Assembly (NCBI RefSeq): GCF_014697195.1
Contig: NZ_JACJRJ010000023.1
Location: forward strand, 60,755 to 92,754
Reading direction: 5' to 3'
Length of the DNA: 32,000 nt
From: Cylindrospermum sp. FACHB-282
Lineage (GTDB): Bacteria > Cyanobacteriota > Cyanobacteriia > Cyanobacteriales > Nostocaceae
The position numbers and the translations under genes are program-made. This document shows positions 1 to 32,000 of this stretch, in pieces. Under the pieces are notes generated by a model, which saw only the letters and a list, made by a program, of their open reading frames with translations, was not told where the DNA came from and made no database searches. Each line of letters begins with the position of its first letter. The stretch's first letter is position 1.

Positions 1-79
1 CAAGTCTTTAATTATCAAGCTGCTGAAAGTCATCACCAATATTAAACAATTTCAGCAACATGGTCAAGCAGTTGTCGGA

Positions 80-1048
80 ATGGCGATCGCTTTATTAGTG
101 ATAATTTTACTGGCGACCCTCACCTATGTTTCCGCCAAATTAAATATCTCCTTTATTGATGCCTTATATTTTGCCGTCGGCATGATTACTGGCGCCGGTG
201 GTAACGACAAAGTAGTAGAACACGCACCCGATAGCATTAAAATATTTACCGTTGTCATCATGCTAATTGGGGCGGCAGTCATTGGTATTTGGTACGCTAT
301 GCTTACCGATTTCGTTTTAGGCAGCCGCTTCAAGCAATTTTGGGATGCAGCCAGAATTCCCCAACGCTATCACTACATCGTCTGTGGCTTGAGTGGTATT
401 GGCATCAAAATTGTCCAACAACTCCACGCCAACGGACATGAGGTAGTAGTAATTGAAACCGACAGCAATAACAGATTTGTCAACACCGCTAGAGGCTTAG
501 GTATTCCCGTAATTCTTGGTGATGCTAGCTTCCAAGCCACCCTGAAAACCAGCAATATCCACTCCGCCGCCGCAGTGTTAGCTGTCACCAACAATGATGC
601 CACTAATTTAGAAATTGCCCTCAAAGCTAAAGGCTTAACCCCCAGCATTCCGGTAATTGTCCATTATGCCGATCCTGATTTTGCAGGTATGGCCCAACAG
701 TTGTTTGATTTCGAGGCGGTATTGAGTCCCGCTGAATTAGCAGCACCAGCTTTTGCAGCCGCTGCACTGGGGGGAAAAATCATCGGTAATGGCATTACAG
801 CGGATAGTCTTTGGGTGGCTTTTGCCACGGTAATTACACCTACACACCCTTTTTGCCATCAGCCGGTCAAAGATGTGGCCATGTCTGCTGACTTTGTGCC
901 TTTGTATATAGAAACTAATTATCAAACCCTTCACTGTTGGGAGTTGCTAGAAACTACCCTCAGCCCTGGGGATATTTTGTATTTGACGATGCCGGCAAAT
1001 CGGTTATATCAATTGTGGCGCGATGAACAACAAGCGCTGGCTGGTTGA
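80..1048 (+). CDS. 2-TM ion-channel / TrkA-N (RCK, NAD-binding) domain protein; may extend 5' beyond the window
   Basis: 322-aa ORF. It has TM1 (AIALLVIILLATLTYV), a pore-helix-like segment (SFIDALYFAVGMITGAGGND) and TM2 (IFTVVIMLIGAAVIGIWYAML). A Rossmann-type motif (IVCGLSGIGIKIV) typical of TrkA-N/RCK follows. The frame is open from nt 2, so the true start may lie upstream of the window. Confidence 0.75.
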   Translation: MAIALLVIILLATLTYVSAKLNISFIDALYFAVGMITGAGGNDKVVEHAPDSIKIFTVVIMLIGAAVIGIWYAMLTDFVLGSRFKQFWDAARIPQRYHYIVCGLSGIGIKIVQQLHANGHEVVVIETDSNNRFVNTARGLGIPVILGDASFQATLKTSNIHSAAAVLAVTNNDATNLEIALKAKGLTPSIPVIVHYADPDFAGMAQQLFDFEAVLSPAELAAPAFAAAALGGKIIGNGITADSLWVAFATVITPTHPFCHQPVKDVAMSADFVPLYIETNYQTLHCWELLETTLSPGDILYLTMPANRLYQLWRDEQQALAG

Positions 1049-1058
1049 CCAAATTTTA

Positions 1059-1097
1059 GATTTTAGATTTTGGATTGAAGATTTAAAATCTAAAATC
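1059..1097. repeat. AT-rich perfect 13-bp-stem hairpin built from (gatttta)-type STRR units, just after the channel gene stop
   Basis: gattttagatttt (1059-1071) is the exact reverse complement of aaaatctaaaatc (1085-1097), with a 13-nt loop. No T-run follows, so a terminator role is uncertain. Confidence 0.7.
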
Positions 1098-1183
1098 CGG
1101 ACATGATGTAATAGTTATTTCCGCCACGCCGCACTAGTAGTGTGTCAAGAACTAATTGACGAGTAAATAAATCTTTCAATTTT

Positions 1184-1239
1184 TCTTCTTCCTTCTTCCT
1201 TCTTCCTTCTTCCTTCTTCCTTCTTCCTTCTTCCTTCTC
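1184..1239. repeat. Heptanucleotide tandem repeat (ccttctt)n, STRR-like
   Basis: Six perfect ccttctt units start at 1191, 1198, 1205, 1212, 1219 and 1226, with imperfect flanking units. Confidence 0.95.
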
Positions 1240-1240
1240 T

Positions 1241-1357
1241 TCGAGACGCTTCGCGAACGCGCTCTACAGCCCTTTGGGCAAGAGCCTACGGCACGCTTCG
1301 CGAACGCTGCGCGCGAGCGTCCTTTGCGGTAGCCTGCGGCACGCCCTCCGGTCTACG
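1241..1357. repeat. GC-rich dispersed-repeat-like element with an internal direct repeat
   Basis: acgcttcgcgaacgc occurs twice (1246-1260 and 1293-1307). GC content is far above the surroundings. It resembles the GC-rich block at 30631-30770. Confidence 0.6.
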
Positions 1358-1391
1358 TTTCTTTATCCTTCAAACTTTACCTGACAGACTA

Positions 1392-3002
1392 CTAGTTATT
1401 CTGCACATACTTGATACAATTGCGCCCATCTAATTTAGCAGCATACAAAGCTTGATCAACTACTTGCAAGAGCTCATTGCTGGTTTTTCCATGATGAGGA
1501 AACACGCCGACTCCGCCGGAAACCGTTGCAGATATTTCCTTACCACCAAACTCCAGTGGCGTAGCTTCAAAGGATAACCGAATTTGTTCAGCCTGCTCAA
1601 AGGCATTCTCTAGGGTCATGCCGGGTAAAACCAATACAAACTCCTCGCCACCATATCGGCAGACGATGCCCCCAGAGGAACTATAGCAGCGAAGAAGGTC
1701 TGCAAATAATTGGATGACGCGATCGCCCGCGGGATGCCCGAATGTATCATTAATATTCTTGAAATAATCGATATCCATGATGATTAAGGCCACAGGATAA
1801 CAATCCTGCGCTGCCCATACCAGTTCTTTTGGCAATGTCTGGTCAAAATAACGCCGATTGAATAAACCTGTTAGTCCATCCCGTGTAGCCTGTTCCCGTA
1901 GCTGAACCTGTAGGGTTTCAATTTCGAGTACCTGTTTTTGTAACTGTTTATTAGCCTGTCGCAGTTCAGCCTCAGCCTGATAGCGTTGAGTAATGTCACG
2001 CAAAATCAGCAGACGCCCTGTTAACTGTTGGCGATAATCGCGTAATGGCGTAATCTGTAGCTCTAGATAACGAGGTATTACCGAATCGATGAATATCTCT
2101 GTTTTGACACTTTCATCAGCGTGGTATAGCCCAAGGATTTCTTGCCATTTTGAAAGAACTTGAGTGGCCGATTGTCCAAAGGGCCGTCCTTTTACCCCAA
2201 TCAGATGTTTTGCTGCCGGATTAATGTCAATAATTCGGTTTTTTACATCCAATACCAGCACACCGTCACTCATCCTTTCAATCAGGATGTCTCTAGCTAT
2301 GGGCACGAGGTCAAACATTCGGAAGTGAAAAAGGCTAACGAAATAGAACAGTCCGGTCAGCATGAAGCTCATCGGGGTGATATTCAGACCGGGGGGAGTG
2401 AAGCCTAGCATATACATACTAGCTCCCAACAATGGGAATGCTGCACCAGCTAATGTGATGCAAGACTGCTGGCGATGCAGAACTGAGGATTGTAAGGACT
2501 TTTGAATCAGCAGCACTGCACCTGCAATCGTATAAACGTAAACACAGACCATAATCCAAAAAAAACCAAGGCCGTGTTTATAAATCACAAAGGTACTACC
2601 ATTTGGATCTGGCAAAAAGTCATACCAGACTAAACGATGGCATTCGTTGGTTGCTACCAAGGCGACATTGAAGCTAGGGATAATCCATAGCAACGCTGTA
2701 TTTCGAGGCGTTAGCCAGGGATTTTTGTTTGTGAAGTGCATTGCAAACATCAGGAAGAGTGTAATTAGACTACCTGAGCCGACATACTCCAGCTTTGACC
2801 AAAATATTTTTGCCCAAAGGGCGATCGCCGCAGCTTCCATAGCTGCTGCTGTAGCGTAGAGTGCGATCGCTAGCATCATCCAGACGAAAGGCTTGCTAGC
2901 AAGACAAATTGAGCGTCGTCGCCAAGCTGCAAAGGCAACGGTAACTGAAATAATCGCCGTAATACTCAGAAGAATAAAGTAGAGGTTGTACTGAAAAAGC
3001 AT
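1392..3002 (-). CDS. Diguanylate cyclase: N-terminal multi-TM sensor domain, PAS, coiled coil, GGDEF
   Basis: The C-terminal domain carries RYGGEEF plus typical DGC motifs (LTGLFNRRYF, IMDIDYFKNINDTFGH). About 7 hydrophobic helices sit at the N-terminus, followed by a PAS-like segment (MSDGVLVLDVKNRIIDINPAA). No RxxD I-site lies 5 residues upstream of GGEEF. The ORF opens at a TTG (3032); the first ATG at 3002 (MLFQYNLYF) is preferred. Confidence 0.9.
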   Translation of the reverse strand: MLFQYNLYFILLSITAIISVTVAFAAWRRRSICLASKPFVWMMLAIALYATAAAMEAAAIALWAKIFWSKLEYVGSGSLITLFLMFAMHFTNKNPWLTPRNTALLWIIPSFNVALVATNECHRLVWYDFLPDPNGSTFVIYKHGLGFFWIMVCVYVYTIAGAVLLIQKSLQSSVLHRQQSCITLAGAAFPLLGASMYMLGFTPPGLNITPMSFMLTGLFYFVSLFHFRMFDLVPIARDILIERMSDGVLVLDVKNRIIDINPAAKHLIGVKGRPFGQSATQVLSKWQEILGLYHADESVKTEIFIDSVIPRYLELQITPLRDYRQQLTGRLLILRDITQRYQAEAELRQANKQLQKQVLEIETLQVQLREQATRDGLTGLFNRRYFDQTLPKELVWAAQDCYPVALIIMDIDYFKNINDTFGHPAGDRVIQLFADLLRCYSSSGGIVCRYGGEEFVLVLPGMTLENAFEQAEQIRLSFEATPLEFGGKEISATVSGGVGVFPHHGKTSNELLQVVDQALYAAKLDGRNCIKYVQNN

Positions 3003-3130
3003 GGTGACGCAGCATTCAAAAGCTGATCTCAAGCTTACGAGATAACTTTGAGCTAGTCATTGTGCTAGATTTGCATCCGTAGTGATCGTGAACACCGTAC
3101 TGGATGCGATGGCGATCGCGTACAATTTAC

Positions 3131-3186
3131 CTGTAGGTTGGGTTGTTCGCGTCAGCGTTGCGGAGCAATGGAACGAAACCCAACAT
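3131..3186. repeat. Nostocales hairpin repeat (ctgtaggttgggtt...gaacgaaacccaacat), copy with an enlarged loop
   Basis: It has the same termini as the 4070-4103 copy and the stem gttgggtt/aacccaac. About 25 extra nt sit in the loop. Confidence 0.8.
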
Positions 3187-3200
3187 TCATTTTTAAGAAC

Positions 3201-4028
3201 TCAATCTTTCAAATTCTCACGCTTAATCAGTTTAGGCTTAGTAATCGGTTTAGTAATTTCAACACTTTTCGCAGAAATCGTCAAATCTTCAACTGTTTCA
3301 ACATCCGTCAAATTCTCACGTTTAGGCTTAGGAATCGGTTTGGAAATTTCAACACTTTTTGCAGCAATCGTCAAATCTTCAACCGCTTCAGCAATTACCT
3401 GCACTTGCATTGGTGTTAAGCAATCAGCAGAACTTACTATCATCTGTAGCAGTGCGGGGATACTTTGCAAAACCGGAACTGAGCAATCAGTTACTCCTAA
3501 CCATTTAGCTACAGGAAAAATTACAGGAGCCTTAACCACTCCATCAGGTAAATTAGGAATTAAACAATTAATCCACTGACTAAACATTTTTTGATGATAA
3601 ATACTTTGAGAAGTCGGACTATTTGATATTGCTTCCCAGTTGTTTCCCTCTCGTCGTTTCCATTTATCTTTATAAGCAGTAAATGACCCTTTCCAAGTTT
3701 TTACCTCTACTAAAAAAATCCCACCTGCACCAATAATTAATAAATCTATCTCTGTTAAAGTATTTACATTAGAGGTTGGTATTAAAGCATTATTAAACAT
3801 TACCCAACTATCAGGTAATGATTTAAGCAGCAGTGAAACACTCCATTCTCCCACATTGCCTTTAATTTGGTTTTGAAATTGCTTAATTTCAAATACTGCT
3901 GCACCCAATGAACCCAAGAAGCCATTACCTAATGATTCTTGAACTTCTTGCCGTTTGACAGATTTTTTTCCGTCTACCTGTTGTTGGAATTTTCCCCTAA
4001 GTGTCGGTGATTGTTTAAGGGTTCGCAT
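3201..4028 (-). CDS. NERD (nuclease-related domain) protein with a tandemly duplicated C-terminal tail
   Basis: The core reads EIDLLIIGAGGIFLVEVKTWKG ... NSPTSQSIYHQKMF, matching the NERD pattern (EID-hydrophobic-G-hydrophobic-EVK-x-G ... P-x-x-Q). The C-terminus holds two copies of VEDLTI[AS]AKSVEI[ST]KPI[PT]KPK. GC content is lower than the flanking genes. Confidence 0.75.
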   Translation of the reverse strand: MRTLKQSPTLRGKFQQQVDGKKSVKRQEVQESLGNGFLGSLGAAVFEIKQFQNQIKGNVGEWSVSLLLKSLPDSWVMFNNALIPTSNVNTLTEIDLLIIGAGGIFLVEVKTWKGSFTAYKDKWKRREGNNWEAISNSPTSQSIYHQKMFSQWINCLIPNLPDGVVKAPVIFPVAKWLGVTDCSVPVLQSIPALLQMIVSSADCLTPMQVQVIAEAVEDLTIAAKSVEISKPIPKPKRENLTDVETVEDLTISAKSVEITKPITKPKLIKRENLKD

Positions 4029-4069
4029 AAAATTTTAATTCTCTATACTTTCGTTTAATTCTTGTGCAT

Positions 4070-4103
4070 CTGTAGGTTGGGTTGAGGAACGAAACCCAAC
4101 ATT
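4070..4103. repeat. Nostocales hairpin repeat ctgtaggttgggttgaggaacgaaacccaacat
   Basis: Compact copy of the 3131-3186 element in the same orientation. Together the two copies bracket the NERD gene. Confidence 0.85.
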
Positions 4104-4118
4104 TTCCAAAAAAGCATC

Positions 4119-5039
4119 TTACTCTATTTCTAATCTAATTTTTTCCTCATTATATGAAGCACCCAGTTCTGGACGCAAACCATAGCCTTCAAATAATTTT
4201 TCTGTTGTTATCAAAATGTCCTGCATTGCGAATAATGTGGTAAAAGTATTCATAACACCTTCTGCTCTAGTTTTACCATACTCATCTATTATTATTTTTG
4301 TATAAATATTGAATTTTTTATCGTCCTGAACTATTTCTTTACTTAGTATTATGATGCATAATTTAGCTTCCATAGAAAGTGCTTTAATCTTTTCATCTAA
4401 GATCCAGACTTTAGGAAAACCTATGAATCCATCTATTTTTTTATAGCTATTCAATATCTCATCCAGAGAAGAGTTTAGATTCCTAGAATATCTATATATA
4501 GCATCAATAGTTTGACTTTCAAATATTCCCACTAATTTTAGAGCAGATTCATATATATAATCTTTTTTTATCTGGTTGATTATGCCTTCAATATTGTTTA
4601 TTTCAGATGTAGATAAACGACTACCGCTAATATTTTGTTTTATTTTATTGAAACATTCTAATTGAGCTTCCATACTTGCAATAAGTATCTTCGCTATCTT
4701 CTTCTGTTCCTGAGTTTTTCTGAAGCTTTCTAAATATCTGTTTCCAATATATAAGCTTATAATTGACCCAAAAGTTGTTAATACTTGTGCAATTATTGTT
4801 TTGTCAAAAATCTTATTTAAATCTGGTGGTAAGTTCCGAAAAATATATGTAGACAAAAATGGGGAAATCAAAAAAACTAAAGTAGGCAAAATAATAGGTC
4901 TATCCCTAAACCAGTTAACTGATAATTGCAATATATCAATATCAGAGTTTATCTTTACAGCCTGCCAAACTAGCCATAAACCTATCAAACTGGTTATCGC
5001 TAAACTCCAAATAACTTCTGAAGGTAAATTTATATTCAT
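4119..5039 (-). CDS. Hypothetical membrane protein (about 3 N-terminal TM helices plus a helical cytoplasmic domain), very AT-rich
   Basis: 306-aa ORF with an ATG start. TM segments are VIWSLAITSLIGLWLVW, IILPTLVFLISPFLSTYIF and IIAQVLTTFGSIISLYI. A sampled 60-nt line was about 22% GC. No family recognised. Same strand as the NERD gene and 90 nt upstream of it. Confidence 0.6.
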   Translation of the reverse strand: MNINLPSEVIWSLAITSLIGLWLVWQAVKINSDIDILQLSVNWFRDRPIILPTLVFLISPFLSTYIFRNLPPDLNKIFDKTIIAQVLTTFGSIISLYIGNRYLESFRKTQEQKKIAKILIASMEAQLECFNKIKQNISGSRLSTSEINNIEGIINQIKKDYIYESALKLVGIFESQTIDAIYRYSRNLNSSLDEILNSYKKIDGFIGFPKVWILDEKIKALSMEAKLCIIILSKEIVQDDKKFNIYTKIIIDEYGKTRAEGVMNTFTTLFAMQDILITTEKLFEGYGLRPELGASYNEEKIRLEIE

Positions 5040-5129
5040 GTCTGATTTAAAAGCAAATTATGGAATCATAATAAAACAGTATTAATAATTACGCAACTAA
5101 AATGAAATTAGACATACTACAAAGCATTC

Positions 5130-5158
5130 GTAGGGGCACAGCATTGCTGTGCCCCTAC
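5130..5158. repeat. Hairpin repeat gtaggggcacagcattgctgtgcccctac
   Basis: Near-perfect palindrome. A related copy lies at 13700-13728. Confidence 0.85.
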
Positions 5159-5230
5159 CAGATTTTGCATCCAAACGAGAACCGCTAGACTTAATTAGTT
5201 AAGGGATTTCCAAGAAATAAATTATCCATC

Positions 5231-5297
5231 TTGTGGGATGGGTGTCCCCACCCGTCCTATATTCTGGGCGGGCTAGAAGCCCACCCCACAATAAAAT
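5231..5297. repeat. Dispersed repeat (ttgtgggatgggtgtccccaccc ... gggcgggctagaagcccaccccacaataaaat)
   Basis: It shares gggcggg...cccacaataaaat with the 15524-15587 copy and has internal inverted symmetry. Confidence 0.75.
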
Positions 5298-5324
5298 TTG
5301 GGATGTTTTATTATTTGGAAGTCC

Positions 5325-6293
5325 CTAATGCAAAACTTCTAAACCCAAAGCCACAGCCCCCCACAACGGCGCATCATCACCCAGAACCGCGCGGACAATT
5401 TCAAAATTAACTTCTGGTAAGGCTGTCTCCCGCGCTACTCTTCGCACTACTTGCCAAAAAGCCTCACCCGCTTTTGTCACACCACCACCCAAAACAAAGC
5501 GCTGGGGGTTCATCAGGTTTGCGACATTGCCAATACCCACACCCAAAGCCCAAGCTGCCTTTTGCAAAACTTCTTGAGCCAAATTATCTCCCTCTACTGC
5601 CGCTTGACTGATTAATTGCCCGGTAAGTAGGCTTAAATTATCCCCTACCAAACCCCTCAATATCTCTCCCCTGACGACTCCTTTTCGACTCAGAGATTCA
5701 GCTGCTAAAATTTCTCTGGCATTTTGCGCCATGTAGGGGCCAGATGCTAAACGTTCTACACAACCGCGCTTACCACACAGACATACTGGCCCGTAAGGAT
5801 CGACAACCATATGTCCAATTTCCCCAGCCATCCCCGATGCACCCCGCCAAGGTTTGCCATTGAGTATCCAACCACCACCTACACCGGTGCTGACGGTGAT
5901 GTAAAACAGGCTTTCGTATCCCTGTCCAGCACCAAAGCGATGTTCGCCTAAAGCCGCTACATTGGCATCGTTGTCTACACTCACAGGAACGCGGTATTCT
6001 TCTTCTAGCAAGTCTTTCAGGGGAATGTTTTCCCAGCCGGGGACATGGTGAGATAGTCGCACTAACCCGGTGGCTGTGTCTACTGGGCCGCCAAAACTGA
6101 CACCGATAGCGCTGGGTTTTGATCCTTTGAGTAGAGAGTCAATGAGCGATCGCATTATATCTAAATCACTCAGCACATCTGCATTCGCCGGTGAGAGACA
6201 ACGTTCATAACGTAGCCACTCCCTAGAACCGGCATTTACCGTCGCCGCCGCCAATTTAGTTCCACCAAAATCGAGAGCTAATATAAAGGCCAT
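5325..6293 (-). CDS. ROK-family sugar kinase (glucokinase-like)
   Basis: ATP-binding N-terminus (LALDFGGTKL), a DNDANVAALGE motif and the ROK zinc motif (GHMVVDPYGPVCLCGKRGCVE). The ORF is open to 6329, but the ATG at 6293 (MAFILALDFGG) fits the family N-terminus. Confidence 0.9.
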   Translation of the reverse strand: MAFILALDFGGTKLAAATVNAGSREWLRYERCLSPANADVLSDLDIMRSLIDSLLKGSKPSAIGVSFGGPVDTATGLVRLSHHVPGWENIPLKDLLEEEYRVPVSVDNDANVAALGEHRFGAGQGYESLFYITVSTGVGGGWILNGKPWRGASGMAGEIGHMVVDPYGPVCLCGKRGCVERLASGPYMAQNAREILAAESLSRKGVVRGEILRGLVGDNLSLLTGQLISQAAVEGDNLAQEVLQKAAWALGVGIGNVANLMNPQRFVLGGGVTKAGEAFWQVVRRVARETALPEVNFEIVRAVLGDDAPLWGAVALGLEVLH

Positions 6294-6379
6294 AACTATT
6301 TTTAAAATAGGGACTGGGGCCTTGGGCATTGGGCGTTAGTAATTGACAATTTTAATTAATCTTTTATATTCCCCATTCC

Positions 6380-7138
6380 CTATTCCCCATGCTTAATTAT
6401 CGCCTCAATAAACTGTTGCAAGCGTTCATAATGTGACCCTTTCCAATAAATTTGAGCGCAATTTTGGCAGCGATGAAATTCATGCGTCTGCAATTGTACA
6501 GTTTCTGGCAATTGGTCAATAACAGATTCTTTGGCTACAGCTTCTAATAATCCATTGCACCGTAAACATCGTTGAAAAGGCGATAATGTTTTAAACAAAT
6601 CGAAGCGTCGCAAGACTTCCACAATTTGCTCTTGAGGTTGAGTGTTTCTTACATAATAACCATGGATCACCAAACTCCGCATCAACAGACCTTTATCACG
6701 AGTCAAGAGTATCCGTTCTTCCCTAGAAGATATTTGTGCTAATTCTTCATCCTCATAATCATTACGGTACAAAGTATCAAAACCTAATAATCTTAAAGAT
6801 GTCGCTAGCTTACCTAAATGAATATCTAAAACAAAGCGAATTACACTGAGCGGTTTTGGTCGCACAGAAATAATCGGTGTAGTCTCAGTCATAGCAGAGA
6901 TTGGATAAACATGGATAGTATCTCCATCCTGCACAATGTAAGAAAAATTTACATATTCCCCATTAACTTCTATACAATCAACTTCTGGATGGGGGACACC
7001 TAAAGCCTCAATCATATCTTTAATAGAGGCTCTTTCTGCAAAAAAGTGAGATATTTTTACCTGCTTTTTAGCCCGTGGTAAAAAATCATTCAATTCTGCC
7101 AAAAAGTAGAAATAAGCAACAGCCATAGTATTAGTCAT
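6380..7138 (-). CDS. Mut7-C ubiquitin-like / Mut7-C RNase (DUF82, PIN-like) domain protein with a C-terminal zinc ribbon
   Basis: N-terminal ThiS/ubiquitin-like segment (FYAELNDFL ... GVPHPEVD ... VNGE ... GDTIHVYP). C-terminal part reads FVLDIHLGKLATSLRLLGFD ... ILLTRD. Two CxxC pairs follow (CLRCNG and CQNCAQIYWKGSHY). The start could be M5 instead. Confidence 0.8.
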   Translation of the reverse strand: MTNTMAVAYFYFLAELNDFLPRAKKQVKISHFFAERASIKDMIEALGVPHPEVDCIEVNGEYVNFSYIVQDGDTIHVYPISAMTETTPIISVRPKPLSVIRFVLDIHLGKLATSLRLLGFDTLYRNDYEDEELAQISSREERILLTRDKGLLMRSLVIHGYYVRNTQPQEQIVEVLRRFDLFKTLSPFQRCLRCNGLLEAVAKESVIDQLPETVQLQTHEFHRCQNCAQIYWKGSHYERLQQFIEAIIKHGE

Positions 7139-7764
7139 TGGTCAAAGGATTTTGGATTTTATATTTTAGATTGACATCATGGATCAATGCAGGAGATTGA
7201 TCTAAAGAAAATATCTCTTTTTTATCCATAAATAAATTTAGTTGCTCTGAAACCTGTTTTAGATTGGGAATTTTGATTATTCAATTCCCGTATCCAAAAT
7301 CTAAAATCTAAAATTTAGTCATTCTCCCAATTTCTCCAATTAAGAGGACTCATACCAGAGATATTTGCAATAGTATGTAATATCTAATAAAGATTATTGA
7401 TTACATTGAAAGTCTTAATGTTTGTTAGAGCAAGCCTTCTCAACTGTTGAATATCTGTTAACTTTAATTTAAATAGCCTACAATAGGTTAAGACCTCTAG
7501 CAAAATTAATAAAAATTGTCAAATCCTTGCTTTTGTGATTGACTTCAGTTAAAGTCAAGGCATCTACCCAGGATTTAGCCCTGATGTGAGATTAGCTAAG
7601 AGGCTGAATAGGAGATTAGAGTCATGCAGGTGAAAGTGATATTACCCCAGATTGGTAAATAATCGGTATTTTAGCTGCTCATGCTGATAATTCAGGCTAT
7701 TAGACCATCTACCATCACCCAGTTATTTTTATTTTTTCCAATTTTATTGAGAAAAATTTGCAAT

Positions 7765-8211
7765 ATGGATAACTTATTATATATATTAGAACCATATAGA
7801 AGTAAGGCATTAGGTACAGGGCTAGGGATTATTGGTAATGATGTAGATACTTTAAGCGAGACGTTAAAAATGTACCTTGCTAATAGTAATATTTTTACCT
7901 GTAATATCCGCTACCTCTATTTCTTAGTCCAGTCTAGTACCGAAAACTGTCTATCCGATCTAGCCGGGTGGAATATCTTTGATCATGGCAGAGAAAGCAA
8001 GTTCACAAAAGCCATGATTCAGCTTGTGAAAATTTATCAACTGCTAGATAAGAACAGATACAAAATTAACGTTCTTTGTACGGAAAAATCACTTCTTAGA
8101 TGTTTGAGTTTTCTGATGAAGGATTTATTAACCGGAAAGACGCTAAAAAACCAGGATGTTATAAAGTGGCTACCTGATTTTAAGAGAGGGAATCTATATA
8201 CTTCCTGTTGA
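7765..8211 (+). CDS. Hypothetical protein (weakly supported)
   Basis: AT-rich ORF with no recognisable motif. The ATG at 7765 is preferred over the 7681 start. It lies 90 nt upstream of the next gene on the same strand. Confidence 0.3.
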   Translation: MDNLLYILEPYRSKALGTGLGIIGNDVDTLSETLKMYLANSNIFTCNIRYLYFLVQSSTENCLSDLAGWNIFDHGRESKFTKAMIQLVKIYQLLDKNRYKINVLCTEKSLLRCLSFLMKDLLTGKTLKNQDVIKWLPDFKRGNLYTSC

Positions 8212-8300
8212 TTTCTATTCAGCCAGGAATTTGTAGCTAACAACACAACCATATTTTTCCATTTCCTTTGTCCATAAAATCCATTCATGAGTAAATCTAG

Positions 8301-9278
8301 ATGAATACTTTTTTTTGCTCTGACTATTCGCGGCAAATAGGAGAAGATGTTATTGGTAGCGCCACCAATTACCAAACTTATGTTTTAGTGGAATGTCCTC
8401 CACCTTGGGGATCAGAATCCTTTAACTCCAAATGGGTACCAGAAAACTTGCGGTTTTTGGTAGAGGAGGTGAAGCGTGCTAGACTACCAATTAGCTTTCT
8501 GTTAATTGCTAATGATTCATCACACAAAGTAGATATTACAACCCTGTTGATTTATCAAAAACAAGAGGGTTTAAGCAATGGCTACCGCAAGGAAGAATTT
8601 AAGCTAGAAAATATTGAGCAAGTAGCCAATTTTGTCCGTAAATATTTACGGGGGATAAGTCCTAAATCTGAAGTAGAAACTAGTGCAACTAGAGATATTT
8701 TAGTCTGTACCCACGGTAGCCATGATAAGTGCTGCGCTAGATATGGCAATCCCTTTTATTTTCATGCTACAGATACTATTGCTAATTTGGATTTGGACAA
8801 TGTACGGCTTTGGAAATCAACCCATTTTGGCGGACATAGATTTGCTCCCACAGCCATAGATTTGCCAGAAGGAAGATATTACGGTCTTCTAGATCAAGAT
8901 ACATTCAGTTCGATTTTAACCCGTACTGGTGATATTCAATGCTTAAATAAAGTCTATCGTGGCTGGGGAATTCTGCCAACTGCGCTACAGGTGTTGGAAA
9001 GAGAATTAATCCTGAGCCACGGATGGGATTGGTTTAACTACAAAGTAGTTGGCAAAATTCTAGAGCAAAGTTTAGACAACAATACAATTCTCGCTGAACT
9101 AAGTTATGAAAAACCTTCTGGTTCTCTCTACACTTACCAAGCTAAACTTGTGAAAGATGCCGTTAAGAGTCAAGAAATGCGGACTTCTTGTAATGCTCTG
9201 CAACAGTCAGTGGTTGTAAAATATGCTGTAGAAAATCTCTATCTTACCTCTAGGAAGGTAGTAACTTATAGTGTGTAA
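8301..9278 (+). CDS. Sucrase/ferredoxin-like (thioredoxin-like [2Fe-2S]) family protein
   Basis: The motif ILVCTHGSHDKCCARYG ... HFGGHRFAP is characteristic of the sucrase-ferredoxin-like family. Confidence 0.75.
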   Translation: MNTFFCSDYSRQIGEDVIGSATNYQTYVLVECPPPWGSESFNSKWVPENLRFLVEEVKRARLPISFLLIANDSSHKVDITTLLIYQKQEGLSNGYRKEEFKLENIEQVANFVRKYLRGISPKSEVETSATRDILVCTHGSHDKCCARYGNPFYFHATDTIANLDLDNVRLWKSTHFGGHRFAPTAIDLPEGRYYGLLDQDTFSSILTRTGDIQCLNKVYRGWGILPTALQVLERELILSHGWDWFNYKVVGKILEQSLDNNTILAELSYEKPSGSLYTYQAKLVKDAVKSQEMRTSCNALQQSVVVKYAVENLYLTSRKVVTYSV

Positions 9279-9401
9279 AAATCTGGGTTATGCATCTACT
9301 AAAAATCCTAGTTGTAATTGAAGATTTGGCCTACTTAGTTAAGTAGCCATCGTAAAGTGCGTACACCATAACCCATGAAAAAACCTGAGTTAATCCTGCC
9401 T

Positions 9402-9471
9402 ATTACCAATTACCCATTACCCATTACCCATTACCCATTACCCATTACCAATTACCAATTACCCATTACCT
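9402..9471. repeat. Heptanucleotide STRR array (attaccc/attacca) x10
   Basis: Ten consecutive 7-nt units run from 9402 to 9471. The array overlaps the last codons and the stop codon of the minus-strand patB-like ORF. Confidence 0.95.
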
Positions 9472-11054
9472 ATATTTAGCAGTTTACGTAGTAGAGCTTG
9501 GTCTTCTAATTTGGGTTTTAAACGACCATTTTCGACATCGCGAATCCAGCTTTGACTTTTACCTGTGAGCTTTGCTAATTCTCTCTGGGAGAGATTCAGA
9601 TTTTTTCGCGCTTGTAAAATCTGTTCGCCTAGCAAATCGCCTGTAGGTTTAGGCTTTTTTTTGGTCTTAGCAGTTCGCCGCTGTTGTTTGTCTGATTCTG
9701 AGTTTTGCTGATCCCATTCTGGGGGAAGTTCAAAAGACAAAATCCGGGCATTCATCAGCAGATTCCACTTACCGCGGGGCCCTGTGTCTGTGAGGCGAGT
9801 CTCACCCCCACCGTCATTAATCCAAAATTCCAAAGCTTCATCTGGATCTTCGGGTATATCGACTAATTTCGCCCACAAGGGTTGGATTTCTGGGGGGTAT
9901 GTAACTGGGTCAAAAAGTGGTTTGATTCCGTAATGATTGAGCATTTCCAAATCACTTTCAAAGGTTCGCAGCAGGCGCTTGCGTTCTTCCCGTTGTCTGG
10001 CGGCTAGGGTAACTTTTTCTTCACCATAAGCAACTCGTAGCAAAGTAGGAATGGTGATGCGTTGTTCTTTGCCCATTTTGGTTTTAAACAGCAACCATAA
10101 CATGAGTCTGACGGCTCCTTCATGTTGCTGCCAAATACTCATAACTGTAGTTAAGAGGGTTTTGGGTAGACTGCCATATTGATAAAATGCGGTTCGGTCT
10201 TTACAGGCTTGTTTGTTTAAGAAATGTTGGCTCCAGATGCCGGCTTTAATTTTAAAAGTCAGTCCGATGAGATATTTGCACCCTTGATCATCTTCTTGAA
10301 AGTGGTGTTCAATTTTCGTCAAATGCCACAAGGGACTTTGTGTAACTGAGAATCCCTTAATTCGACCTTGTTGGGGCCAGTCAATGGAAATGATCAGGGA
10401 GCAAGCTTGCTGAACGATGTTTTTCATTAAACTCAGCTTGGCAATTTTGCTCAGGTCTTTGCGTTTCTCTAGCCCTAAATATTTTTCAATTTGGCGCTCG
10501 TCGATGGCAAATTCTTGCTCCCAAGGTTGATCTAAGGCTGTAGCATGGGCGGCGAAAATCAGATGTATGGCTGCGGCTCGGATATCTAGTCCTTCAATTG
10601 CTTGTAAGTCTGTGACGCGATTGCTTACTTGCAATGGATCTTGGATGTGAAAGGTAATTGCCCCCCGGCCTTGATTAACTTGTCGGCTATAACATAAGTA
10701 GCCTTCTTCATCTGTCTCCCAATGTAGGGATGTGCGCTGGGACAATAGGTTGCAAGCTTCCCAAATTGCGATCGCAGAAGCATAAGGATGATTCTTACCA
10801 TTAGAAAATAAATCTTGACTGGTAGCATCTCGCGGTTCAACTTTACATCTGCCCTTTTTTGCCCGCCAAGGTATGGGAGAATTTGTTGGACAGACGATTA
10901 CACATTGGGGTTCAGGATAAAAACCCTCACAATTGTTACAAAGACAAGGATCGATCCAGTATTCACCGTTCTCTATTTTGATTGCACCCGTGGGACATAG
11001 GGGACGACAGTTGTCACATCCAACGCAACTGTTGTTAGGAATTGTATAAGGCAT
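9459..11054 (-). CDS. patB: PatB/CnfR-type transcriptional regulator: N-terminal 2x[4Fe-4S] ferredoxin-like domain plus C-terminal XRE-type HTH
   Basis: The N-terminus has CVGCDNCRPLCP and CLCNNCEGFYPEPQCVIVCP. The C-terminus reads LNLSQRELAKLTGKSQSWIRDVENGR. At 531 aa it is close to the ~529 aa I recall for Anabaena PatB. It is divergent from a ferredoxin-cox operon, as I recall for Anabaena PCC 7120 (all2512). Confidence 0.8.
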   Translation of the reverse strand: MPYTIPNNSCVGCDNCRPLCPTGAIKIENGEYWIDPCLCNNCEGFYPEPQCVIVCPTNSPIPWRAKKGRCKVEPRDATSQDLFSNGKNHPYASAIAIWEACNLLSQRTSLHWETDEEGYLCYSRQVNQGRGAITFHIQDPLQVSNRVTDLQAIEGLDIRAAAIHLIFAAHATALDQPWEQEFAIDERQIEKYLGLEKRKDLSKIAKLSLMKNIVQQACSLIISIDWPQQGRIKGFSVTQSPLWHLTKIEHHFQEDDQGCKYLIGLTFKIKAGIWSQHFLNKQACKDRTAFYQYGSLPKTLLTTVMSIWQQHEGAVRLMLWLLFKTKMGKEQRITIPTLLRVAYGEEKVTLAARQREERKRLLRTFESDLEMLNHYGIKPLFDPVTYPPEIQPLWAKLVDIPEDPDEALEFWINDGGGETRLTDTGPRGKWNLLMNARILSFELPPEWDQQNSESDKQQRRTAKTKKKPKPTGDLLGEQILQARKNLNLSQRELAKLTGKSQSWIRDVENGRLKPKLEDQALLRKLLNIGNG

Positions 11055-11466
11055 CGTGCTTCTTTTCCTACTCTAATCGTTGGGATGTTCGGCTCATTTC
11101 TCCCCTTGATGTGTCCTCTTTATTCATACCTGGCTACCAAATTATCTTTATTACAAAAAAAATATTTTTTGCCTCACTAATTACCACATCCAGATTCGGA
11201 CTTTGCATTCAATTGGCAGCTATTTAACCCTTTCCAGCCGCGCCTTTATTGCTTCTTCATTAACTATACATTTCATAAAGATTTCGATAAGATTGTTCAG
11301 GGTGAGCTTAGAAGTATTTCTTAAGGTTTGCCAGCATATTTACTCCCATAATTGTTCGTTTTTGACTAAAAAGACTTAGCTAAAGTGTTTTTGAGTAACA
11401 TCTCTGAGTGCTAGGTTTTAATTAAAAACGCATATTTCAAAATAAGTGATATAAATGGTTCGTTCA

Positions 11467-11497
11467 GATCCCCGACTTCTTAAAGAAGTCGGGGATC
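11467..11497. repeat. Palindromic repeat gatccccgacttcttaaagaagtcggggatc
   Basis: Perfect 14-bp stem. A sister copy lies at 16260-16290. Confidence 0.9.
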
Positions 11498-11697
11498 TCG
11501 TGTTCAGTGAACAAAATTTTATTGCTAAAAACTATCATTTATAAATGTCTATCAAACAGGATAAGTACCTGGTAGATCAAGTCATCAAAGTTTGATGGTA
11601 AAAAGTAAATTTTTAACATTAAAACCCAAAAAACTTAAGCTAGTATGATGATTAAAGTACAAACCAATTTGTAGGCAAAATTGCCGGGGATTTATTT

Positions 11698-11991
11698 ATG
11701 GCACAACTAACAGGATTGACTTATGGCGGTAAAACTTGGACACCAAAATTTGCTCAAGAGATTGACAAAGATAAATGTATCGGTTGTGGCAGATGTATTA
11801 AAGTGTGTGGTCACAATGTGTTGGGTTTAAAGGCACTCAACGAAGAAGGGGAATTTGTAGAAGATGAAGATGATGAAGAAATTGAACGCAAAGTAATGGC
11901 TGTTACTTCCCCTGAAAACTGTATTGGTTGTGAAGCTTGTTCGCGGATTTGTCCCAAGAACTGCTACAGCCATACCACAGTAAACAATTAA
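11698..11991 (+). CDS. 2[4Fe-4S] ferredoxin, nif-associated ferredoxin-III-like
   Basis: 97 aa with two CxxCxxCxxxC(P) motifs ([14 protein letters not shown] and [15 protein letters not shown]) separated by an acidic insert (EDEDDEE). It sits between patB and coxBAC. Confidence 0.85.
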
Positions 11992-12322
11992 GGCTTTCTG
12001 GGTCTAATCAAGGTTGTAGTTTTTACAAGGAGGCACTATTTAAAGGGCGAATTGCCAAGCAAGGTAACGAGAGGGGAATGCTAAATATTTACCGGAATCG
12101 GGTAAAAAGTTCACAGTAAACAAAAACGTAAATCGCAAATTGTTATCTATTAACAAATTAATACTTGCTGCTAATTTAGCCTAATGAATATGCAGTGCTG
12201 AGTTCTGAGTTGTTAAAGTAAAAATTACGCTCAGAACAAAACTTTTCTTATGGCTACTTCTAGCTGTAGCTATGAGGTTTTACTCGGCACTATTCACGGT
12301 GTAGTCTTAAAAAATTAGCTTT

Positions 12323-12351
12323 TCCGGAAATAGGATGGCTATGTTTGTAAT
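12323..12351 (+). promoter_or_regulatory. Candidate DIF-type (TCCGGA at -35) heterocyst-specific promoter for the cox operon
   Basis: TCCGGA lies at 12323-12328, then a 17-nt spacer, then TGTAAT at 12346-12351 (5/6 match to TATAAT). This is about 380 nt upstream of the coxB ATG. Only 3 TCCGGA hexamers occur in the window. Confidence 0.35.
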
Positions 12352-12451
12352 AGGATATCAAATAAAATTTTTAATTTTCTGGGGGAAGGATATGAAAAAA
12401 TCTGGAAGTTTCCCCCCTTTTTTCTGGCTTCAAGTTAGAAAGTTAGTAAGT

Positions 12452-12665
12452 GGGATCAGGATTTAAGGATGAAGGGATGAGCAGGATAAAAGGATTTAAT
12501 CAGGATTTAAGGATAACAGGATGAGCAGGATTAATCTTGAGACTTCTCAAGTTAATCATGTTAATTCTTTAATCTGAGAATCTTCAGGATGACAGGATGA
12601 GCAGGATTAGTCTTTATACCTGAAATCAATCTTGTTAATCTTGTTAATCCTAAAATCCTGATCCC
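12452..12665. mobile_element. MITE-like 214-bp element with 18-bp terminal inverted repeats in the coxB upstream region
   Basis: The left end gggatcaggatttaagga (12452-12469) matches the reverse complement of the right end tcctaaaatcctgatccc (12648-12665) at 17 of 18 positions. Inside are 3 copies of aggatgagcaggat and a central palindrome cttgagacttctcaag. Confidence 0.6.
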
Positions 12666-12728
12666 GATTACTAATACTTTCCCAGAAAATCGCTCCTTTA
12701 TTTACGGTTTACAGCGCAGGTAACATAT

Positions 12729-13700
12729 ATGCAAAAAGTCCCTGTTTCACTGTGGACGCTGTTAGCTGGGTTGTTAATTTCAGCTATCAGTATCTTGATT
12801 GGTCAAAACCATACTCTAATGCCGGTGCAAGCATCGCTGCAAGCGCCTTTGGTAGACGGATTCTTCAATATCATGTTTACCATCGCTATTGCCCTGTTTT
12901 TAGTAGTAGAAGGAACCATTGTAATTTTTTTGATTAAGTATCGTCGCCGTCGGGGTGATGATACTGATGGTGTGCCTGTGGAAGGGAACACTGCTTTAGA
13001 AATTTTTTGGACTGCTGTCCCTACAGTAATTGTGGTTGTTTTGGGCATCTACAGTGTAGATGTTTATAACAAAATGGGCGGGTTTGAGCCTGCGGGACAT
13101 GTCCATTCTTCGGCTCATGTTGCTCATGTTTCAGGTAGTGCAATGGCTGCTACTTTGAATGATCAATCAGCATCAACAACTGAGGCGTCAATCGGTATTG
13201 GTGGGACGCCTAATGCTCAAGGTAAGCCAGCGGATTTGGTTGTTGATGTGAAGGGGATTCAGTACGCTTGGTTGTTTAACTATCCTGAAAGTGGGATTTC
13301 GGCGGGGGAATTACACGTTCCTGTTGGTGCTGATGTGCAGTTGAATCTATCAGCGGATGATGTGATTCATTCTTTTTGGGTGCCAAACTTCCGGTTGAAG
13401 CAAGATGCGCTTCCTGGTATTCCGACTGAATTGCGTTTCACCGCCACAAAAGTAGGTACATATCCTGTTGTTTGTGCGGAATTGTGCGGTGGTTATCACG
13501 GTTCGATGCGATCGCAAGTCATTGTCCACACCCCAGAAGATTATCAAAGCTGGCTGACAGAAAACCAAGTTGCACAACAGCAAGATATGCAACAAGCGGT
13601 TGCAGTTAACCCAGCTAATTTATCAACTTCGGAGTTTCTTGCACCTCATGTTCATGACATGGGGATTAGTGCTGCAACTCTGGCCCAGCTACAGAAATAG
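12729..13700 (+). CDS. coxB: Cytochrome c oxidase subunit II
   Basis: Two N-terminal TM helices. CuA site is HSFWVPNFRLKQDALPG ... CAELCGGYHGSM. Confidence 0.95.
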   Translation: MQKVPVSLWTLLAGLLISAISILIGQNHTLMPVQASLQAPLVDGFFNIMFTIAIALFLVVEGTIVIFLIKYRRRRGDDTDGVPVEGNTALEIFWTAVPTVIVVVLGIYSVDVYNKMGGFEPAGHVHSSAHVAHVSGSAMAATLNDQSASTTEASIGIGGTPNAQGKPADLVVDVKGIQYAWLFNYPESGISAGELHVPVGADVQLNLSADDVIHSFWVPNFRLKQDALPGIPTELRFTATKVGTYPVVCAELCGGYHGSMRSQVIVHTPEDYQSWLTENQVAQQQDMQQAVAVNPANLSTSEFLAPHVHDMGISAATLAQLQK

Positions 13701-13728
13701 TGAGGGTACAGCACTGCTGTGCCTCTAC
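13700..13728. repeat. Hairpin repeat gtgagggtacagcactgctgtgcctctac in the coxB-coxA spacer
   Basis: Related to the 5130-5158 copy. It begins at the last base of the coxB stop codon. Confidence 0.8.
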
Positions 13729-13757
13729 CAACTGAACAAATTGCCACAAAATAGCTT

Positions 13758-15425
13758 ATGACACAAGTTGAGTTTCCCCGGAATACGCCATCCGCAGGAA
13801 ATCACTCCTCTCATCCCACGGCGTGGAAATGGCAAGATTACTTTACATTTAATGTTGACCACAAGGTGATTGGTATCCAATACCTGGTGACAGCGTTTTT
13901 CTTTTATCTCATCGGTGGACTGATGGCGATCGCTATCCGTGCCGAATTAGCTACACCAGATTCAGATGTCCTTGACCCGAATCTGTATAACGCTTTCATG
14001 ACCAATCACGGGACGATCATGATCTTTTTATGGATCGTTCCTAGTGCGATTGGGGGATTTGGCAACTATCTAGTACCGCTGATGATTGGTGCTAGGGATA
14101 TGGCTTTCCCGAAACTGAATGCGATCGCCTTTTGGTTAAACCCACCAGCGGGATTACTGCTGTTGGGTAGTTTCATTTTTGGCGGTTCTCAATCAGGCTG
14201 GACAGCTTACCCACCTTTAAGTTTGGTGACAGCACACGCTGCTCAAACTATGTGGATTTTAGCGATCGTTTTGGTGGGAACTTCCTCAATTTTGGGTTCG
14301 GTGAACTTTGTGATCACCATCCTGATGATGAAGGTTCCTAGCATGAAATGGGATCAAGTGCCCTTGTTCTGTTGGGCAATGTTGGCAACTTCCATCCTGG
14401 CACTTCTCTCTACACCAGTGTTAGCAGCGGGTTTAGTGCTGCTGTTGTTTGACCTAAACTTTGGTACTTCCTTCTTTAAACCAGATGCCGGCGGTAACGT
14501 AGTTATTTACCAGCATTTATTCTGGTTTTATTCTCACCCGGCAGTTTATTTAATGATTCTGCCCATCTTCGGCATTATGTCCGAGGTAATTCCGGTACAC
14601 GCGCGCAAACCAATTTTTGGTTATAAGGCGATCGCCTATTCTAGCGTCGCTATTTGCGTCGTCGGTTTGTTCGTCTGGGTTCACCACATGTTTACCAGCG
14701 GCACATCCGGGCCGATGCGGATCTTCTTCACCATCACTACTCTAATTGTCGCCGTCCCCACTGGCGTCAAAATATTCGGCTGGGTTGCTACCCTCTGGGG
14801 TGGTAAAATCCGTTTCACCAGCGCCATGCTGTTTGCGATCGGCTTATTATCCATGTTCGTCATGGGTGGTTTAAGCGGCGTCACCATGGGAACAGCCCCC
14901 TTTGACCTTCACGTCCACGACACCTATTATGTCGTCGGACACTTCCACTATGTCCTGTTTGGTGGTTCTGTGTTTGGCATCTACGCCGGCATCTACCACT
15001 GGTTCCCCAAAATGACAGGCCGGAAGCTAGATGAAACCTGGGGTCGTGTTCACTTTGCCCTCACCTTCATCGGCACTAATCTCACCTTCTTACCCATGCA
15101 TGAATTGGGTTTGCAAGGAATGCCCCGACGAGTTGCTATGTATGACCCGCAATTTGTCAACCTCAATGTAATTTGCACCATCGGTTCATTTGTCTTGGGG
15201 ATATCGGTACTTCCTTTTGCTTACAACATCATTCAAAGTTGGCGCAAAGGTGCATTAGCTGGTGATAACCCTTGGCAAGCTTTAACCTTAGAATGGACAA
15301 CCAGTTCTCCACCCATCATTGAAAACTGGGAAGTGCTGCCTGTTGTCACTCATGGCCCTTACGATTACGGTCATGGACACAGCGAAAGAGCACAACCACC
15401 TGGAACGCCAGAAGTTAGTGTTTAG
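13758..15425 (+). CDS. coxA: Cytochrome c oxidase subunit I
   Basis: 555 aa with 12 TM helices. Family motifs present: GNYLVPLMIGARDMAFPKLN, WFYSHPAVY, VWVHHMFTSG and VVGHFHYVL. Confidence 0.97.
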   Translation: MTQVEFPRNTPSAGNHSSHPTAWKWQDYFTFNVDHKVIGIQYLVTAFFFYLIGGLMAIAIRAELATPDSDVLDPNLYNAFMTNHGTIMIFLWIVPSAIGGFGNYLVPLMIGARDMAFPKLNAIAFWLNPPAGLLLLGSFIFGGSQSGWTAYPPLSLVTAHAAQTMWILAIVLVGTSSILGSVNFVITILMMKVPSMKWDQVPLFCWAMLATSILALLSTPVLAAGLVLLLFDLNFGTSFFKPDAGGNVVIYQHLFWFYSHPAVYLMILPIFGIMSEVIPVHARKPIFGYKAIAYSSVAICVVGLFVWVHHMFTSGTSGPMRIFFTITTLIVAVPTGVKIFGWVATLWGGKIRFTSAMLFAIGLLSMFVMGGLSGVTMGTAPFDLHVHDTYYVVGHFHYVLFGGSVFGIYAGIYHWFPKMTGRKLDETWGRVHFALTFIGTNLTFLPMHELGLQGMPRRVAMYDPQFVNLNVICTIGSFVLGISVLPFAYNIIQSWRKGALAGDNPWQALTLEWTTSSPPIIENWEVLPVVTHGPYDYGHGHSERAQPPGTPEVSV

Positions 15426-15523
15426 TTACTCCTATTCTACGGACAAAATACCTAATTTTAAAGGAACCGCCAAGGAAGAGTATAAGTAGGTAGTTTTGTG
15501 GTGCAAGGGGAGTAAGAAACTAA

Positions 15524-15587
15524 TTTTGTGGGACGGAAAATCTCTCTTTGATAATGGGCGGGTGAGATATCTGTCCCACAATAAAAT
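15524..15587. repeat. Dispersed repeat (ttttgtgggacgg ... gggcgggtgagatatctgtcccacaataaaat) in the coxA-coxC spacer
   Basis: Same family as 5231-5297. It explains the spurious 87-aa minus-strand ORF at 15432-15695. Confidence 0.75.
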
Positions 15588-15655
15588 CAGGACTGTGACG
15601 CCTTTAATTGCCCTACGCTTCATCCTTATTGGGCATTTATTCTGAGAGTAAAAAG

Positions 15656-16243
15656 ATGACCATAGCGACGACAACAAGCGAACATCACGAAGCACATCCA
15701 GATTTGCGAGTCTGGGGACTGTTAACGTTTCTGGCTTCTGAATCCCTAATGTTTGGGGGATTTTTTGCTACTTATTTGTTCTTTAAAGCCATCACACCAG
15801 TTTGGCCACCAGAAGGAATGGAAGTAGAGTTATTTGTGCCGACGATTAACACCATTATTCTGGTTTCTAGTAGTTTCGTCATTCACTTGGGTGATGTGGC
15901 GATTAAAAAGAATAATGTTAAGGGAATGCGTTTGTGGTATGGAATTACTGCAATCATGGGCGCGATTTTCTTGGTTGGTCAAGTGTATGAGTACACGAAT
16001 TTAGGCTACGGTCTAACTACCAACGTTTTCTCCAACTGCTTTTACATCTTGACTGGGTTCCACGGGTTACACGTTTTTGTGGGACTGTTGTGGATGTTGA
16101 ATGTATTGTGGCGATCGCGCGTTCCTGGTCATTATTCTGCCACCAATCACACTGGCATTGAAATGGCAGAAATTTATTGGCACTTTGTAGACATCATCTG
16201 GATTGTGCTCTTCACCTTGGTCTACATTCTCAATATTTTCTAA
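15656..16243 (+). CDS. coxC: Cytochrome c oxidase subunit III
   Basis: The ATG at 15656 (MTIATTTSEHHEAHPDLRVWG) is preferred to the TTG at 15608. Motifs present: FLASESLMFGGFF, TGFHGLHVFVG and YWHFVDIIWIVLF. Confidence 0.93.
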   Translation: MTIATTTSEHHEAHPDLRVWGLLTFLASESLMFGGFFATYLFFKAITPVWPPEGMEVELFVPTINTIILVSSSFVIHLGDVAIKKNNVKGMRLWYGITAIMGAIFLVGQVYEYTNLGYGLTTNVFSNCFYILTGFHGLHVFVGLLWMLNVLWRSRVPGHYSATNHTGIEMAEIYWHFVDIIWIVLFTLVYILNIF

Positions 16244-16259
16244 ATTGGTAATTCAACAA

Positions 16260-16290
16260 GATTCCCGACTTCTTAGAGAAGTCGGGAATC
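16260..16290 (+). terminator. Palindromic repeat gattcccgacttcttagagaagtcgggaatc, 17 nt after the coxC stop; possible operon terminator or RNA-stability element
   Basis: Perfect 14-bp stem with a 3-nt loop. No clear T-run follows, so a terminator function is inferred only from position. Confidence 0.4.
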
Positions 16291-16314
16291 TGAAGCCTAT
16301 TACCCTAGGAGGTT

Positions 16315-16803
16315 ATGATGCAAGTTGATGCCCAAAAGTTATCATGGTTTCAGGTTCCAGAAGATATCAAAGAGTTATTGATATTGGCAGCGAAAACCTG
16401 GGAAAATACCGCAGAATCTGAAAAGTATATGCAACAAGCTTTAGCTAAAGCTGGGGAAAACATTGATGTTTTAATTGCAGCTTATAGATATTTTTACTAC
16501 AAAAATAACTTTATTCTTGCACTGCAAACAGTAGTCAAAGTCACAGATAAAATTAAAGCAGCCGAGAATTTTTCTGATGATTGGGCAACGCTTAAACCGA
16601 TATTAGTTAAGCGTAAAGAAGAACCCCAAATTAGATTGTACTTAAATGCTTATGCTGCTTCTGGATTAGTCTTAGCTAAATTAGGAGCAATAGAGCAAGC
16701 TAAAGAAGTTAGTGCCAGGGTTAAAGAGATTGATGAAAAAAATGATTTTGGTGCCGGTATCCTCTTGGATATTTTGACACGTCCACCAGAAGAAGATGAT
16801 TAG
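16315..16803 (+). CDS. Hypothetical all-helical (TPR-like?) protein downstream of coxC
   Basis: 162-aa ORF preceded by taggagg. Acidic C-terminus. No motif recognised. Confidence 0.6.
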   Translation: MMQVDAQKLSWFQVPEDIKELLILAAKTWENTAESEKYMQQALAKAGENIDVLIAAYRYFYYKNNFILALQTVVKVTDKIKAAENFSDDWATLKPILVKRKEEPQIRLYLNAYAASGLVLAKLGAIEQAKEVSARVKEIDEKNDFGAGILLDILTRPPEEDD

Positions 16804-16835
16804 TTTTTTGTTATTGGTTATTCAGTTTAAAGATT

Positions 16836-17447
16836 ATGACAGGTAAGGATTGGCTTGTAACTGGAGATGGGCAGTATCAAGCCTGTAAATCGGCGAGAGC
16901 ATGGGATTTGTTGCGGGATAATTATCGCCTTTATCGGTTTCTAACTGAGGTAGAGGATGTGATCAACCATGCTGAAGATGAATCTATTTTTTTACCTAAA
17001 ATTCGGTTGTTGGTAAGGCGATTGATTGTAAATTCCTATTGGGTGCAGAGTCAATTTTTAGAACCTGATCCAAAAACGGGAACTTCTGTTTTGCTGCTTT
17101 ACCATGAGTTAGGTTTTCCGTTAACGGTGCAAATGGTAAGTTTTGCCCCCGGAACAACCTCTAATATTCATAATCATGGAACTTGGGGAGTAGTGGCGGT
17201 GTTAAAAGGTCAAGAAAAAAATACTTTTTGGCGGCGAAGTCAGAGTCTTGAGTTTCCAGATAAAATTGAAACTACGGGAGAAATTAGTTTATTACCTGGT
17301 GACATAATTAGCTTGACTCATGATGCAATACATAGTGTAAAAGCGGTGGGTGATGAACCAACTGTTACTTTTAATATTTATGGCGAAACTGATTCAAGAA
17401 AAAGATTTGAGTTTGATGTAGTTAACCATATTGCTAAAAAGTTTTAA
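16836..17447 (+). CDS. Cupin-fold protein, cysteine dioxygenase type I-like
   Basis: The His-rich metal site (TTSNIHNHGTWGVVAVLKGQE ... HDAIHSV) is typical of the CDO-like double-stranded beta-helix family. It starts 32 nt after the preceding gene. Confidence 0.7.
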   Translation: MTGKDWLVTGDGQYQACKSARAWDLLRDNYRLYRFLTEVEDVINHAEDESIFLPKIRLLVRRLIVNSYWVQSQFLEPDPKTGTSVLLLYHELGFPLTVQMVSFAPGTTSNIHNHGTWGVVAVLKGQEKNTFWRRSQSLEFPDKIETTGEISLLPGDIISLTHDAIHSVKAVGDEPTVTFNIYGETDSRKRFEFDVVNHIAKKF

Positions 17448-17748
17448 GCAGAGCAGCAAAAAATCAAATAACTCTTTAAGCTGGATTATAGGCAGTAGTT
17501 AATGGTAGTTGCTGGAGTTTATTTACCTATCATCTATTAGACATTGACCCTAAACAATGTAGAGATTTGTCATGCTTATTTTTGACAAGGATTCTGCATA
17601 ATGCATATTTAATTGTCGGAGATGTCTATTACCACAAGCGAAGAGATTTATTGCCCGAATATCTAACATTCCACACTCACCCTCACAGCAAGCAGGGAGG
17701 GAAGTAAATCTCTTTTTTTTCAATTATTGTCACTAGGAGAAAATCTCA

Positions 17749-18210
17749 ATGGCGAGAGTAATTTTTTATGAAAAACCAGGCTGTCAAGGTGGTGCAAAGC
17801 AAAAAGCTTTGCTCACAGCCGCAGGTCATGAGGTAGTGGCATATAATCTGTTAGCAGAACCTTGGACAGTTGAAAAGTTGCGATCATTTTTTGGCGATCG
17901 CACTGTAGCCGAATGGTTTAACAAATCCGCACCCCGGATTAAGTCTGGTGAGGTGATTCCCGAAAAAATCGATGCTGACACCGCTTTGGTGATGATGCTG
18001 CAAGATCCGTTGCTGATTCGTCGTCCTTTACTTGAAGTAGGCGATCGCCGCGAAGTCGGTTTTGATGTCGAAAAACTTGATGCTTGGATTGGCTTAAAGC
18101 CTGTGGATGAATCCCAAAAGGCAATTATGGAAGAACTCCTAGCACAGAATTTGCAAGGTTGCTCCCACAACCATGAACACCACCACTCCAAGGGAAAGTG
18201 CAAACATTAG
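17749..18210 (+). CDS. ArsC/Spx-family nitrogenase-associated protein with a His/Cys-rich tail
   Basis: VIFYEKPGCQGGAKQKALL ... PLLIRRPLLEVG matches the ArsC-like 'nitrogenase-associated protein' family as I remember it. The C-terminus is CSHNHEHHHSKGKCKH. An RBS-like aggaga lies upstream. Confidence 0.75.
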   Translation: MARVIFYEKPGCQGGAKQKALLTAAGHEVVAYNLLAEPWTVEKLRSFFGDRTVAEWFNKSAPRIKSGEVIPEKIDADTALVMMLQDPLLIRRPLLEVGDRREVGFDVEKLDAWIGLKPVDESQKAIMEELLAQNLQGCSHNHEHHHSKGKCKH

Positions 18211-18324
18211 TTATATTCCGTAGAATAGGCGTCCCGCCTGTTCACAGACATCCCTAGAATTAAGATAGTTATAGCGCCTAGAATGCTTGCTATTCTGGGC
18301 GTTTTCATTTTGATTATAAATTCT

Positions 18325-18436
18325 GGCGTTGCTGATTAAAAATATGAATATGTGTCACGCAAAGGCGCTTTCGTCGCAAAGAATCAAGCTTAAAAAGGTT
18401 GACTTTCCCAATTTCATATTCTAATTCAGCAACGCC
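18325..18436. mobile_element. MITE-like element, family copy 1 (TIR ggcgttgctgat ... tcagcaacgcc)
   Basis: Its terminal inverted repeats and subterminal tatgaa/ttcatattct motifs are shared with 30787-30896. Confidence 0.7.
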
Positions 18437-18483
18437 TAAATTCTTAACTGGTTTAGCGATCGCAACTATTTGAGAGTTTGTCG

Positions 18484-18526
18484 TCAGCACGGAGAGTGCT
18501 GATCACAATCAGGACTAAAGTCCTGA
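18484..18526. repeat. Two adjacent small hairpin repeats (tcagcacggagagtgctga; tcaggactaaagtcctga)
   Basis: Both are perfect short palindromes of types common in Nostocales intergenic DNA. Confidence 0.7.
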
Positions 18527-18605
18527 CTACGAACTTGCGCTTAATTCTTGCTGGTTTCAGGTAGGTGTGTTGCAATGAGTGTATTAGATTACCTCAGCAA
18601 AACCT

Positions 18606-19073
18606 ATGGAACCCACAACATTAGCATTAGCGATCGCTACTATATTTCTCACCAAAGCACTAGAAAAATCTGGTGAGAACTTCAGCGATGGTTTGACGAA
18701 AAAAGTTGGTGATGCACTTGCTAAAATCCGCAAACATTCCCCCGAAACAGCCACAGCAATAACAGCAGCTGATCCACAAGTCTTGAATCTAAATAAAACA
18801 GTCTTAGAGCAAATCCCACCCGATCCGATTTTTGCCGAATTGGTCGATACTGCCGATGCAGAGAAAAATACCACATTTCAGGAGAAGCTTCAGGCAGTGA
18901 AAACAGGCAGAATTGTACAAGTGATGGCAAGTGAGATTGAAGCAACTAATCTCAAAGCAAAATCAATGAAACAAACAGCACCCCATGCAGCCGATTCAGT
19001 AGAACAGACGATGCTAAAAAATGTCAAAGCAACCGGCGATATTGATTTAGGTGATTTGACTCAAGAGGCATAA
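18606..19073 (+). CDS. Small protein with a hydrophobic N-terminal helix and a C-terminal G/D/L motif; candidate effector or adaptor of the downstream STAND NTPase
   Basis: 155-aa ORF with an ATG start. N-terminus reads MEPTTLALAIATIFLTKALEKSGENF. It is helical and charged in the middle and ends in KNVKATGDIDLGDLTQEA. The stop lies 3 nt before the next start. Confidence 0.65.
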   Translation: MEPTTLALAIATIFLTKALEKSGENFSDGLTKKVGDALAKIRKHSPETATAITAADPQVLNLNKTVLEQIPPDPIFAELVDTADAEKNTTFQEKLQAVKTGRIVQVMASEIEATNLKAKSMKQTAPHAADSVEQTMLKNVKATGDIDLGDLTQEA

Positions 19074-19076
19074 GCG

Positions 19077-19508
19077 ATGGAAGAGTTATTAGAACTTAAG
19101 GATTTACTAATTAGTGGCAATATCTCCGAGGCATTGCTGCTAGTGGAGGAAATGACCGAGATGAGCAAGGATGATAAGCTCAACAAAATTATTAGCTTTG
19201 GCATTATTTTGCTCCTGCATTTGATTAAGCAAGAAGCAGAGAAACGGACAACGCGCTCATGGGAGGTATCAATTCGTAATTCCGTGCGGCACATTCAACG
19301 TACCAACAAGCGACGCAAAGCAAACGGCAACTATTTTACACAAGCCGAATTGCAAGAAACTCTAGAAGAAGCTTATCAATCTGCTTTGGAACAGGCATCA
19401 TTAGAGGCGTTTGAAGGCAGGTATGAAGCCGAAGAAATTGCTGAAATGATAGATCGCACCAAAATTATAAATCAGGCGATCGCATTAATCTTGGAAAATC
19501 CTATATGA
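19077..19508 (+). CDS. DUF29-like helical protein
   Basis: LLLHLIKQEAEKRTTRSWEVSIRNSVRHIQR ... LEEAYQSALEQASLE resembles the DUF29 core pattern (LLxHLLKW...SWxxTIxxQRxxI). Its stop overlaps the next start (ATGA at 19505-19508). Confidence 0.6.
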   Translation: MEELLELKDLLISGNISEALLLVEEMTEMSKDDKLNKIISFGIILLLHLIKQEAEKRTTRSWEVSIRNSVRHIQRTNKRRKANGNYFTQAELQETLEEAYQSALEQASLEAFEGRYEAEEIAEMIDRTKIINQAIALILENPI

Positions 19509-22500
19509 GCGAACAACCACAAATTTCGCAAAACCTGTTTACTAATAATACTATCGGCGGCAATGTAACAATAAAGGAAATTAATCAGATTACATCATTT
19601 CAGCCACCACAGATGGAAGGGAACCCCTTTGTACCACCGCAACCGCGAGAGGGTGGGTTGTTTGGACGGGATGACGAATTAGCAGAAGTCCATCAATTAT
19701 TGCAAAGTGGTAAGAATGTCTGCGTAGTTTCCGGCATGGGTGGAGTAGGCAAAACCGGACTGGTGCGGGAATATGTCCATAGCCCAGATTGCAAAACACA
19801 CTTTTCTGGAGGAGTGTATTATATTAATGTGCGCGATAGACAAAATCTTGCTGCCGAAATTGTCGCACTGACCAGGTGGAAGTTTAAAAGCGATTTACCT
19901 CCCAATTTATCACCTCAACAGATGGTAAATGCTTGTTGGGAAACATGGAAAAGGCAGACAGAAAAAGTATTGCTGATTCTTGATGATGTAGCTGATTTAG
20001 CTGAAAACCTCAAGCCTTATTTACCACCATCAGATTTAGGGACAATGCGTTTGTTGATGACATCGCGGGAAACTCCTGACAAACGCATTGCAGAAAAATT
20101 ATCTTTAGAAATATTATCACTGCCCGCAGCAGTGGATTTATTAGCGTCAATTATTGGTGCAAACCGAGTTGCAGCAGAAAGAAAACAAGCCGAAAAGCTT
20201 TGCGAAGACTTAGGACGTTTGCCTTTAGCGTTAGAACTGGTGGGATATTATCTAGATGATGAAGATTATCAGCAACTATCGCTGTTAGCAATGTGCCAAA
20301 AGTTAGAACATAAAGTCAAACATCCTGCACTGTCACCTGAACAAGTGCCGATGGGGATGCAAGCACAAAGAGGTCTGCAAGCTGCATTTGATTTAAGTTG
20401 GGAAGAATTAAAACCAGAAGTAAAATATCTCGCTTGTGTATTGGGTGCATTTGCATCGGCTCCCATCTATTGGGGATTTGTCACAGCAATTTATCAACGT
20501 CTGCAAGATGAATCATTTAGTCCCGATGACTTAAAAGACCGTTGGTTAAAATCTCTGCGAAAGTTGCATCTTGTTATCTTAGTTGAAAAAGATATTTACA
20601 CCTTGCATCTTCTCGTGAGCGACTATTTCAGCGAACAACTTAAAAAGCATCCTGATTACAGCCAAATTAAACAAACATTTTGTGATGTGTTTGCGGATGT
20701 TGCCAGTAACGTAGAGCAATCTAGTAGTCTAGCAATATTCAATTTGATTGAACCGCATTTAAAAAAAATGATTGCTTGGTGTAAAAGCAATGAAAACACA
20801 CAACTTGCCCTCAGCTTAAATGGATTAGCAACACTCTACAAATCCCAAGGACGCTACAGCGATGCAGAACCCCTTTATCAGCAATCCTTAGAAATCAGAA
20901 AACGCCAACTAGGACTAGACCATCCCGATGTAGCATCCAGTCTCAACAATTTAGCGGGACTCTACTATTCCCAAGGACGCTACAGCGATGCAGAACCCCT
21001 TTATCAGCAATCTTTAGGAATCTTAAAACGCCTACTAGGACAAGACCATCCCGATGTGGCATCCAGTCTTAACAATTTAGCATTACTCTACCATTTTCAA
21101 GGACGCTACAGCGATGCAGAATCCCTTTATCAGCAATCTTTAGAAATCTATAAACGCCTACTAGGACAAGACCATCTCGATGTAGCATCCAGTCTTAACA
21201 ATTTAGCATTACTCTACCATTTTCAAGGACGCTACAGCGATGCAGAATCCCTTTATCAGCAATCTTTAGAAATCTATAAACGCCTACTAGGACAAGACCA
21301 TCCCGATGTAGCATCCAGTCTCAACAATTTAGCATCACTCTACGAATCTCAAGGACGCTACAGCGATGCAGAACCTCTTTATCAGCAATCTTTAGAAATC
21401 TATAAACGCCTACTAGGACAAGACCATCCCGATGTAGCAACCAGTCTCAACAATTTAGCAGAACTTTACAGATTGCAAGGACGCTACAGCGATGCAGAAC
21501 TCCTTCATCAGCAATCTTTAGAAATCAGAAAATGCCTACTAGGACTAGACCATCCTGATGTAGCATCCAGTCTTAACAATTTAGCATTACTCTACTCTTC
21601 CCAAGGACGCTACAGCGATGCAGAACCCCTTTATCAGCAATCTTTAAAAATCTATAAACGCCTACTAGGACAAGACCATCCTGATGTAGCATCCAGTCTC
21701 AACAATTTAGCATTACTCTACAAATCTCAAGGACGCTACAGCAATGCTGAACCTCTTCTTCAGCAATCTTTAGAAATCAGAAAACGCCTACTAGGACTAG
21801 ACCATCCTGATGTAGCAACCAGTCTCAACAATCTAGCAGCACTTTACAAGTCCCAAGGACGCTACAGCGATGCTGAACCCCTTCTTCAGCAATCTTTAGA
21901 AATCAAAAAACGCCTACTAGGACTAGACCATCCCGATGTGGCATCCAGTCTCAACAGTTTAGCATTGCTCTACCATTTTCAAGGACGCTACAGCGATGCA
22001 GAACCCCTTTATCAGCAATCTTTAGAAATCTTAAAACGCCTACTAGGGCAAAACCATCCTAATGTGGCAACCAGTCTCAACAATTTAGCATCACTCTACG
22101 AATATCAAGGACGCTACAGCGATGCAGAACCCCTTTATCAGCAATCTTTGGAAATATATAAACGCCTACTAGGACTAGACCATCCCGATGTGGCATCCAG
22201 TCTCAATAACTTAGCAGAACTTTACAGATTGCAAGGACGCTACAGCGATGCTGAACCCCTTTATCAGCAATCTTTAGAAATCAGAAAACGCCAACTAGGA
22301 CAAGACCATCCCGATGTAGCAACCAGTCTCAACAATTTAGCATCACTCTACTCTTCCCAAGGACGCTACAGCGATGCTGAACTCCTTTATCAGCAATCTT
22401 TAGAAATCAGAAAACGCCAACTAGGACAAGACCATCCCGATGTAGCAACCAGTCTCAACAATTTAGCTTTGTTGTATGAAGCGCAAAATAAATATGTAGA

Positions 22501-22759
22501 AGCTGAAAGTTTGTCTAAACAAGCTTTAGCAATATTTCAAAAAAGGTTAGGCAATCAACACCCCAGTACACAAAACGCAGCATTTGTTGTAAAATTATTG
22601 TATATAATGAGCCTTCTGCATTGCAATAAGGAAACATTGCTTGACATTCTGCAAGCTCTTGCACAACAAGCAGAGCTTACCGAGTTTAATACAGAAATAG
22701 CGCTGGCAATGCTAAAAAGACTAGAAAGCAATCCTGAGCTATTGTCATATATTCGATAA
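19505..22759 (+). CDS. STAND NTPase (NB-ARC/AP-ATPase type) with a C-terminal array of 14 TPRs (bacterial NLR-like)
   Basis: Walker A is GMGGVGKT (nt 19733-19756) and Walker B is VLLILDDV, followed by GRLPLALELVG (winged-helix region). Then come 13 near-identical and 1 degenerate 42-aa kinesin-light-chain-type TPRs. Only about 50 aa precede the NTPase domain. Confidence 0.9.
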   Translation: MSEQPQISQNLFTNNTIGGNVTIKEINQITSFQPPQMEGNPFVPPQPREGGLFGRDDELAEVHQLLQSGKNVCVVSGMGGVGKTGLVREYVHSPDCKTHFSGGVYYINVRDRQNLAAEIVALTRWKFKSDLPPNLSPQQMVNACWETWKRQTEKVLLILDDVADLAENLKPYLPPSDLGTMRLLMTSRETPDKRIAEKLSLEILSLPAAVDLLASIIGANRVAAERKQAEKLCEDLGRLPLALELVGYYLDDEDYQQLSLLAMCQKLEHKVKHPALSPEQVPMGMQAQRGLQAAFDLSWEELKPEVKYLACVLGAFASAPIYWGFVTAIYQRLQDESFSPDDLKDRWLKSLRKLHLVILVEKDIYTLHLLVSDYFSEQLKKHPDYSQIKQTFCDVFADVASNVEQSSSLAIFNLIEPHLKKMIAWCKSNENTQLALSLNGLATLYKSQGRYSDAEPLYQQSLEIRKRQLGLDHPDVASSLNNLAGLYYSQGRYSDAEPLYQQSLGILKRLLGQDHPDVASSLNNLALLYHFQGRYSDAESLYQQSLEIYKRLLGQDHLDVASSLNNLALLYHFQGRYSDAESLYQQSLEIYKRLLGQDHPDVASSLNNLASLYESQGRYSDAEPLYQQSLEIYKRLLGQDHPDVATSLNNLAELYRLQGRYSDAELLHQQSLEIRKCLLGLDHPDVASSLNNLALLYSSQGRYSDAEPLYQQSLKIYKRLLGQDHPDVASSLNNLALLYKSQGRYSNAEPLLQQSLEIRKRLLGLDHPDVATSLNNLAALYKSQGRYSDAEPLLQQSLEIKKRLLGLDHPDVASSLNSLALLYHFQGRYSDAEPLYQQSLEILKRLLGQNHPNVATSLNNLASLYEYQGRYSDAEPLYQQSLEIYKRLLGLDHPDVASSLNNLAELYRLQGRYSDAEPLYQQSLEIRKRQLGQDHPDVATSLNNLASLYSSQGRYSDAELLYQQSLEIRKRQLGQDHPDVATSLNNLALLYEAQNKYVEAESLSKQALAIFQKRLGNQHPSTQNAAFVVKLLYIMSLLHCNKETLLDILQALAQQAELTEFNTEIALAMLKRLESNPELLSYIR
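20807..22570 (+). repeat. Intragenic tandem array of 14 x 126 bp (42-aa TPR units)
   Basis: Units start at 20807 + 126n. Units 3 (21059) and 4 (21185) differ at 1 of 126 nt. The last unit (22445) is degenerate. Confidence 0.95.
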
Positions 22760-22864
22760 GCATTGCAGCAGCAAACAGAAGCATCAGATGACGATACATA
22801 AACATATTTACTAGATACATCCTTTAACGCATTACCAAATTTCAAAATGTGATTAACACTTGCA

Positions 22865-22971
22865 CCTCGTTCCCAGTCTCCGACTGGGAATGCTCTCAAA
22901 GCGGCTTTGCCGCTAGTAACAAGAGGCAGAGCCTCTCAGTAGGCATTCCTAGCCAGAGACTAGGAACGAGG
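22865..22971. mobile_element. MITE-like long hairpin element (cctcgttcccagtctc ... gagactaggaacgagg)
   Basis: 16-bp terminal inverted repeat with 1 mismatch. Internal hairpin cccagtctccgactggg. It is a common cyanobacterial repeat type and lies just downstream of the STAND gene. Confidence 0.65.
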
Positions 22972-23141
22972 GAGAGAACAACTAAATATGCAAAACAGTT
23001 TAACAGCATTAACATTGCCACACAAACAACTAAAAATTAGTTGTAATCCGGAATTATTGCCCAAAAAACACAAATAAAGGGTTGCTGTGCTTAATTATTG
23101 CTTGCTAAACTAAAAGCATTATTTGTTACAACAAAATTAAA

Positions 23142-23507
23142 ATGCCAGCGCAAGACACTACCCGCCGCCTCATCCCTACCATCCTTCAGCAAGACATCGA
23201 CTCTTACAACGGACTCAAAGCTGTTACAGGCTATACCACTGCTCGCGCGGAAGCCACCCCCGAAGCATTGCAAAAAGCACAAGCTGATATGGTGGCTAAA
23301 CAACAAGAAGAAACGGAAAAACAAGCATTATTCAAAGCCGCCGCAGACGCCGCCAAACAAGCAGAATGGGACTTCCACAACGCCGTTCTTGCCATGAAAG
23401 AAGCCATTAAGGGTCAATTTGGCTCTGATAGTGATGCAGCCCAAGCCGTTGGTTTCAAGAAAAAATCAGAACGCAAACGCCCCAGCAAAAAGAAAGCTTC
23501 AAACTAA
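23142..23507 (+). CDS. Hypothetical helical, lysine-rich-tail protein
   Basis: 121-aa ORF with protein-like composition. The overlapping 23098-23397 frame is low-complexity K/P-rich and is rejected. Confidence 0.55.
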   Translation: MPAQDTTRRLIPTILQQDIDSYNGLKAVTGYTTARAEATPEALQKAQADMVAKQQEETEKQALFKAAADAAKQAEWDFHNAVLAMKEAIKGQFGSDSDAAQAVGFKKKSERKRPSKKKASN

Positions 23508-23546
23508 TATCCTATTCAAAGTACCTCCAAACCCCTCTCCTCCAAA

Positions 23547-23602
23547 CCCCTCTCCTTCAGAAGGAGAGGGACAGGTTTTGCACAGCAAAACCAGGGTGAG
23601 GT
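23547..23602. repeat. Hairpin repeat A (ccctctccttcagaaggagaggg + caggttttgcacagcaaaaccagggtgaggtt)
   Basis: About 89% identical to the reverse complement of 24279-24334. Confidence 0.85.
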
Positions 23603-23695
23603 TTCTTCAGTCCCTAAATGGCTCTAGACAGACTCCCGTGGTAAGAATTTCTGTATACTTATTGCCAGCGGGTATTTATGTTACCCCACAGTAAG

Positions 23696-23741
23696 ACCTC
23701 ACCCCTAGCCCCTCTCCTTCTAAAGGAGAGGGGGACATGAG
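23696..23741. repeat. Hairpin repeat B, left arm of a perfect 46-bp inverted repeat
   Basis: acctcacccctagcccctctccttctaaaggagagggggacatgag is the exact reverse complement of 24375-24420. Confidence 0.95.
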
Positions 23742-23818
23742 AGGGGGACATGAGAGGGGAGGGGGACATGAGGGGAGAGGGGGACATGAGAGGGGAGGGG
23801 GGATATGAGGGGAGAGGT
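23728..23818 (+). repeat. G-rich irregular tandem repeat (gggggacatgagag)n
   Basis: gacatgag (one variant gatatgag) recurs at 23735, 23747, 23765, 23783 and 23802. Runs of G4-G6 lie between the copies. The array ends 29 nt before the DUF559 ATG. Confidence 0.9.
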
Positions 23819-23846
23819 ATGTTAGATGAAGAGGGAGAGATGAGAA

Positions 23847-24227
23847 ATGACTGAGCTTTTTAATCGGACTGAAGATATTGAAAAACGCCGTCGTCTGCGT
23901 CAGAATTCAACTGCGGCTGAGGGGATTCTGTGGCAGCATCTGCGTAACCGAAAGCTTCAGGGATACAAATTTCGCAGACAGTATGGAATTGATCGCTTTG
24001 TGGTTGATTTCTACTGTCCCGAAACACACCTGGCGATTGAGCTTGACGGTAGTATTCATGATATTCCAGAGATTGCAGAACGCGATCGCTATCGTCAAGC
24101 ATTCATCACCGCTAAAGGCATTCACTTTCTCCGCTTTCGCAACGAAGAGATATCCGACAACCTCCCCAATGTCCTACAACGCATCATCACAACCCTTCAA
24201 TCCCTCTCATGTCGCCCTCTTATTTAA
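23847..24227 (+). CDS. DUF559 (Vsr/restriction-endonuclease-like fold) endonuclease domain protein
   Basis: The sequence reads LRQNSTAAEGILWQHLRNRKLQGYKFRRQYGIDRFVVDFYCPETHLAIELDGSIH ... GIHFLRFRNEEI. This matches the DUF559 pattern (E..LW..LR......FRRQ......DF.C......IE.DG..H). Confidence 0.85.
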   Translation: MTELFNRTEDIEKRRRLRQNSTAAEGILWQHLRNRKLQGYKFRRQYGIDRFVVDFYCPETHLAIELDGSIHDIPEIAERDRYRQAFITAKGIHFLRFRNEEISDNLPNVLQRIITTLQSLSCRPLI

Positions 24228-24278
24228 CTACGGTTTATACACAAGTCTTTCTGAATGCAGTTTATGGTGGCGATTCAA

Positions 24279-24334
24279 AACCTCACCCTGGTTCTGCTAC
24301 GCATAACCTGTCCCTCTCCTTCGTAAGGAGAGGG
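24279..24334. repeat. Hairpin repeat A, inverted copy
   Basis: See 23547-23602. Confidence 0.85.
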
Positions 24335-24374
24335 ATTAGAAACGACGGGAGGGACTTTTTATCAAGGAATTCCC

Positions 24375-24420
24375 CTCATGTCCCCCTCTCCTTTAGAAGG
24401 AGAGGGGCTAGGGGTGAGGT
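24375..24420. repeat. Hairpin repeat B, right arm of the perfect 46-bp inverted repeat
   Basis: 46 of 46 match to the reverse complement of 23696-23741. It ends 1 nt from the cysK stop codon (24422-24424). Confidence 0.95.
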
Positions 24421-24421
24421 T

Positions 24422-25381
24422 CTAACGAGTCCCAGCAGTTTCCAAAGTCAAATCTTGAAACATCACCGTGCTGAGATAGCGTTCACCAAAGGAAGGCTGA
24501 ATCATCACGATTAACTTACCGGCATTTTCAGGGCGTTTACCCACCTGAATTGCAGCGCACAAAGCAGCACCGGAAGATATACCTGATAATAAACCTTCTT
24601 CTTTCGCCAAACGTCGCCCAAAAGCGATCGCCTGTTCATCACTAACTCTAATCACCTCATCAATCAATTCCAAGCGCAGAACATCGGGAACAAATCCCGC
24701 ACCGATACCTTGAATTTTATGAGGGCCCGGTTCACCACCAGATAAAATAGGGCTATTGCTGGGTTCAATTGCGATCGCCTGAAAACTCGGCTTACGTTGT
24801 TTCAAAACCTCCGCCACCCCCGTAATCGTCCCCCCAGTACCTACCCCAGCAATCACAAAATCAACTTCCCCATCAGTATCTTCCCAAATTTCCTCAGCAG
24901 TAGTTTCCCGGTGAATTTTCGGATTAGCTGGGTTGCGGAACTGTTGCAGCATCAAAGCATCAGGAGTATTAGCCACAATTTCCTCCGCCTTGCGAATTGC
25001 ACCCCGCATCCCTTCAGCCCCCGGTGTCAACTCCAGAGACGCACCATAAGCCCGAAGCATAGCCCGTCTTTCTTGGCTCATAGTCTCCGGCATCGTCAAA
25101 ATTAACCGATAACCACGGGCTGCTGCAACCATCGCCAGAGCAATTCCCGTATTACCCGAAGTAGGCTCAACTAAAACGGTTTTCCCCGGCGAAATCAACC
25201 CCTCAGCCTCTGCTGCGTCTATCATGCTCACCCCAATCCGGTCTTTTACCGAAGCCGCTGGGTTCATCCCTTCTAACTTAACAACTATCCTGGCAACTAC
25301 TCCCTCAGCTTGGGGAATTTTGTTCAGCTGAACTAAAGGAGTTCTACCAATAAGTTCTGTTACGTCTTTAGCTATCCGCAT
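24422..25381 (-). CDS. cysK: Cysteine synthase A (O-acetylserine sulfhydrylase)
   Basis: Family motifs present: [26 protein letters not shown] (PLP lysine), [10 protein letters not shown] and [10 protein letters not shown]. Confidence 0.95.
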
Positions 25382-25721
25382 AAATTAACTCCTAAAATCC
25401 TAAATCTTAGTGCAAAGTATTTACTTATAACAATAAGCTTCTGTATTTAATTTGCATTTGAGTACCAACGAGTATAGATACTCTGTACTCTAACTAAACC
25501 ACAAAATCTAACAACTAAATCGGAATTTCGCTCAGGTTTTCCCAGTAATTGTAGCTGATAACTGAGGTTACTTTGCAGTGCCTAGCTTTACCATTTTTTA
25601 AATGCTGATTCTCACCTTTAGCGGCAAAGTCCACTGGCTGAAGCTATTGGTAGGTAAAAATAGTTGGGACTAACACACTATGCAAAGTTACCCTAATTAT
25701 AGGCTTTTTCAATAATTTTTT

Positions 25722-26090
25722 GATGCATCCCTAACAGTAGGGTGCGTTCCCTAACCCACGAACTAGATTTTTGATGCGTCTCTTTACGCATCCTACGAGT
25801 AGTTCCCTAACCCACGAACTAGATTTTTGATGCGTCTCTTTACGCATCCTACGAGTAGTTCCCTAACCCACGAACTAGATTTTTGATGCATCCCTAACAG
25901 TAGGGTGCGTTCCCTAACCCACGAACTAGATTTTTGATGCATCCCTAACAGTAGGGTGCGTTCCCTAACCCACGAACTAGATTTTTGATGCATCAGGGGA
26001 CGCATCCTACGAGTAGTTCCCTAACGCACGAATTAGATTTTTGATGCGTCTCTTTACGCATCCTACGAGTAGCTCCCTAACCCACGAATT
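25722..26090. repeat. Tandem array of 7 units (51 or 56 nt) of two alternating unit types
   Basis: gatgc unit starts fall at 25722, 25773, 25829, 25885, 25936, 25987 and 26043. Type A carries gcatccctaacagtagggtgc. Type B carries the hairpin gatgcgtctctttacgcatc. All units share gttccctaacccacgaactagattttt. Confidence 0.9.
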
Positions 26091-26568
26091 ACCACTTTTT
26101 AATTCTTAATTGTTTAACGGTACGACTTGATACTTTACAAAGATTCTCTAACTTATTGGGAAAGATTTAATTTTATTTTCTACTTCTCTAGTTTATCTTT
26201 ACTAAGAGACATTGTTTGTTTGAGTACAGGTTTTCACCGCCCATAATAGGTAGGTAAACGCCCACAACCACCAGCCCAGATGGCTTTTTTCTGAGTACAA
26301 AAATCCCCGACCCCCATATCATAAATGCTAGTACCCCACATCATAAATGCTAGTACCCATACCCCAAATAATTTTTTAAAGACTTATCAGACAGGGATTG
26401 TAAGCCTTGAGTACTATCTTAATAACTTCAATAATCTTAACTCGGCTGATGTAAACGGCCGTGTGGAGAGGTGGCTGATATAAATCATTTAGGATTTACG
26501 CAGAGATTCCCCTCTACCCCCCGAAATTCCCAGACGAAAGTCTGACGAACTAGGGGGGACTTCTTATC

Positions 26569-26606
26569 CAAAATTCAAAATTCAAAATTCAAAATTCAAA
26601 AAAATT
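26569..26606. repeat. Heptanucleotide tandem repeat (caaaatt) x4 plus a degenerate unit
   Basis: Units start at 26569, 26576, 26583 and 26590. Confidence 0.9.
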
Positions 26607-26807
26607 ACTTTATGGAAAAGCGTCAGGATTAATGTGTCCTTGTTTACAGTCCATAAATAAACTTAAGAATTCTAATTTTTGCTTTTAATTTTCGATTCCC
26701 CCAAAAAGGATTGACTGTTACAGAAGCAGAAAAAAGAAAGCTGCTGGGATAAACCGCCAGAGACATTGCATTACTGGCTGAATACCACCTAGCAAGGGAG
26801 AGTCAAG

Positions 26808-27236
26808 ATGAAAGTCAAACTTTTAAATGTTCTTACGGTTTGTGCTGTTACTTTAGCGGTGCTTTCTCCAGGTCTAATAGTCTTCGGTGTGATTTGGGGA
26901 AGACATATAGAGTTAGTTAAGACACAGAATTTATCCTGTGAAGTTAACAATAATAGTATAGGCACTCACGCCTTAGCTCCCCAGCCAGATGGTACACAAA
27001 GCTCTCAATACCAAGCTAGCACAAAATTCCCTAATCGTAATCTTTTGAGGAGATTACAGAATGGTGATGAACATTATCCAATCACCACAATCCTGCAATG
27101 GTTATTTTTGATCATACCTATTGGCATTGGTTTAGGGATTATTGGCTACGACAGGTATCTTGTGTATCGTGCTGCTGTTTTAAAACAACAGATTGAAATG
27201 TTGGAAAAGCTTTGGCAGCAGAGTATTGAGCAATAA
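26808..27236 (+). CDS. Hypothetical 2-TM membrane protein with a C-terminal coiled-coil-like tail
   Basis: TM segments are LLNVLTVCAVTLAVLSPGLIVFGVIW and ILQWLFLIIPIGIGLGIIGY. An RBS-like gggaga lies upstream. Confidence 0.55.
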   Translation: MKVKLLNVLTVCAVTLAVLSPGLIVFGVIWGRHIELVKTQNLSCEVNNNSIGTHALAPQPDGTQSSQYQASTKFPNRNLLRRLQNGDEHYPITTILQWLFLIIPIGIGLGIIGYDRYLVYRAAVLKQQIEMLEKLWQQSIEQ

Positions 27237-27276
27237 GCTATTCGATGTCCACTGATTCTAAATAAACCAAGTTACC

Positions 27277-27540
27277 ATGTCAGAAGAACGCCAAGCTCAG
27301 TATTTTAACCTGATTGATGAACTCCTCAGATGTCCTAATGGTCAAGAACCAGAAGTTTTAGAATCTCACCCAGAATTAATTGATGCTAATTTAGTACAGA
27401 CAATGCTACAAGTGGCCACCATGTTTGCCCATGAAGGTAATCAAGACGGTGCCCAGTTTTTATTTTTTATTGGACGAGAGTTAGCTAAACAGTTGGGATT
27501 ATATCCTGAAGTTTCTAATGAGGTTGTAAATAAGGAGTAA
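27277..27540 (+). CDS. Small protein resembling the N-terminal module of cyanobacterial CHAT/TPR proteins
   Basis: YFNLIDELLRCPNGQEPEVLESHPELIDANLVQTMLQVATMFAHEGNQDGAQFL matches a module I recall at the N-terminus of many large Nostoc TPR/CHAT proteins. That comparison is from memory and is not verified. Confidence 0.5.
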   Translation: MSEERQAQYFNLIDELLRCPNGQEPEVLESHPELIDANLVQTMLQVATMFAHEGNQDGAQFLFFIGRELAKQLGLYPEVSNEVVNKE

Positions 27541-27542
27541 CA

Positions 27543-27854
27543 ATGCTGTTGACTTCAACTGACGCGGGAAAAATAGCGTTAGAGTTCCTCATGGCAGATT
27601 GGAACATCTCAGAAGATCACAGAGAATGGTTTACCATCTTTGACTCTCGTCTGGTTGGTGAATGTTGGTACATTGTAGAACTGGGTGTAGAAGGATTTCC
27701 CGATAGGTGGTTTATTCAAGTTTACGACACGGGAGCCTGTGACCCAAACTATACATTTATTTCACCTATCAGTGGTGCTGATGGATATGTGGACATCACA
27801 AATGTACCAGAGATAGTTGCTGAGGTTTTGGTGTCAGAACGCAATTCCAGATAA
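27543..27854 (+). CDS. Hypothetical small soluble protein
   Basis: 103-aa ORF starting 2 nt after the preceding stop, which suggests coupling. No motif recognised. Confidence 0.5.
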   Translation: MLLTSTDAGKIALEFLMADWNISEDHREWFTIFDSRLVGECWYIVELGVEGFPDRWFIQVYDTGACDPNYTFISPISGADGYVDITNVPEIVAEVLVSERNSR

Positions 27855-27856
27855 GC

Positions 27857-27959
27857 TAATTGGTAATGGGTAATGGGTAATTGGTAATGGGAATAAAATT
27901 ATATCTATTCCCTATTCCCTATTCCTATTCCCTATTACCCATTACCTATTCTCTATTAG
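27857..27959. repeat. Two opposed STRR heptamer arrays: (taatggg/taattgg) x5, then (ctattcc/ccattac) x8
   Basis: Units run 27857-27891 and 27905-27959. The halves are partly complementary, so they could form a hairpin immediately after the 103-aa ORF. Confidence 0.9.
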
Positions 27960-28077
27960 GAGGTGATACTTAACCAGAGTAACCTCCTTTTTTGATGTGC
28001 TATTTAAGCTTTTTTTTATAAAAACAAGGCAATTTGTCAACCTTAAATGACAAAATTATGTTATATTAAATAGCGTG

Positions 28078-28440
28078 ATGGACGCTACAGAATTATCAGG
28101 ACAAATGATTGCTGAAGACATCCTAGCCAAAGAATTCACAAAAGTCGTCAACCACTACTACCCAAAAACTGGGGAACTACTAGACGGGTGCTATGTGAAA
28201 GTCATCACCTGTTTCTGGGGACGACCTGCTAAACGCTTTCAATACATAGGGATTTATTGCTCTGCGGATATGATTCCCCATGTACTAGCCCATAAACACA
28301 TACTCAGGGAAGTTGCAGACAATATGGGGCTGATTCAGGTAGTCTGCATGAATGCCAAGCGATTGCTCCGTGATCCTATGTCAAAGCTTAAGCAGTCCGA
28401 ACCCCGCTTATGGTTGGAGTTGCAGTTGGTTGCAACCTAA
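28078..28440 (+). CDS. Hypothetical protein
   Basis: 120-aa ORF counted from the ATG at 28078 (a GTG lies at 28075). No motif recognised. It ends 18 nt before the LLM gene. Confidence 0.5.
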   Translation: MDATELSGQMIAEDILAKEFTKVVNHYYPKTGELLDGCYVKVITCFWGRPAKRFQYIGIYCSADMIPHVLAHKHILREVADNMGLIQVVCMNAKRLLRDPMSKLKQSEPRLWLELQLVAT

Positions 28441-28458
28441 AAATAGCGATTTCAAAAA

Positions 28459-29463
28459 ATGAAAACTGGACTTTTCTGCAATTACGAAAATCATCATCAA
28501 GATGCCCGTCGCGCCATCTTTGAACAAGTGGCGTTGGTGAAACAGGCGGAAACTTTGGGCTTTGAACAAGCCTGGGTGAGTGAGCATCATTTTAGTGAAT
28601 CCAATCTCAGCCCATCAATGTTGCTGTTAATGGCACATTTGGCGGGTGTTACCTCAACTATCCGTTTAGGGACTGCGGCAGTATTGCTGCCATTTCATAA
28701 CCCGATTCGGGTAGCTGAGGATATTGCCACCCTGGATAATTTGTGCAATGGGAGGCTGGAATTTGGGGTAGCCAAAGGAGGCCCCTTTCCCCAGCAGAAT
28801 AAGCATTTTGCCATACCCATGAGTGAATCCCGTGGCCAGATGCTTGAGGCGATCGCATTGATTCAAAAGCTTTTATATGAAACCAACGTATCATTTAACG
28901 GGCAACATTATCAATGCGAGAGCCTGACAATTTACCCCAAACCATTGCAGCAACCGATACCCGTGTATGTCGCTAGTGGTGATGATAGTGCGATCGCTTA
29001 TGCGGCCAAACATTCCTTCAGCTTAATGGGAGGGCCGCCCTTTTCCCTAGAAAGACTGAAAAAGACTGTTAGCAAATATCGGGAATTAAATTCTAGCGGT
29101 GCAGAAAACTTGATGCTGGCACGCTTCTTTTTTGTGGGACAAACCGACAGTGAGGCAGTGAGTGAAGCGTTGCCATTTATCCGCCATTTCAGCCAAAAAA
29201 TGACGGCAAACACCGTTCAAGTAATGCAGAACAGTGGCCAGAAGCAGAATCCATTTAATCGGACAAATATCTGTTTTGACGAAGACTACCTGATTTCCAA
29301 CTCAATTATCGGTGATGTAAAAACCTGTCGCGACAAAATCAAGAAATTTCAAGACGAACTCAACCTAGGCACACTGGCGCTTAAACCCTCATCCTTGGCT
29401 CTGTCAAAGAATCTGGAGAGTTTACAGCGCTACAATCAAGAGGTGAGAAATTATGTCTTCTAA
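28459..29463 (+). CDS. LLM-class (luciferase-like) flavin-dependent oxidoreductase
   Basis: The N-terminal pattern LVKQAETLGFEQAWVSEHHF ... LGTAVLLPFHNPIRVAEDIATLDNLCNGRLEFGVAKG is typical of bacterial luciferase-like monooxygenases. Confidence 0.85.
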   Translation: MKTGLFCNYENHHQDARRAIFEQVALVKQAETLGFEQAWVSEHHFSESNLSPSMLLLMAHLAGVTSTIRLGTAAVLLPFHNPIRVAEDIATLDNLCNGRLEFGVAKGGPFPQQNKHFAIPMSESRGQMLEAIALIQKLLYETNVSFNGQHYQCESLTIYPKPLQQPIPVYVASGDDSAIAYAAKHSFSLMGGPPFSLERLKKTVSKYRELNSSGAENLMLARFFFVGQTDSEAVSEALPFIRHFSQKMTANTVQVMQNSGQKQNPFNRTNICFDEDYLISNSIIGDVKTCRDKIKKFQDELNLGTLALKPSSLALSKNLESLQRYNQEVRNYVF

Positions 29464-29827
29464 ACTATCCCTGCTTCCTCCCGACGACTTACCTCCTATT
29501 CAGGTAAGCAAACAGGATGGAATGCTGCATCTGGAGTTAGAACAGTCTATCGGCAGATGCTACTATCAAGCTTGCGATCGCATAACCCAAGTACTACTAT
29601 CTAATTGTCAGTGGTATCTCACAACAAATACCACCACCCTGATGCTGATCATCGATTGCCCTGACCTAGTATCCTACTGGCATATAGTCAGCAACATACC
29701 CCAGTTAGGGAATCGGCTACAACGATTTACCAGCGACGCCAAAATCCGAGTTTACCCCCCATTCGGTAAAGGTAAACCCTTTGAAATTGCTGTGAATGAA
29801 ATATCAGCATATCGAGATTGGCTGTAA
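29453..29827 (+). CDS. Hypothetical protein, start overlapping the LLM gene 3' end by 11 nt
   Basis: 124-aa ORF with an ATG at 29453, inside the last codons of the LLM gene. No motif recognised. Confidence 0.5.
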   Translation: MSSKLSLLPPDDLPPIQVSKQDGMLHLELEQSIGRCYYQACDRITQVLLSNCQWYLTTNTTTLMLIIDCPDLVSYWHIVSNIPQLGNRLQRFTSDAKIRVYPPFGKGKPFEIAVNEISAYRDWL

Positions 29828-29946
29828 ATTCTAAGTTTTATCTCACCCCAAGACGCAAAAGTTTTCTTAGCTTCTTTGCGTCTGGGCGTGAGGTTATACT
29901 GAATATAAGCGCAACCCTAGATTTTATCGGGCGTTAAGAGAAAGCA

Positions 29947-30555
29947 ATGGTTAATAATTTTATAACTAATAAAAAGCAACTTTTTGACCGCTGGGCACCA
30001 AGTTACGATTGGACATTTCCTTCTTTTATTTACCAAGCAATTCATAAAAGATTACTTTCTCAAGTTGAATTACCCCCACAAGCCAATGTACTTGATTTAG
30101 GCTGTGGTACCGGACGTTTACTAGACCGCTTGGCAACTCAATTTCCTGAATTGCGCGGTACCGGATTAGATTTATCTCCCCAGATGTTGCGAGTAGCTAG
30201 ACAAAGCAACCGTCATCATCCCCGCTTAATCTATCTTGAGGGAAATGCTGAATCTCTACCCTTTGCCGAAGGTCAATTTGACGCAGTTTTTAACTCCATC
30301 AGTTTCTTACACTATCCCGAACCGCAACAAGTTTTAAATGAAGTAGCGCGGGTGCTTTCTCCCGGTGGAAGATTCTATTTAGTTGATATAACTACTAAAA
30401 GTGAAACAGCATCTCAACTAATAGCCAACTCTCCTGCGAGAATTAGATTTTACAGCCCAGAAAGCCGGGAAAAATTAGGTAATAACGCCGGACTATTGTG
30501 TATAGGTCACTATTATTTATTAGGCCCAGTTTTGCTGACCATTTTTGAAAAATAG
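29947..30555 (+). CDS. Class I SAM-dependent methyltransferase (Methyltransf_11/UbiE-like)
   Basis: Motif I is VLDLGCGTGRLL. Post-I is GLDLSPQML. Motif II-like is FDAVFNSISFLHY, and LSPGGRFYLVD is also present. Confidence 0.85.
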   Translation: MVNNFITNKKQLFDRWAPSYDWTFPSFIYQAIHKRLLSQVELPPQANVLDLGCGTGRLLDRLATQFPELRGTGLDLSPQMLRVARQSNRHHPRLIYLEGNAESLPFAEGQFDAVFNSISFLHYPEPQQVLNEVARVLSPGGRFYLVDITTKSETASQLIANSPARIRFYSPESREKLGNNAGLLCIGHYYLLGPVLLTIFEK

Positions 30556-30630
30556 GAAAACTGCTGTAAGAGGATATTAGGACTAGCCCTTTCAAGGTGG
30601 GTAAAATTTTTGTCAAGAAAATCCTCTTTA

Positions 30631-30770
30631 ACCTCTTTCCTCTGTGTACTCTGTGCCCTTCGGGTTCACCAGTCGCTCATGGGGAGCCACTGCGTTGGAC
30701 GGGTTCCCCGGCTTAAAGCACGTGGCGTGGAAACAAGACGGTTCTGCGCGCTGGCTCACCTCTGCGGTTA
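30631..30770. repeat. GC-rich dispersed-repeat block
   Basis: Local GC content is far above the surroundings. It contains cctctgcg-type motifs seen again at 31211-31250 and resembles 1241-1357. Confidence 0.5.
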
Positions 30771-30786
30771 AATAAACTTGTTTTTA

Positions 30787-30896
30787 GGCGTTGCTGATCA
30801 AAGTATGAAATGCCAAAATTACCCTTCGTTTTCTTCGTAGCTTTGAGCCTTTGCGCCTCTGCGCGAAACAAATTCATATTCTCAATCAGCAACGCC
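30787..30896. mobile_element. MITE-like element, family copy 2 (TIR ggcgttgctgat ... atcagcaacgcc)
   Basis: Perfect 12-bp terminal inverted repeat. The ends and subterminal motifs match 18325-18436. Confidence 0.7.
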
Positions 30897-31065
30897 TGTT
30901 TTTAACTACAGACAACCAGAGTCCGTGGAGAGAGAAATAGAGATTTTTTTTCCACAGACTCTGGTTTCATAAGTGACCTTGAAAGTGCTAGATATTAGGA
31001 CTTACGCATTGACAAAAAATGGTAAATATGTTTTTCAATTTTATTCATTGAAAGTCCTATAAATT

Positions 31066-31120
31066 GTGCGTTAGGGAACGCACACTACGTGTAAGATGCG
31101 TAAAGAAGCGCATCGAAAAA
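31066..31120. repeat. Solitary, inverted, diverged copy of the 25722-26090 tandem unit
   Basis: The reverse complement (gatgcgcttctttacgcatcttacacgtagtgtgcgttccctaacgcac) parallels the type-B unit (gatgcgtctctttacgcatcctacgagtagttccctaacccac). Confidence 0.65.
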
Positions 31121-31299
31121 GCCTGAAAAAAGGGTAAATTTGTACAGTACGTAAGTCCTATTTTGGATAAAGTCGAGCTATAGCGTTTCCTAGTCTGCTG
31201 AGGTACAAATCTCTGCGTACCTCTGCGCTTTACTTTGCGTCCCTTTGCGTTTCAAAATATTATCTGTACCTCACGTAACTCTTAATCGCTATAAGTAAG

Positions 31300-31710
31300 T
31301 CAAGGAGAATTTGTTAATTCCTCAATCAATTGCTCAGGAGTTAGAATTCGCGGAGTAACAACAGGGAAATCTTGAGGATTACGGGTAATAATTGCATCTA
31401 ATTGATTTAATACAGCAGTGGAGTATTGGATAGCATCTCCAAAATCCCTAAAATTGGCTGTGAGAGCCATTGTAATTACAGCCTGATTTACCGTAGCAAT
31501 TTGGCACAAGGTAACTAACTGATTTAAATAACTAAGCGTCCAATCTCGACCTCTTGCCCTACGGATAATGTAATACAAATCACTAAAAGTTGAAGCTGAA
31601 ATATAACCTTCTATTTGCCCTTGTTCAATCTGTGATAAAACTTGCTCACTAGCATCCCAAAAAGGTGCTCTTTCCAGAGCATCATCAACAATGATATTAG
31701 TATCTAGCAA
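31300..31710 (-). CDS. PIN-domain toxin (VapC-like)
   Basis: N-terminal LDTNIIVDD carries the PIN acidic residue. DFGDAIQYSTA and AIITRNPQDF also fit the PIN pattern. The start appears to be a TTG at 31710, 5 nt after the upstream gene's stop. Confidence 0.8.
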   Translation of the reverse strand: MLDTNIIVDDALERAPFWDASEQVLSQIEQGQIEGYISASTFSDLYYIIRRARGRDWTLSYLNQLVTLCQIATVNQAVITMALTANFRDFGDAIQYSTAVLNQLDAIITRNPQDFPVVTPRILTPEQLIEELTNSP

Positions 31711-31715
31711 GACTT

Positions 31716-32000
31716 TCAGAGGTTATGTTTCTCCTTTAAATATTCCCATTTGGCTTGTTCTGGATCAAAGTCTGCTGGAACGGGCGGGGCATTTTCAAAT
31801 AAACCCTCAAATGCTTTTACCCTAGATTTTCTCTTTGGTGTTTCTGGTGCTGGTTCACTTGCTGGGACTTGAGTATTATCAAGTGTCTCAGCAGTTGGCC
31901 AGACTATCACCTCCACATCTCCGGGGGGTAAATTCACAGGTTCGGTAATCACCAAGTTACCAGATTGGTCAATTTTTCCTTTGAGTTTGTATGCTTGCAT
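31716..32000 (-). CDS. Putative antitoxin partner of the PIN toxin
   Basis: 94-aa ORF whose ATG is the last three bases of the window (31998-32000). It is small, has a Pro/acidic-rich linker, and lies immediately upstream of the PIN gene on the same strand. Confidence 0.65.
   Translation of the reverse strand: MQAYKLKGKIDQSGNLVITEPVNLPPGDVEVIVWPTAETLDNTQVPASEPAPETPKRKSRVKAFEGLFENAPPVPADFDPEQAKWEYLKEKHNL

Follow-up and report, generated by a model that had tools for sequence, protein, structure and literature searches.

A probable Bell/NLR pair with BASS4 motifs in Cylindrospermum sp. FACHB-282 and the exchange of its DUF29-containing junction cassette

In the HET-S/NWD2 system of Podospora anserina, a HeLo pore-forming domain is joined to a two-repeat prion-forming domain, for which one repeat at the N-terminus of the NLR serves as template. 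The locus analysed here resembles this system in having adjacent genes, an amyloid motif at the C-terminus of the effector and a single motif at the N-terminus of the NLR. It differs in the effector (Bell rather than HeLo), in the motif family and in the receptor (NB-ARC/TPR rather than NACHT/WD), and in being an operon in a bacterium.

Closer still are the Bell/BASS4/NB-ARC-TPR pairs of filamentous cyanobacteria (Dyrka et al. 2020, bioRxiv 10.1101/2020.01.06.895854), which share effector, motif, register, NLR architecture and orientation with the present locus; for the pair itself, nothing essential differs. One of them, PPJ64015.1/PPJ64013.1 of Cuspidothrix issatschenkoi CHARLIE-1 (locus L001), is listed in Table S2 of that study as a bass_04 (BASS4) Bell/NLR pair with a gene distance of 433 nt; this gap is a DUF29 gene. 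That such a pair can defend against phage has been proved experimentally for Bab/Agp of E. coli (Ibarlosa et al. 2024, bioRxiv 10.1101/2024.11.07.622273). Bab likewise is a small helical effector related to Bell; it has a hydrophobic helix at its N-terminus and an amyloid motif at its C-terminus, and is switched on by the N-terminal motif of the protein that the neighbouring gene encodes. Its motif family, however, is BASS11 and not BASS4, and no sequence or PDB link between it and the effector described below was detected. Avs and bNACHT proteins also combine a STAND NTPase with C-terminal repeats that act as sensor, and relatives of the present effector domain are found fused to NACHT, but in those systems the effector is fused, whereas here a separate protein would be recruited by a short motif.

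Against this background, the locus is most likely a Bell effector/NB-ARC-TPR NLR pair that signals via BASS4, with a co-transcribed DUF29 gene at the junction. The initial annotation had proposed a separately encoded, membrane-targeting effector activated through a shared terminal motif, and the published orthologue, HMM matches, co-variation and Bell features all support this. By analogy with HET-S/NWD2, with prion assays on BASS1 and BASS3, and with Bab/Agp, binding of a ligand to the TPR array would lead to NTP-dependent oligomerisation of the NLR, whose clustered N-terminal motifs may then form a cross-beta nucleus. This nucleus would template the effector tail, and the refolded effector would free its N-terminal hydrophobic helix to attack the membrane and kill the cell. 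Such cell death would serve abortive infection or another non-self response. In the literature examined, experimental tests cover BASS1, BASS3 and BASS11, and none was found for BASS4.

Organisation of the three-gene locus

The window is a 32,000-nt stretch of the Cylindrospermum sp. FACHB-282 genome, in which three intact, coupled ORFs occupy the plus strand at 18606-22759. ORF A (18606-19073) encodes a Bell-type effector of 155 aa that ends in a BASS4 amyloid-signalling tail, ORF B (19077-19508) an all-helical DUF29 protein of 143 aa, and ORF C (19505-22759) an NLR-like STAND NTPase of 1084 aa. They are packed as tightly as first described. After the TAA stop codon of ORF A (19071-19073) come GCG and, at 19077, the ATG of ORF B, a spacing of 3 nt. 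GAGG lies 8-11 nt ahead of this start codon, and the end of ORF B overlaps the start of ORF C in the ATGA at 19505-19508. A terminator-like hairpin on the same strand (18273-18303; a 13-bp stem and then a T-run, a match to the consensus only) lies 3' of the upstream ArsC-family gene and likely marks where a separate transcription unit of A, B and C begins.

A hypothetical protein of Cylindrospermum sp. FACHB-282 matches ORF A at 100% identity, and PPJ64015.1, the Cuspidothrix orthologue, does so at 67%; Dyrka et al. (2020, Table S2) list the latter as a Bell protein. ORF A has no match in the curated libraries Pfam, PADLOC and NCBIfam. The AF2 model and a family profile delimit a Bell-like helical N-domain (residues 1-100; 18606-18905, plus strand) that begins M-E-P and continues into the hydrophobic helix TTLALAIATIFLTKAL, which had been noted at the outset. 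The AF2 model has a mean pLDDT of 83 and helices at residues 3-21, 28-44, 46-53, 57-68, 74-84 and 89-99. A search of the PDB with the model of the N-domain gave no significant match (best E=1.2). The family profile recovers 283 representative clusters, most of them 110-170 aa long with the match at residues 1-100, and with diverse C-terminal motifs of several tail types; occasionally, as in a 909-aa protein (P0327), the domain is fused N-terminally to a NACHT NTPase. The start pattern (M-[ED]-P and then a hydrophobic helix), the helices, the short proteins and the varied tails agree with the description of Bell by Dyrka et al. 2020 and support the view that the family behaves like Bell.

The remainder of ORF A (residues 101-155; 18906-19070, plus strand) is the BASS4 tail, which is matched at E=1.8e-12 by an HMM built solely from published BASS4 pairs other than that of Cuspidothrix. 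A BASS-type motif had been suspected in this 155-aa protein, and the profile search assigns one. The match is carried by a strong repeat, R2 (residues 131-153, VEQTMLKNVKATGDIDLGDLTQE; 36.6 bits, i-E 5.4e-10). Upstream of it, across a variable Pro-containing linker, lies a degenerate repeat, R1 (about residues 101-125), which scores 7.3 bits in ORF A and 14.4 bits (i-E 0.0055) in the Cuspidothrix orthologue. AF2 places four strands in the tail, at residues 102-109, 120-124, 131-138 and 150-154, and pairwise sequence similarity between R1 and R2 is not significant (p=0.057). ORF A appears to have one strong and one degenerate repeat, the latter weakly supported here, in the manner of r1/r2 of HET-s.

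ORF C consists, in order, of an N-terminal BASS4 motif, a Pro-rich linker, an NB-ARC domain and a hypervariable TPR array. The motif (residues 7-30, ISQNLFTNNTIGGNVTIKEINQIT; 19523-19594, plus strand) is defined by its gapless alignment to the ORF A tail; only it and the linker precede the NTPase, in keeping with the first description of ORF C as having no built-in effector domain. The nucleotide-binding domain (residues 61-254; 19685-20266, plus strand) matches PF00931 with 43.9 bits (cut-off 23.5; E=2.3e-11) and has intact Walker A (GMGGVGKT) and Walker B (LLILDDV) motifs. Repeat analysis and Pfam TPR_10 define an array core of 13 tandem 126-nt (42-aa) units at 20825-22467 on the plus strand, which degenerate flanking units widen to about 20699-22636. 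The core units are 84-92% identical in nucleotide sequence, with variation concentrated at unit positions 10, 13, 14 and 32; strong conservation with few variable positions has been noted before for such NLRs. TPR_10 matches 14 stretches, all in frame, and sequence and Pfam together bear out the earlier description of a STAND protein with GMGGVGKT, LLILDDV and 14 TPRs. The only PADLOC match to ORF C is Avs4, at the level of the P-loop (E=0.0034 over 35 residues).

The shared terminal motif and its co-variation

The 23-residue gapless alignment between the end of ORF A (nt 19002-19070) and the start of ORF C (nt 19526-19594) is as originally described, with 4 identities, and its register is that of the published Cuspidothrix pair. 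The ungapped BLOSUM62 score of 26 (shuffle p=0.012) is weak taken alone; it is reached by only five of 726 other ORF N-termini, four of which belong to BASS4-type NLRs of related loci, so that N-termini of the cognate type rank at the top of these controls. The published-pair HMM gives a weak match to NLR residues 7-28 (8.8 bits, E=0.17 among 3365 ORFs), and ORF C is the sole window ORF, besides ORF A, that it matches. Orthologous NLR N-termini are found by the same HMM at E=1e-7 to 6e-5, and a BASS3-tail HMM finds adjacent NLR N-termini at E=1e-7 to 1e-3.

Comparison of related loci shows that the type of effector tail matches that of the neighbouring NLR N-terminus in all 24 non-redundant pairs (15 BASS3, 8 BASS4 and 1 of a third type), which is the co-variation that the initial annotation had proposed to look for. 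Matched pairs span three NOD clades. The NODs of the Cuspidothrix locus (BASS4) and of L010 (BASS3) are 93% identical, yet their motif types differ, and clade II also holds both motif types.

The initial annotation had cautioned that the motif similarity could be chance; ORF A would then be a small membrane protein without relation to the NLR, which would have some other output. The weak similarity within the window, the lack of a curated-library match for ORF A and the failure of a narrow HMM made from the tails to recover the NLR are what such a coincidence would look like. This explanation is nevertheless highly improbable and is already contradicted by comparative data, namely the consistent pairing over three NOD clades, the publication of the orthologous pair as BASS4 and the match of the independent HMM to the tail; it is these data, and not the window alone, that answer the earlier doubt.

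The NLR-side motif of the window is more divergent than the published motifs and the most divergent of the BASS4 set, as might be expected if the locus were a decaying or inactive relic, like that of Cylindrospermum sp. NIES-4074, kept just for its DUF29 gene. Decay does occur among relatives: L024 has an internally deleted ORF A and has lost the NLR, ORF A is truncated in L020 and a pseudogene in L009, and the MAGs L026-L033 contain several split NLR genes. A relic is very unlikely in the present case, in which all three ORFs are intact, including one of 1084 aa with 14 in-frame TPR units, as are Walker A and Walker B.

Exchange of the junction cassette

The pairing of motif types is partly explained by their physical linkage. 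Comparison by blastn with the syntenic locus of C. stagnale PCC 7417 (L124) shows collinear sequence of 92-95% identity up to 18907, which resumes at 19595 at 88%. The intervening 18908-19594, which comprises the BASS4 tail, the DUF29 gene and NLR residues 1-30, lacks homology to C. stagnale, as no other long stretch of the locus does; the breaks are at about residue 101 of ORF A and at residue 31 of the NLR. Its counterpart there, 757 nt in length, encodes a BASS3 tail, hicA, hicB and a BASS3 NLR N-terminus. An independent pair, the Cuspidothrix locus and L010, shows the same breakpoints, at about ORF A residue 97 and NLR residues ~32-37. Thus, the effector tail, the intervening gene or genes and the NLR N-terminus are swapped as one contiguous cassette, by recombination in the conserved flanks where the Bell domain ends and the NOD linker begins. 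Because the cassette is exchanged whole, both motifs stay matched. The Bell/BASS4/NLR system itself was already known; the junction cassette is new here, and Dyrka et al. 2020 make no mention of an intervening gene, hicAB or exchange of such a cassette.

The DUF29 gene and the flanking hairpins

The suggested membership of the 143-aa ORF B in DUF29 is borne out by its match to PF01724 at 33.3 bits (Pfam cut-off 22.5; E=6.5e-8). Its AF2 model (pLDDT 81) has seven helices, neither fold nor sequence has a match in the PDB, and its subfamily is 68-88% identical across cyanobacterial orders. A member of this subfamily adjoins 12 of the 25 species-level loci with an ORF A relative.

That association can be read as the mark of a genuine third BASS4 component, such as an adaptor, an operon regulator or a safety catch that could bind the tail or the NLR N-terminus and suppress spontaneous amyloid nucleation. 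The 3-nt gap and ATGA overlap are shared by the window with L001, L026-33, L045 and L079/81, even at a Bell N-domain identity of only 24%, and tight coupling is common to Nostocales and Pseudanabaena-type loci. Bell-adjacent DUF29s occupy at least 8 positions in the DUF29 tree, and remnants of a BASS4 tail or NLR start lie beside 'standalone' DUF29s in PCC 6802, PCC 7108 and L009. The coupling and the BASS4-tail remnants upstream of some DUF29s are compatible with a functional link.

A dedicated component is nonetheless rather unlikely. The BASS4 pairs L002 and L004, and many BASS3 pairs, have no DUF29 gene, and in 57% of collinear Bell/NLR pairs the two genes are separated by at most 10 bp (Dyrka et al. 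2020). Other genes can fill the same slot between Bell stop and NLR start: in BASS3 relatives it holds the type II toxin-antitoxin genes hicA/hicB, or hicB with DUF29, and in the syntenic sister species C. stagnale, hicAB takes exactly the position of DUF29, hicA starting 3 nt after the Bell stop codon just as DUF29 does in the window. The window itself has no hicAB, and its DUF29 is a single gene without detected similarity to HicA or HicB. Elsewhere, of the 99 DUF29 loci for which flanking sequence was available, about 78 lack any Bell, NLR or remnant, a Bell neighbour is present in only about 16 of 80 metagenome DUF29 loci, and other DUF29 loci adjoin der, aroC, Uma2, DUF2281 and similar genes. 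PADLOC gives no consistent defence match. DUF29 also stays intact and conserved where Bell and NLR have decayed or been lost, which speaks for a function, or a selfishness, independent of them. DUF29 is not specific to the Bell/BASS4 system, because most members of the subfamily stand alone elsewhere, and it is most likely cargo; it would be a passenger, or possibly a stabilising gene, like hicAB, rather than an obligatory signalling part.

MITE-like repeats had been thought to bracket the module. Both hairpins exist, one with 35-nt inverted arms upstream of ORF A (18314-18447) and a MITE-like element downstream of ORF C (22865-22975), but they are unrelated to each other, each single-copy in the window and each an indel polymorphism relative to C. 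stagnale. They are not the ends of a mobile unit, and the upstream hairpin is not part of the system. Copies of the downstream element family lie between the DUF29 and NLR genes in two other loci (L011 and L100).

The three genes and their products

Three intact genes lie end to end on the + strand, namely ORF A (18606-19073, 155 aa), ORF B (19077-19508, 143 aa) and ORF C (19505-22759, 1084 aa). Three bases, GCG, separate the TAA stop codon of ORF A from the ORF B start codon (ATG), which a GAGG precedes by 8-11 nt. An ATGA overlap joins ORF B to ORF C, and no terminator-like site was seen between the three ORFs. Housekeeping genes form the flanks: on the upstream side a cox operon and an ArsC-family gene with a terminator-like hairpin 3' of it (18273-18303), on the downstream side a 121-aa ORF and genes for a DUF559 protein and a PALP enzyme. 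On either side of the DUF559/MTES_1575 endonuclease-like gene (23847-24227) lie 60-nt inverted repeats (23545-23604 and 24278-24337, 88% complementary), and G-rich tandem repeats of 13-18 nt stand on its 5' side (23726-23817); the region 23545-24337 may constitute a small element that is mobile or rich in hairpins. Elsewhere in the window (9459-11054, - strand) a 531-aa protein combines an N-terminal 4Fe-4S motif with a C-terminal HTH_3/HTH_31 domain, an unusual pairing.

A hypothetical protein of Cylindrospermum sp. FACHB-282 has the same sequence as ORF A (100% identity). ORF A matched nothing in Pfam, PADLOC or NCBIfam, nor was anything found in a sequence and profile search of the PDB. Its features are those of the Bell domain, which was defined along with ten families of amyloid signalling motifs, termed BASS, by mining motifs that Bell proteins carry at the C-terminus and neighbouring NLRs at the N-terminus (Dyrka et al. 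2020, bioRxiv 10.1101/2020.01.06.895854). In that work, Bell denotes a helical-bundle globular domain of approximately 100 aa with a predicted hydrophobic N-terminal α-helix and an acidic residue at position 2 or 3; it was collected by HMMER searches seeded with ONI86675.1 and found mainly in proteins of 120-140 aa, more rarely as the N-terminal domain of proteins of NLR architecture. ORF A starts M-E-P-TTLALAIATIFLTKAL, a hydrophobic helix with an acidic residue at position 2. In its homologues a hydrophobic helix likewise comes after the initial M-[ED]-P; they share an N-domain of about 100 residues while differing in their C-terminal tails.

The AlphaFold2 model of ORF A (mean pLDDT 83) is entirely helical over residues 10-100, where pLDDT is about 90, with a first helix at 3-21 and helices continuing to residue 99. 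Strands are predicted in the tail at 102-109, 120-124, 131-138 and 150-154, which as a sign of an amyloid fold are only suggestive. A Foldseek search of the PDB with this model gave no significant match (best E=1.2). Pfam holds no Bell HMM, and membership of the Bell set rests on the listing of an orthologue: the protein 67% identical to ORF A over 155 aa in Cuspidothrix issatschenkoi CHARLIE-1 is PPJ64015.1, the Bell side of a published pair. A profile of the ORF A family retrieved 283 clusters among 1.84 billion representative proteins, nearly all of 110-170 aa and matched at residues 1-100, a distribution of sizes and fusions that is the one given for Bell by Dyrka et al. The family tails are of the BASS4, BASS3 (RHIM-like, GxGNTQNNxF) and BASS5 (KLAEKIG) types. 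Sequence features and model together support ORF A as a Bell-type effector, a predicted membrane-targeting executor of cell death. One metagenome representative of the family (P0327, 909 aa) is an 'all-in-one' protein in which the Bell N-domain (1-91) is fused directly to NACHT (257-419) and NCH2 (804-900).

ORF C is an NLR-like STAND protein, with an NB-ARC domain at residues 61-254 (PF00931, 43.9 bits against a cut-off of 23.5), the Walker A and B motifs GMGGVGKT and LLILDDV, and 14 TPR_10 stretches. The core of the TPR array (20825-22467) consists of 13 full 42-aa units of 84-92% nucleotide identity, in which variation is concentrated at unit positions 10, 13, 14 and 32. The orthologue in C. 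stagnale PCC 7417 (locus L124, 8015-10666) is 883 aa long, as against 1084 aa for ORF C, and thus close relatives differ in repeat number. Rapidly diversifying repeats have been described for such NLRs, and the ORF C array fits that description. In PADLOC, ORF C matched Avs4 over 35 residues only (E=0.0034), short of full length, as well as a generic TPR model.

Matching motifs in effector and sensor

It had been proposed in the initial annotation that the C-terminus of ORF A and the N-terminus of ORF C carry a common motif of the Bell/BASS type. The gapless alignment offered for it, ORF A 133-155 with ORF C 8-30, is correct and contains 4 identities, and its register turns out to be the published register of an orthologous pair. 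Table S2 of Dyrka et al. lists under bass_04 the sequences VEQTMLKNVKVTGDIDLGDLSQE (PPJ64015.1, residues 136-158) and QPQINQSILNNVNVGGNLTTGDI (PPJ64013.1, residues 3-26), from two CHARLIE-1 genes 433 nt apart. On the CHARLIE-1 contig (locus L001) the ORF A orthologue, a DUF29 gene and the NLR gene occur in the order seen here, with the same 3-nt gap and 4-nt overlap. The Bell/BASS interpretation is therefore supported by an orthologous pair that already stands in the founding paper's supplementary table: the locus is an already known Bell/BASS4/NLR system, and a clean, intact example of BASS4 in a culturable Cylindrospermum strain.

Within the window, the similarity of the two motifs is weak (ungapped BLOSUM62 score 26, shuffle p=0.012). 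Of 726 other ORFs whose N-termini were compared with this tail of ORF A, no more than five reached this score, four of them being NLR genes located beside ORF A relatives with the same tail (L001, L020, L004 and L002). An HMM built from published BASS4 sequences, 12 in number once the orthologue pair had been set aside, matched the ORF A tail with E=1.8e-12, placing the motif at residues 131-153 (36.6 bits), with a weaker second match at 101-119. In the window it otherwise matched ORF C alone, weakly, at residues 7-28 (8.8 bits, E=0.17 among 3365 ORFs), and the N-termini of orthologous NLRs scored E=1e-7 to 6e-5. The motifs thus delimited, ORF A 131-153 and ORF C 7-30, are of the size typical of a BASS pair (about 20-25 aa) and are encoded by collinear genes on the same strand, 431 nt apart. 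An HMM made from the BASS4 tails of this family alone was too narrow to find NLR N-termini significantly, and was superseded by that made from published pairs. The strong repeat at 131-153 and the degenerate one upstream of it were not significantly similar in pairwise alignment (p=0.057); the pseudorepeat is tentatively kept as a feature in view of the modelled strands and the second HMM match.

Co-variation of tail and NLR N-terminus, which was to be expected of a signalling pair according to the initial annotation, was borne out in the 24 non-redundant loci where an NB-ARC gene lies downstream of an ORF A relative. In every one the two motifs were of the same type (15 BASS3, 8 BASS4 and one third type, with no mismatches), and an HMM of BASS3 tails likewise matched the adjacent NLR N-termini (E=1e-7 to 1e-3). 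Simple shared ancestry does not explain this, since related nucleotide-binding oligomerisation parts (NODs) can carry different motifs: those of L001 (BASS4) and L010 (BASS3) are 93% identical, and a second NOD clade, of 70-74% identity, mixes BASS4 (L002, L004, L020) with BASS3 (L013, L014). Physical linkage of the two motifs contributes to the co-variation. However, matched pairs surround widely differing inserts, that is, nothing, DUF29, hicAB, hicB, hicB plus DUF29, or an IS element, and the window and L007 differ concordantly at both motifs despite having DUF29 in common; thus, to judge from the sequences, the matching seems to be under selection.

Bell/BASS/NLR pairs have been proposed as the bacterial counterpart of amyloid signalling of the fungal HET-S/NWD2 and animal RHIM types. 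By analogy with HET-S/NWD2, with prion assays of BASS1 and BASS3 and with Bab/Agp, recognition of a ligand by the TPR array would lead to oligomerisation of the NOD, whereupon the clustered N-terminal motifs of the NLR might nucleate an amyloid. This nucleus would template the ORF A tail, and the N-terminal helix of ORF A might then be exposed, leading to membrane damage and cell death. Our literature search returned no experimental data on BASS4 itself.

Exchange of a junction cassette

In C. stagnale PCC 7417 the same locus occupies the same chromosomal position between the same flanking genes. By blastn, the two sequences are collinear at 92-95% identity as far as 18907, which corresponds to ORF A residue ~101 at the end of the helical domain. 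Homology stops there and resumes, at 88% identity, at 19595, NLR residue 31, immediately after the motif. The 687 nt of the window that lie between encode the BASS4 tail, DUF29 and NLR residues 1-30; in their place C. stagnale has 757 nt encoding a BASS3 tail, hicA, hicB and NLR residues 1-25, with hicA beginning 3 nt after the Bell stop codon. An independent pair of loci, L001 and L010, has the same breakpoints, at ORF A residue ~97 and NLR residues ~32-37, beyond which the NODs are 95.5% identical. As the breakpoints enclose both motifs in both pairs, a single short segment encodes the two motifs, which are replaced as a unit. The comparison thus shows cassette exchange at the junction, for which two conserved regions, the close of the Bell domain and the NOD linker, could serve as recombination arms. 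What is added here to the known system is this base-level sequence evidence that the motifs are co-replaced as a junction cassette with breakpoints at domain boundaries, and that small genes, DUF29 and hicAB, recur inside it. Such exchange would offer a simple explanation of how the specificity of sensor and effector stays matched while diversifying.

Besides the junction segment, the sole patches without homology to C. stagnale are two hairpin elements at 18314-18447 and 22865-22975, each present once in the window. A reading of these as two MITEs bracketing a mobile module is rejected: the hairpins are unrelated to one another, and in C. stagnale the module has an identical chromosomal location. 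Copies of the 22865-22975 type are found between the DUF29 and NLR genes of L011 and L100.

Among BASS3 modules, hicA/hicB or a hicB-like gene alone lies between the Bell and NLR genes in L013 (1679-2154), L014 (8384-8859), L124 (7424-7866), L017 (8396-8656) and L007 (8583-8840), and in several BASS3 loci DUF29 starts 27 nt after the hicB-like gene. In the BASS3 module of Anabaena azotica SJ-1 (L012, 9437-10831), an inserted transposase gene of a Tn5-type IS separates DUF29 from the NLR gene.

The DUF29 gene within the junction

The assignment of ORF B to DUF29 holds, as the protein scores 33.3 bits against PF01724 (E=6.5e-8), above the gathering score of 22.5, and its homologues carry precomputed PF01724 annotations. 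Profile matches to designer PPR proteins in the PDB were rejected as homology, being summed weak matches of one helical hairpin with no single stretch that passes. The hairpin concerned, at the N-terminus of ORF B (residues 9-29, 19101-19163, LLISGNISEALLLVEEMTEMS), resembles a PPR/TPR-like repeat, and the profile sums to E=4e-7 against the designer proteins; the resemblance is probably not one of homology.

Two roles were weighed for this gene. As a self-sufficient small gene it may simply ride in the junction, possibly stabilising it, and this is the reading we favour, with moderate confidence. The main alternative, which we regard as unlikely, is that DUF29 is a regulator of amyloid signalling. 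A link of DUF29 with the system would fit the frequency with which a DUF29 of the ORF B subfamily adjoins an ORF A relative (12 of 25 species-level loci), and the recurrence of the tightly coupled A-B-C order in Pseudanabaena-type loci whose Bell N-domain is just 24% identical to that of the window, with tail and DUF29 at 83% and 68%. It would also fit the remnants of the module beside seemingly standalone DUF29 genes: in Pseudanabaena PCC 6802 a BASS4-tail remnant ending in QTMLKNVKVTGDIDLGD lies upstream and a 35-aa ORF starting MSEQP downstream, in Anabaena PCC 7108 a remnant ending in DLTQEA lies upstream, and in L009 DUF29 is preceded by an internally deleted ORF A pseudogene.

Against a dedicated role, DUF29 is missing from the BASS4 pairs L002 and L004 and from many BASS3 pairs, with hicAB occupying its slot in relatives. 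In metagenomes, a Bell gene adjoins only about 16 of 80 loci of the ORF B subfamily, and about 78 of 99 DUF29 loci with flanking sequence contain no remnant. Other neighbours include der, aroC, Uma2, DUF2281, a kinase and other STAND ATPases. At the syntenic locus of Cylindrospermum sp. NIES-4074 (L024, 7902-8595), Bell lacks residues ~49-152 and only the first ~12 residues of the NLR are left, but DUF29 is intact (nucleotide identity 93%, amino-acid identity 96%). DUF29 is also far more conserved (68-88%) than its neighbours. Searches for structural, defence-family and literature leads gave none. The AlphaFold2 model of DUF29 had no significant Foldseek match in the PDB (best E=0.24), a single-sequence search of the PDB with ORF B found nothing, and we found no paper connecting DUF29 (PF01724) or hicAB with Bell/NLR pairs. 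PADLOC matches were weak and inconsistent for ORF B and, across 20 DUF29 members, weak and mutually inconsistent, so no defence family is assigned.

A self-sufficient passenger is the preferred reading. More speculatively, and in our estimate improbably, the junction DNA could be a mobile 'specificity cassette' whose embedded gene is not neutral, being either a safety catch that restrains amyloid nucleation or an addiction-type gene that promotes the cassette's retention and spread; the second possibility would account for DUF29 outliving the Bell and NLR genes. Were the embedded genes to modulate or stabilise the system, they would give a first clue to what DUF29, a large and functionally unassigned cyanobacterial family, does, and would link toxin-antitoxin biology to amyloid signalling.

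Some loci have the order B-A-C, which was considered as a rearrangement of A-B-C and rejected: at least in L009, L058 and L088 an older BASS4-tail remnant precedes DUF29, and these loci are thus read as a remnant and B followed by a newer A and C. The upstream remnant of L009 also includes the N-terminal helix of the ORF A pseudogene. In the Pseudanabaena sp. PCC 6802 locus (L040, 4925-9449), DUF29 is followed by a KAP-family NTPase, an 864-aa protein of unassigned function and a PIN protein, and the whole looks like a remnant cassette beside a different NTPase system.
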